A stretch of DNA of 64,000 nucleotides from Tetramitus jugosus (Eukaryota; Protista; Heterolobosea): assembly GCA_937625935.1 (NCBI GenBank), contig OW569365.1:1-64000 (forward strand). The letters are read 5' to 3'. Below the pieces are notes generated by a model. It was not told the origin of the DNA and did no database searches. It was given only the letters and a program-made list of their open reading frames with translations. A program made the position numbers and the translations under genes. Shown in pieces: positions 1 through 64,000 of the stretch; positions within the stretch are counted from its first letter, which is position 1, and every line of letters begins with the position of its first letter.

Positions 1-177
1 CCAAACCCCAACCCCCCCCACCCCCCCCCCCCCCCACCCAACCCCCCCCCCCCACCCCCACACCCCCCCCCCAACCCAAACCCACCCCCACCCCCCAACC
101 CAAACCCCACACCCACCCCCCACCCACCCCAACCCACCCCCCACCCAACCCCACACCCACACCCAAACCCACCCACC

Positions 178-889
178 CCCAAACCCAACCCAAACCCAAA
201 CCCAAACCCAAACCCAAACCCAAACCCAAACCCAAACCCAAACCCAAACCCAAACCCAAACCCAAACCCAAACCCAACCCAAACCCAAACCCAAACCCAA
301 ACCCAAACCCAAACCCAAACCCAAACCCAAACCCAAACCCAAACCCAAACCCAAACCCAAACCCAAACCCAAACCCAAACCCAAACCCAAACCCAAACCC
401 AAACCCAAACCCAAACCCAAACCCAAACCCAAACCCAAACCCAAACCCAAACCCAAACCCAAACCCAAACCCAAACCCAAACCCAAACCCAAACCCAAAC
501 CCAAACCCAAACCCAAACCCAAACCCAAACCCAAACCCAAACCCAAACCCAAACCCAAACCCAAACCCAAACCCAAACCCAAACCCAAACCCAAACCCAA
601 ACCCAAACCCAAACCCAAACCCAAACCCAAACCCAAACCCAAACCCAAACCCAAACCCAAACCCAAACCCAAACCCAAACCCAAACCCAAACCCAAACCC
701 AAACCCAAACCCAAACCCAAACCCAAACCCAAACCCAAACCCAAACCCAAACCCAAACCCAAACCCAAACCCAAACCCAAACCCAAACCCAAACCCAAAC
801 CCAAACCCAAACCCAAACCCAAACCCAAACCCAAACCCAAACCCAAACCCAAACCCAAACCCAAACCCAAACCCAAACCCAAACCCAAA
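178..889. repeat. Telomeric tandem repeat (CCCAAA)n / (TTTGGG)n, ~118 copies
   Basis: Near-perfect hexamer array at the window start with the C-rich strand 5', the expected polarity for a left chromosome end. Isolated CCCAA variants near 184 and 273. Ends abruptly at 889. Positions 1-177 are a degraded C/A-only version. Confidence 0.97.
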
Positions 890-2770
890 TGAACTTTCTT
901 CCCAAAAATCAAAAATTTCATTCGAATTCAAAACAGAACCGATCTATCATCTAAAATCTGATCAAATAAGATAAATGGAAGTTAAACCACTCGCCCCATT
1001 TCTATTTCCATCATTTGACATTCACTCCTCAGCTTTTGTCCAAAACAGAAATCTCCTCATAAAAAGCTCAACATCTGGAAAGCTTAGAGGCAATCAAGTG
1101 AGTCATATACACGTTTTACATGTAATCATTTCTATTTCTCTTCAGTAATGACAGGTTGTGTCTGGGTATTCAACTCTGCATCCAAGGAAGTCTGAATAAT
1201 AGAAATATATTTCTCTCACGAGCCAATCTCACTCCAAAATAGTATTTTCTGCAATATTTCTCAGTCAATTACGTTCATAGGTATGAATTCTTATCAACAA
1301 GCAAGATCTACTCTTATTTTATGAAGATTGGGTCTGGACTATTACTCTGCACTCATCTTACGAACTGAGAAGTTTAAATCTCATTCTGCCTGTCAAATAT
1401 GTCAAAATATTCCCTTCAAGAATGAAATCTCTCGTTCATCATCAATAATTCGGTACAAATTAGTTGATTTCTCCAGTTCAAGAGTGTTTCATATGATTCA
1501 CAAAATGAAATTCAAAAAATGAGCCTATTCGACCTAAACTATTTCATTCAACAATGAAATATCTCAATTTTATCCGTAATATCTCTAAAACCGGTGATAA
1601 TCTTCAGGTCAAGAGAATTTTAAGTCAATCAAAAGCCAGAGCACCGAAATGCAACTCAATATGTCAAACAACAACAAAAAAGAACAGAAATAACTGAATT
1701 AATGCTTCAAATGAATACTAGAGGTCTAAAATTTCAGTCTAAAATCTGTAAAAACTGTTCTCTTATCATACAGTCCAGTGATAATCTCAAGCTTTTCTGA
1801 AAAATCCTTTCATAGAAGTCTGTTGCAGTTTTTATCCTGTTGCAGAGAAAATCTGTTAGTTACAGCAGGGAGCGATCGTCTCTTCGAGATGATAGAGTTT
1901 TAATCCTGTTAAATCCTGTTAGAGCTCGTTGAGATGAAGTATTTGTACTGAAAATTCCTTCGGGTTGGGTCTAGACTTATGACATGAACCCCAAACTCAA
2001 ACTCAAAACTCTCCCATATTTAGACAATCCTCTTCCATAAAAGGCAATATTTTGTCGGTTCAGAAGCGAATATAAAGTCCCAAACCCAAAACCCACCCCC
2101 CCAGAAGAAGAACTTTCCCAAGATTTTCAGTCTATAACATTCGTAAAACTGAATTGGCGTTCAACAAAGCTAGTACTCTCGATTTCTGACGGGTTGAGTC
2201 TGGCGTTTCAACTATAAACTCGATTCACATTTGAAACTTGACTATTTCACTGTCTTACAGGATTTTAAATCGAAAAGTCTCAATAATAGATAAAACATCT
2301 GATCCTACAGTGATTATTTGATAAAAACTCTCGATTTTATCCAGAAAAACACTAAATCAAGTCAGTCAAAATTTCTGAAAAATCAGGTACTCAGAAACTG
2401 AGGCAAAAAATAAAGTTGGAAGATAATTATGTTAAAAATGATCAAATACTGTCTCAATACCCTGATTCAAAACAAAGAAATCATGTTTCACTCGTACGTC
2501 TTACCCCCAGTATAGAATCAAAGTCATCTAAAATCTGTTGCAGTTTTAACACTGTTGCAGATAAAAATCTGTTAAATACAGCACAGATATATCGGCTCTA
2601 CGAGCCGATAAAGCTCAAATCGAGTTGAAAACCACGCTAATCTCTTCATCTCATCTATCTGAAGCTCATAGAGCAATAAAAAATCTCAAAAAAAAATTAC
2701 CATATAAGGAAATCGTTTCCTTAGGTTGGGGAATCCTGGATGTATCCCCAAACCCAAACCCAACCCAAAA
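890..2770. repeat. Subtelomeric mosaic of degenerate repeats with interstitial telomere-like tracts
   Basis: No credible ORF. Diverged direct repeats at 1415-1504/1547-1634 and 1819-1897/2534-2613. GGGTTG-GTCTGG...CAAC motifs near 1150, 1326, 1961 and 2189. C-strand telomere-like tracts at 1987-2009, 2079-2102 and 2746-2770. Confidence 0.75.
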
Positions 2771-3460
2771 ATTCATAGACAGACCGGATTGCGTTGTGAG
2801 GAACCGAGTCGAAGGCTTTTGATATATCTGTCAGCAACAGAAACAGTTGTCTGTTGTTCCGATTGGCGTGATCAATGACACCTCTGATTATAGAAAGCTT
2901 TTCCCTAATGTCCCTGAACCTTCTGCCTCCGCCTTGCACGTTTGAGAAGATGCCACCGGTCTCTGCAGCCTTGGAGATCCTGCTGTTGATTAACTTGGTG
3001 TACAGCTTTGATACGGTACTCAACAGACAGATTGGTCTGTAGTTGGCAGGATTAGAAGTATCTCCCTTCTTGAATGCTGGGATAATTATCCCCTCTTTCC
3101 ACATTTTGGGAAAGATCCCTTGTCTGGTGATATTGTTAAAGAAATCAGCAAGGATCTCTGAGAGATCATACCTGTAGTCACGTTCTTTTGTGATGGGGAC
3201 TTTCAGCATTTCATTATGTATTTTGTCAACACCGGGACATTTACGGTTTCTTAGCCAACCAATGGCTTTGCTAACTTCCTCTGTAGTGATAGGGGTGAAT
3301 GCTTCGTGTATTGTTGCTCTGTGCCCATCACTTTTTAGCGCTCTTAGATAATCCATGTTGGCAACCTCAGAGGAGAAGGCACCTTCAAAGTACTCCGCAG
3401 CCAAGTTACCCACTGTGACCTCATCTGTGTACTCTATTCCATTCTTCTTCACTCTAGAAA
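2763..3460 (-). pseudogene. LINE ORF2 reverse transcriptase, N-terminal part only
   Basis: Motifs KCPGVDKI, WKEGIIIPAFKKGD, NYRPICLLSTVSKLY, QGGGR and TDISKAFDSVPH are present. The frame runs into telomere-like sequence (WVWVWG) before the QG and YADD motifs. Confidence 0.92.
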
Positions 3461-4236
3461 GCCTTACCATAATGGACCCATCTAGGGTCTTTCTTGTCCT
3501 TGGGGAACTTAAACATCGTTCCACTATATACAGTATTTGTGCCAGTTCTGGCTTTTATCGTGACTAAAGTAGGGACATGATCGCTATGTACACCATTGGA
3601 TGTGAACATTTCTACCTTGTCAATTGCTTCTATTATTGCTTGGTTGCACCATACTGAATCTATTCTCGACGAGGACTTCCTGCGGAAGAATGTATGGAAT
3701 CTTTCTACTCCCATTACCTCATTGGTGTCACACAGGTTGTTCTCCTTCAACATTTGCAGCAGTAATGGCGTGTTTTCGTCTACTCTGTTCGAGGACCGGT
3801 CAGTAGCAGCTGTAACGGCATTATGATCACCTCCTAAAATGAACTTTCCTTGGACAGCGTATTTGCTAATCGTTGCCCCGATTGATTTGTAATGTTCACG
3901 ATTCTTTTTGTGAGGTCCATAGTGGTTAGCTATCGTAATCGACTCATCCACCGTTGATACCTTGATTACTTGCAACCTGGATTCACTGTGCATCACTCCA
4001 TATGATGGGACAGTAGTGGTTCTGACAATTGCTGCCAAGTGTTGATTGGGAAGATCACACACCAGAACACACTTAATTCTCTCTAACTTCCTGTTGAGTA
4101 CCTTGTACCATGCTTCATCAATGTTAGTTGCCTCCTGTATTAGCAACACATCTATTTGCTCAGACTCCAGAAAGTCCACGACATCATTGGCTTTACCCTT
4201 TATGCCGTTGATGTTGTACCACATCACCTTCAACAT
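3454..4236 (-). CDS. LINE ORF2 apurinic-like endonuclease domain (frame broken from RT)
   Basis: WYNINGI, LLIQEA, NHYGP, LGGDHNA, HTF, SRIDSVW and SDHVP are the standard EEP/APE motifs. The ATG overlaps the ORF1 stop by 7 nt. Confidence 0.92.
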   Translation of the reverse strand: MLKVMWYNINGIKGKANDVVDFLESEQIDVLLIQEATNIDEAWYKVLNRKLERIKCVLVCDLPNQHLAAIVRTTTVPSYGVMHSESRLQVIKVSTVDESITIANHYGPHKKNREHYKSIGATISKYAVQGKFILGGDHNAVTAATDRSSNRVDENTPLLLQMLKENNLCDTNEVMGVERFHTFFRRKSSSRIDSVWCNQAIIEAIDKVEMFTSNGVHSDHVPTLVTIKARTGTNTVYSGTMFKFPKDKKDPRWVHYGKAF

Positions 4237-5534
4237 AATTGAGATGTGTGGTCTGACTGGGGTTGAGACACCTCATTACTGTGTATCACATGGCTGGTCA
4301 CAGCACGCGCCACTTCCTTACTGGCCTGAACAATATCAATCATATCGGCCAGCCGAACCGGGGTCTTCAATAAAGCTCTTTTCCTTGAGTTTTCTGAGAG
4401 GGCTGTATTGGGACCTCTCTTTCCACTCTCCTTTATAGGAGTATCTTCTCGAGGCACAGTGAACTTGTAGATGAGCGTTTGGCTATCTGAGAGTGCGCGC
4501 TCCCGTCTCTTCTCTCTTCTCGCTCTCACTAACATTTTCCTCCTCTCCTCAAGCAGCTGGGCTTCAGTGTTCTCATTTTCACCCATAGGTATTGGATCCT
4601 GAACTATCGTAGTGTCCTCCCCTATTACTTCAACACTTGGTGGTTCTATCTCCGGAGTTGTGAGTACCATTGGCTCGTCAACATTCATTTCTTCTCCCAA
4701 CTCGGGTGGTGCAACGCTAGTAGTTTGTTCTCCAGCGTTTGAGCCATCTTGTTCAGAGATTGTTTCATCTCCTAGCATTGAAATGTCATCGTCTGGTGAC
4801 TCACCAGATACTTCATCTACTCGTTGAAGCTCTCCTCTCTTTGATTTATGTACTTTTCCACTCCTTTTCTTGTTCATAGCCTTCTTCAGGCTCGTTTCCA
4901 GCTGTGCAACTCTTCTCTTTAGCTCTTCCATCTGCTTGTTTAAGGAATCAGTGATCCTTTGTATCTTCTTGGACATTAGTTTCATTGGATCTTGATTTCT
5001 CTGGACATATGGGCTAATCTCTGCTCCAATCTGCTTGTTTCCAATGACAGCATGAGCATATGACTGGGATGTCATCGTGACAAATGCTGTGCTGCCCTTA
5101 ACTTCCACGTGATGCACTCTATCCTCTCCAATGAGTTTAGCGATGTCGTCCTTTGACCTGCCGAGGACCTTGTGAACCACAAGTTTTTTCTCCGAGTCAA
5201 GACCTCTCTTGATGGATGCATGAGCGTTTGCGATTCTTCTTGACTCATTGAACATCTCAGCAAACTCATAGAGTTTATCGTCCTTCACGTTCACCCACGC
5301 AATAAACTGGCCTTTCTCCCATCGTCTGACATGTGCACGAGTAACCCACTCCTTGTACCTTGAGCCAATCATTTTTGCAATTGTTGGTGCTGTGTTATGG
5401 CACTGTGTACCCTTGATCACGACTTCTTTTTTGTTGATGCTACTTCCAATGTTCTGTACTGTCCATACTGCGTACCCGTCACGCGAGTACTCCCTTGCCC
5501 CCGGAGAGGATGGAATGTTTGCATTTGTTTCCAT
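4230..5534 (-). CDS. LINE ORF1 protein (two RRM-like domains, coiled coil, acidic tail), ~434 aa
   Basis: First ATG outside the tRNA (METNANIP) follows an A-rich leader. RNP2/RNP1-like pairs KEVVIKG..FIAWVNV and KKLVVHKV..TAFVTM, then heptad region IQRITDSLNKQMEELKRRVAQLE. Lies directly upstream of EN-RT. Confidence 0.8.
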   Translation of the reverse strand: METNANIPSSPGAREYSRDGYAVWTVQNIGSSINKKEVVIKGTQCHNTAPTIAKMIGSRYKEWVTRAHVRRWEKGQFIAWVNVKDDKLYEFAEMFNESRRIANAHASIKRGLDSEKKLVVHKVLGRSKDDIAKLIGEDRVHHVEVKGSTAFVTMTSQSYAHAVIGNKQIGAEISPYVQRNQDPMKLMSKKIQRITDSLNKQMEELKRRVAQLETSLKKAMNKKRSGKVHKSKRGELQRVDEVSGESPDDDISMLGDETISEQDGSNAGEQTTSVAPPELGEEMNVDEPMVLTTPEIEPPSVEVIGEDTTIVQDPIPMGENENTEAQLLEERRKMLVRARREKRRERALSDSQTLIYKFTVPREDTPIKESGKRGPNTALSENSRKRALLKTPVRLADMIDIVQASKEVARAVTSHVIHSNEVSQPQSDHTSQLC

Positions 5535-5609
5535 GGTTTTTTTTTTCGCGTTTTTGATTTTTTTTTTCTCTACTGCGTGTTTATTTACCCGAACGAGATG
5601 ATAATATCT

Positions 5610-5705
5610 TCCCATATAGTCTAGCTGGTTAGGATATCCGGCTTTCACTTCCAAGCTGATTGCTAAAGTTCCCGGAAGACCCGGGTTCGAGTCCCGGTAT
5701 GGGAG
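5610..5705 (+). tRNA. tRNA-Glu(TTC) with 23-nt intron (5648-5670)
   Basis: Acceptor TCCCATA/TATGGGA. Anticodon stem TCCGG/CCGGA with loop CT-TTC-A^C. T arm CCGGG-TTCGAGT-CCCGG. Intron at the canonical 37/38 position, with AAAG pairing to CTTT (C32 with the antepenultimate G). TTTT terminator at 5709-5712. Confidence 0.95.
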
Positions 5706-6108
5706 ATCTTTTGCCGGATCTCACAAATTGTTTTTTCGCTTCTCATTTTTTTTGCTGATTGGCTCGCGCCTCTGTTTTGCTCCCTGCTGAATCTAACGCA
5801 GTCTTGAGAAAATGCTCACATTGTTCGCTGGCTCATTGATGTATTTTCTATGAGAATAGGTATTTACTAACCTAACCATTTTGAGCACAGCTTCTCTACA
5901 TTGAACACCTTTTCGTTCTTTTTTGGAATTGATACACTGATATTTTTTGTGTTGGGATTACTTTTTTTGCAATAAAGAGAACTCCATTTCAAGTAGCAAG
6001 GTATTTTTTCACATTGTTGTATCGAAATAACAAATTTTCTTCGATTGACATAGATTTTTCTACCTAAAATACTAGTAGTTTCATTTGAGGGACGTAATAC
6101 TTTCGATA

Positions 6109-6531
6109 ATATCTGGACGCTCTCATTTTGACTGAGAAGATTCAGATATATTGAGTTCTGTGAAATATTCGTTGAATATCGATGTTGAATTATTGTGATA
6201 TGAATGGCACTTGTTGGTATTGCACCTAGTTGTTGGGCTTTAGTAGTCGCTATGGTTTGTGGTACTCAGTATATCTACTGTCCTTTGTTTTCATAAGTAT
6301 AATGGAATGTACGAAAAGATAAATTTGAATCGAATTATTGAAAGTCAAATGATCTATATCGTACATACAACGTTATGAAGAAGTCAAAATAAATTTAACA
6401 AGGATATGAGTACTATGGATATGGGAAATCAGATATGTGGAATATGTACCCTTCATATGATTGTCGGTAGTAATCTGTCACTTGATACAGAGTCATCCCA
6501 ATAGTGGGTCATAGTGGGAGCGTCCAGATAT
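6109..6531. mobile_element. Putative MITE (non-autonomous Tc1/mariner-type), 423 bp
   Basis: 24-bp terminal inverted repeats at 6109-6132 (ATATCTGGACGCTCTCATTTTGAC) and 6508-6531 match 21/24. TA on both flanks (6107-6108, 6532-6533). No internal ORF. Confidence 0.7.
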
Positions 6532-7488
6532 TACATCAAATATTTGAGGCTCCGAATAATCTATTGTGAACAAATTGTGCCGATTGAAATGTGATCAAGA
6601 CTGAAGAAAATTGTTTGCAACAAAAGGAGAGTTTTTTAGTGATAGCTCAAACTCTTAGCTTCATATTTTGAAAGCCATTTTCAGGGAATTCGAAACCATT
6701 GACTTGTCTGACCCAAAACATTTCAATATCAGAGGTATTTTATTGTGAATTATAATTGGGGCGCTGTAGAATCCGATCATCTTTTGTTGGTTCTGTTTGG
6801 AGACAATGGAACGTTAAAATTCATCACAAGATAGTATCACCTGATGGTTCTCTTCTTTCAATTGGTAATTACATTGTAAGGAAGAAGGAACAAATATCTA
6901 AGTGCCAACTCAACTGAAAGTAAGGAGCATGTCTCAGACGACATAGCACTCCGAATTTTCGGTAAGAATAATAGAGTTTTTTGTATTCACAGTATGATGC
7001 TGAGTTCATCAATGATGCAACCAACAACTATGTTATCTAAAGCTTCAAAGAGCTTCTTCGAACAGAATTGTTGCTGCTCACCAAGCCCCTTTTATTAAAC
7101 GCAAAAAATCTCATGGCCACTATTAAGAAAAAGAAGAACATAATCTGTTCAAGTGTTGTGCGCATAGTTGATAAAATGCTCAGAAAATATCCCTCTCCAA
7201 CATTGAAGGTAGTATCAGCTGTCAATGATACGTCTCTGATGAACCTGTTTCCATCTATGCTCATGCAACTGAAAAGTTGCTCTAGGGAGTGTAAAACAGA
7301 CCTGGACGTTCATTGTTTTTCCCTCAATATTAATCCAAGACCAAATCCGTCGTTTCTGTGCGATATGTCTGACTTTTTTTGTGGTCATGGTTGGCCATGT
7401 CTTATGGTATAGTTTTGTAACCAGCCATATGATTTCATCAACAAGAAAGCCAATGAGAAATGTTGAATACAAGAATTTGATCCAAAGT

Positions 7489-10400
7489 TTATTGGTTCAG
7501 AAATACTTGAATTTCCTTGAACAATTTAATGATGTCGTCAAAGTTTGGTCTTTCTGCCGAGTATTGTGACCAACAAGCGACACAATTGGAAGAATTTGAT
7601 TGTTATTTGGCCGATCTCTCTCTCTGACATCTCATGCTTCAGTTCATTGCTCTTGTAAAAGAATTCTGCAATGAGTGTCTCATTACCATTGTCATGTTGC
7701 GTCAGTACACACGACGGAATGAAGGGTCTTTTTCCTTGTAGAACTAGTAAGGCCAATGACAATGGATTCGTTAAGTTGGAAGACATGTATGGCTTCTCAA
7801 GTGTGAAAACTTCGTGCATCATGATTCCAAAACTAAAAACATCACATTTCTCGTCATAATCACTTTGGGAGAGCAACTCTGGGCACATATACTGCCATGT
7901 TCCGTAACTTACTCCCACAGTAAGTGAATGATCAGTAATTTTGGATACACCAAAGTCGCAGAGTTTGCATGTGTTATCATCTTGAACCAGCACATTCTGA
8001 GGTTTAATGTCCATATGTAACACTTTAGGATTTCGACTATGAAGATAATGCATACCTTGCGCAATATCTAACAATGCTGAAATCTTTGATTCAAACTTTT
8101 TCAGTTTGTTACTGTATAAAGCTGAGTCTAAACTTCCACCATCAACGAATTCTGTAACAATATATTTGTTGTCACTGTGATCAATACTGTAGCCATAGAG
8201 AGCTATAACATTCGGATGTCTCAGGCGATTCAATACAGAAACCTCTCTGATGAAAGAATCTTCTCCACCAACCTTCAGTCTTTTGATTGCTATAGTTCTA
8301 TTATACCACAATCCTTTGTACACTGTTCCCCCTGCTCCTTCACTAATTTTTGAAGAGAATGTCAATTCCTATCTGTATGGTACTCAATTTTTGTGATCTT
8401 TCATCCTCATCAATTTCTGGCATTTCATAATCCAATAACTTGGCCTGCAATTCATTGTCTCTCTTTTTTTTCAGTTTCTGTTTATAGATTAAGAGGATTA
8501 TGATGCTTGTTATCACCACAAGAGAACCTTTAGCAAACATGCTCAATGGAATGATAGTTCTTTTAACCAGTTTGTTGTTACTTTCTGTAAACGTGGAGCA
8601 GTCTGATTGACGATAACCACTGTAGCATGAACACTGATTGGGACCTGTACATTTTCCATGACCTGAACAAACTTCAATGCTGCTGTGAATCTTTCCATAA
8701 CATGATATTTCAGAGCAGTTCTTTTCTGTGTAACCACTGAAACAAGAACAAGAATCAATTTCCGAACAGTTACCATGTCCTGAACAAACACTACGATTAC
8801 TAGAGATAATTCCATAACAGAGCACATCGGAACACGTATCTGTACCATAACCATTATCGCATGAGCAGTTATCTGGGGAAATACATATCCCATGACCCGA
8901 ACACACTTTTTCTTCCGTGGAATATTTACCATAACATAGACTAGCAGAGCAATCTTTATGACCATATCCCACGTGGCATGAACAATTATTAGGTGATATA
9001 CACTATCCGTGTCCTGAACAAACTTTAGGATCTGTGGAAAGCATGCTATGACACGATATGATCGATCGAGCAGTCATGATAACCAAAACCATCTCGACAT
9101 GAGCAGTTGTTAGGACCTACACATGTCCCATTATTTGAACAAACTTGATAATCTGTCCGAAGAATACCATAGCAGGATACTTCTAAACACGTATCTGTAC
9201 CATAACCATCATCACAAGAACAATTATTAGGTGATACACACGATCCGTGTCCTGAACAAACTTCAGGATTTGTGGAACGGATACCATGACAAACCTTGAT
9301 TGAGCAATCAGCACCATCATAGCCCGTAGAACAAGAACAATTATTGGATGAAATACATTATCCATAACCTGAACAAACTGTGTAACTTGTAGGAAGTTCT
9401 CCGTAGCAAGCTGTATCTGAACAGTTAGCACCAGCATACCCACTGTGACATTCACAAAACTCAGGCCGTATACACCGTCCATTCCCAGAGCATACGTCAG
9501 GATGGATAGATTCTATACCGTAGCAATTCACAGTAGAGCAATTACTCCCTACATAGCCACTGTCACATGAACAATTATTGGGAGCTATACATGAACCATG
9601 GCCCGAACAAACTCTATCATCAATTGAGAGAATATCATCGCAAGTTGTATCAGAACAATCGAGTGCACCGAAGCCAGGGAAACATGAGCAGTTATTAGGT
9701 GAAACGCAAGCACCATGATCTGAGCACACTCCAGGATCCATTGAAAGGAAACCATAACATATTGTAGCAGAACAATTGTATCCTCCATAACCATAGTTGC
9801 ATAAACAGATATCAGATGACACACATGTTCCCTGTCCTGCGCATACTTCTGGATCTGTTGATAGTTTTCCATAACAAAATGGATCGTCCATGATAGCTGT
9901 AACACGATGATATTTAGAATCAGCAATATACACCTCCCCATGTAATGAAACTCCAATGTAACGAGGATGTTCGAGTCGAACCTTCTCACCTGAATTAGTA
10001 TTCTCAGTTCCATTCATTGCAATCGTAATGATTGTTCCATTCAGTAATACTTTTCGTATGCGGTGATTGTAAGTATCTGCTATGTACACCTCACCAGCAC
10101 TTGAAACAGCAACTCCATCTGGACCATATATATGGGCACTTGTGGCGGGTCCTCCGTCTCCGAAATATCCATTTCTTCCATTACCAGCAATTGTGATGAT
10201 AGTCCCGTTCAACAAGATCTTTCGAATGCGGTTGTTGTACGAATCAGCAATGTATACCTCACCACTTCTTGAAACTGCAACTCCACGTGTAAAATCTAGC
10301 TGAGCAGTTAAGGCAGGTCCTCCATCGCCAGAATATCCACTAGTACCATTTCCAGCAAGAGTCATAATTTTTCCATTCTTCAGGATCTTACGGATGCGAT

Positions 10401-10719
10401 GATTATCGGCAAACAAAATTTCTCCATCACCTGAAACAACAACTCCTCGTGGAGCATTTAGCTTAGCATAAGTTGCAAATTCTCCATCTCCTGAGAAACC
10501 CGGAGTTCCTGTTCCAGCAATCGTGATTATGTTTCCGTTCTTCAACACCTTTCGAATGCGGTTGTTATTCGAATCTGCAATGTATACTTCGCCATCGCCT
10601 GAAACTGCTATCCCATAAGGAGAATTCAGTTGAGCACTGAGTGCCGATCCTCCATCTCCAGAATAACCGCCAAGTCCAAAGGTACCTGCAACCGTTCTGA
10701 GTCTACCAATTGTTGGTTG
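7489..10719 (-). pseudogene. NHL-repeat / EGF-like-repeat / TM / TKL protein kinase receptor pseudogene
   Basis: NHL repeats (YIADSYNNRIRKI..ITIAG), ~11 CSGHGxC..C.C..GY EGF-like units, a TM segment and a kinase (HMDIKPQN, DFG, DVFSFG). Lesions: TAA 9358-9360, GATC duplication ~9062, TAG 9003-9005, frameshifts ~8360 and ~7575. No start codon or signal peptide found. Confidence 0.88.
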
Positions 10720-10738
10720 TCAGATGGTTGTCAGATGA

Positions 10739-11018
10739 ACAATACTTACTTGGTATGGTGCCACTGCCTTGGCCATCATTGAACAATTCCAAGCAGGAAA
10801 TCCATTGAGTGGTGTTACGATTACTGTGCCAAAAAAATTCTGCAGATGTGAGAGGAGTTTATAAAACCAAGATGCACATTGGATGTACCCAGAACAAAAC
10901 ATCTACCAAATTGTTGATAATTGCTTTTGTCATCATTGTCATTGCATCAGTCGGTGGAGCATTGGGTTACTACTTCTGTAAGAAGAAGAACTCTAACACT
11001 AGATCAGATGGAGAATGA
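10739..11018 (+). pseudogene. 3' remnant of a single-pass membrane protein gene
   Basis: Hydrophobic stretch LLIIAFVIIVIASVGGALGYYF followed by CKKK stop-transfer. No ATG-led upstream frame. Probable frameshift at the A-run near 10831. Confidence 0.4.
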
Positions 11019-11246
11019 GATGACTCAAAATGATGGAGATTGTTAAACGTTAAAAAAGAGTGCACATATAAAAACCATACCAAAAGAGGAGACAGACATC
11101 AATAGGGGAATTCATCTTCAAGGAGTTTAGCTTTTTCTCCGCTCAATGAACTACAATGTTGTTCTCCCATGTCCGACGGTTTGTTGATTTCACTGATACT
11201 ATCTTCCATTTGGCAGCAAAGTCTCAACACAAACCAACACACAACA

Positions 11247-11975
11247 ATGAAGATTATCATCTTATCCTTGTTCATCTGCTTGTTCCTTCATTCTGCTTTT
11301 GCAATTGATAGCCAATTTGCTGCACTCACAGAGTTGTTTGAGCAAACAGACGGTTTTGATTGGAAAAGCAGAGGCAACTGGCTCCAGAGCAATAATTACT
11401 GTCAGTGGAATGGTGTTTCTTGTGACGCTTATTCCTATGTCACCAATTTGAAATTACCAAACAATAACTTGCGTGGTCAACTTCCAGCCTCGATTGGAAA
11501 CTTGACAAGATTAGATGTGCTTGATCTCTCCATGAATAACCTGCAGGGTGCCATTCCAGAGAGCTTTGGATCTTTGAAATTGTTGACCAATTTGCAATTG
11601 AAATCCAACTCACTCAAGAGCTTGCCAAAGTCCTTCAATTTGTTGCAAAACTTGTATTTATTGGATCTGTCTGCCAATCTCTTCTCTGGTGACTTCCCAG
11701 TTCAAGTGACTCAACTTTCAAGACTCAATCAACTTAACTTGGCTGGCAATTCATTCTCTGGTGCAATCCCAAATTCTTTGTCTGATTTGTACTCAAAGTT
11801 CAATTTGAGATATTTGGACTTGAGTAGCAATCAACTCACTGCTCTTCCACAAAATCTACTCATGCCAGCTCCATTCTTGGCAGGCTGTAACTTGTCCAAG
11901 AATCGATTTAGATGTCCAATTGCCAAGTGGACCGAACATTTGTGCAATGCTACATGCGTTAAGTATTTTGGATAA
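11247..11975 (+). CDS. Secreted leucine-rich-repeat protein (plant-type LRR, LRRNT_2 cap, PGIP-like)
   Basis: Signal peptide MKIIILSLFICLFLHSAFA, N-cap W..NW....YCQWNGVSC, LxxLDLSxNxLxGxIP repeats and a Cys C-cap. Confidence 0.9.
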   Translation: MKIIILSLFICLFLHSAFAIDSQFAALTELFEQTDGFDWKSRGNWLQSNNYCQWNGVSCDAYSYVTNLKLPNNNLRGQLPASIGNLTRLDVLDLSMNNLQGAIPESFGSLKLLTNLQLKSNSLKSLPKSFNLLQNLYLLDLSANLFSGDFPVQVTQLSRLNQLNLAGNSFSGAIPNSLSDLYSKFNLRYLDLSSNQLTALPQNLLMPAPFLAGCNLSKNRFRCPIAKWTEHLCNATCVKYFG

Positions 11976-12073
11976 GTCCGTATCTGAATAAAACCATCAG
12001 CAGTTGAACAACCAAACGTAAGAACAAAAATTACCCCAAAGAATTTTCATAATGGTGATTTTATTCTACAAGT

Positions 12074-15000
12074 TTACACCCAATCACTATTGACAAGACT
12101 TATGAGCCGCGTTGTTCTTCTTCTTTTGCTTCTCCTTGAGCCGTGATCCTCATCTTCATTATCAAATTGTTTATCTATCATTTTCCTCTTTGGTGTCTCT
12201 TTTCCATCTCTCTCATCGAGGTACGATTGAATTGTGTTTCGAGACTTCACGGAGGTAGCGAGCTCTATTGCCAATTTGCCTTCAGAATCTTTGATATCAG
12301 GGCTAGCACCCAATTTGAGTAATTCCTGTACAATATCAATCTTGTCATGAAGTGCAGCATAATGAAGGCACGTTCTGCCAGCTCTATTCTGAATATTGAG
12401 ATACTCGGTCAATTCTTTATGATTCAAACTGTTCAGATTATTATTGCTTCGTTTTGTTCGTTTCGTTTGTGGTTCAGTCCTGAATAGATGGACAATACTG
12501 AATAAAATTTGCAATAGTTGATCGCCAATCAGCTTCGTCTGACTTGATTCACTGATTGAGAAAAGCAAGAGACTGTTTCCTGTTGTGACATCAACTGCTT
12601 TCAATCGAGCATCTGATCGAGAATCATCCTTATATGACTGAATAAACCAATCGAGAATATTCGAACATGACTTACATACGAAGAGTTGCAATGTGGTCAA
12701 TGATTTTGTGCCTTCCTCCTCCCCCTTGTGCTCCATTTGTTGAGTCACAAGTTCAAACCACGACGGGTCTGGTTGTTCTTTTTCTGCTTTAGTCATTAAC
12801 GAGCGAACCTTTGCTTCGTTTGACGTGTTTAACTCACCATGAGTTAAACCCCATCGAACAATCTCATGTAGTTGATGTTTTGTTGGAACTATGCCGAGAG
12901 ATAGCACAGCAGAAAAAGCAAAATCGTTGTAATTTTTATCCAAAGCGACTTGGATTGGATCAAATTGTTCGGCATACGATTTTGTGTGTGGCCAAAGCAC
13001 CGAAAATATTTCATACAAATCTAATCCACATGCGATCATGGCTGCATTTCTTGGTTTTTGTCCATTAGCTGAGTCATTCTCCAGAGGCATGCTAATATAT
13101 TTTTCTAATTCTCCCTTCGTTTTGAACTTTTTCTTCCAATGCTTAATGATACAGCGACATAACATGGCATCCCTTTCAGCCGCGATATGTAAAAGATTTG
13201 GTTTGGTATCTTGTGAATCATCTCTGACCATAACATTTTCTGTACAGGCCATCAATTTGTCAAATAATGGGATATCAATTTCAACTTCTAATGCAAGATA
13301 CATGATAGGAATAGGAGCAACTACGTTCGAATCTTTGCTTGTGAAAATAGGCTTATTGGCAATATCGCTTAGTTTGATTGACAAATCATTCAATAATTGT
13401 AAACCTTTGGAAGCTTCGAGTAGTATTTGAAGTGGACTCCTAGAACTAAATACGCCCTTTGCTTCCTCTGATCTCTCATGAAGCATTTTGGGATAGTGTT
13501 CTAGACATAGAAGTGCACAATGTCTAACTACAGGATAACGACCATAGTTAAATACCTTTTGCTTTTTGTTCATTACGGATACTTCACTCGTCACATCCGA
13601 CAGCATCTTAAATAAATAGTGCAATGCGTTTCCGTGCTCCATTCTGGGACTCAAAAGTTCATGGAGAGGTGTCGAGCTTATGGATGGATTCAGGATGAAA
13701 TAATTGATTAGCTCATAATTATTGTGGATAATTGCATTTGTGATCACAGAGTTTCCATCATTGCTGATTACATCAATTTTAGCACCCGCCGTGATCAGAA
13801 CTTGATCTATATCGTTGATAAACTTATCTTGAGTCAACAAACCAAGATGCTTCCTTTCAAAGCGAGAGAAGGGATAGCCTCTTGTGAAAGCTCTTGGCTC
13901 TTCTCTACTGCTTCTCGAATAGAATAATGAATTCTCTCCTTTTTCATTCAATGAGTTGGCATCAAATCCATTTTCTAATAACCACTGAATTGTTGGTAAT
14001 CTGGGCGACATAGTTGCAGCATGAAGCAAATTTCCACATGAAGTCCGGTAGTCTCGAAGTGATGAATTCTCATTGAAGCACGGTAGTTTAGTGGCTTGCT
14101 CGAGGAACAACACTTGAGGCTCCGTGTTATTTTGAACTAAACCATGATAAGGATACAAAGTATCCAATGCGAAAACATTTTCGATAGGGGTTTGGTTTTT
14201 GTTATTTCCTGCATATATGGCATCACCAGGACAAACTGAAAGTAAATAGCTCACAAAATCAATATTCAGCGTTTTACAAGCTGCATGAAGGACATTATCT
14301 CCAAATTGATTTACATTGGTCACAGAAGCTCCTAATTCTATCAAATGTTTAATTTCTTCCAATCTTTCGATAGCACGAGGTCTCGTTAAATAAAATTGAA
14401 TCAATGGAAGATTCCTTTCTTCATTATTGATGATTCCTTCCGTATTTCCAAGCACCACTAAATCAGGATTCTTTGACACCAAGTAGTCAGCCACCTGTAT
14501 TCGACTGGTATCTCTAGTAATGTTGAGTAAGCAATCTACAAGATAATTCCGTGCGCCATTGACGACCAACTTGGGTTTGAATTCTTCTATAATTTTTTGA
14601 AGGAACGAAAATGCAGCTTCGTTGTTACAGGTTGAGATCAACTGACTTAAATAAGTCGATGGAGATCCACCCTCAAACTTGGTTTCAAATACTCGATCAA
14701 TACCCATCAAGGTGTCATACTTCATTCTGCAGGGGTCTTCAAGAAGTTTCAGAGCCTGAAAAAGTGCATCTGCACTGAGAGAACATATGAAGGTCGGGTG
14801 TAGCTCTGTGTATGGGGCCAGTTGGTACAAATTGTTCTTTTCAGGTAAGTTCAGCAAGGGCTCAAAGTATGGATATTCGCGCACAGCACTATCTATTACT
14901 GCTTCTATGTGTTCATTGGGTTTCATGACACGTGAATCCATGTGGGATAGGCATACACCTTCCTTTTTGCTCATATAATTAATATATGCAGCAAATGAAA

Positions 15001-16102
15001 CTAAGGGGATGCTAGAGTCAGTGGAAGGTCTACTCGCTTCGTCAACAACTGATACGGCAAAGCCCTCATAAGCTTGCTGAATTGAAGTAAAATCATAGAA
15101 GGGGGGAGGAGCATGACTGTATGTATAACCAGATGATAGAAATGAATAGTGCAAAGTCAAATTTTGAACATTGACTTCAATTGGATTTGAGTGCATGTAA
15201 TTTTCAGCTGGTTCAGGCAAACTCTCTCTTCCCTTCTCCGAAAAATATTTCAGGCAAGAAAGTGATTCAGAATGAGGCAGACCAATACCAATAAGGTTGA
15301 GATTCTTGACTGAAGTGGGTAAAGAACGTGCAATTGCCACTACTTCAGCATCTGTCACAGTATTTTCACTTTCCCATACCGGACGACGATAATAATTTTG
15401 TCTCACTCCCAGAATATCCACCGTTTCAAGCTGCTTCAATAGAGGCAACAAAGTTGGAATGCAAGATGACGAATAGTGTCGAGAATAAAATGAAGCCCAA
15501 CCAATTCTCAAGTGTGTTACATTGGAGAACACATTGCCCAGAAATTTGAAAACTGGAGATCGGTTATAGTATTCGTTCATCGGGTCACTCGTGTTTAAAC
15601 GACAACCTTTGCCAGTTGCCCCAATGGGTTTGAACTGAATCAATTGATTGTCTCTCATGTAAAACTTTGGTCTTCCGTCATCTACCAGATCCAAGCTCTT
15701 CACATTGTCATAAATTTGCTCCTGGAATTCATAGAGCCATTGAGAACAGACAGATCTGAGCATGAAATAGTAGGGAAAAGCCGGAATGAATGACATGACA
15801 GAATGAAAAATGTCTCGAGGAATGGGTTGACCAGCAATCAAAAAAAAGCCCAAAATCTTGTCTCTTTCTCTCTCTGGATCTCTGGCCCAGACATGAAGTG
15901 CCATTTCACTTTCCGGATTATCAGATGATACTTGTTGTTCACCATCACCATTACCATTGGCAGTCATGCCATTCGAAGACTGTTGTTCAGCCTGATCCAT
16001 GGGTACATCATCATCTACCTCTTCATCCTCATCATTCTCATCATTGGCAACTAATTTGCTCTCTTTGTGAATCTTACCAAGTGTGGCAGCCTTACTCAAC
16101 AT
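12074..16102 (-). CDS. F-box, LRR-like and ankyrin-repeat protein
   Basis: F-box-like IPRDIFHSVMSFI...LRSVCSQW and ankyrin motifs (GDNVLHAAC, GNLLHAA, GRTCLHYAALHDKIDIVQELLKLGASPD). The start is taken at the first ATG clear of the upstream gene. Confidence 0.8.
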   Translation of the reverse strand: MLSKAATLGKIHKESKLVANDENDEDEEVDDDVPMDQAEQQSSNGMTANGNGDGEQQVSSDNPESEMALHVWARDPERERDKILGFFLIAGQPIPRDIFHSVMSFIPAFPYYFMLRSVCSQWLYEFQEQIYDNVKSLDLVDDGRPKFYMRDNQLIQFKPIGATGKGCRLNTSDPMNEYYNRSPVFKFLGNVFSNVTHLRIGWASFYSRHYSSSCIPTLLPLLKQLETVDILGVRQNYYRRPVWESENTVTDAEVVAIARSLPTSVKNLNLIGIGLPHSESLSCLKYFSEKGRESLPEPAENYMHSNPIEVNVQNLTLHYSFLSSGYTYSHAPPPFYDFTSIQQAYEGFAVSVVDEASRPSTDSSIPLVSFAAYINYMSKKEGVCLSHMDSRVMKPNEHIEAVIDSAVREYPYFEPLLNLPEKNNLYQLAPYTELHPTFICSLSADALFQALKLLEDPCRMKYDTLMGIDRVFETKFEGGSPSTYLSQLISTCNNEAAFSFLQKIIEEFKPKLVVNGARNYLVDCLLNITRDTSRIQVADYLVSKNPDLVVLGNTEGIINNEERNLPLIQFYLTRPRAIERLEEIKHLIELGASVTNVNQFGDNVLHAACKTLNIDFVSYLLSVCPGDAIYAGNNKNQTPIENVFALDTLYPYHGLVQNNTEPQVLFLEQATKLPCFNENSSLRDYRTSCGNLLHAATMSPRLPTIQWLLENGFDANSLNEKGENSLFYSRSSREEPRAFTRGYPFSRFERKHLGLLTQDKFINDIDQVLITAGAKIDVISNDGNSVITNAIIHNNYELINYFILNPSISSTPLHELLSPRMEHGNALHYLFKMLSDVTSEVSVMNKKQKVFNYGRYPVVRHCALLCLEHYPKMLHERSEEAKGVFSSRSPLQILLEASKGLQLLNDLSIKLSDIANKPIFTSKDSNVVAPIPIMYLALEVEIDIPLFDKLMACTENVMVRDDSQDTKPNLLHIAAERDAMLCRCIIKHWKKKFKTKGELEKYISMPLENDSANGQKPRNAAMIACGLDLYEIFSVLWPHTKSYAEQFDPIQVALDKNYNDFAFSAVLSLGIVPTKHQLHEIVRWGLTHGELNTSNEAKVRSLMTKAEKEQPDPSWFELVTQQMEHKGEEEGTKSLTTLQLFVCKSCSNILDWFIQSYKDDSRSDARLKAVDVTTGNSLLLFSISESSQTKLIGDQLLQILFSIVHLFRTEPQTKRTKRSNNNLNSLNHKELTEYLNIQNRAGRTCLHYAALHDKIDIVQELLKLGASPDIKDSEGKLAIELATSVKSRNTIQSYLDERDGKETPKRKMIDKQFDNEDEDHGSRRSKRRRTTRLISLVNSDWV

Positions 16103-16226
16103 TGTGCTTCTGTTGTTTGTGGTTGAAATGTTCAACTTGTTGCACTTTTCCTCAGAATTCTTGCCTGGAAGCGGAGTAATTCGGAACTTGAAAATGTGTG
16201 AGTGCCGAATACACTTTTTATTGATG

Positions 16227-19217
16227 CTACAGAGTGTAGGTGCTGTCATCCGTATCATTTTCGTCCATTTCTGTCATTTCGTACCACGAAGGTTTGAGTT
16301 GGTCGTATGGGTTTGCTTCGACAAACTTTTCTGTTCCTGTTTGATCCTTGATACTATTCTTTCGCTTTCGATTGCGTCGCTTTCTTCCACTCGCGAGAGT
16401 TGCTCCCTCGTTTAAAACAGGACTATTGACACGCTGAGTGATCGGATCTTGTGGACCGTACGGGGAAACCTTGGAAGGGATAGGGGCTGCGCTCATTGGT
16501 ATCTCAGAGCTAAGGGATTGAGTTGTCGCAATGGGAGAAGAGTATGCATAGATTGGGACCGATCCGTTCACGGCTTGCGATGTTGGTTGTAGGTGACTTG
16601 AAGGAGAGGATTGATAGGAAGTAGGTGGTGCAGGATGCCTCATATAATTTAAGTACTGTTGTTGTTGGTGTTGCTGAAGATTGCTCTGTTGCATCATTTG
16701 TTGCGGCATTGGGATTGTTTGTTGCGCAGACATGTGGGCCATCAGCATGCTAACTGTGGATGTCATTGTTTTCATGGCCTCATTGATTCCTTCGATCGCC
16801 ATCGACAAATTCGAAACAGCTTGTGTTAACTGATTAAGTTGTCTATCGTGCTGTTTCATAGCATGATAGTTGGACATGTTGGAGGAGGGTGGAGGTGGTG
16901 GAGGCGGTATTTGATGATCGTTGGATTGAGTGGCACTGTCACCACTCTGCTGTGGAGCATACGTTGGCATAAGTTCATGCCTAGAATATGAATTTGCCGA
17001 AATTGGGTGAATTTCGTTCTTGTCGTCTATGAATTCGTCTTCTAGTGATGAGGAGAATTCTCTTGCTGCTGCTAAAATCTTTTTGCGAGGACCGTACCTA
17101 TTAACACCTATCCTAAACAGATCTGCCTCCGTTAAGACAGCTACACAGTCCATATCAATTTCTTCATGAGTAAATATGGCCGCATACCGACCTAAGCCTA
17201 GTGAAACTAACCAATTTGTAACTTCTTTCGCATCTTTTGCACTGTAAACTTGTTGGTCCTGTCCATAGAGTCCATTCTTTCTCGACATTGACCTTTTCCT
17301 CCTCCGTGTGATTTGTTGATTCTTGTTAGGGTCTTGATAACTGCTGTCGTCGACACGAATTTCAGTACGGACACTAATAAACTGATTCGTTGGACCAAGT
17401 TGAGAGATCACTCTCTTCACTGGAGTCATCTTAGGCGGCAACGGAGGCGGCGGTGGCGGCATGTTTGAATTAGGATTATAATTGATATGAGGCATAACAA
17501 GGTTATCCGTCATAACTGTTGTGGTAGGAACGGGAGCCTCCACTACCACTTTTTCAACACTAGATTTGATTTCAGTTGGCTGGGATGATTTGTTTGAGGT
17601 GGAGACTACAGCAGCAGCTAGAATCTCCTCCTGCTTCAGCTCGTTCAACTTGCCAGAGTCTTCAGGACTTGTAGGTGTAAAAATTTCGTTCAATGCAGAT
17701 AGATTGACAGGTTTTGGTAGATGAGCTACTGCTTCTACAATTCCGCTCTTCTCGATGGCGATATCTACATCGAGCATATACAGCTCTTTAAAACGAGTCG
17801 ATTTGTCTCCACCACCGAATACATACATGGTCTTATCTCTCACCAGCAGACTTGTGTGAGCACATCGAGCTTTTGGTGATTTAAAAGTAAGACGCTTGGC
17901 AACGACATAGTCTAAATCGACAATGAACAAATCATCCAAGAATCTGTTATCATCTCCTCCAAATAATATAAACATGTACTTGTCATGCACAAGTGTACAC
18001 GTATGAGCTGCTCTTGGTGCAGGTATAGGCCCTGATTTTGGAAGCATTATTTGCCTCCATTGATATGTGTCTGTATCCATCTCATAAAGTTCGTTGAGCA
18101 TGCGCGACTCATATACTCCTCCGAAAATATACATTCTGTTCTCTACAATTACAGCACCATGTCCCCATCGCTTACCAGGCTTGTTTAGTGTCTTTGGTTG
18201 CGACCATTCCATTTTAGTGGGATTCAAAACCCATAAATCATCAAAAATCTTATCTCGAGAACCACCGCCTCCGAACATGATAATGCGTCCTTGTTTTGTC
18301 ACCACAATTGAATGTCTACTCCGTGGAGCTGGATACACCTCCTTCATTGTAACAATTGTTCGATTGTTAATCTTTGCATTTTTGGATGGCGTTCCAAAAC
18401 CAGTGTCCATAATTTCCGCCGTTTGACTTCCTCTCAAAACGAGTTCGGACTCTGAGTCCCCACTAACATTACCATTACTAGTGTTATTGTTACTGTTACT
18501 GCTACCACTGATACCATTATCTTCACTGTTGCTACTGCTCGCTGATGCCTGCTCGTTTGACATGGACTGCATTGAAGAAGGACTATTACTATCTGTAATT
18601 GAATCCCCATACAAGTTCTGATTCAATATCAAGTCATCCTTGATATAGACTTTAACTTGACTTCGCACAACAGGTTGACTCCACTCCCAACTCTCGAGAT
18701 CCAAAATATGAATATCACTCAAGTAATTGAGTCCATTGCCTCCACCCATCAATAACACTTGAGGTGTACCTTCTGTCAAAGACGACTTGCTACTATTGCT
18801 ACTATTACTACTATTACTACTATTCTTACTGTAAATAAGAGTACAGGAATGACCGGCTCTTGGACTAGGAATCTTACCAGTCACATGAGGCATGCTCCAC
18901 TCTTGAGTCACCAAATCAAACACGTACAAATCATTCAACATGTTCATTCCTTCCCAACCTCCAAACATGAGCATACTCTCATTGCCCTTTTGATTGACAA
19001 AGAGACATGTGGCATGACCGAAACGAGCGCAGGGTGCCTTTCCAGAAAATTTGGCAATTTTCCACATGTACCTACCCACAACACTGGGACTGCTATTTGT
19101 TGTTGTTGTTGACGTTGGTGTCGTTTTTATTGTGGGTGGTGGTGGAGTGGATGTGAGTGATGATGATGATGATGATTCAGACTGATCATCGTCATGAGTC
19201 GTGTCAGTGACTGGCAT
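16227..19217 (-). CDS. Kelch-repeat protein with SAM domain and low-complexity tail
   Basis: Six Kelch motifs (PCARFGH..MFGG, PSPRAGHS, PAPRSRHS, PGKRWGH, PAPRAAHT, PKARCAHT) and SAM motif VTNWLVSLGLGRYAAIFTHEEID..LTEADLFRIGV..GPRKKIL. Confidence 0.88.
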   Translation of the reverse strand: MPVTDTTHDDDQSESSSSSSLTSTPPPPTIKTTPTSTTTTNSSPSVVGRYMWKIAKFSGKAPCARFGHATCLFVNQKGNESMLMFGGWEGMNMLNDLYVFDLVTQEWSMPHVTGKIPSPRAGHSCTLIYSKNSSNSSNSSNSSKSSLTEGTPQVLLMGGGNGLNYLSDIHILDLESWEWSQPVVRSQVKVYIKDDLILNQNLYGDSITDSNSPSSMQSMSNEQASASSSNSEDNGISGSSNSNNNTSNGNVSGDSESELVLRGSQTAEIMDTGFGTPSKNAKINNRTIVTMKEVYPAPRSRHSIVVTKQGRIIMFGGGGSRDKIFDDLWVLNPTKMEWSQPKTLNKPGKRWGHGAVIVENRMYIFGGVYESRMLNELYEMDTDTYQWRQIMLPKSGPIPAPRAAHTCTLVHDKYMFILFGGDDNRFLDDLFIVDLDYVVAKRLTFKSPKARCAHTSLLVRDKTMYVFGGGDKSTRFKELYMLDVDIAIEKSGIVEAVAHLPKPVNLSALNEIFTPTSPEDSGKLNELKQEEILAAAVVSTSNKSSQPTEIKSSVEKVVVEAPVPTTTVMTDNLVMPHINYNPNSNMPPPPPPLPPKMTPVKRVISQLGPTNQFISVRTEIRVDDSSYQDPNKNQQITRRRKRSMSRKNGLYGQDQQVYSAKDAKEVTNWLVSLGLGRYAAIFTHEEIDMDCVAVLTEADLFRIGVNRYGPRKKILAAAREFSSSLEDEFIDDKNEIHPISANSYSRHELMPTYAPQQSGDSATQSNDHQIPPPPPPPSSNMSNYHAMKQHDRQLNQLTQAVSNLSMAIEGINEAMKTMTSTVSMLMAHMSAQQTIPMPQQMMQQSNLQQHQQQQYLNYMRHPAPPTSYQSSPSSHLQPTSQAVNGSVPIYAYSSPIATTQSLSSEIPMSAAPIPSKVSPYGPQDPITQRVNSPVLNEGATLASGRKRRNRKRKNSIKDQTGTEKFVEANPYDQLKPSWYEMTEMDENDTDDSTYTL

Positions 19218-19659
19218 AAATGGTTGATTGTTGGTATGGACGGTTTGATGCAGATACCGTGCTCTCAAACACCTGATAGATAATAAGGCTCAGCTCTCTT
19301 TTTTTTTGGATTTTTTTTTCTCACTGTCCGCTGGAGAAATCAGCCGAATGGAGGGAGACACGTTGATAAGGGAAACGGGAAGACCAGATCACAAAAACAA
19401 TGATGTATGACTTTGTTGTTGATGGATTCCATAACAACAAGAAAAAAGATCATTGGAGATCGAGCTCGTTTTTTTTGTGCTTTGGTTTGTTCGTGTCAAG
19501 TTCCAATTTTCTTGCCAGGGGAGAGAATCAAGTGAATTGTGATCTGACACTTTATTTTGGGTAAGTAAATGCTCGCCACCAGGTCCCTTCGAACTGCTGC
19601 ATGACCATCCATTCCAATTAAAAAAATCATGAATTGCTAACAAAAAATAACATCTTAGT

Positions 19660-19902
19660 TTATTCAGCAAAATTTGGGAAGCAGTCAGCAAATGTCTTCT
19701 TTGCCTTCTCGTGCGTATCTACATGCTCTTGCAAACGAGTTTTGCTCGTATTGTCCAAGAAGGCCTGTTTGCAGAATGTGCATTGAATGTTCATCGCTTT
19801 TTGAACACTCTTGGTCACACTGATGCCCTTCTTCTGGGAGTCAAGCTTCTTGAGATTCTTTTCTCTCTTGGCTGCTGCTTTTTGGACGTTGCCCTTGCCC
19901 AT
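19660..19902 (-). CDS. Small SERF/ZNF706-like (At2g23090-type) zinc-finger protein
   Basis: MGKGNVQKAAAKREKNLKK N-terminus, CxxC...HxxxH, and C-terminal F.DCFP. Confidence 0.85.
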   Translation of the reverse strand: MGKGNVQKAAAKREKNLKKLDSQKKGISVTKSVQKAMNIQCTFCKQAFLDNTSKTRLQEHVDTHEKAKKTFADCFPNFAE

Positions 19903-20127
19903 GGTTGATGATGATTACTGTACAATAATAAAAAATGAAGATTGACTTCTGTGTTCTTGTTTTTCGCTCCAGAACAAGGCGCCAAAACAATCTTCGGAGT
20001 TTCAGCGGAAGTTTTTTCCGTCTCTTCGGGCAAACTTTTTTCAACACAATCAAACAAGAGAGAGTGAAAAACCGAAAACAATCATCAAACAAACAATCAA
20101 ACAACAAACAACAATTGAATTCAAATC

Positions 20128-20523
20128 ATGTCATTATTCGCAATTATTGCCGGATCAGTAGGCGTCGCAGGAGCCGCCATTGCAGCTAGAGCCGCACTCC
20201 GAACAGCACAACGCTCCAGAGGAGCAATGGGAGGTGCTGCCACGAACAAATTCTTCAATTTTGGAGGTTTTGGAAAGACAAATTCCGGTAGTGGTCAAAA
20301 CGTGTTTCTACCGGGAACGTTCGAGAATGAAATGACGAGAGAAGAAGCCGCTCAAATATTAAATGTGAGTGAAAAAGCAACGGAAGAAGAAATTAGAAAG
20401 GCACACAGAAAAATGATGATTGTTAACCATCCAGATAACGGAGGATCCACCTATCTATCTACAAAGATTAATGAAGCCAAGGAGTTTTTGATGGGAGGAC
20501 GTGCTGGAAGAAGCAGGCAATAA
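20128..20523 (+). CDS. PAM18: Mitochondrial import motor J-protein Pam18/Tim14
   Basis: [16 protein letters not shown]...[28 protein letters not shown] with an N-terminal hydrophobic anchor. Confidence 0.95.
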
Positions 20524-20616
20524 TAAACTGATCACCATCATCATAGGAACCAAAAAAACCCGACACAATGAATTCATTCGTCAAATGTGTGCATGTATTA
20601 TTATGGTATTGTGTGT

Positions 20617-22557
20617 CTATTGGTTCGAAGGAGGTGGAGTAGTAGACTCGATAGTTGTAGCAGCAGCTGCGGATTCCTTGGGTTTCATCATTGGGAACAA
20701 CAAGACATCACGAATGTTCCAACTGTTGGTCAGTAGCATGACCAATCGGTCGATACCACAGCCCCAACCACCTGTTGGCGGCAGACCATACTCTAGAGAT
20801 CTACAAAAGTTTTCATCCTTTTCGTGAGCTTCGACGTCACCGTGGTCTTCCTTTGCTTGTACTTGTTGTTCAAATCTTCTTCTCTGTTCCACTGGATCGT
20901 TCAACTCTGTGTACGCGTTGCACAACTCTCGACCAGCCACGAACAGTTCAAATCTCTCGGTTAATGTTGGATCAGACTCGTGAGACTTGGCCAATGGAGA
21001 GATCAATGCAGGGTGATCGCAGATAAACGTTGGTTGGATACACTTTGGTTCGACCAAGTTGGACAACAGTCTATCAAGTAAATAGGCAACATCACCGACT
21101 CTTCCCTTGTCCAAATCAATTCTGTGTCTCTTGCAAGCATTAATGAGCTGTTGAATGGTAGCAGCTGAGGTCAATGCTTCACCACGAGGGATCTTTTCTC
21201 CAATCTCCTCTTCAATGCTGTCCAAATAAGAAATGCGCTTGAATGGTTTCGTCAAATCAATATGAATTACTTGAGCATCAACCTTTGATCCTGCCTCGAC
21301 AGTATACTCGATAATGCCAGCCTTTTCATCTTCCTGGACTGAGTTACCACCAGCAATCTTTAATGCTGTTTGGATGACACCTGATCCAACCTTCTTTGCA
21401 CTCTTTAATTCGTGCAAGAATAAAGCGCAACCACGGAACAAATCCTCTGTAAATCGCATAATATCATTATAATCAGCATGGGCCATGTACAACTCGCAAG
21501 ATGTGAACTCTGGATTGTGCGTCGCATCGACACCTTCATTTCTAAACACTTTTCCCAACTCAAACACACGTTCCATTCCACCAATAACCAACTCCTTCAG
21601 ATACAACTCTGGAGCAATTCTCAATTTAAGCTCAACATCACCACCCATGCTATTCAATTGAGTGATAAATGGTCTTGCTGCTGCACCTCCACTCTGCAAG
21701 GACAGGATCGGTGTTTCCACTTCGACAAAATCTCTCGATTGTAAAAAGATTCTAAAGAATGTCAGCACGTTTGATCTTGTTTGGAAATGAGGCACCAATG
21801 TGTCATGATGCACCACAAAATCCAATGCTCTGTTCCTGTAGCGAACCTCCGGATCCAACAATGAAGTCGAACTAAAAGAATCAGGCAACACGTGCAAACA
21901 AGGACTCAAAATCACAATTTGAGTCGGCAAAATACTCAATTCACCCGTGCCTGTTTTACATGGATGTCCAACAATACCAATATGATCACCTCTCTTCAAT
22001 GTTTGAACCATGATATCAAATTCTTCATTGTTTCCATATGCTTGCTTGGTCATCATGATTTGAACCGTAAATGTAGCATCTCCGTTTCTCACCGTAGCAA
22101 ACAAGAGTTTGTTACTCGCTTTTCTCACCGACAAAATTCTTCCCGAAATCTTCTCCGTAATGTGCATCAATTTTTGACCTGGTTCCACTGTACTCGTGTT
22201 GGTATATTCGTTGACATACTGTTCCAATGTTCTTGATATTTCAAATTTATTGGGGTACATGGTCATGTGATTCGGATGCTTGAGTGATTGATTTTGGAGC
22301 AACGTGTTCAAATGTTGCACTCTATTGGCATAGTATTGACTCACTGTAGAATTGTTGTTGTTGTTATTATTATTATTAGTGTTATTGTCAGAGGGTGATG
22401 ATGAATGAGATGTGGCCACGACACGACATGAGTGAAATGACAAGCATGGTCCAGGATGGTTTGTCAACATGACAAGTGGTGGAGGATTGGTGGTGGAATG
22501 ACACAACATTCGCAACCTGTTTTTGTTGCTGCAATTATTTGTGAATATTCGAAGCAT
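20617..22557 (-). CDS. KARS: Lysyl-tRNA synthetase (class II), probable mitochondrial presequence
   Basis: OB-fold, GGAAARPFIT, LRIAPELYLKELVIGG, FRNEG, HNPEFT, YGLPPTGGWGCGIDRL. Basic, non-acidic N-terminus. Confidence 0.96.
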   Translation of the reverse strand: MLRIFTNNCSNKNRLRMLCHSTTNPPPLVMLTNHPGPCLSFHSCRVVATSHSSSPSDNNTNNNNNNNNNSTVSQYYANRVQHLNTLLQNQSLKHPNHMTMYPNKFEISRTLEQYVNEYTNTSTVEPGQKLMHITEKISGRILSVRKASNKLLFATVRNGDATFTVQIMMTKQAYGNNEEFDIMVQTLKRGDHIGIVGHPCKTGTGELSILPTQIVILSPCLHVLPDSFSSTSLLDPEVRYRNRALDFVVHHDTLVPHFQTRSNVLTFFRIFLQSRDFVEVETPILSLQSGGAAARPFITQLNSMGGDVELKLRIAPELYLKELVIGGMERVFELGKVFRNEGVDATHNPEFTSCELYMAHADYNDIMRFTEDLFRGCALFLHELKSAKKVGSGVIQTALKIAGGNSVQEDEKAGIIEYTVEAGSKVDAQVIHIDLTKPFKRISYLDSIEEEIGEKIPRGEALTSAATIQQLINACKRHRIDLDKGRVGDVAYLLDRLLSNLVEPKCIQPTFICDHPALISPLAKSHESDPTLTERFELFVAGRELCNAYTELNDPVEQRRRFEQQVQAKEDHGDVEAHEKDENFCRSLEYGLPPTGGWGCGIDRLVMLLTNSWNIRDVLLFPMMKPKESAAAATTIESTTPPPSNQ

Positions 22558-22787
22558 TGTAATGGTGACTATTGGTTGTTGATGGTGTTGTGAAAATATG
22601 TGATCCTTGGTTCTCCAAACAGAAAATGCTTTTGGTGCAAAAAAATGAGTTGGATCTTGTGTGAATTGTCAGTCGGAAGAATACGAATGATTCCCCGTGC
22701 CGCAAAACTTGCCGCTTCTATGATTTTGAGGAACTTGAAGGCCGCCAAATTTGCGCACAATCAAAAATTACCGAAACAAACAAACAA

Positions 22788-23846
22788 ATGGACGATCAAG
22801 CACCAATAACAACACCAACAACAACAACTCAAACAACAAATGTCAAGAAACCGATCGCATGTATAGTGATTGGTATGGCAGGTTCCGGAAAAACTACATT
22901 TATGCAAAGAATCAACGCTCACGTCCATCAACACAACATTCCTAGTTACATGATCAATTGTGATCCTGCAGTGAGTAATGTTCCATATGGTGCAAATATT
23001 GATATTAGAGATACAGTGGACTACAAGGAAGTCATGAAACAGTATAACCTTGGACCTAATGGAGCCATTTTGACATCGTTGAACTTGTTTGCAACGAGAT
23101 TTGATCAAGTTGTGAGTCTAGCAGAGAAGAAGCATGAACAACAACCACTTGATTACATTTTCTTGGACACACCAGGTCAAATTGAAATTTTCACATGGTC
23201 CGCCAGTGGACAAGTCATTACAGAGTCGTTGGCATCGACATTTACAACGGTGATTGTCTATGTGGTTGACACACCGAGAAACATGTCTCCTGTGACATTC
23301 ATGTCCAACATGTTGTACGCTTGCAGTATTCTGTACAAGATGAAACTTCCATTTATTCTCGTGTTCAATAAGACTGATATCGTGAAGCATGATTTTGCAG
23401 TCAAGTGGATGAAGGATTTTAATGCGTTCCAAAAGGCACTGGAAAATGAAAAGTCATATAGTTCAACCTTGGCCTATTCAATGAGCTTGGTTCTCGAAGA
23501 GTTCTATCAGAATTTGACCTCTGTGGGCATGAGTGCTGTGACAGGTGAGGGTGTCTCTGATTTCTTCCAAGCTGTTGAAAAAGCCGGTGTCGAGTATACC
23601 GAAACATATTTGGTCGATTTAGAAAATAGGAGAAAGAAGTTGGAAGAATTGAAACGTCTGAGAGAACAACGTGAAATGAAAAAGTTGGAAAGAGACCTTG
23701 GTCGTGCAAACATTGATCAGAAGCTCAAGAAGCCACAGAAGCAAAAGATTCTGACTGAAGAAGATTTACAGGACGAAGACGATGACGACATGGGAGAGGA
23801 TCTGGCATTGAACCAATTCTTGCAAAGCCTCAAGAACAAGAAATAA
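22788..23846 (+). CDS. GPN1: GPN-loop GTPase 1 (Npa3/XAB1)
   Basis: [42 protein letters not shown]. Confidence 0.97.
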
Positions 23847-24545
23847 TAAAAAACACGCCACCTGATGTGTTAATGATTCATGACAATCGCTGCCCTATTC
23901 TTGTAAGAGTTGCCTGAAATATTTACTTCTCGGACCGCTCATTTACAGATTTGGTGGTTAGTGCAAATAAAAGGTTGTTTTTCGAAGGGTCCACGGCTAC
24001 TGTAATGGGAGGTTATTCGCGCTGTGTAATTACCCGACGCCAAATGGTCGGTATCTTCCAAATAGAGGATAGCCCCACTTTTCATCCAAAAACTTTCAAA
24101 CTTCATTCCTCGACTTGGTTTTTCCTCCCCATCTGCTTTCAAAATCGCATCACGCTTTTATACTCAACTTTTACCACACACGTGCAAGAAAGTTGAGGGG
24201 AGCGCTCGAACTAGCACACAAAAGTTTCAACTATCAATCATCAAAAAGCAAAGACACCCATCATTGTTGCCCAAGCCATCGCTTTCTCTATTGTTGGTTT
24301 CTCAGGATATCCGTCCAGTGTTCACTGCATCACGCTCTCTCAATTCACACACAAGAAAGAAGCAGCATTCCGTTCATCCACAACAGCACCACCACGGTCT
24401 CCAGAAGAATTGTTGTTATCTCCCAATTTCCTTCTAATTAATTCCCTTGTGGTCACAAACTTTTAAAGTCTCATACAACTTGATCAGAAACATCAACGCC
24501 AAGAAGTCGTTCCTTCACCTTAAACACAGAGAGAAAACGTTACGC

Positions 24546-27413
24546 ATGAACTCGCAAGAAGAACCGCAATACCACGGAATAACAACAAGGATCACCAACG
24601 CAAGCCAACCGCAATCATATTCTTCCTCACATGCTGCCTCTCAGGAACAACAAGTTTCAAGTTTCACAAACTATGATCGGAGTCCACAGTCTGGACAAAT
24701 TTCACACAATCAAGGAGTGTTGAGTTCTCAGTTGTCGTCCGTTGGAAAGGTGACAAGTGGAACAACCACTACAGCAAATTCATGCCAAATAAGTGTCAAT
24801 CAAGGATCGTTCACTCAAGTCTCAAGTTATCATGATAACATTGTAGGTAACAGCAGTCGTCGTGAAGGCGTTCATAATTTGGTTGATTTCAGCGGCGCTT
24901 GTTTCTCGACAGCGTTGCCCTTCAATCAAACTCCCTCCAACGTTGATCTCTCCGCAGTTGCCTCTTCAACGTTATCACGGACTTCAATGTTGACCACCTC
25001 TTCGGCGCGTAATCAAAAACCACAACGGCAACCACAAGTATCCAACCAACAACAACAACAACAAGTGAGCACACCACAGATGGGAATGGGTGATCAAAAT
25101 CCTTCTGCTTCGAATCACCCATATCTCCATCAACAAAATCAACAGAATCATAATCGAGGTGCTGTGACATCATCATTCTCCTTGGTGATCCCAACACAAC
25201 AACAACAGCAACAGCATCAACAAGGTATGGTGCATCATCGATCACCAACCTCTCCATTGATCCTCATACCAACAACAACAACAGCAACATCGACATCGAC
25301 AGCAACGACGACCCCTACGACCAACATTGGTTTCTCATCATTGTCACTGGGTCATGTCACTCGAGGAGGTGGTGGTACGAATATAGGTACCACCATCGCC
25401 AACAATAGTAGTACTGGTCTGATTGTGAGTGGTGGTACTACTCAACAACAACCACATCAACAACAACAACAACAACAACAGCACTCGAATGACAATACCA
25501 GTCCATCGATTCTATCATCACTTCACAGTGGTGGTACAAACCAGCAACAACAACAGTCATCACAGCAATTATCTCAACAACAACACCAACAGGGCATCAC
25601 ATCATCACCATCATCATCATCATTATTTACTTCTTCACAACAACAACAACTATCATCATCATCATTGTCTGTCCCACACTGTGTCATATTTTCACTAGAT
25701 CAAAACAACAACTTTAGCAACAACAACAACAATAATCAAAACAATAATAGCAGCAGCAGTGCTTCTACTGCACTACCAACGATCCATACTTCTTTGACTG
25801 GGATCTCATCAAGTGCAAGTCCGAATCTCTCTACTACTACAACTGTTGCTACTCATCATCATTTGCCTCATCGTACAATTCTCAATCCAACGGTCTCTTC
25901 CTCTTCCGCTGCTGCGATCATTGGTACTGCTGCAGGCATTCAAGGTGCATCGAATAATGTTCCATTGTCTCAATCGACAATGAATCACAGTCAACACCAC
26001 CAACAACAGCTGCAGCAGCATCCACAGCCGCAGCAGCAATATGCACCATCAATGATGATGCTCATGATGGGAACAGGCCATCATCCTCAATCTTCAGGAT
26101 TACTGCCATTTGATATGTCATCCATGGTTGGCACTGATGCCGCGGCTACAAGTAGTGGTACCATTGCATCCGCTTCCAATTCTATGAGTGGGACTCAGAG
26201 CACCAGTACAGCACCAGCAATGATTGCTGCTGCTGCTCTCTCTCCTGGTACTGGTTCAATGTCTGCACAATTGAACAATCTGGGAATAGATGATATGATC
26301 ATGTCCACCGCTGGACAAAGCTCATCTGAAAGGTTTAGACAACAACAATTTGAAAAGTTGGACATTGCACTTCAGAACCAGTTTCCAACCATGGCGTCCA
26401 ATCAGAGAGATTCATTGTTCCCTCTGGTTGATTTCACTGATCACCCTGATTACTTGGATGTGCTCAACATTGGTGATGTGAACTCGCATGTCGAACCGGA
26501 GCAGCAGTCTGCTGAATTCCCATTTGATCATCACTTTGCATTTAATGATGATAACAATCAGGACATCACTGGTCATGCACTTTTGCTTGATGGTGTTGGA
26601 ATGGTCCATGATGATCCGATGATGGATTCAGCGGCGCAATTCGCACTTCCTTTGGATGTCATGTTTTCCCAGTCGACGCACCACCAGAGCTATCCTGAAG
26701 GATTATTTCAAGTGGAAAGCAGCTCCATGTCGAGCGATGCACAAGCCATGCAGCAACCTCGCGATTTTCAATCATCATCAGTGACCATTGCTGCAAATCC
26801 ATCAAGTGGTGTGATGACTCATCATGATCCGAATATTGCACTCAGTCCTAGCCAGCATTATGACCCAATGGTCAACACCATTGATGGAAGCACGTTGTTC
26901 AGTAGTGGAGGTGGTGGAAGTGGCAGCAACGTTTCATCTCCCGTCAACTCAACAACAGGAGTCATCTCGAGTAGTTATCAAAGCTCCAACAACCAGTTTG
27001 CATCGTCCTCATCATCCACAACTACTTCGACGACTACTTCTACGATGACACGTGCATCTTCATCTTCGAGCGGTAAGCGTGCTTCACCAACTCGTCATGT
27101 GCACAGTACAAAGCAGGAGAGAACCTCCAAGAGAAAGCGACCTCCTCCTGTTCCGAAAGGCGAGTTAGAATTTGTTAATCATGGCCAAGAAGAAATTCAA
27201 AACATGATCGATCGATACCACAAAAAAATGGATGAAAAAGAAGTGAGAAGTGGCTGCGTACCACACAACTCTAGCACTGAAGAAGACTTTGGACCAAGAC
27301 ACTTGGAAGTACAGAAAAAGAAGAGCAGAAATAGCAAGCCATACGATGAATATTTGACCACGTTTCATTTAGTTGTCGATCAGAACAGCAGTAATAATAA
27401 TGAAAGTAAATAA
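24546..27413 (+). CDS. Low-complexity Q/S/T/N-rich protein with basic C-terminal region, function unknown
   Basis: ~955-codon open frame with polyQ/S/N tracts. C-terminal KRKR putative NLS and a short ordered segment (ELEFVNHG...). Confidence 0.75.
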   Translation: MNSQEEPQYHGITTRITNASQPQSYSSSHAASQEQQVSSFTNYDRSPQSGQISHNQGVLSSQLSSVGKVTSGTTTTANSCQISVNQGSFTQVSSYHDNIVGNSSRREGVHNLVDFSGACFSTALPFNQTPSNVDLSAVASSTLSRTSMLTTSSARNQKPQRQPQVSNQQQQQQVSTPQMGMGDQNPSASNHPYLHQQNQQNHNRGAVTSSFSLVIPTQQQQQQHQQGMVHHRSPTSPLILIPTTTTATSTSTATTTPTTNIGFSSLSLGHVTRGGGGTNIGTTIANNSSTGLIVSGGTTQQQPHQQQQQQQQHSNDNTSPSILSSLHSGGTNQQQQQSSQQLSQQQHQQGITSSPSSSSLFTSSQQQQLSSSSLSVPHCVIFSLDQNNNFSNNNNNNQNNNSSSSASTALPTIHTSLTGISSSASPNLSTTTTVATHHHLPHRTILNPTVSSSSAAAIIGTAAGIQGASNNVPLSQSTMNHSQHHQQQLQQHPQPQQQYAPSMMMLMMGTGHHPQSSGLLPFDMSSMVGTDAAATSSGTIASASNSMSGTQSTSTAPAMIAAAALSPGTGSMSAQLNNLGIDDMIMSTAGQSSSERFRQQQFEKLDIALQNQFPTMASNQRDSLFPLVDFTDHPDYLDVLNIGDVNSHVEPEQQSAEFPFDHHFAFNDDNNQDITGHALLLDGVGMVHDDPMMDSAAQFALPLDVMFSQSTHHQSYPEGLFQVESSSMSSDAQAMQQPRDFQSSSVTIAANPSSGVMTHHDPNIALSPSQHYDPMVNTIDGSTLFSSGGGGSGSNVSSPVNSTTGVISSSYQSSNNQFASSSSSTTTSTTTSTMTRASSSSSGKRASPTRHVHSTKQERTSKRKRPPPVPKGELEFVNHGQEEIQNMIDRYHKKMDEKEVRSGCVPHNSSTEEDFGPRHLEVQKKKSRNSKPYDEYLTTFHLVVDQNSSNNNESK

Positions 27414-27783
27414 TGTGATAATTTGCTCAACTACTTAGTTATGTTATTTTGGCCAACGCGAATTTTTTGCGCAGGATAATCAACCGACAATCTTGGATAA
27501 TCGAGCGACAGTTCCGAGCTCCCCCAAATATATCATTTGTGCTTTATTTCTGACCATGGTCTAGCTCTTCAAACATGGTATGAGCACCGAGAGAGAATAT
27601 TTCATCTGCACAGTCTATGAGAACTTCAGGGGCAGCAGTCTAACTGTCCCAGTTGAACATTGAGGGCTCGACCGGCCGGTGGTATGGGTCACTCTGTAGT
27701 TGCGATCAACATGTGTCTCAACGTATGCTTCAGTATCAGGTGAGCAGCCTAAAATTTTGAATCCTCTGTCTAACTCATTCCAT

Positions 27784-29216
27784 TCAAGCTAGTACATCAG
27801 ATGCGGAGGTACTTTTGCTGCTTAGAAGTTCGGGACTTGATGTTTCTCTTTGCACGTATTCTTTGTGATGCAAGTACGTTCTTGTGAGACCATCCGAGTA
27901 ATCAAAGTCTACCAGTGGAAGATGTTCCTGTTGTTTCAAGAACTTGATTAATCCTTTGCTGATTTGTTTGGCTCTCTTGAATACGATGAAACCTGCGAGC
28001 TTATTGGCACCAGTGGAACAAAAATTGTAAATGTGTAACTGGGAGAACAAGGTTCGCTGATGATCAAGTCTCCTCAGTGTCACAGCTGAAATCATGTACA
28101 TATCTCTGTCATTCTTAGAATGATTTGGATCCAAGGAAGTTGAGCATGACTTTTGCAGAGTGATAGCTTCTTCCATTTTGTCATTGTATTTTCCTGAGCA
28201 AACTTGCATGCACGAACGACTACCAAATGGAAATCCTAGGTTAATGTGGTAATTTAACACAGCACAACTCCTGTCATTTGAAATCTTCTTCTCTGGAAAG
28301 CGTTGGGCAAGTGTCGATGGACTCAAGTACTCCAGAGTGTCGACTCCCTGGACATTGCTATCAGATTCTGATATTTTCTGAATACTGAACATGTATCTCT
28401 CACATAACTCAAAGGAGAATGGAAGGATACCCACATACTTGGCACAACTACCACCATTAGCCACCCATGATACATTGGGAAAATATTCTAAAATCTTCTT
28501 CGATGTAAAGGCCATTATTTTCTGCTTCTTGTCAAACCCCACTAACTTCCAATTGTAATTATCTTCTGACAACAAGTTGTGATAAAATTCAAACTCTGCA
28601 TCATCAATACATGGATCCTGAAAGTCCCTGTCTGACAAATTCATCTCGATTGCCTTTCTCAGAGTACCATGATGTCGCATGAATGACTCTCCGTGCGATT
28701 CGATGAAATTCAGCCATTGATCAGATCGAAGGAATCTAGGGAGAACATCATAACTCATCTCCTGCTCTACAATCACTTTGATATTCATTAGTGCTTTGTT
28801 TACACATTTTAGTGTCCCTCTTACATTTCTCACCGACTCCACGCTGCTCAATAAATTGTTCTTGTCACACGCTGAAATATTCAACTCGTATAAACCAGCA
28901 CAAAAGTAAGTGTGAACCAAGGTATCAATCTGAGAAAGAACTTTGATCGGATCTCTCACGGCTCATGAATCGATTCAATTCCTCTAGCGACTCCAGGAAT
29001 TGCAATGATTCTTCATTCTTTTCCTTCTCTAGATATGACCTTAGACACGCTCTGCAACTGGGACCTACATGTGCACATTTCAAACAACAGTTAGATTAGA
29101 GTCTCAATGTTGTTGTGTGACAAGTGACAGCAAGAGTCCACCATACCATTTAATATATCTTGAAGAGTGAATACGTATTCCTTGCACAGTAACTGCGTAG
29201 ATGATCTCTTGTTCAT
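27784..29216 (-). CDS. RGS + START-like domain protein (intron 29065-29146; apparent frameshift ~28960-28975)
   Basis: RGS motifs TLQDILN..CR..LRSYLEKEKNEESLQFL, YELNIS and DVLPRFLRSDQW, followed by a START-like region (WKLV..., FPFGSR, RTLFSQLH). GT-AG intron with CTAAC. Exon 2 and the main ORF are out of frame by 1 nt. Confidence 0.75.
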
Positions 29217-29851
29217 GGTTTAGATTTTTGTTCTGCTTTGTTGTTGTGGATGTTGCTGCTCACTTTATATTCGAAAGAAGAAGGTTGTGACTAATCCCAC
29301 CCATGCATGCATGCAAAGACCATAAGTAAAAGAATCCTCACGGAGAAAAGAAGATCTTCCCGGAGGACAATACAGTTGGTAGCTCCTCAAGAGCTTCTAT
29401 TAATCCACTGCACAACAAAATGAGGCAACGGGATGTGGAAGACAGGGCAATCGGAAACCACCAACCCAATCCGGAAGAAGAGGAGACTTTTTTCCAATCA
29501 ATGAACAAAAGCAAGGTTTCAACGAGATGTCAAACTCTGTTTCAACACACAACAATAATTTCACATGTGTATGACAACTTAAAACGTGTGAAAATCGTAG
29601 CTTGAAACACGTTAATTCTTTTCACACCAAGCACATGTGTGTGGTGTGCTTGAAACACGCACTTCCAATGCGGAGCTTTTTCCAACGCACAAAATCTGCT
29701 GCAGAGCCAAACTGGATGGAATTCTCGACTAGATTCCACAGAAAAAAAAATTCGCCAAACTTTCTTTTCGCGGTCATAATCTTCGACAGCAGTCAGACAA
29801 CAAATAATACCAAACAACAACAATCACACCATCATCACAACATAGGTATAT

Positions 29852-31671
29852 ATGGAAGAAGAAGGAAGATCAATCAAAACTGCTACAGTTACATCACCCA
29901 TCTACCCCAATGCTTCATCACCATCGAATGATGACAGAGATCAAATGGATGAGTTACCCATTCTATCATCATCATCATCATCTGCTTCATCACCACTCGT
30001 ATCAAAGCTAAAAAGTTGGTTCATTTTTGTTCAGTATCCATGGTCCGTCTGGTTCATCATTTGTTGTGAGTTGTGTGAGCGATTTGCTTTTTATGGTTTC
30101 AAGACGATTCTGTCAAAGTATTTGAAGGATTATCTAAAGTTTAGTGAGGATAATGCAACTAGTATTGTTCATGCATTTGTGTTTGTTGCTTATTTCACTC
30201 CATTGTTGGGTGGTTTTTTGGTAAGTTTAATTTTTTGTAAAGTTTCTTGTTGTTGTTTGTTGGTTTTTGGTTAGAAGACATGTCATGGGTCAAAATCAGG
30301 TTTGAAGCTTGAACGTGTGCTAACATCAAGCTTTTATTTTGTGTATGATGACCAATTATTTTTTTGTAATGTAAATAGGCTGATAGCATATTGGGCAAGT
30401 TTTGGACCATTTTCTCGCTGTCTCTCGTGTACTGTGTTGGTCAAGCAATTATTAGTGTGACCGCGATTCCTGGTGTGACGGGCACTCCTCCTCACTGGTG
30501 GGGTTGTGCGCTTGGATTGTTGTTTGTTGCTTTTGGAACGGGTGGTATCAAGCCTTGTGTGTCATCATTTGGTGGTGATCAATTCAAAGAAGGCCAAACC
30601 GAGCTACTCATGAGTTTCTTTGCCGTCTTTTATTTCTCAATTAACATTGGATCGACTCTGAGCACGTTTTTGATGCCTATTGTTCGAACTCATTATGGTT
30701 ATGCTGTCGCGTTCGCCATTCCTGCTTGCTTGCTCGTTGTGGCTACTGCAATCTTTGGAATTGGTAAACGATCCTATACGCATGTTCCACCGACTGGATG
30801 GAGAAACAATCCAGTGTTCCAAGTGGCAAAGGTTGTTTGGGCTGCGTTGAAGAATTGGAGAAATCCACACTTTAGAAGTGTGAATCATTGGGTGGATCGT
30901 GCAGAAGCAGTGTACGATAGAGAAACTGTGTATGATATCAAGTGTTGTTTGCGTGTGATGAAGGTTTTGTTGCCAATTATCATCTTTTGGGCTCTGTTTG
31001 ATCAGCATTCCACTCGTTTTGTGTTCCAAGCCGAGAGAATGAATCGTAAGGTTGGATCCTATGAATTCACGAGTGATCAGATTACGACTCTTAATCCATT
31101 GATGGTTATTTTCCTGGTCATTATTTTCGATAGAGTGATTTACCGAGGATTGAACGCCATTGGACTGACACCTAGACCATTGAAGCGTATTGGTGTTGGA
31201 TTCTTGTTTACGACTGCATCCTTCATTTGTGCAGCGCTTGTTGAAGTTGCTATTGTGAAACGCGGCACCAAGGTCCACGTCGCATGGCAAGTTCCACAAT
31301 ATTTGCTGCTGTGTATCGGAGAAGTGTTGGTGAGTGTGACTGGATTGGAATTGGCCTACAGTCAATCCCCAAAGAAGATGAAGGGTTTCATGCAATCGTT
31401 CTATCTATTGACTGTCTCTGTCGGTAATATGATTGTTGTTGCTGTGGCATCATCCAGCGTCTTCCCAAAGAGTGTTAAATTGAGACAGGCATATGAATTC
31501 TTGTTCTTCTCAGGCCTCATGTTGATCGGCTTTGGCATCTTCCTCTTCTTGGCTCGATCGTTCAGGTACAGAAAGGTGAGACCAACTAACGAACAACAGC
31601 AACAAGAGGAAGAACAACAGACAAACTATGGAGACCAAGCAATCGAGGAAGGCACAACCATTGATCACTAA
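29852..31671 (+). CDS. POT/PTR family proton-dependent oligopeptide transporter (intron 30221-30378)
   Basis: ELCERFAFYG (ExxERFxYY). The spliced product reads GGFLADSILGKFWTI. GTGGIKPCVSSFGGDQF and FYFSINIG also present. Confidence 0.96.
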
Positions 31672-31841
31672 AACACCTATAGGTGTGAAAGAATCCCATG
31701 CATCATCTAAACATCAACTAATTGTATCATACATAAACTTCTCTCTTTGTAAAGAAGAGCAACTCCACACAAAACAGCAAAAGATTTCACATTTCAAAAA
31801 ACAAACAACAAACAAAATCAAAAAAGGATATCACAAGAATC

Positions 31842-32681
31842 ATGTCACAAATTGTGCATCTATTATCCAAATGCTGGACAACATGCATGTACGTTACGGA
31901 AGAAATCCCTCACGACCATGACAATGACGACAATGACAATCCAGACAAAAACGACGACAATGAAGAACAACAAATGATGAATCATCTTGCATCATCATCC
32001 GTATCACTAGTCGAAGAAGAAGAAGATGTTCGTCGAAATGCCGAACTTGAAGATTACTCTCATTTCGATGGTCACACGAGTGCTCCTCCACCTGTTGTAC
32101 AACCACAACAAAAGAGTGTTTCTACTGCGACAGTAACCAATCATGAAGAACAAGGGATAATGGATACGATTGAATTGAATCCATTGGCAATTGAATTATC
32201 GCCAGCAGAGTATGAAAAACAGTGGGCCAATAGCTCAATCAGTTCTTATCGTTGCTATGCGTTGTTGAATAAGAATGACGATGAAAGTTTTGGTGATGAA
32301 AGTCGATTTGAACAAATGAATCATATTGAAAACTTGTTTGTAAAGTATAATATTTATACGTTGGCTAGTGATAGTGCAGCGGTGTTGTCTGATGATCGAT
32401 TGAGACAAATGAAGAGAAGAGTGTACATGTTTGCTGAGCGAAATTTCAATCGTGGCGATGAATCACGACAATTGTATTTGATAGAGCTGGTTATTGATAT
32501 GAATAACTCGGAAATTCAAGTTAGAGTGAAAACGACGCACGATTCTACTAATTCTTCTTCTTCGTCGATTCATGACTTTATGAGACTGATTGACCGTATC
32601 CTGTCATCAGTTTCCACACCAAAGTTGGAAGACGAGAAACAAACGACATCAAAGAAGAAGAGAAGGAGAAATCGCAACTAG
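31842..32681 (+). CDS. Protein consisting of an acidic linker plus a beta-adaptin appendage (platform) domain
   Basis: LSPAEYEKQW...NIYTLAS...VYMFAE...LYLIELVID..NSEIQVRVK resembles the AP-4 beta C-terminal ear. No trunk domain. Confidence 0.65.
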   Translation: MSQIVHLLSKCWTTCMYVTEEIPHDHDNDDNDNPDKNDDNEEQQMMNHLASSSVSLVEEEEDVRRNAELEDYSHFDGHTSAPPPVVQPQQKSVSTATVTNHEEQGIMDTIELNPLAIELSPAEYEKQWANSSISSYRCYALLNKNDDESFGDESRFEQMNHIENLFVKYNIYTLASDSAAVLSDDRLRQMKRRVYMFAERNFNRGDESRQLYLIELVIDMNNSEIQVRVKTTHDSTNSSSSSIHDFMRLIDRILSSVSTPKLEDEKQTTSKKKRRRNRN

Positions 32682-32884
32682 TAAAAGCACAATTTTTTAG
32701 GTAACTTATTTGTCAAGTTTCTTCTGTTGCCTCAAGATTGGAAAGATTGATAGATGTAATTGAAGAGACTACTCGAGAGCCTCTGTGATGTAGGCTTTTA
32801 GCTTGGTTGCGTGGAGAAAGTAATGGAATAGTTTATTTACAATTTTACTCTTCCCAAGTTTTTTCGATATATCTTTCTTCAATT

Positions 32885-33064
32885 TCACTTGTTTCCTCCT
32901 GAAAAGGTTTGTTGATGGGACGCAGCTGTTCTTGAGCTTTGCTTTGAGGTTGCACCTCCCTTTGATGAAGCTGAAGTGGGGTTATAGGAGCTTGAGTTGG
33001 GATTCATAGCGTTAGATCTGCTATCGTATGAGGACTTGGCGGAATCAGATGATTTGTCAGACAT
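32885..33064 (-). CDS. Small Ser-rich hypothetical protein (59 aa)
   Basis: ATG follows an A/C-rich leader like neighbouring genes. Contains DSRSNAMNPNS. AATAAA downstream. Confidence 0.5.
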   Translation of the reverse strand: MSDKSSDSAKSSYDSRSNAMNPNSSSYNPTSASSKGGATSKQSSRTAASHQQTFSGGNK

Positions 33065-33554
33065 GGTCTTGTTATTGGTATGTTCGTTTGTTGTTGTGAG
33101 AGAAAGCAATGAATACAGGAAACAACAACCAACTTTTATGCATCCCGTGGTCAATCACGAAATTAGAAGATCTGAACAATTTTGAAGGAGGTTAAATTAT
33201 AAGCATCAGCTGGGAATTTTATCGTACATTATTACTTGATCTAACGGTTGTTTTACAACAAACGACTTTCTCAAAGTCAATAGTCGAGTTATCACAACTC
33301 AAAGAATGAAACATCTGAGGACCAGCTGAGAAACCAGCAACACGAATGAACTCTCCTGAACCGACATTTATTCTCTAAATCCAAACAAAGACCTTGTTAG
33401 TTGTTTCACTGGAGGGTTGTCCACTGAAATCAAATAAAATTTTCGACTTCTGGGGTTTGGCGCCCTGGACAGCGGTTACTGGCGATTCTATGGAAAGAAT
33501 CAGTAAACCATACACTCTTTGGCATTGTGTTTAAGGCACAATTTATTTGACAAG

Positions 33555-36500
33555 TTACTTAATGTTTTTACGCTTGGCCAAAATGTCTCTCATATTCTGC
33601 TTCTGTTCAGTCTCGGATGATGCAGGTGTGGTCAACTTGTTGCCCGAGTTTCCTCTTGGAACAGTAGTATCAACAGTCTTGCTGCCAAAGAATGTGTTGT
33701 ACAGTTTAGCCTTCAAGCTGTTGCTTCCAGGCTTCTTGATAGCACGTCTAAATGGAGGGAAAATTTCCTCACGTCTGTAAGCTGCAGCGGCAGCATAGAT
33801 GCATAGTGCAATTTCTTCAATGTATGATTGTTGCATGTTTGGTGCAATGGAGTTTGGTGCAACGAAGACACTGCTGTACTTGCCCTTGGTGCTTGGTCTT
33901 GTAATACGTTCGTCCTCTTCTTCATTTCCACCCATGATTGCATTTTCAACATCAATGACGGCTTGAGAAGCTGTCATTTCATCATCGGATCCATGGCCGG
34001 AGCTCATCATATCGGTCGAAGTTAACAAGTCTTCATCATCGTCGACTTCACTGGCAGTGGTTGTTTCAAAGTCTTCATCTGCCTCCTCTGCAACCTTACT
34101 CTTCGAGTGAGCCTTCTCCTTTGTGACAAGACTGAGCGCATAAGGACGAGCCCAATCGAGAGTTGGATCATCATCCTTGTTGTCTCTGAGCTTACCAATA
34201 TCGATCAAGAAGTAATCTTCCAAGTTGTGTTGCTTACTGTGCTTATAATCAATCTTTCTAATGTTGTAATCGAAGTGAACTGTGTAGTAGCACTTGTCAG
34301 TCAGCAGCAACAATCTCTCTTGTCTCATACCGTCCTTGTTAAACTTGACAATCTTCCATCCCTTGAGGAACAGTTCGTTATGATCCATGACAGCATTCTT
34401 TGCGGCAATGAAACCTTGATTCTCTTGGAAGTTTGGTTTCCACAAACTGATGGCTGTCTCCAAATGGAAGTACAGTGCGTTCAAGTCACCAATCAAGGGA
34501 ATTCTAGAGTCACTTGTTACCTTCTTGAGCGATTCGACAGCGAGTTGGTATGCCTCATCTTGTTCCTCTTCATCAGCGTTGTAACCTGTCACGTCTTCGT
34601 CATAAATCTCCATTGAGATCTCAGCAGCCAAGCTCTTTGGGGTCAAGAGACGTCCAGTCTGTGCAATTCTGTATCTCATGATCAAATTTTCAATCTTCAC
34701 TTCGCAGTAGTCTTTGGAGTCTTCTGAATCGTTCACTTCGAGAATAATCATCGCTACATTGTTCTGGAACGCAAGCAGATTACCAGGTGATGAGTTGATA
34801 AAGATTTCGGTGGCAAAAACAATTCCATCCCATAATGCTTCTCTGCTCAAGAGTCCCATGGCTTCGCTGGCAATCTCCTTTTGCTTTTCCAACCTTCTCC
34901 AATTGACATGGACACGAATGTGTCTTCTATTCATCAACTTTTGAATGGACGATTGAGTCACTTGGACAAAGTCCCTTGCAATTCTGAAAATTTCATCATA
35001 GTTCACCATGTCATCACCAGTGTTTTCTCCTGTTAGTGCATACATGGTGGCATCTGACTCTGTCTTCAACACACGCAGAATCTCCTTGGCCAACAAAATG
35101 ACTTGATCTGAATTGTCAGTTTGTTTCAAAAGCTCCTTCAATCTTTGAAGAACACCTTCCTTCTTGAGAATCATTCTACCATTAGGTGTACGAACAAATG
35201 GTCCGACAGCAATCAAACCAGCCTCCAACTCGGCCTGAGTTGCCTTCTGACTCAACAAGTTGATCAATGGCTTCAATCCTCCAATACTGTACAACTTTTT
35301 CTGGAAGGAGTCATGAACGTTCATGCTGGCAAACAGAGAAGCAATCACAATGCTCTCCACCTTGCTCTGAATCATCTCCAACAATCTTGCAATCACACCG
35401 AGATCAACCAATTGATTGGCACACTTTGGATGGATGGCAAATGCAGAGATGGCAGAGATGACATGTTGTCTCTTGTCTGCGTCCTTGCAACCAATCAACA
35501 GATCCAACAACAGATTGGTCAAGAAGAGACCATCCTTCATTTGTTCTCTGAGTTGTTCCAATGTTTGAGCATCGACTTGTTTAATCTCTGGCGCGGCATC
35601 ATCCGTTGTCTCAGAAGTGGCTTCTGCTTCCGATGGAGGAGCAGGTGCAGCCGTTGTAGGAGCAGTTGGTGTTGCTGGTGCTGGCGGTGCTGTTGATTTG
35701 GATGGTGTTGCCGGTGCTGGCGGTGTTGGTTTTGCAGGAGTTGCAGGAGTTGCAGGCGTTGTTGGTTTGGTTGCAGGTGTTGCAGGTGGTGGTGGTTGGC
35801 TCTGTTGTTGTTGTTCCTGCTGTTCTTGCAACTCTTGTTCCTCATTCTTTGCATTTTCTCTAGCAATGTCCTCCAAGAGTTCCTCTGGTGGCTGAATGTC
35901 CTCCAATCCGTCTTCATAGACATCATCGTTTCGATCCATCTCATCCATATTATCACGCAACTCATCAGCGTCCAAAAAGTCGTCTCTCTCATCATTGTAC
36001 ACTTCCAATCCCAACATTTTGAGCACATTTTCCTCAATGGATGCCACATTGGCCACAATCTTGATGGCAAGCTTTTGAACAGCTGCAGAATGAGCAATAA
36101 ATTCAGGTGAGAGTTGCGATGGATCGACACCACTGGTCTGCTCTGCCAGGCCCTTCATGAGATGACACAGGACGGGCAATCCGTTGCAATTGACAACCTT
36201 TAGCTTATTTCTTCTCAATTTGTCTCTGTTTGCTCTATTGTGACTCGAGTACACAAGTTTCTCCTCTGGTAACTCTTCTGTAATGTTGGCCAAGATTTTG
36301 CAGCACAATTCTCTGCCTTCACAGTTTTGAACATTCTTCTCTGTGGCTTCAGACACCTTACCCATGGTCAACAAGTGAGATCTTGTTCGAATGTATTGAA
36401 TCAAGCAAGGAATAGCACTCGTAAGACTTGCTCTGCATCGATTGTCCAACAGTGTTACATTGTGCAGTGTTCTCAACACGTGAATGCACATTTTTCGATA

Positions 36501-37289
36501 GGCGACATTGTCGTAAAACAGGCCGCGCTTCAACAGCTCGACCAACGCATCCACCGTAGCAAACTCTACAATGGCACGACAACATTCCTTGTGTTCGGAC
36601 AAGTGATGATAGAATTGAGCGGCCCACTGTTCCGTGTGCTTGACCTCGACACAAATGGACGTTGCTTCCATGAAGCTCTCACTCTGCACCAACGAGTGCG
36701 CACACGACTCTTGAGTGACCAACAAGTCCAACAACTGACTCGCCTTGTTTCTATTTTTTTCTGCTTCTCTCTGTATGATGGCAATGAGAGCGACCAGATT
36801 GTTTTGCTTGGCCAATTTTTCCTGATTTTTCCTGTAGCTCTGAACGAGTTGCCACAGCGCTTCCAACGTTCCGGATTGAATGTTGGGCGAGTTGAACTGT
36901 TCTAGAAAGCGTTGTGAGCACAGTGCTGCGATACACTCGGTGCTATCACCCAACAACATTCTACTTCTTTCAAATGTGGCCAAATGACCAATCGCAACCA
37001 GTAAACTACTGTGAATCAATCTGCTCGTTATCGTTTCGTCCAACATCATGTGAACCATGCGTTTCATGACTTCGAGTGGAACGACCTTTGTGTTGTTGAG
37101 TGATGCAATCGTCGATAGTGTAGCAACGACTTTTGATGTTACAAGTGCTGGTGGTGGTGGTGCTGCTCCACCACCTGAATCAGCGTTATTGTTGTTGGAA
37201 GAAGATGGGGCGATGAGTGGTGGTGCACCCAAGTCTTCCAAGGCATCTTTTACGTTGAATTTGGTATTGTTCGCCATCGATGATGCCAT
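33555..37289 (-). CDS. Armadillo-repeat protein with C-terminal hSac2-like (PH-fold) domain
   Basis: ARM-type helices (GGLKPLINLL, GLPVLCHLM), a P/A/T linker, and GWKIVKFNKDGMRQERLLLLTDKCYYTVHFDY, which matches the hSac2 pattern. Confidence 0.8.
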   Translation of the reverse strand: MASSMANNTKFNVKDALEDLGAPPLIAPSSSNNNNADSGGGAAPPPPALVTSKVVATLSTIASLNNTKVVPLEVMKRMVHMMLDETITSRLIHSSLLVAIGHLATFERSRMLLGDSTECIAALCSQRFLEQFNSPNIQSGTLEALWQLVQSYRKNQEKLAKQNNLVALIAIIQREAEKNRNKASQLLDLLVTQESCAHSLVQSESFMEATSICVEVKHTEQWAAQFYHHLSEHKECCRAIVEFATVDALVELLKRGLFYDNVAYRKMCIHVLRTLHNVTLLDNRCRASLTSAIPCLIQYIRTRSHLLTMGKVSEATEKNVQNCEGRELCCKILANITEELPEEKLVYSSHNRANRDKLRRNKLKVVNCNGLPVLCHLMKGLAEQTSGVDPSQLSPEFIAHSAAVQKLAIKIVANVASIEENVLKMLGLEVYNDERDDFLDADELRDNMDEMDRNDDVYEDGLEDIQPPEELLEDIARENAKNEEQELQEQQEQQQQSQPPPPATPATKPTTPATPATPAKPTPPAPATPSKSTAPPAPATPTAPTTAAPAPPSEAEATSETTDDAAPEIKQVDAQTLEQLREQMKDGLFLTNLLLDLLIGCKDADKRQHVISAISAFAIHPKCANQLVDLGVIARLLEMIQSKVESIVIASLFASMNVHDSFQKKLYSIGGLKPLINLLSQKATQAELEAGLIAVGPFVRTPNGRMILKKEGVLQRLKELLKQTDNSDQVILLAKEILRVLKTESDATMYALTGENTGDDMVNYDEIFRIARDFVQVTQSSIQKLMNRRHIRVHVNWRRLEKQKEIASEAMGLLSREALWDGIVFATEIFINSSPGNLLAFQNNVAMIILEVNDSEDSKDYCEVKIENLIMRYRIAQTGRLLTPKSLAAEISMEIYDEDVTGYNADEEEQDEAYQLAVESLKKVTSDSRIPLIGDLNALYFHLETAISLWKPNFQENQGFIAAKNAVMDHNELFLKGWKIVKFNKDGMRQERLLLLTDKCYYTVHFDYNIRKIDYKHSKQHNLEDYFLIDIGKLRDNKDDDPTLDWARPYALSLVTKEKAHSKSKVAEEADEDFETTTASEVDDDEDLLTSTDMMSSGHGSDDEMTASQAVIDVENAIMGGNEEEDERITRPSTKGKYSSVFVAPNSIAPNMQQSYIEEIALCIYAAAAAYRREEIFPPFRRAIKKPGSNSLKAKLYNTFFGSKTVDTTVPRGNSGNKLTTPASSETEQKQNMRDILAKRKNIK

Positions 37290-37589
37290 GGTTGATGTAC
37301 GGTGATGTTGTTGTTGTTGTTGTCTGGTGGTGGTGGTGGTGGTTGTTGTGTATGTGTCTTCAACTACAATAAAAAAGAAAGACGACTCTCAATCAACAAA
37401 AGATTTTGTTTGTTTTGTGTTTCTGCCTCTTTGTTTTTTGTCAGTGAAAGTGTCAACCAACGTCAAATGTCGTCCTGTCGGATAAATAGGAGCAGGACAG
37501 TAGATACCAAAAAATATTGTGTGTTGTCCGAGGGGTTCTTTCAGTGGGAATCATCACAGGGATGCATGAGCATTAGTAAACGTCAAGGT

Positions 37590-38610
37590 CTACAGGGTTG
37601 AGTTTAAGCCACTTCCAAAGACGATGGATCTTGTGGGTCCGGATTTACCCCATGATTGAGGTCTGAACACTGGTGCAGATTTTCTGTTCGGGTCCTTCTT
37701 CAGAATGGTCTTGTCATATGGATCTTCCTTGTATTCTGGGAATGGATTCAAAGTTGAATTCAAACCTTTCTTTGGTGGAGAGCTCGGTCTGAATGGTGTA
37801 ACTGGTTTCTTTGGACTACTCTTCCCTGGAGTTTCTGGTTTCGGGGCAAGCACCTTCTCATCTGTACTGTACACTCTAGAGGAACCGACATGCTGATTCA
37901 CATCAAAGAACTCCCTATTTACACTCGTCGATTTGAAAGGTGTGGCTTGCATTTTCTTCTTTTGTTCCTCTTTCTCTTTGAGAGACAACTCTCTTTGTAG
38001 CTCGTATGGATCAGGTGCATACTCGAACTCTTTGCCGATTGTTGTATTTGAAAATCCATATGTTCCTTTCTTGGACGGATTCGTCAGAATATTTTTCTTC
38101 TCCTGAGGTATCTTATTTCTCTTGTTTTCCCCCTTAAGGACCACATTGTATTCGACCATGTGTTCTGGTAGTTTTCCAATGGTACCATACAATCCTCCCA
38201 GGGTGGTACTCTTCTTCTGAGGACTGGAAGGCCGAAATGGTTTTGGAACAAGTTGTTTTTTCTTCAGTTCCTGCTGGTACTTTCTCTCATGAGTGCCTGG
38301 ATCCATGTATGTATCAGTCTGCGAAATATTCAGAAAATTAGAGTCAATAAAGTCACATTCAGAAACATTGAAAAAAACTCAAAAATGCAATGAATTTTAC
38401 CTCAAAGAGTGGTTTAAAGCTGTCAAACGTGACCCCACTACCTACTTTCCCCTTCTTGGTGGGATTGGTTGAAAACTGTTTTCCTTTGTGGCGGCCCTTC
38501 TCATCCGACCTTTTGCTATACTCATCTCCTATCGATAGATAACTGGGTTGATGAAACAAACCCAAAGAGTTCATATCATTTGTGTAGGTCTTTTTCGCAG
38601 TATCAGCCAT
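37590..38610 (-). CDS. CFAP96: Cilia- and flagella-associated protein 96 / C4orf47-like (intron 38319-38400)
   Basis: LGLFHQPSYLSIGDEY, PFRPSSPQKK, NILTNPSKKGTYGF and FPEYKEDPY. A phase-0 GT-AG intron joins the two ORFs. Confidence 0.85.
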
Positions 38611-38899
38611 TCTATTCGTAAATCTGTACAAGTCGTGAATCTGTCAACGAAAGAGCAAGATGCAACTCAATATTTTTCTTCTCTTGTTTTTCAGACCTTG
38701 AATTTACGAAAGGCGCTCGTAACGTTCACTCTCACCATCGAAAGACCCAAAAAGCTGTAACCGTCCAGTTTCATCGGTTGCTTTTCCCCGATTCTCCAAC
38801 AGTTCAATCGCCCGCCGAACATCAGGGAAAAATCACATCAAAAAAAAATATCAAAATCGCTTCCTTGACACAACAAACAAACCTCTCACGTGAAACATC

Positions 38900-40249
38900 A
38901 TGATGTATATTGCGACTCCAACAAGTGGTTACGTACCCAACAATGATTCTGACAGCAAGAAACTCGAATCATCATCATCTTATGTGGGTCATGATCCTGA
39001 GGAACCAACCATTGAACTTCCCTTTCTTCCCTGTGCCTTTTACAATCGATTGGAAAGTAAGGCACAAAGCAGTAATAACGGCAGCAGCAGTAACAGAGGA
39101 ACAACAGAAGAAGTGTTTTTTGATCATAGTCAACTGAGCACAGCTGTTCGAGTCAAGGATGTGTATATTGGATCGTATATGACACTGGTGACAACGTATG
39201 ATGATCCATGCGCACTGTACAAGTATAATCACAAGCCCACTGTGGATGAGTCTGGTGCTCTGGCGCCATTTTACAAGGCGGAGTTTTTAGGAAAACCGAT
39301 TACGTCGGAGATAACTTCAGTGTCGGTTGGGTACAGTCATCAGATGGTGCTGTGCAAGTGGAGCAATGAGTTGTTTATTTGTGGAAGTGCGAGCAATGGT
39401 CGATTGGAAGTGGATCACGATCTAGACAAGTTTGCATTGTTCAATCACAAGCGCTTCAATCCAAACAATTTGCCCATCACGATTGCAAAGTGTGGCGGCA
39501 TTCATTCCATGATTGTGTTGGACAATCGGCTTCTGTATATGACTGGTTGGGGTGGGTATGGACAACATGGACAAGGAACATTGGAAGACGTGAGACTGTT
39601 TTCGTTGGCCAATCCGAATTTTGAGCCTCATGAGCGCATAAAGATTGTCGCAGCAGGTTCAGCGCACACCGTTGTCGTCACTGAAGAGAATATCGTGTAT
39701 GGATGCGGTTGTAATGAAGAGAAGATGCTTGGTGTGGGAGGAGGTCATGCACTCACCACACTAACAAAACTCACTTTTCATGAAGTGTTTCGTGGAAGAA
39801 GCATCGAGCAAGTGGAGTGTGGTTATCGAAGCACGTTGTTCCGACTGAACACGAATGAAGTGTACTATATGGGTCACAATTCCTATAAGGAGGCAGGTTA
39901 TGATTCTGTGTGGCCAGATGCACCAACTCAGATTATGTTCCCAGCGTTAAATCTTGCCCGTGAAGTATCCATCTCCTGTAGTCTGTATGCAACTTGCATA
40001 TGCTTGGATCGACACAAGTCGTATCTTGCGGGCAAAGTGGCGGACAGTTCGACTGCACAGGCCACTTTCACCCGCATTGCACTTCCTCGAGCCTTGATGC
40101 GAGCTTCTGTAAAAACAATCTGTTCTTTTTCAGGAGTGGCTGCTTTTGAGATATCGAACACAACAAAGCAGTTGGAACAGTTCTTTGCCGGTTTGAGTCA
40201 ATCCATCTCTCGGTGTAGATTCACTGATTTAGAGGTTCTATTTGCCTAG
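38900..40249 (+). CDS. RCC1/BLIP-II repeat protein
   Basis: VSVGYSH, AKCGGIHS, GWGGYGQHG, AAGSAHT and VECGYRST repeats. Confidence 0.88.
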   Translation: MMYIATPTSGYVPNNDSDSKKLESSSSYVGHDPEEPTIELPFLPCAFYNRLESKAQSSNNGSSSNRGTTEEVFFDHSQLSTAVRVKDVYIGSYMTLVTTYDDPCALYKYNHKPTVDESGALAPFYKAEFLGKPITSEITSVSVGYSHQMVLCKWSNELFICGSASNGRLEVDHDLDKFALFNHKRFNPNNLPITIAKCGGIHSMIVLDNRLLYMTGWGGYGQHGQGTLEDVRLFSLANPNFEPHERIKIVAAGSAHTVVVTEENIVYGCGCNEEKMLGVGGGHALTTLTKLTFHEVFRGRSIEQVECGYRSTLFRLNTNEVYYMGHNSYKEAGYDSVWPDAPTQIMFPALNLAREVSISCSLYATCICLDRHKSYLAGKVADSSTAQATFTRIALPRALMRASVKTICSFSGVAAFEISNTTKQLEQFFAGLSQSISRCRFTDLEVLFA

Positions 40250-40265
40250 TCAAAGTAAATATCTT

Positions 40266-41489
40266 TCAGTCTTGATTGGTTCGCATTGAGTCTAGGTTTT
40301 CGTTGTTTGATCGGATGGCGTCTGATCGAGTGCGTAAGCCCTTCCGGCTGATGATGGATGAGATTGGGGTTTCTTCCGCGTTTGGTCCTCCACTGGTGTC
40401 GCTTGCAGTAGGTCCAATCTTGTAAAGGCTAATGATCGAGGGTTTATGTTGTAAGACTCTAGATCTCCGAGTGGATCTCCGGGAGATTGACACTCCATCT
40501 CCAAGGACATCCTCTATTGACGTGATACTGCCAGAACTAGAGGCTCGATTGAGTGACCGCCGCCTGCTGGGTTGTACTGACAGATCTGGCTTGCCATTGG
40601 ATGATGCGAGTGATGAAGATCTTGACGAAGGTAAAGAACCGCTCTCCTCTGATGAGTTGACAGAATAGTTTGACATTCCATCAACTGATTCCATATCATG
40701 CTCGTTCAACATTATTTTACTTCCGGCTCGTCCCCGTGCATATGGTCGATATCTACCGTGCGAGTTCGTTTTCATTGATTGAAGAGAAGATATTAATTCG
40801 TTAAGATCTCTCATTAACACTGACGATGCGTCTGATTCATTTCCCTTCTCATCCAATTGTAATTTCTTTTCTTTGATAAAGTGAACGAGTTGATCAAACT
40901 TGTTCGTTTCTTCTCGACTATTGCGCAGTTCCTCTTCTATTCTTTCCAGCTCAATACTATAGTTCTTCTTCATTGTTTCTGCCTCGAAATGATAGTCCTC
41001 ATATTGTTGTGTGATCTCTTTCAATTGTTGTAGTTCATAATGCGCTTGGGCCACTGTCTTCTGAAGAGCTGTCAAGTCATCTCCAAACTTTTCGGTCTGA
41101 TTCAGTAACAAATTCTTCTCTCTCATCATTCCAAGTTTCAAACTGCGTATTTTCTCATCGCTAACCTTTAATTTCGTTTCGATGTCTGTTTTCTGTTGTT
41201 GCATCTCGACGTGTTGGTTCTCTCGTTCATGGTTAGATTCCTGCTCGATTTCAAGCTCTGTGCATTTCATGATAACTCTCTGTAGTTCCACTGATAAATT
41301 CGTTTTATCAATATTCACAGTTTCCAATTCTTTCTTCAGTAGAGTAATTTGTTCTTCCTTCTCAATAATCAAGTCTCTCGCCAGTTCGATTTGTTGTCTC
41401 AGTTGGTCGACTTCTCGCTGTTCAGCATCGTTTTGTTTCGTCTCTACTCCTATGCTCGATGATTGTTGTTGCAACCTTTTGTGTAACAT
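40266..41489 (-). CDS. Coiled-coil protein with Ser-rich tail (additional 5' exons likely up to ~41860)
   Basis: Long heptad-rich E/K/Q region. Upstream short ORFs with GT..AG-like boundaries were not resolved. Confidence 0.65.
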   Translation of the reverse strand: MLHKRLQQQSSSIGVETKQNDAEQREVDQLRQQIELARDLIIEKEEQITLLKKELETVNIDKTNLSVELQRVIMKCTELEIEQESNHERENQHVEMQQQKTDIETKLKVSDEKIRSLKLGMMREKNLLLNQTEKFGDDLTALQKTVAQAHYELQQLKEITQQYEDYHFEAETMKKNYSIELERIEEELRNSREETNKFDQLVHFIKEKKLQLDEKGNESDASSVLMRDLNELISSLQSMKTNSHGRYRPYARGRAGSKIMLNEHDMESVDGMSNYSVNSSEESGSLPSSRSSSLASSNGKPDLSVQPSRRRSLNRASSSGSITSIEDVLGDGVSISRRSTRRSRVLQHKPSIISLYKIGPTASDTSGGPNAEETPISSIISRKGLRTRSDAIRSNNENLDSMRTNQD

Positions 41490-41974
41490 CTTGTTCTCCT
41501 ATTGTAGTAAAGAGTGAGAATGAACCGATTGTCATACTCATTAGAAAGACATAAACAACTCACTCTTTGTACCTCTATCATTTTAGAGCTAAGAATCGAG
41601 ATTAAGTTCTTTCGTTCAAGATTCTTCATCTCGAATTGATCAATCAACTCGCTACTGAGCTTCTGAGAGACACGATTCGGCCGACATTGTTTTTCATTGG
41701 GAGGTCCCACAGTTTCCGAAACCATCTGGAATTTGAAGGAAGCCAGTGTTTTGCAATCAAGGAGCTATTCTTTGAATAAATAAGAAGAGGAAGAATAGGA
41801 CTTGATCTAACAATTGTGTGGATTCGTTTCAAACCGCGACATTCATAGATGTCTCTTTTGCATGAGGACAAATTTCAACCGACAACGGTTCGTTACAGGA
41901 AAATTGAATCTTTTGGGGCCGTATGAACGAATCGCTCCACGATTGATAATATTTGAGTAAAACTTTATATGAGA

Positions 41975-44765
41975 TTAGTCAGATTTTTTACCACTCTTCT
42001 TTCCCTTCTTGTTCTTCTTGGGAGATGGTTCTTCTTCATTTGTCTGTTCTGGCTCTTCGACAGTATCAGGTACTACTTCTTCCTTGACTTCTTCGTCTTG
42101 CTTCTCCTCTGTTTGTTGTTCTACAGGGGCACTTGTGTGTTCAGTGGTATCAGCATGTTCCTGCACTTGGAAAACATCTCTCTCGTTCCAGTCCTTGTAT
42201 TCAGAGTAGCGAACTGCTGGGATGACATTGCTATAGAAATCTCGCGATATCTTTTCGGCCGAGAACGATTCGTGCCAGTTGTCGAACAAGCCTGGGTACT
42301 CTTCAGGATCTGCAATGGCTTCACCAATACGGGCACTCTTTGAGTCCTTCAACAATTGGGCCTTCCATTGTTTAACAACAGAATGAGCAAGACTTGGTGC
42401 ATACGTGCGGGCCATGAATGCAGCTTCGGTGAACCTCTGTTCGGCAACAAGATCATTCACACAGCTCTCTACGTCACCACACATCAAGTTGGCAATGAAT
42501 CGAACATTTCCTCTTCCCTTTTGACCAACTTCCTTCACACCATCATAGTCAGCCAACGAACTGTACAAAACTAAGAGATCTCCATAATTATTTCCTCGAG
42601 TGTATGCTTCCTTGGCCAAGTCAAAGTCTCCCAACTTGACACCCAACTCTCCTACTCTCTTGTAATCTTGTTCGTTTTGACACAAGTCGAATGCTCTTTG
42701 CAGGTCGTTCAATTCGAGAGCCAATTGGAATTGGAAAATTGGATCCTTTGCCAAATTGATGGCAATATCCTTAAGGTCGTGCTTTGCCAAGAATCGAGAC
42801 AATTCATCATAGGCATCCTCTGGAACCTCTCCTGCGTCCAAAATCGCTTGCGCAGCACCCAAATCACCTCTTATGATCGCAGTTTGATATTTTAATACAT
42901 TCATATTCAAGTCTTGAGCCAGAACAACTCTCTTCTGATTCATGAAATAGAGCTTATTATACTTTTGTACAAATCCCAAGAATCTGTATCCCTTTTCGAC
43001 ATGGAACAAAAATTGTACATCTCCTCCAATATAGTACTTGCACTGATTCTCGTGATTTACATATACAAATACATCACCAATGAATTGTCCCTTCTTCACA
43101 CGTTCTCCAGAAGGACTAGTAGATTCGACTTCTAGTGCATCAGCGAGACCTTCCTCAGGCAAAGCACCTTGTCCAAGAGCAGTCTTCAAAACGTTCGCAT
43201 TAAATCTCAAAATGAAGAATTGATCTTGGCAACAAAGAGCAACATAATCGCCATTTTCACTCCACAAAATCTCATGAGGTGCTACTTCAATCGATCTCAC
43301 CAATTGACAAGTCTCCCAATCGTACAGACAAACAAATTCATCTCCTCTCACAGCGATCAAATTACCGCCAAATATTTTTTGTGGAGGGAAGAATGGTTTC
43401 CACACCTTGTGTTCCTTAAAGTCCTTGAACACCTTCAATTGTCCAGATTTCTCTCTGATGCAGTATTGACCAGCACCAGGTCCCCAAACAAGCTCCTCTG
43501 CTTGTCCATAGGACTTACTACGCCATGAGATGGCAGCATAAATGACATATTCTCCATCTCCACACAAGCTAACAAATCTTCCCTTGCTGTCGTGCATCAT
43601 CTGTCTAGGATATACATCAACGCTACCAAAGTCCTTACCACCTGTCCAAGGACCACCAGCCTTCTCGATCGTACCACCAGCGACTTCACCACCTTCGCTC
43701 ACAACAACCTTTCCCTTTCTGTCCATGCTGCCAGCCCAACCTTCCTTACCCAACTTTACAACAACTGTACCGTAGTCGTAACCAATGGCAAGATCAGTGC
43801 TGTTTGAGTGAACAGCAAAGGACCAAACTCTGTCCAATCCATAGTTCAATGTCTCCAACAATTGGAATGTGTGAGCGTGATAAATGGTGACAATGTGATC
43901 CTCTGATCCGGTAATGATCAATGGAAGCTTTGGATGGAAGCAACAGGCAGTTACATTGTGAGAATGAGCAGTCAATTTTTGAATTTGAGACTTGGTCTGA
44001 TAATCCCAAATAATAACAGTGGTATCATCACTGCCAGACACCAAAAATGGCTTATCACCACCTTGGTACCACTCGACCCAGTTCACACCCTTTGTATGAC
44101 CCTGGAGTCCATAGTTCAATGTACCATTAATGTTCCACACACGGATCACACCGTCCAAGCATGCTGTAGCAAACACATTTGGATCCACAGGTGACCAACT
44201 ATACACAGACACACAAAAACAATGTGCGAAAAATCGGAAAAAACAAAAAAAAACTGTGAGCAAAAAAAAACCCATGTTGAGTGGTGGTGACACGATGGTT
44301 GTGAACAACATACCTTGCATTCATGACATAGTGCGTGTGCTGTTCAAATGTAAACTCCAAACTGAAATTCTTTTCCCAATTCCACAATCTTGCAGTCATA
44401 TCATCACCAGTACTGATAAACAATGGCTTTGTTGGATGAATCGTAATATTTCTAATATAGTCAGTGTGAGCCTCAAAAGAGTGCTCCAATTGACCAGTGT
44501 TATAGTTGAATATACGAATAATCATGTCGTCACTTCCTGTTATGATCCATTTTTTTCTTGGAATGAATTTGGCTGTACGAACAGGCAGACCTTGACTGGA
44601 TGCAGTAAATGTCTTGATGACCTTTTGACTGTCAACGTCTTGGATCAATACTTTACCATTGTACAGTGCAGAGAGAACCCATGGTTCAGTTGGATGTATA
44701 TCAACAGCTTTCACACGTTCTGATCTTTGCAAAAACTTCTTCTTCAAATCGAGGCGATAACTCAT
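41975..44765 (-). CDS. COPB2: Coatomer subunit beta' (intron 44199-44313)
   Basis: RSERVKAVDIHPTEPW, FEAHTDYIR, LNYGLDRVW, EAAFMARTYAPS. The splice yields HYVMNASWSP. Confidence 0.96.
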
Positions 44766-45113
44766 ATTTTGTGCGTGGTTTTGATGAGTGTGTTGGTATC
44801 AAAAATGATGATGATGAATTGGGGTGGAGAGAAGAGATTGTGATGATGTCGATTTTTTTTTGTTTTTTTCGCTGATTTGTTGTAAGATCGACTATTTTTA
44901 CTCATTTACTCCGTGTGGAACGCAAAGCATTCAGTACCACATGGTTCGAATGACACATTGGTGTGGTCACTCTGATGATTCAGTACACTTCGACTCCATA
45001 TATTATCTGGAGTTCTCAAGAACGATTGATCAAAACGAGGGAATCAAGTCGGATACTAAAGTATTTCTCCGACGGAATTTACGACAGATACCTGCTTCCG
45101 AAATAACTACGGA

Positions 45114-45184
45114 GCATTGATGGTGTAGAGGCAGCATCTCAGCCTTCCAAGCTGAGGACCCGGGTTCGATTCCCGGTCAATGCA
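45114..45184 (+). tRNA. tRNA-Gly(TCC), intronless
   Basis: Acceptor GCATTGA/TCAATGC, anticodon arm TCAGC-CTTCCAA-GCTGA, T arm CCGGG-TTCGATT-CCCGG, TTTT at 45185-45188. Confidence 0.96.
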
Positions 45185-45255
45185 TTTTGGCTCTTCTAGC
45201 CAGCCGTTCTACAGTTTTCTGTTAGGCGCGAATCATTAGAGACTCTGAGAGATTC

Positions 45256-46707
45256 ATGATGGAAGTTAACACAACATTGTTTCGAGCTGAAACAGAAAAA
45301 ATGGATTCATCTAGTGGGGGTAGAATGAGTCCGAAAACGTGGGGTGAGTCATTGATGATGTACAAGATTGAGAAGTCGATCCCTGTATATGGTAAGAATT
45401 TGCCTCAAGTGTACAGAGCAACAAGAGACAAGAGTAGTGAATGGAGAGAGAAGGATAGGGAATTGAATCCAATTCTTCAGTCATTTATAGATCCTGTAGT
45501 AGAAGAGAAACAACGAACAAAGGAAGAAGGGTACAAGAAGAGTCATTTCTTGAGAGCTCAAGATCGATCAGTTGTGAACACTAGTGTTTACAATATTCTG
45601 ACTCTCGAGAACTATCAGGAAAGAGAGGAAGGTCAACGACAACTTTACCTGAACAAACTCTCAAACAAGACCGAGTCCATTAAAATTACAAGGAATCCGA
45701 ATGATACGAGTCGTCCTAGTAAGGATCCAATTGATGCAATAGCAAGAAAAAAGAAGTTTTACAAGGTGATGAGTGAATATGACAATGTATATAATCGGTA
45801 TTTTGATGACGACGAAGAAGAGCATAGGAAACAAAGTGATTTTGAGAAGTTGAATCAGAGTGCGCTAGCTAACTGCAAGAAACTGCAATCCAGAAGTAAT
45901 TATTACTTGAACCCCCTGTTCCCTACAGATTCAACAGATATCGAAAAACTAGACAAGCAAGCGAGAGATGAGTTTGGGACGAAGAGGAAAGTTATTCCTC
46001 AACATATGGTCTTACAGGAATCAAATGGCTATGATATTTTGAAAACAGACCTAGTTCTAGATCAGAGCGTCATTGACCAAGTTGAGAAGCGAGAAAAGAT
46101 CGTTCTGGCAAAACATTTTAAGAACAATGCTGCCGAGCTTGAGGTGAAGAAGAACCGAGAAATCAAGAGTAACCAAACTCAGTTTCGGAGAACAATGAAC
46201 AAGAGTACGCATGCTCGCTTGAGAGATGAATTCTCAACTCCTTATCATCTTCTGTCCAACAAATCCTATGTGGGAATAGACTCGATACCTCCTCCAATCA
46301 ATCTGAGTTACATGAGAAGCGATGAGAGAAGTAGAACTGTGTGGCAGAATGCAACCATACAGAGGGAAGATGCTGAACAACTACTGGACAATACGAGCCC
46401 AAAGGCGAAAGTTTTCTCTGGACGTCGAAAGAAATCAGCTTGGCTCCACCACCAAATTCAAGGAACCGAGAGTGGATCAGTACGGAGCGTGGTCATTCCC
46501 CAAAAACTGTCCAAGGACACGCCGTCGGTCTTGTACGATACGCCAGCACTTAAGCTCGGAAAGAGTGGACGAATATGTGTTGACAATGTAGTTGTTTATC
46601 CAGTGAAAGAAAGGAGAGATTCTTGTCCTTCGATTCCTGCAACAATATCTGAAATAACAAAAAGAAGGAGACCAAATACAACAGGAAAGCGAAAAAATCC
46701 CCATTGA
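45256..46707 (+). CDS. Hypothetical protein, possibly axoneme-associated
   Basis: 483-codon ORF with recurring short (Y/L)(N/D/H)(I/P/L)(L/I) motifs separated by charged helices. The function is a guess. Confidence 0.6.
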   Translation: MMEVNTTLFRAETEKMDSSSGGRMSPKTWGESLMMYKIEKSIPVYGKNLPQVYRATRDKSSEWREKDRELNPILQSFIDPVVEEKQRTKEEGYKKSHFLRAQDRSVVNTSVYNILTLENYQEREEGQRQLYLNKLSNKTESIKITRNPNDTSRPSKDPIDAIARKKKFYKVMSEYDNVYNRYFDDDEEEHRKQSDFEKLNQSALANCKKLQSRSNYYLNPLFPTDSTDIEKLDKQARDEFGTKRKVIPQHMVLQESNGYDILKTDLVLDQSVIDQVEKREKIVLAKHFKNNAAELEVKKNREIKSNQTQFRRTMNKSTHARLRDEFSTPYHLLSNKSYVGIDSIPPPINLSYMRSDERSRTVWQNATIQREDAEQLLDNTSPKAKVFSGRRKKSAWLHHQIQGTESGSVRSVVIPQKLSKDTPSVLYDTPALKLGKSGRICVDNVVVYPVKERRDSCPSIPATISEITKRRRPNTTGKRKNPH

Positions 46708-46744
46708 CACTCTATTACAATGAGATAAAACGTAATTTATGAGT

Positions 46745-49700
46745 TTATTCTTCAATTAAGGTATGGCACAGAGGACAATTATGGGTCTTGTATAAGGCAT
46801 GTTCAAGCACGCGATGTTTACAGGCAGGGCAAGTCCAAGCAGGAGCATTGAAAATATTTCTCCCAGTTGCAACACATGCATAAAATGGTGTGTGGCATCC
46901 CGAGCACCTGTTTTCATACTCAAACGCTGAGTGACCGCACTTTTCACAAGTTCCTTTAGGCTCTAACTTGGTCCCATTGACAGGAGGATGCATAGTGAAT
47001 ATTTCGATGGCCAGTGCTTGAATTTGAGTCCTATATTTTGATTGTTCCTCAGCAGTCAATCTGGAATCTTCATATGATTCGAGCTTGACAAATGCTTTTG
47101 AGCAGTGTTTGTAGTCCTCAGCATAGAATGTAGCAAGAGCAATTAAAGAATACATATCCTTTGTATTCAGAATATCCTCATACTGTATCAATCGAAGTGC
47201 AGTATTGAGTGCATCTTCGTATTTCTCTTGACCCAGTTGCCTCTGACACAACATTAAGAAATGATAGGCTTCAGCTCCTTTCCAGGCGTTATCTAGAGTT
47301 TTGTCATATCCGATCGTCATTTCATGCTCCATCAAACCTTTCAAGGCTAGTTTCGTGTTCGCTCCTTCAGTATCTAACAATCTTCTCTTCACTTGCTCAA
47401 TATCGAGAGCTGCGAATACAAATAGCATTTTAGCCTTCAGAGGCTGCAATTTCACATTAGCTGCCTCTTGTGCCAGCCTTGTTAGCAATTTGGCAGATTC
47501 AGTGTTTCTATTCGCCTTTTGATAAAGCTCGATCGCTTCTGGTATCATTCCTTTCTCAACTAGAACAGTGGCATACCTGAACAATATTTCTTCGACATCC
47601 TTCATATTATTCTGCTCCGCTAATTCAACTGCCTTATCCCAAAGATTTAATGAAACACAGGTATCGATTGCCTTTCGGACGTCACCTCCTTTTAAGAAAG
47701 CTCTAACAGCACTCTGTGCGATACCAGCAGCAGAGAATTTATCTCCAATATCGAAAAGAAGAGGACTTGACTCGGGCAGAACATTGACCAGCTTTTCCAA
47801 AGATTTAAAATCTTCCTTCTTGTAATACACTTGAACTAATTTCTCGTAGTTCTCTGACTTAATATAGTGCTGCAGTGCACGACTCCACATGTGTCTGTCA
47901 ACAAAGTAATCACCTATTTGGTTGTATGTTTCTTTTTTCATCTCATCATTTCCGCCCCCTTCTTTTAGCAGCTGCAGTACTCCGAACCAATCTCCCACTT
48001 CTTTTCGTAGTTCAATCGCTAAATCTTTTCGATCTATTTGTTTGTAGATTCGTTCAGCCTCATCAAAGTTCTTAAAGTAAGTTGCAATTTCGGCCTGTTG
48101 TTTCAGTCGATCCTTAAACTCTCTCAATTTTTTGACAAATTGAACTCCTTGGAAATCACCAGAATTGATAAAGGCTCTGTGTGCGATGTCATACTCCTGT
48201 TTCTGTAGAGCTGCTTCTGCTAGAAGCTTGTACAATCTGGGATGAGGATTGTCCTTAACAAATACAAACGCGTCCTCTAAACTAACGGAACTGATGATCT
48301 TTTTAGTGTCCCTGAGCGATCTTGTTTCGTATGACTGAATATTCTCCTTGTTTGGTCTTTCAGGGTCTATCATGATTTCATCCAATAAAACTCCTTTTAT
48401 CTTCAAATTGTTGAAACCACAAAGAAAGGCCGAGCTAGGTTTCGGTTCTTCAGGAAGAGTATTTCTAAATGTGTATAATTTGGTTTTCTCCATGATTGCG
48501 AATAATTCCGGATTATCCTCGCTCCAAATCATATCCCAAACTTCTTTTCTTTCCAAGTCAAGTTGCTCGATTTCATTCGTCATCATTCTTGACTTCTTAT
48601 CACTGCTGGTATTTAACTTGTACAACGAAAAAACACCATTGATGTCAATGACGGACAACCGAGAAGAATCACAGTTAATCGCAAGAACCTGAGGTCGACA
48701 CTTCAATACGAATCTATCAACCAATGTCAAGCCTGATATTGCATACTGATAAACAGTACCAGACTCTCTAGCAACGAGTAAATGTTTCTCGGTAGCACAT
48801 ATGGCACAAATACTGTCACTTGTATCACTCTCCTTAAACTTTCCTTTGAATGATCTAGCAACGTTTTCGTCAATGTGGAAGAAAAATTCATTCTCATCGC
48901 GCTTAATGTCGCTGGATAATCCTACTCCTTGCTTTCTTCTATGTTGCCAGACGTAAACATTTGACTCTGAGGCCACGATCACATGACTAGGTGTCATTGC
49001 AATATGAAGTGGCTCTATCGATAGGTATTTGGTTTCTATTGGACTTCCAATTGAATTACAGATTATTAGAATATACTTTTTGTCCGGAGTTTGCTGCATC
49101 TGATCGGCCTTAGTAACTAGAATACAATTTTCTCCAACGGCTCTGATTGCCACCAAACGTTTAATGTACTTCACAAACTTGTCATCTGTTTTAGAGTTCC
49201 AAAATACAACACAATGCTCGGGTCTATCCAACTTTGTGAATGAGTAAACAAGAGTGTTCTTATTGAACCAACCCCATTTGTAATCTGGGCGAACATTCGC
49301 GAAAAACACATAAGAGTCTACAGCTAACGCCAGTCGCAGCCCTGTACCTTCCCAAGATATTCCAGCGACTCCAGAACCAGGTATCTTGAGAGTTTTCAAA
49401 TGAATACCATAGGGATTGTAAAATTGGACAACACTGATCACTTTGTCTTCTCCTGTATCTTGTGCTCCGCATATCGCAAGGACTGTACCCTGACAATTCC
49501 ATTTGATTTTGGACACTCTCATCTCCGTATCGACAAGAATTGGATTTTCGTCAAGTTCTGTCCTCATCAATTGACACCTTCCATTCTCGTAGCAAATAGC
49601 AAGAGCAGGTGAGTTGATGTCGCTATAGCCTTCACTGCCGTCATACCAATCGATACCAGCCAACGAGTGGCTCAGAGATTCATCCTCCAAACAAGCAATT

Positions 49701-50419
49701 TTCACATCACACTATCATCCGTGTGAGAAGATTCATTTCTTTGTGGTGAAAGAAAACAAAAGAGGATAGATGTAACATACTGTTGGCATTCCATTTTTTG
49801 CGTCATAAATTTTCACTTGTCCCTGCAACGTTCCAAACAATATATATTTTCCATCAGGAGACCACTCAACATGAGACAGTGTAGTTTTTAATTCCTTTCC
49901 CCACAATCTATTTCCATCTACACTTCCCACAATCACCGCACCATCTTCGTACACAATACAAATCTTTTCCCCGTCCGAAGTCCACTTCAAATCTCTAACC
50001 ACACTCTGATTTCTGTTGTTGATCATTTCTTCGAACCACATACCCTTGTGTAGCAACCACACGATAATGAGGCCATTATCGTCAGATGATGTTAACTTTC
50101 GAAAGTTCTCATTCCACCCAACAACATTCGTCCTTCCTGTTGAGAGAGAGTGAGATCAATATTGAGAACAAACACTTGTGATGAGAACAACAAACTTGGA
50201 TTCCTTACCTTTGTGACCCTCTAGTGTTTGATTCATTGTTAATGAGGTTGGAGCAGCTATCCCCTTGTATGAAGTCTCTTCTGTCGTTTCGAGCTTGAGA
50301 ACTTTGAGGAGACCTTGCTCTCCTCCACACGCTATCCATCCTTCCTCAGTGTTCCAACTGATACTCTTCAGTTTTACCCCATTGGGAATCGCAATCTTCT
50401 TTGATAGAAATATCCACAT
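46745..50419 (-). CDS. WDR35: IFT-A subunit WDR35/IFT121 (introns 50137-50208, 49712-49780)
   Basis: [57 protein letters not shown] and C-terminal Zn-binding CPLCH. Both introns restore the frame. Confidence 0.97.
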
Positions 50420-50627
50420 CTTGAACCCTGGACAAAGAAGAATAGAAAGATAATCGGTGATTGCTAGTCGTAGAACCGGGAGTAAATATCGCGCCTAATA
50501 CACAGTTTTCCCGGCATTTGATCGTCGGGTAAAAGGGTAAAAAAGCCCTCGCACGAGTGCATGTGAAAACTACCAAGATCTCCCCACACAACAAGCAAAA
50601 AGCTTCCAACAAAACAACACACACAAA

Positions 50628-53135
50628 ATGAGTCGAATTACTGATCTCTTCCGTGTGATCCAAGGTGTCAACATGGTCACCAGAGCTTCCTACCAACAAT
50701 GGCACAAACACAATCGCTACGCCACAAGCTCTCTCACACTCTATCCTTCTTCACCACTGAGCGAAGCATCCCACGCACTCAAATCGACTACACAATCCCT
50801 CCACAATGTCATCTCTCTTGCCACTACTACTACTACCAACCCTACTACCACCACTACCCAACAACAACAATCAACTATTATTCACAACAACAACAATAAT
50901 GAACAACAGTTTACAATGACATCATCATCATCATCAGCAGAAGAAGAACCATTGATTTTTTATAATACATTTGGTAACACGACCACTTACAATGATGATG
51001 CGAACATTCAACAACAACCATCACATGAACATCCTGAGAGTATAACAGTAGATCACTCACCTACATTTGTATCACTGAGAGACACGAATCAAGTTCACAA
51101 TGAACGAGTCGATCTCATGAACGAAATGCAAAGTTCTGGATTGACCTCTGAAACGACTACATCTTTACCTAACATTGACACTGATGCTGCTGATATGATG
51201 TCATCATCATCAACAAAAACAATGACAAGAATGACAAGAACAACAAAAACGACAACTACGGAAGCAACAGCAGCAACAGCAACAACAGGTTTGTTTCAAA
51301 TGAGTGAAGCGACACCATATGATCCAAGTACGTTCAGTGACCCTATTTTCAATCAATTTGTTCCACCTGAATTCAATGATCAACAACAGCAACAACAACA
51401 AATACGATCATCCACTACCTATTCTACCTTTTCAGCTGCTGTACCACCTACTACTGCTACTACCGTACAACAACAACAACCACTCTCTTCCACTGTTACT
51501 AGTAATACAGCAGCAACAACAGCAACAACAGCAGCAGTGGCAGCAGCAGTAGAAACAACAACAACGACTACAACAGTCATTGAACAAGCATCATCTGCCA
51601 TCAATAACAACAACAACAATAAGAAACAATCACCTTTTGAAGGCAACAATACTAGCAACAATAATAATAATAAACCAACAACAACAACAAGAGTATTGCG
51701 TGAAAGAGCTGTTCCATCATCCAGTTTTGGCCGAGCAGTGCAATTCTCTGGTCTGGGTGCACAATTGATTTATGGAACAGTGAGTGAAGCATTCCGAAGA
51801 AATTTTTTCAATTCTAGCACTAGTAGCAGTAGTGAATCATCATTGACTAGTAGTAGTGGTAATGCCAACTCGAGTGTGTTTGTCAATGAACAGAATGCAC
51901 AAGCATTGGCCGATGCATTGTGCAAGATGAGAGGAGCGGCACTCAAATTGGGTCAAATGTTGTCCATTCAGGATGAATCCATGGTACCTCCAGTGATTCA
52001 AAAAGCGTTGGAACGAGTGAGACACTCTGCTGACATTATGCCACGAAAGCAGTTGGAACAAGTGTTGCGCGAAGAGTTGGGAGAACAGTGGCGCGATCAG
52101 TTTTTGGAGTTTGAGATGCAACCAATGGCTGCTGCATCTATCGGGCAAGTGCATCGAGGAGTGCTCAAAAAGGATGGAAGAGAGGTGGCAGTCAAGATTC
52201 AATACCCAGGTGTAGCCAACAGTATTGACAGTGATATTCGCAATGTGAAGAGAATTGTCGATTATACGAATTTGATACCCAAGGGTGCATTCATCAATGA
52301 CACGATGAATCAAGCCAGAAAAGAGTTGCAAATGGAGTGTGATTACGAGAGAGAAGCAGAGTGCCAACGCAGATTCAAGTCATTGTTGCAAGAGGCTGTG
52401 GAAGAAGAGAGACAGAGAATTCAAAAGGAGGGAAGCGCGTCACAATTCGAGCCACCAATGAGTGCGTTCCATGTTCCCGATGTGATTGATGAGTTGAGCA
52501 CGAAGCGCATCTTGACCACAGAAATGATTCACGGTTTCTCCATTGACAATTTGTCTACAGCAGATGTCGACACAAGAAACTATGTGGCTCGTAGTATTCT
52601 TAAACTGTGCCTCAAGGAGTTGTTCGAATTCCGATTCATGCAAACAGATCCAAACTGGAGCAACTTTTTCTACGATCCAAACACTGGAAAGATTAACTTG
52701 ATTGATTTTGGTGCGTGCTTGGAATTCCCAAAGCATTTCATTGATCAGTACATTCGAGTGGTGCATGCCAGTGCAACAAAGGATCAAGACACTGTGATTG
52801 ATGCCAGTATTAAGATGGGATTCTTGACGGGAGATGAAACTCAGGTCATGTTTGACGCGCATGCCAAGGCAGCCATGTTGGTCGGTGAGCCATTCTCCAG
52901 AGAAGGCATTTTCGATTTCAAGGGTCATGCCATGCCAGAGAAAGTAAGCGCCGTTTTGCCAACCATGCTCAAGCACAGACTCACACCACCGCCACCCGTC
53001 ACATACTCACTGCATCGAAAGCTCAGTGGTGCCTTCCTGCTATGCTACAAACTGAATGCATCCATTGCATGCAGAGATATTTTCATGGACGTCTACAAGA
53101 GATATCACTCAGATCTCAAGCCAGACCACAAGTAA
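50628..53135 (+). CDS. COQ8: Atypical kinase COQ8/ADCK3 (UbiB/ABC1 family)
   Basis: MRGAALKLGQMLSIQD, AAASIGQVH, VAVKIQYPGV, MQTDPNWSNF, IDFGA, YSLHRKLSG. Confidence 0.96.
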   Translation: MSRITDLFRVIQGVNMVTRASYQQWHKHNRYATSSLTLYPSSPLSEASHALKSTTQSLHNVISLATTTTTNPTTTTTQQQQSTIIHNNNNNEQQFTMTSSSSSAEEEPLIFYNTFGNTTTYNDDANIQQQPSHEHPESITVDHSPTFVSLRDTNQVHNERVDLMNEMQSSGLTSETTTSLPNIDTDAADMMSSSSTKTMTRMTRTTKTTTTEATAATATTGLFQMSEATPYDPSTFSDPIFNQFVPPEFNDQQQQQQQIRSSTTYSTFSAAVPPTTATTVQQQQPLSSTVTSNTAATTATTAAVAAAVETTTTTTTVIEQASSAINNNNNNKKQSPFEGNNTSNNNNNKPTTTTRVLRERAVPSSSFGRAVQFSGLGAQLIYGTVSEAFRRNFFNSSTSSSSESSLTSSSGNANSSVFVNEQNAQALADALCKMRGAALKLGQMLSIQDESMVPPVIQKALERVRHSADIMPRKQLEQVLREELGEQWRDQFLEFEMQPMAAASIGQVHRGVLKKDGREVAVKIQYPGVANSIDSDIRNVKRIVDYTNLIPKGAFINDTMNQARKELQMECDYEREAECQRRFKSLLQEAVEEERQRIQKEGSASQFEPPMSAFHVPDVIDELSTKRILTTEMIHGFSIDNLSTADVDTRNYVARSILKLCLKELFEFRFMQTDPNWSNFFYDPNTGKINLIDFGACLEFPKHFIDQYIRVVHASATKDQDTVIDASIKMGFLTGDETQVMFDAHAKAAMLVGEPFSREGIFDFKGHAMPEKVSAVLPTMLKHRLTPPPPVTYSLHRKLSGAFLLCYKLNASIACRDIFMDVYKRYHSDLKPDHK

Positions 53136-53210
53136 ATTAAGATTTTGATTCACATGAATTCGTTTTATCAAATCGTAATGTAATCATATTCATGTCTTTT
53201 ACACTCGTCA

Positions 53211-54566
53211 TCACAGATCGATCGAGTCATTTCGTGTAAATTTCTTTGTCGCCCGCTCAGCAGCTCTGTACATGAAATGATCACCAAATATCGTCATTGT
53301 GCGCTGATCATCCAACCGAACAGAAAACACACTCTTTTGCTTCGGTATCGTCACACTCGTCCCGTTCTTGTTCTTCAAATGATCTCTAGTCCAGATTTGA
53401 AACGTGTTGCATGTTTCACACATGACAATTCCTTGTTTTCCAACTAGACTTGGAACAGATGATCTCACAACTTCCATTTGAGCTCCATGAAGATCAATTT
53501 TCAAGTGTTGATCAGGAGAGATCGTTCCAAGACTTGAAATGTACTGTAGCCATAGCTTATGCAACTGATCAAAGCTCTCACTTGCAATTTGCTTTTGTTT
53601 GAGATGGAGTTGCGTGCGGTTCACTGCAGCATCCTTATTGTCATTGTTGTCTCTTTTGTTGCTTGTTGGTTGTTGATTCATTTTTCTTCTTGGAGAAGTG
53701 TAGGAGAATTGTTTTTCTCTCCGCTGTTCACGCAATTTCTGGAAGTGATGTTTCTTTTCGATCTTTTTGAGTGAGAGGTGAGAGTTGGCAGCACGTCTCT
53801 CGTCTTGAACAGCTCTCTCAAAGTACGCGAGGGACAACTGAGGTGCGGCAATGCTCATCTTGCTGCTCTTTTTTGCACCTGGAGTGCTACTACTGATGAG
53901 AACATCAGTCACGTTACAAAACGAAGGCCTTAGGAGTCTGCTCCTCGCAATGGATCTCTCCAATCGCTGCACACTCTTTTGCTTCTCCAATTGAAGCTTC
54001 TTCCTATTGTCCGATTGGTTCATAGACTTTTGAGAAGAGGATCCTGCCGACGCCGCCGTAGTGGCAGAATGCGCGGCTGTGTGTGTCGGATCAAAAATCA
54101 TTTGATCGACCAAAGCTTTTGCGTTTGCACAGTGTTTTTTCACTGATTCAATCTCATCTCCACCACTATCCTCCTGCTGCTTCTTATTATTCTTGTCACC
54201 ATGATGAAAATGGTTGAATTGTTGTTGAGACAGTATCTCATTCAACACAAGTGGTGCCAGATTTCGATGATAGAGTGATTGAATAAAGTGAACAGAGACA
54301 AGTGCTGACGACGTTCCCGCATTTGTCGTATTTTGTTGGAATTGCTCTTGTTGACTCGTCAATGGCTCGACTAAGAGCGGCGGAGAAATAGAGGCGGAGG
54401 AAGAAGAAGAGAGGGAGGAACGTAGGAGGGGTGATTTGAATCGAAGAATTTGGTGTCTTTCTTCCTTCTTGTTTATCGTTGTTTGCTCTGCAGTTGTTTG
54501 TTGCATGTTTTTTTTTGTTGTGAGCCTTTTTCTTTGGTGAGATTTCTGTTTTGAAGGATTTGACAT
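53211..54566 (-). CDS. POP4: RNase P/MRP subunit POP4/Rpp29 with long N-terminal extension
   Basis: LHKLWLQYI, KIDLHGA..VVRS..PSLVGKQGIV..ET.NTF, IPKQKSVF, GDHFMYRAAERATKKF. Confidence 0.88.
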   Translation of the reverse strand: MSNPSKQKSHQRKRLTTKKNMQQTTAEQTTINKKEERHQILRFKSPLLRSSLSSSSSASISPPLLVEPLTSQQEQFQQNTTNAGTSSALVSVHFIQSLYHRNLAPLVLNEILSQQQFNHFHHGDKNNKKQQEDSGGDEIESVKKHCANAKALVDQMIFDPTHTAAHSATTAASAGSSSQKSMNQSDNRKKLQLEKQKSVQRLERSIARSRLLRPSFCNVTDVLISSSTPGAKKSSKMSIAAPQLSLAYFERAVQDERRAANSHLSLKKIEKKHHFQKLREQRREKQFSYTSPRRKMNQQPTSNKRDNNDNKDAAVNRTQLHLKQKQIASESFDQLHKLWLQYISSLGTISPDQHLKIDLHGAQMEVVRSSVPSLVGKQGIVMCETCNTFQIWTRDHLKNKNGTSVTIPKQKSVFSVRLDDQRTMTIFGDHFMYRAAERATKKFTRNDSIDL

Positions 54567-54690
54567 GCTGTTCTTATGATGGCGAGAGGAAACCGTTCTT
54601 TTTCTTCGAAAGCCCAAGTATAGGTTTACTATTGGAAGGATTGTACAGTGGTCGATAACAAGAACCTCATCAAGTGCAGTTCAGCAAAAA

Positions 54691-56104
54691 ATGGCATCCC
54701 AACACGATAACAAAACGATCAGACAGTTGAATGTTTATGGTATTGGAGTCTCTCTATGTCACCAAACAGGGTTCAATCACTCGTACTATGAACGAATGGG
54801 CACCAAAAGTGAATATCTGACTGCCAGTGATACTGTAAAGTCATTTGCTCAGGTGGTGCAATACGGTTCGATTGGAGAGGAATTTATGTCTGAACAAGAA
54901 CTGATGCAACATGGTGAATTCGTTGTCAATATTGCATGTGGGGAACGTCATTCACTGTTTGTGACAAATCTTAGGCGCGTGTTTTGTTGTGGTGATAACT
55001 CAAAGGGGAGTTGTGCAAAGGCTCAGACGATATCTCTTGTAAATCAAGTGACATTGATACCAGAGCTGTCGTGTTGCAATATTGTTGAAGCAAAGTGTGG
55101 CGCTCTCCATTCATTGTTCATTAGTGAAGGGTATGAGTGTGTGTATGTGTCAGGATACAACACTGATGGTGAGTGTGGATTGTTACCATCCACTGTGAGC
55201 GTATCGAAGGATATCTATGGTTTGGAAAAGATGGAGAGCATTGAAGGCAAAAGATTGAAATGTGTTGCACCTGGTGCATATCACACAGTGTTTGTCACGG
55301 CTGATAATTGCGTTTATACTTCAGGATATTGCGCTTTTGGGTCTCTGGGTCAGGGATATTTCAACCAACATTGTTCACTTCCAGTCAAAGTGGATAATTC
55401 TGATCTCAATGGATTGAGGGCAATCAAGACTACAGCTTGTGGTCAGTGGCATACTATAGTGATCACGGAGGATGGATCCGCTTACTCTTGGGGCGGTTTA
55501 AACTCTTCTTCACCCGGTATTGTGAGTCCTGTCTTGGTGACTGGTCTGCCTTCTTTTGAGAAAGTGGTTGATGCAAGATGTGGCAATTGGTTCACAATAT
55601 TTCGTACAGAATCAAACAACTTTTATGGTTGTGGAGACAATTCTCATGGTGCTCTGGGACTTCCTACGATCGATCGACTATTAATCACCACTGAGATTCC
55701 TCTTTCAATTGGAAGTGTGCTCGACTACAGCTGTGGAGCAAACTTTACGGTGTTTACAACAAAAGATGGAGGTGCCTACACATGCGGTTATAGAAAGTTT
55801 GTATTTTCGACAATGTGATTTGCTCTCTTTAATCCACTAACTTATCTTCTTTCTATCTCTTCTTCAATGTACTAGTCCAAGCGGAATCTTTCAATTTACA
55901 GGTGACAGCTTGTTTACCGAAATGCATTTGCCTAGAGTTTCACGAGGTGATAAGTATCAAGAACTACGTGTGTCATACGGTCAAACATGTTCTCACATCA
56001 TGTTGTACACCGTGCCAAAGATTCATTTCATCTTGTCCAACAAATTATTTGCTGTTCAACAGAAGGGGGTTCTGTGTGATATCACTGTCGTATTCGAGGA
56101 ATAA
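54691..56104 (+). CDS. RCC1 repeat protein (intron 55797-55875)
   Basis: IACGERHS, CGDNSKG, KCGALHS, TACGQWHT and CGDNSHGALG. A GT-AG intron with ACTAAC joins the 55910 ORF in frame. Confidence 0.88.
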
Positions 56105-56181
56105 ACCATCATTCCAAAAAATATTGCTTCAATTGTGTAAAGTATGGTTACTTCTTTCTTCCACTCAGCTGCACCATGGTA

Positions 56182-59100
56182 TTATTGGGCATCATCCACG
56201 TAATAACTATTGAAATTGAGGCGGTTGTGAAGTTCGTGCAAGTGCTCATGTGCACCAGTACCATCACTTACTGCACTGCCTCCTCCTCTGGCAACAATGA
56301 TGTTCCTGACGATTGTTATGAGCATGATGACAGCCTTATCAAACTCAGTGTTAATGTTGTCTAATGCAAGCAACATGTTCTGTTCACGTGTTTCCTGATC
56401 CGGTTCGGGATCTGACTCTGGTTGTCTGTTTTGATAACTAAAACGACTTGTGTCTGATGATTCACTCATAAAGGTCCTACCTGGATAACTACCAACTTGT
56501 TTCGAAGCATTAAATGAGTTTGTCGATGAATTGAGCGAGGAATATTGTTCATCATCCCTAGTAAACATATTGAATTGAGTTCTCAGTTGACAACTAAGAT
56601 CTAATATTCGATGTATTTGTTGCATAACAAAAGCGGCCTTCTTCAACAAGCATCGATCTTGTATCCGAGAAATATACAATGAGTGATGCTGCTTAATGTG
56701 ATCGAATGTTCTAGCTTCTGATGGCAGAGTTAGATTGTCAATCAACTCGTGCCAAACATTGTGCAACACTCGTGTCATCACATAATGTTGAACATTGTTT
56801 ACAAAGTGCTTTAGCTTCGCACTAAGCAACTGAGTCCTGTGTATAATAACTGCACTCATACTGCTAGAACGCATCTCTGCTGCACATTTTGGCCTAGGTA
56901 TGCTGACGCGTTCCAGTAGATATTTTGCTCTCTTAATTTGTAGATTGAACACAAAGACCTCATTGTAACACTTCAGACTTGAAGTATTGATAATCATATT
57001 GAGTGGTTCAGACACATTATAGTGCAACCGAAGACTTGAGAAGAACTTATGCTCAGTGTAGTTGTCTCTATCTAATTTGCTCGTGATATGAATAGATAAT
57101 AGATCAATGAGGTTCAAATCCTTGAATATATCAAAACTACTGTCGAATGTGTTATTGCTGTTCGACATCCTGTACCGCCTCGGATAAGTTGTTCCAATTT
57201 TAATGCTTTCATGCAACGCATTATTCAAAGCGGATATATCCTTGGAGTCCCACATATTTCCATATTGATTGTCCCGGTTGATATTCATCATTTCAAATAA
57301 TCTTGTTGTGAAATGATCCATTACATCACCTGCCTCCATCAAAAATATGGCTCGTAATGCTGTTAGATGATGCACCAACTTGCAATCCTCAATCAATTTA
57401 GTTGCTAACAAAGGACAGATAACACGATTCCTGAGCTTGATCTCATTTGTTAGACTGTCTGAGATGATTGAGGATATTGGCCAATTGTAATGATCAGCCT
57501 CTCCCATGTCAGAGCACCGAAGTTGATACCACTTGCTTTGTTCGTTCAAATCTGGCGAGATTCCTAGCACATCATACAATGATGGCTTATCTAACAGCTT
57601 GGCCAGCAGAGCACCATTATTTCTGGGTTGTTCGATTATCCGCACATATGAGTTCATCTCAACAGGGGGTACGATAGATGCATCATTCGTGATATCTATC
57701 TCTAACGCCGATTCTTCGTCAATAGTAATATCCATCCTCATATCATCAGTATCATCAACTTTTTCTGCTTGAGTACTTAGCAATTGAGATATTTGTTGTT
57801 CAGCTCTCTTTGTTCGTTGCATCACTTGTTGACATGACTGGCGAAACAGGTCAGCCAATCTTATTCTACCCTTGTCAGACTGAATGATATCAGTGAGCTC
57901 ATTGAAATTCCCCACAGTTGACAACTGTGACTTTAAAATGTGCGTTATCATTCTCAGAGACTTCCCAATCACTAACACCTCCTGCTCCATGGATCTAAGG
58001 AAAGAAGGAACAGAATCTTGTCTCACCTGATATCCACTCTCCCAAAAATTTTCATCGGCATAGTTCGATACACTTTCCTCCCTCGCTTCAATCATAAACT
58101 CATTCGCTGGATCCAAATAATAAATCGAAAATGAATCTGCATAATCACAGGCACTGAACATCCATGCGTCCAAAATATCCAAATAAGGAACGATTGTTTG
58201 TGAAAACAATTGCAGTAACAAAGAATATTGTCCCTCAAACTGCTCAGGTATAAGCTCTAGATCCAATAACCGCGAATATAACATTGACAACAAGTACTGT
58301 GACTCTCGACTCTTCCTTGAAGGATTATGCACAACTGATTCTGTAAATTGGAGATATCCACGAACCAGATCAAATAACAACCGAGTTTTGTTCTGATAAG
58401 GTTCAACAATATGCAGCAGCTGAATTAATGTACACGGATTCCAACACTGTTCGTCATCCAACTTTCTCAAATCAGTAAATAAGACATCCAAAATGCACTG
58501 CACCGAGTACACAAACGCTTGAGTCGTTTGTGATGAGTGTTCCTTGGACGAGAACCGCTTGACAAACTCGACAATTTTCGCTGCATGACCATTCTCCATT
58601 AACCGATGCAAAATATGATTTAGTGAATCGATCGAAAAGGCAGAGATGGCTACTGGACGTCTTAATTCAAACTCCAAGCGCTGAGCATTAAAATGGAACA
58701 CTGCACCACCAACTCCCATCAGCATACGAATCACTTCTCTCACAAGATCACTCTCTAACAAGACACTTGTCTCATTTTTCAACCTCCGACTCACTATGTC
58801 CTGCATCATAGAATTCGTTGTTAACAACCCAGTTCCAGAAAGCAATGTCGTCGTACAATAGCCCAAGAAATTTTCATGATCAAACGTTTGGAACGTCAAT
58901 TGACAATCATCAGCTACATTCGAACTCCATCTCTCTACATAATGACCCAATGACTCAAATTCGATATTCTCAGATGATTGAACAACACGAGTCGAGTCTG
59001 CTGTTGTCTCGTTGAATGCATATCCAGTATCTATCAGGTATTCAGTGGAACTTTTCACTTCATTTGTCAGTGAGTCATCATGATTCATCATATCACAGTC

Positions 59101-59247
59101 ATCATTCTCTTCATGTGAGGGCATGCCATCATTCTCATCCTCGTCATCAATCCAATCAGCCAAGTCATCTTCATTTTCATACTCTTGATAGTACTCGTCC
59201 AAGTAATTGTCTGAAGACTCATCAAATGACTCAGAGTCACCATGCAT
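56182..59247 (-). CDS. TUBGCP5: Gamma-tubulin complex component (Spc97/98 family), GCP5-like
   Basis: LESDLVREVIRMLMG, PYLDILDAWM, EFMI, HLTALRAIFLMEAGDVM, Y..PLNMII, RLNFNSYY. The acidic W-containing N-terminus favours GCP5; the paralogue assignment is less certain than the family. Confidence 0.8.
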   Translation of the reverse strand: MHGDSESFDESSDNYLDEYYQEYENEDDLADWIDDEDENDGMPSHEENDDCDMMNHDDSLTNEVKSSTEYLIDTGYAFNETTADSTRVVQSSENIEFESLGHYVERWSSNVADDCQLTFQTFDHENFLGYCTTTLLSGTGLLTTNSMMQDIVSRRLKNETSVLLESDLVREVIRMLMGVGGAVFHFNAQRLEFELRRPVAISAFSIDSLNHILHRLMENGHAAKIVEFVKRFSSKEHSSQTTQAFVYSVQCILDVLFTDLRKLDDEQCWNPCTLIQLLHIVEPYQNKTRLLFDLVRGYLQFTESVVHNPSRKSRESQYLLSMLYSRLLDLELIPEQFEGQYSLLLQLFSQTIVPYLDILDAWMFSACDYADSFSIYYLDPANEFMIEAREESVSNYADENFWESGYQVRQDSVPSFLRSMEQEVLVIGKSLRMITHILKSQLSTVGNFNELTDIIQSDKGRIRLADLFRQSCQQVMQRTKRAEQQISQLLSTQAEKVDDTDDMRMDITIDEESALEIDITNDASIVPPVEMNSYVRIIEQPRNNGALLAKLLDKPSLYDVLGISPDLNEQSKWYQLRCSDMGEADHYNWPISSIISDSLTNEIKLRNRVICPLLATKLIEDCKLVHHLTALRAIFLMEAGDVMDHFTTRLFEMMNINRDNQYGNMWDSKDISALNNALHESIKIGTTYPRRYRMSNSNNTFDSSFDIFKDLNLIDLLSIHITSKLDRDNYTEHKFFSSLRLHYNVSEPLNMIINTSSLKCYNEVFVFNLQIKRAKYLLERVSIPRPKCAAEMRSSSMSAVIIHRTQLLSAKLKHFVNNVQHYVMTRVLHNVWHELIDNLTLPSEARTFDHIKQHHSLYISRIQDRCLLKKAAFVMQQIHRILDLSCQLRTQFNMFTRDDEQYSSLNSSTNSFNASKQVGSYPGRTFMSESSDTSRFSYQNRQPESDPEPDQETREQNMLLALDNINTEFDKAVIMLITIVRNIIVARGGGSAVSDGTGAHEHLHELHNRLNFNSYYVDDAQ

Positions 59248-59316
59248 TCTAAAAAGCTTATTATGTTTGGGAGCAGATTGGATTGAAAAATTGGCGCCAA
59301 GATTTTTATTCCGATT

Positions 59317-61116
59317 TTACCGCCAATCGGGCTTTTGTTTGGCTTGAATGGAAGAGTGGTTGAGACGAGTGAGAGCCATGGATTCTGCGATGCGCTTCAC
59401 ATACTCTGGTGCGTCATGCGTTTCTGGCTTGAATGTACATTGTTGCAGCTCAAGTTGTTCTCTGAGCTTGAGTTCTGACAGTGCTCGTCTCTCGGTTGCC
59501 ATTTGTTGAGCTTTTACTCTTTCCATGTAGGCATCTGGATCGTCTAGAACACGAAGGGCACCTCGAATTCTACCATTACGATTGGTTTGTGGATTGTATG
59601 TGTATTGAGCTGCTTCCTTCTTGGCAATGGAGTCCTTGAGCTCTGACACTTTCTTCTTGTACGCCTCATAGTCCCCATGGCTCATCTGTTCATAGGATCG
59701 CTTCGGCATGATTTTCGAGCTGACATTAATCGAAGGTTTGAATGTGCATTCCTTTTCCTGACTGGCCAATTGTTGTTTCTGATGGAATTGTTTCCGTACA
59801 ATATGGTGATCCTGGCGCGTGTGGAAATCGATAGACTGTTGATTGCTCGTTCGTAGCAAGCCCTCGCTCCTTGGGTTCACGAACGACTTTGGTTGAGCTC
59901 CCATGCTAGTTTTTAGTAGCTCAACTTTCTCTTGCTTCCGTTTGAGTGTATTATTTTGACGTTCTAAAAAGGATTGGAAATCCAACCGAGCACTTGCAGA
60001 CTTGGGCCGACGGGACGAGGATGAAGAGTATGAACTGGAAGAGAGAACACTATAATTCATATTCTCTTTGTCTGTAGGACTTCTAGGTCTACTTAATCTA
60101 TCAAATGCATTCGATTGAAGATAGAATTGAGATCCAGAAGAGTGATATTGATGGTTCGGTTTGATCTGAGGTGCAAACGTACATTCGGACTCATCAGATC
60201 TTACTCCAATCTTATCCTCCGCAATCTTCTTCTTTCCATAGTTTCTGCTCATGTATCGAGACTGAACTGGTGTGACACTTCTTGCTGTTAACTTTGGCTT
60301 GAATGTGCAGTCCTTCATCTCTTCAGAGACCATCTTTGATCGATGCAACTCCTTTCTCGACTGTTGAACCATAGAATTGACATACAACTTCTCATGAATA
60401 TCACTCCTTATTGAAACATCTGTAACATTGGGATTCACATTCGGTTGAAATGTATGTTGCTTCTTCACTTGTTCATCCTTCTCCTTCTCCAGCTTCTCTC
60501 TTTCCATCTGCATCTTCCTCTTCCATTCCATGGCTCGATCGAAAAAGTTTGTACTTGTTTGAATCATTTGAGTTGAGTTAGGGTTAATACTTGGTTTAAA
60601 TGTGCATTCAGACAATTCCTTATCTTCCAACTCCATCGTGTAGTCTAATTTCTGATTTTGACTTCGCTTCTCTGTACGAAAATTGAAACCCACCGGGACA
60701 GTCAGTTTTTGTTTCTTAAGAAAGCTGGTACTATCGATTGATGAGAATGAGTGATCTCTAATGGTTTTATCATTCGTTGTAGAACGATCGAGCATGATAT
60801 ACTGAGCTAGCCTCTCAATATCAGTCATTTCTGAGTTCATAGTCGTGTCAGCCATCATCATATTCGATATGGAACTGTTCGCACTCTTCACTTCCAAGAC
60901 AGAGCTATTATTTGTTCTGTTGTTAGTTTTGGTTTGGCTATATCTATTGAGAATGTCCTCGATCAGGTCATCGACTCGCTCTGGTTTAATGTCGTCTTGT
61001 AGGGAAAGATAGTCGACATCCAAGGGAGTTGTGTTATAAATCGAGTAGTTCTCTCCTTCAGAAGAAGATGGATACTGAGCAATGGGATAATGATATCTGT
61101 CCTCTTGTTGGATCAT
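59317..61116 (-). CDS. Protein with repeated (E/D)CTFxP motifs, probable microtubule-associated
   Basis: ECTFKP, QHTFQP, DCTFKP, ECTFAP, ECTFKP, YTYNP and QCTFKP, plus TPX2-like LTVPVGFNFRTEKR. Confidence 0.7.
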   Translation of the reverse strand: MIQQEDRYHYPIAQYPSSSEGENYSIYNTTPLDVDYLSLQDDIKPERVDDLIEDILNRYSQTKTNNRTNNSSVLEVKSANSSISNMMMADTTMNSEMTDIERLAQYIMLDRSTTNDKTIRDHSFSSIDSTSFLKKQKLTVPVGFNFRTEKRSQNQKLDYTMELEDKELSECTFKPSINPNSTQMIQTSTNFFDRAMEWKRKMQMEREKLEKEKDEQVKKQHTFQPNVNPNVTDVSIRSDIHEKLYVNSMVQQSRKELHRSKMVSEEMKDCTFKPKLTARSVTPVQSRYMSRNYGKKKIAEDKIGVRSDESECTFAPQIKPNHQYHSSGSQFYLQSNAFDRLSRPRSPTDKENMNYSVLSSSSYSSSSSRRPKSASARLDFQSFLERQNNTLKRKQEKVELLKTSMGAQPKSFVNPRSEGLLRTSNQQSIDFHTRQDHHIVRKQFHQKQQLASQEKECTFKPSINVSSKIMPKRSYEQMSHGDYEAYKKKVSELKDSIAKKEAAQYTYNPQTNRNGRIRGALRVLDDPDAYMERVKAQQMATERRALSELKLREQLELQQCTFKPETHDAPEYVKRIAESMALTRLNHSSIQAKQKPDWR

Positions 61117-61301
61117 GGTGACACTCCGTTGTTTGCAATTAGTAACTGAAATCTTTCTGTAATTATTCCCTCTCAATAATTTCGAGTCAGTAACGGTAAC
61201 TTACAGAAAGCGCCGCTTCTCGAGCAGGCAATGAGAAGTCGATGCGGCCAACGACTCTGTGAATGCATGTCACTCTTCCTCAGAACTCAGTCAACGTATC
61301 T

Positions 61302-62495
61302 TTATTGTGCACTCAAGAGCATCTGAGTCAAGAATTGTGTCTGATACTTCATTACATTCACGAGCACATCCGTAAGAACACCATTTGGTACTTGCCTCAA
61401 CAAGTGAGTCCGATAACCACTGTACAGAGACATCACGCCCTCTTGCTTCACCATCTTCACCAAACAATCAAAAGAATTGCTGTACGTTCCTTGCCTCCTC
61501 CATCCAGCAGCTCCCTTGAGCATCATTCTTCTCTTTGCTACTTCAAATGGATACAATACTGTTGTCACGAGACACCTCACGAGCAATTGACTAGCAAATT
61601 TGGTCCAATAGCCAGCAGATGCAGGCAAGAAGAGCTTTACTTTGGTGCCAAGTATCACATTCAAAAACGTTGATGACACCACAGAAAACAACGCAGCATC
61701 AATTCCCCTAAAGAATGCAGAGAAACCCTGACGATAATAAATCTGTGCTTCATACTTGTTCGTGCCATCAAACAAAAAGTGATACACGCGATCAAACCAC
61801 GTCTTCTCTGTTTGTTCTTTCTTCTTCTGTCCTTCACTGTTCATCTCCTCTTCCATGCTGTCCTCCAATGTTTCCAGATCCGTGATCATTCTCGTCTTTA
61901 TAACATCAAATGGATGAGCAACAACAGCACTCAACATGTTCAATGGCAGAATAATCATCGACGGGTGCGATACCAAGAGCTGTGTCCACCAACCTGACGA
62001 AGAAGAACTCTGTCGATAGTTTATCAACTTTTTTCGCCACAAACTCGTTATTTTTGATGCCAACATGAATCGCGTTACAATGACAGACAATGATCTCATT
62101 GTCTGACAAACAATTCCTGTGAAATGACCCGAAATACCTTGTTCCTCTGTCGTCTTTGCCAACAGTGCACCAATGGATTGTTTCGGATCGGAGAATAGTT
62201 TATAGTAGGACAATTTCTGTGCAGAAGGAGAATGATCAAATATTTCTCTAGTTGGACTGCTACGACTACTTATTGAATCTTTGTGCAGATCCTCATTGTC
62301 TTTATCTTCTTCGCTTCTTTCACCCAATTCTTTCATTGCCATCACTTGTCGGAGAATTGTGATGCGATCAATCGGTTGTAAAATGGTGTCAACGATGATC
62401 GATGGGATAATTTGGAGTGATGTGACAGTAATTGCGATGGCAAGGTAGGCATTCGCGTTATTGTTTGATTTGTTGGCGATCACTATCACTTCCAT
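61302..62495 (-). CDS. Mitochondrial carrier family (SLC25) protein, divergent
   Basis: Three Px[DE]xx[KR] signatures (QPIDRI, HPFDVIKTR, YPFEVAKRR) and three [EQ]G...[FY]xG motifs. Confidence 0.9.
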   Translation of the reverse strand: MEVIVIANKSNNNANAYLAIAITVTSLQIIPSIIVDTILQPIDRITILRQVMAMKELGERSEEDKDNEDLHKDSISSRSSPTREIFDHSPSAQKLSYYKLFSDPKQSIGALLAKTTEEQGISGHFTGIVCQTMRSLSVIVTRFMLASKITSLWRKKLINYRQSSSSSGWWTQLLVSHPSMIILPLNMLSAVVAHPFDVIKTRMITDLETLEDSMEEEMNSEGQKKKEQTEKTWFDRVYHFLFDGTNKYEAQIYYRQGFSAFFRGIDAALFSVVSSTFLNVILGTKVKLFLPASAGYWTKFASQLLVRCLVTTVLYPFEVAKRRMMLKGAAGWRRQGTYSNSFDCLVKMVKQEGVMSLYSGYRTHLLRQVPNGVLTDVLVNVMKYQTQFLTQMLLSAQ

Positions 62496-62664
62496 CTTGT
62501 TATTGTTGTTTACGTATTGTTTTTGTTGTTGTTTGATGGTGAAAATGTTTTGGCTGATTTCCGCTCTTTTTTCCACGATTGTTCAACAAAGAGCCAAAAA
62601 TAGAACGACGTACGAAAAAAACAAAAAACACTTGTTCTCTCTTAGCACAACAATATCAATAATC

Positions 62665-63367
62665 ATGGATCAATTCATTCATCAAATCAGAGGCCTATTC
62701 ATATTGGACAATGAAGGAAAGCGTCTCTTTTCAAAAGTTTACAACACCAATGCCACTACGACTACTACTCCTATTGCCCAAGATCACCTAGAAAGAACAT
62801 ATTTTGCAAAGACACAAAAATCGCAGAACCACGGTGAAGGTTTGTTTGATTGTTTTTTTGTTCGAACAAAAAGCTCTCACCAATAATAACATGTTGTCTG
62901 ACTGACTTTGATCTTTTCATTTTTTGCTTTTACAATGATCATGATGAAAATATTGGTTGAAAAATGGAAAAATAGTGGATATATTTATTATGGATAATCA
63001 AATTTGTGTGTTCAAGCAAGAAGTTGACTTGTTTTTCTATTTGTACGCTGATGCAGCAGAGAATGAACTTGTCATGAGTGAAGTGTTGAGTTCGTTGATT
63101 GATAGCTTACAACTCATTTTCCGCAGTCAATTGGAAAAGAGAACATTTTTGGAAAATTTTGATTTGATTGTGTTGACTGTGGATGAGGCGATCGATGAGG
63201 GGCTCATTATGGAAATTGATGCGCAAACGATTGCACAAAAAGTCGTGAGCACAGAAACTGGGTTGACTAATGCGATTGGTGGAGATGAAGCTGATGCACT
63301 GAATCAAGTGTTCCACAGTGCCAAGGAACAAGTCTCTGAGATTGCAAGCTCTCTATTCTCATTCTAA
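62665..63367 (+). CDS. COPZ1: Coatomer subunit zeta (intron 62840-62975)
   Basis: ILDNEGKRLFSKVY, FAKT, ENELVM, LEKRTFLENFDLIVLTVDE.IDEG.IME.D. Confidence 0.94.
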
Positions 63368-63620
63368 TATAATTAATCGTTAGCGGGAGAGAGAAACCCA
63401 GCAGGTGTTTCTATTCTGCTTTTATTTGTACCACCAAAAGAACTACTATTTGATTTACTTTTTATTAAAATATGTTGACGACGATCATGAGCCATCATGC
63501 TTTTTCACAGTGTGGCTTGGTGGTTGGTCACTTTGTTGTATCGGCATTTGCTAAGTTTGTTTAAGAAACACACTAAGACAGATGAAAAACTTGTATCGTT
63601 CTAAATCTTAATGTTTCATT

Positions 63621-64000
63621 TCACTCGTCATCTGACCCGGCATCTGAATGGTCATTTTCAGAGTAGTTTTCCCATCTTAAGTTTGCTGTTGTAATTGGTG
63701 GATGATTGCCCTTGCTGTCCACATCGTGAGGGAGTTCCTCTAAGAAGGCTTTGTATTCTTCAAGATCCTCCTTCTTGTTCAAGTCTAGAATCTTTCGAGG
63801 TGGGAAAGGCCATCGGATCACATCATAATCGAGTACCTGTGCTCTCTCTCTATCCTGACCAATCACGGAGCCATTGACCAACTTTGAGAATAGTTCAGCG
63901 TGGTTCATTTCTATAAAACGAATAATTTTGCTATGCACTGGATGAGTGATGTTACATACTTCCTTCAACGAGTGAAGAGTTTTATCAAACTCATGTCTGT
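63621..64000 (-). CDS. 3' end of a hypothetical protein (runs off window)
   Basis: Open frame from the window edge to the stop at 63621, with an acidic C-terminus. Confidence 0.55.
   Translation of the reverse strand, partial: RHEFDKTLHSLKEVCNITHPVHSKIIRFIEMNHAELFSKLVNGSVIGQDRERAQVLDYDVIRWPFPPRKILDLNKKEDLEEYKAFLEELPHDVDSKGNHPPITTANLRWENYSENDHSDAGSDDE

Follow-up and report, generated by a model that had tools for sequence, protein, structure and literature searches.

Behind the telomere at the left end of contig 22 of the Tetramitus jugosus assembly lie two non-coding units, A and B, which we propose, with a probability of about 0.6, to be non-autonomous passengers of the reverse transcriptase (RT) of an apparently endonuclease-less Penelope-like element, attached to chromosome ends that were devoid of a telomere and capped by telomerase. 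Their location, polarity, fixed ends, junction anatomy, many separate attachments and the chains that they share with the Penelope-like element can be read from the assembly; what we infer is an RNA, the enzyme that copies it and the way in which copying is primed.

The source assembly comprises 26.35 Mb in 56 contigs, and the window analysed here is the 64-kb left end of contig 22 (contigs are given below as C22 and so on, with L or R for an end where needed). The published account of the T. jugosus assembly, which lists 52 chromosomes, 26.3 Mb and data from two PacBio runs plus one Hi-C run, leaves telomeres and repeats unmentioned (PMC11106597), and a 2026 preprint with transposon counts for the species is silent on Penelope elements. 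Twenty left ends and 30 search loci were read directly (L numbers below denote stretches of sequence); for most right ends, for contigs above 20 and for the middle of the C10 chain we relied on match coordinates alone, and the right-end lengths of contigs above 20 that enter our counts of copy position are inferred values.

Anatomy of the two units

The telomere occupies positions 1-889 of the window (about 890 bp of (CCCAAA)n on the + strand) and caps the 5' end of unit A; unless stated otherwise, the features below lie on the + strand. Unit A (890-2095) is full-length, running from a defined 5' start to a working tail, and is 86-88% identical to copies on C4 and C14. It opens with a conserved start motif (890-935) that is common to A, A', B, B2 and a further family, G, and weakly present in four others. 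Towards its 3' end, positions 1819-1865 hold three direct copies of a CTGTT motif, spaced 16-18 nt apart beside a palindrome, which had been read from the letters alone as stem i (1819-1828 with 1837-1846) and stem ii (1853-1865) and whose structure has no support from covariation. Hairpin iii follows at 1875-1893 (an 8-bp stem with a TTC loop, GAA on the G strand), and then a G-rich arm (1962-1970) and an old, decayed tail (1989-2009), together spanning 1962-2009. The tail that unit A now uses (2079-2095) lies at the end of a 3' extension (2010-2095) that was seen only behind A modules.

Unit B (2102-2766) is joined head to tail to A and is 5'-truncated, starting near position 343 of the 1010-bp full copy. 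The same series of direct repeats is found at 2534-2581 (stem i, 2534-2543 with 2552-2561; stem ii, 2569-2581) and is followed by hairpin iii at 2590-2610 (a 9-bp stem with a TAC loop, GTA on the G strand). A second perfect hairpin (2705-2723) directly precedes the G-rich arm (2724-2730), which is complementary to the last tail repeat. The tail itself (2746-2766) is a fixed, element-encoded C-strand tail with a 5-nt variant repeat at its end, and this is where the unit is attached to the chromosome, in this case to an APE-type LINE (ORF1, endonuclease and RT; 2767-5534, - strand) that is cut in the middle of its RT domain at the junction.

The sequence-only reading had presented A and B as diverged copies of a stand-alone module with a tail, sharing four stems. 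All four stems can be read in both, and the kinship is far beyond chance (76% identity over 99 nt, E ~1e-13); the extent, however, has to be revised, for each module is only the 3' quarter of a longer non-coding unit of roughly 1.0-1.2 kb. No open reading frame of more than about 60 codons and no frame conserved among copies was found in the units. An Rfam search of positions 880-6500 returned a tRNA as its sole match and no hammerhead, and a scan for the hammerhead core motif, which covers permuted or degenerate cores only in part, found none on the sense strand near the tails.

Distribution across chromosome ends

A and B represent a real, young and widespread family. Units are present on at least 47 chromosome ends, roughly half of the ends in this genome. 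Hairpin iii occurs at 60 genomic sites, 59 of them near contig ends, and 58 of these 59 have the C-strand polarity, reading from the telomere inward; likewise, the B 3' motif is found 19 times forward at left ends and 19 times in reverse at right ends. Full-length copies start at the identical base behind the telomere, even between subfamilies that are 20% apart, and many other copies are 5'-truncated at scattered breakpoints. The head-to-tail chains that the sequence-only reading had cited from Penelope-like elements are present here, as in the A-B chain, and are capped by telomere repeats; a gene for the telomerase reverse transcriptase (TERT) was also found in this genome.

Identical versions of the window's A+B block (890-2766) are found on C6, C21, C22 and C34, each with its own inner junction, and 100% identity between copies extends over 0.6-1.9 kb, the telomere junction included. 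The 5' ends are mosaic between subfamilies; on C40L and C48L, for example, the bodies are identical and the first bases differ. Both features count against passengers of an RT, the identity through the telomere junction being predicted also by DNA copying, and they speak for a spread by DNA alone, in which the units would be a Y'-like subtelomeric repeat copied together with the telomere by break-induced replication, template switching or end-joining of terminal fragments, and the hairpins DNA features or protein-binding palindromes. We regard such a spread as unlikely, though far from negligible, considering also that transposition and DNA repair both expand MoTeR arrays in Magnaporthe (PMC7367193). 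If it were true, A and B would be an ordinary subtelomeric repeat.

At least five further non-coding families of 0.8-1.4 kb (loci L035, L040, L041, L043, L044, L045, L050 and L033:3751-5281) also have C-strand tails and are chained with A/B and with the Penelope-like element; several have a related 5' start, and some carry palindromic 78-bp repeats. In several full-length units (in L033, L034, L035, L041, L044 and L050) the shared 5' motif is directly preceded by a G, in some cases where the unit lies behind a telomere and in others where it follows a Penelope tail; this extra G could be templated or could be a copy of an RNA cap.

At one terminus the order is different: on the left end of C12 (L042:1780-2873) a B tail is joined to an inverted, tail-less A unit, the sole terminal copy in reverse polarity. 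There are also two internal copies, a partial B copy at C51:187766-187921 and a decayed Penelope copy at C50:168443-169151, which are possibly scars of chromosome fusion or of internal repair. A pattern scan of metagenomes for diverged relatives gave one bacterial match, by chance.

In two soil metatranscriptomes we found four short contigs on the units, at a depth of 2-3 and unstranded, and a repeat with at least 50 copies is the first thing to be expected from contaminating DNA in such data. The organism's own runs have even intergenic coverage and behave as DNA.

Junctions and the tail

The junctions provide the strongest evidence. All 29 inner flanks of the readable B copies are distinct from one another, as the sequence-only reading had foreseen when it opposed variable junctions at the tail to shared flanks, and plain segmental duplication is thereby ruled out. 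At 21 of these 29 junctions the same 20-nt tail is kept, ending in the five-base variant repeat, which in true telomeres we saw once in 981 proximal repeats and at one of 38 telomere roots. Since the variant is kept at junctions and is rare in telomeres, the tail belongs to the element; that it is made anew by telomerase at each site can be dismissed, the variant being nearly absent from real telomeres. Microhomology was 0-2 nt at the ten junctions for which the target is intact elsewhere. All this suggests that the donor was free and linear, with the end of the tail as its 3' terminus, and that copying began at this free terminus.

A spread by DNA alone does not account for junctions of this kind, which join the exact tail end to targets without homology to the donor, nor would it predict the absence of any inner flank shared among copies. 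A telomerase seed invading the tail would be expected to leave canonical repeats innermost, yet it is the variant last repeat that is kept in most cases.

The junctions also modify the earlier idea that the C-rich 3' end anneals to an exposed G-strand, since most of them have no leftover telomere tract for such pairing; only one B copy, on C10, sits on one. On C35R and C50L a full-length 5' start follows the tail immediately, without any telomere repeats between them.

An RNA might also be copied by another enzyme, either telomerase working on a long template or the RT of an APE-type LINE acting without its endonuclease at damaged ends. Candidates for both are at hand, given TERT and about 60 LINE-type RT matches above the cut-off in this genome, and telomerase, too, starts on bare ends with GGG. 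Even so, we give this explanation little credence. The variant repeat in the tails of B and A' is absent from real telomeres and hence is not a working telomerase template, and the 29 unrelated flanks among the copies read likewise rule out the tail as a template carried by the telomerase RNA. Passengers of a LINE would be expected throughout chromosome interiors, yet the copies are terminal with one exception; nor do they have a poly(A) tail.

A Penelope-like element in the same chains

Weak RT matches near chromosome ends proved to be a Penelope-like element with DKN, RT and thumb motifs. Its RT is found at ends of C3, C9, C10, C17 and C48, in near-identical copies on C3, C10, C17 and C48 and in older ones on C9 and elsewhere. 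In a genome-wide Pfam search no GIY-YIG match coincided with a Penelope RT site, and from that search and the parts of the element that we read (some 230 RT residues lie outside these) the element is predicted to be endonuclease-less. A weak GIY-YIG match was seen at C47:381807-381908, about 5-6 kb from the right end and not at the place of a Penelope RT match. In a comparison of RT proteins the element had three close relatives, beyond which matches were 22-31% identical, the named ones being fungal.

An endonuclease-less Penelope-like element at chromosome ends had been anticipated by the sequence-only reading, and the resident one bears this out: its copies have the same polarity as A and B, short C-strand tails and blunt junctions, and they are joined directly to the units. 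On C17 the order is telomere, B and Penelope, with B attached to a truncated RT gene, and on C9 an A' unit lies between two Penelope copies. The C10 chain runs from the telomere through B and Penelope to what its coordinates indicate to be a full-length A, and on C48, again judging by coordinates, a unit precedes the Penelope copy.

What did not hold is the expectation that the 3' end of the autonomous element would contain this module. A/B gave no significant local alignment with the 3' region of the Penelope element, and a covariance model of the module found nothing in the Penelope loci. The Penelope 3' untranslated region has instead a hairpin of its own with a GGG loop (L033:3441-3455, L039:1978-1994, L051 and L052), which covaries strongly across subfamilies and relatives in GCA_037189345.1, with 4 of its 7 pairs changed on both sides and two G.U pairs on the sense strand. 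We consider it a candidate recognition signal for the RT in place of a hammerhead. This hairpin is absent from A and B; together with the missing 3' kinship this counts against A and B as passengers of this RT, as the basis on which the RT would recognise them is left unexplained.

Structure of the 3' modules

The argument for RNA from the structure of the units is weak. Several independent compensatory changes are expected of a conserved structured RNA, and the sequence-only reading had counted on covariation across copies; in our family alignment of 23 distinct module copies from five subfamilies, one of 22 pairs shows a compensatory change, from one event, and 469 of 500 shuffles reach the same count. 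Stem i, which had been taken for a conserved stem, is better described as a direct repeat of a quasi-palindrome, with one pair broken in 13 of the 23 variants, another in 5 and no compensatory change among them. Stem ii stands as a 4-bp stem, its closing pair being broken in 4/23. Hairpin iii is conserved and does show the two-sided change attributed to it, which is a single event between the A and B subfamily lines. Nor do the wobbles work on the + strand only, as had been claimed: two variants of hairpin iii have G.U pairs on the + strand and three have them on the - strand, so that the wobbles name no strand. The fold-back onto the tail was recognised correctly as far as the pairing of arm and tail goes, which is perfect in B and found likewise in subfamily A'; the arm is, however, fully complementary to the final repeat of the tail, not to its start. 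The single compensatory change, the lack of a strand bias in the wobbles and the lack of a hammerhead core all weigh against the RT-passenger proposal.

When compared with 200 shuffles, module B folds with a z-score of -5.7 on the + strand and -2.9 on the - strand, and module A alone, with a z-score of -1.4, folds no better than the shuffles. We also tried to assign the strand from such scores. Of ten 3' windows of units, eight folded better on the + strand; yet no preference of this kind is seen in the 3' region of the Penelope element, for which the sense strand is known, so that the test cannot tell the strands apart.

Read on the G strand, the one expected for a cDNA, the loops of hairpin iii are GAA, GTA or GCA, closed by a C-G pair. 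This motif is known for its exceptional stability in DNA (PMC3201870). Hairpin iii may therefore act as DNA, which would suit a spread of the units by DNA alone. The three direct repeats, with their short spacing and a palindrome next to them, resemble binding sites, and one could picture A and B as non-autonomous DNA elements whose tail is cut and integrated by a site-specific recombinase or an HUH enzyme. We find this highly improbable: a match to the tyrosine-recombinase family PF00589 was not found in the genome (a weak negative at the sensitivity of the search), the targets have no attachment sequence in common, and neither 5' truncation nor strict polarity would be expected of such elements. 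Both this explanation and copying by telomerase or a LINE RT fit worse than either RT-dependent passengers or spread by DNA alone.

A/B and the Penelope element do have in common, apart from a tail, a perfect hairpin with a C-TNC-G triloop located 100-260 nt before it, and such a loop occurs in none of 21 background triloop hairpins. This is a lead only, spotted post hoc; three decayed copies break the hairpin, and the Penelope relatives from the other assembly are without it. At L053:3336-3354, a distant Penelope-like relative (36% identity) has a hairpin that agrees with hairpin iii of the window's unit A in 14 bases, possibly by chance.

A proposal for the attachment of the units

Based on the features of the junctions and chains we can outline how passengers of the Penelope-like RT would be attached. 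An RNA would start at the 5' motif on the telomere side, run inward and end in the C-rich tail. The Penelope-like RT, which is probably unable to cut DNA, would use a free 3' OH where a chromosome has broken or its end has eroded away completely, leaving it bare or with only a few G residues added by telomerase, and copying would begin at the extreme end of the tail, helped by no more than 0-2 paired nt. The unit would be copied wholly or partly, with a possible switch to a second template that would yield head-to-tail chains, and telomerase would then cap the product. Read-through RNAs might move composites, such as the A+B block found on four ends, and DNA recombination between ends probably adds mosaic copies later.

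A bolder version of this proposal, which we hold to be doubtful, is that the amoeba keeps non-coding RNAs of unrelated sequence, which have the start motif in common and bring their own telomere tails, as patches for broken chromosomes, so that the Penelope-like RT pastes a patch, the subtelomere is rebuilt and telomerase caps it. If true, RNA-templated healing would serve the host beside telomerase, and a template would be chosen by its tail and fold and not by descent from the RT element.

Comparison with known systems

Endonuclease-less Penelope-like elements are terminal, with the 5' end toward the telomere, a short C-strand tail, 5' truncation, head-to-tail chains and telomerase caps (PMC8557442, PMC6431247). 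A and B resemble these elements (Athena, Coprina and Terminons) in location, polarity, tail, 5' truncation, chains and caps, and an RT-coding element is present in the same chains here. They differ in being non-coding, with no Penelope-type RT and no detectable hammerhead beside the tail, in sharing no sequence with the RT-coding element and in being mostly found on ends without telomere repeats.

MoTeR2 of Magnaporthe oryzae is likewise a short partner of a telomeric retrotransposon, with the same polarity, 5' truncation and arrays with telomere-like junctions, and it spreads by transposition as well as DNA repair (PMC7367193). Unlike A and B, MoTeR2 has 5' and 3' sequence in common with MoTeR1, and its insertions are into telomere tracts. 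MoTeR1 itself is a non-LTR element that encodes an endonuclease and is not Penelope-like. Repeats on most chromosome ends are also known from yeast (Y') and Drosophila (HeT-A); HeT-A relies on an RT supplied in trans, and Y' spreads through telomere-like tracts. In contrast to A and B, both are protein-coding; HeT-A ends in poly(A) and takes the place of telomerase, and Y' lies between true telomere tracts. Other non-coding passengers of Penelope-like RTs that occur head to tail are MRC1, further non-autonomous Chlamys elements and the non-LTR retrozymes (PMC8557442; bioRxiv 10.64898/2026.07.22.740005), which differ from A and B in resembling their autonomous partner at the 3' end or in having a hammerhead, and which are spread genome-wide by endonuclease-bearing partners. 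Thus A and B act like Athena and Coprina in their attachment and are passenger-like as MoTeR2 and MRC1 are, yet they stand outside those families, having no RT, hammerhead or shared 3' sequence. The literature that we searched, to which the primary papers on Athena/Coprina and Terminons do not belong, contained no report of non-coding passengers unrelated to their endonuclease-less Penelope partner.

Telomerase has its closest living relatives in the telomere-attaching Penelope-like elements, and the start of their reverse transcription has not been shown in vitro (PMC8557442). In T. jugosus, non-coding templates that are unrelated to the RT gene appear to share its route, and they outnumber the RT element about tenfold. 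If confirmed, they would offer minimal substrates, already at hand, with which to define the features recognised by such an RT, and they would show that RNA-templated healing can build most subtelomeres in a eukaryote that has telomerase.

Further observations in the window

The LINE that received unit B has its 5' end (LINE at 2767-5705) head to head with an intron-containing tRNA-Glu gene, some tens of bases upstream of it. Copies on C46, C34 and C20 are arranged similarly, and the arrangement can be likened to that of Dictyostelium TRE5. Further inward, at 6096-6544, lies a MITE-like inverted repeat with 37-nt arms that are 375 nt apart.
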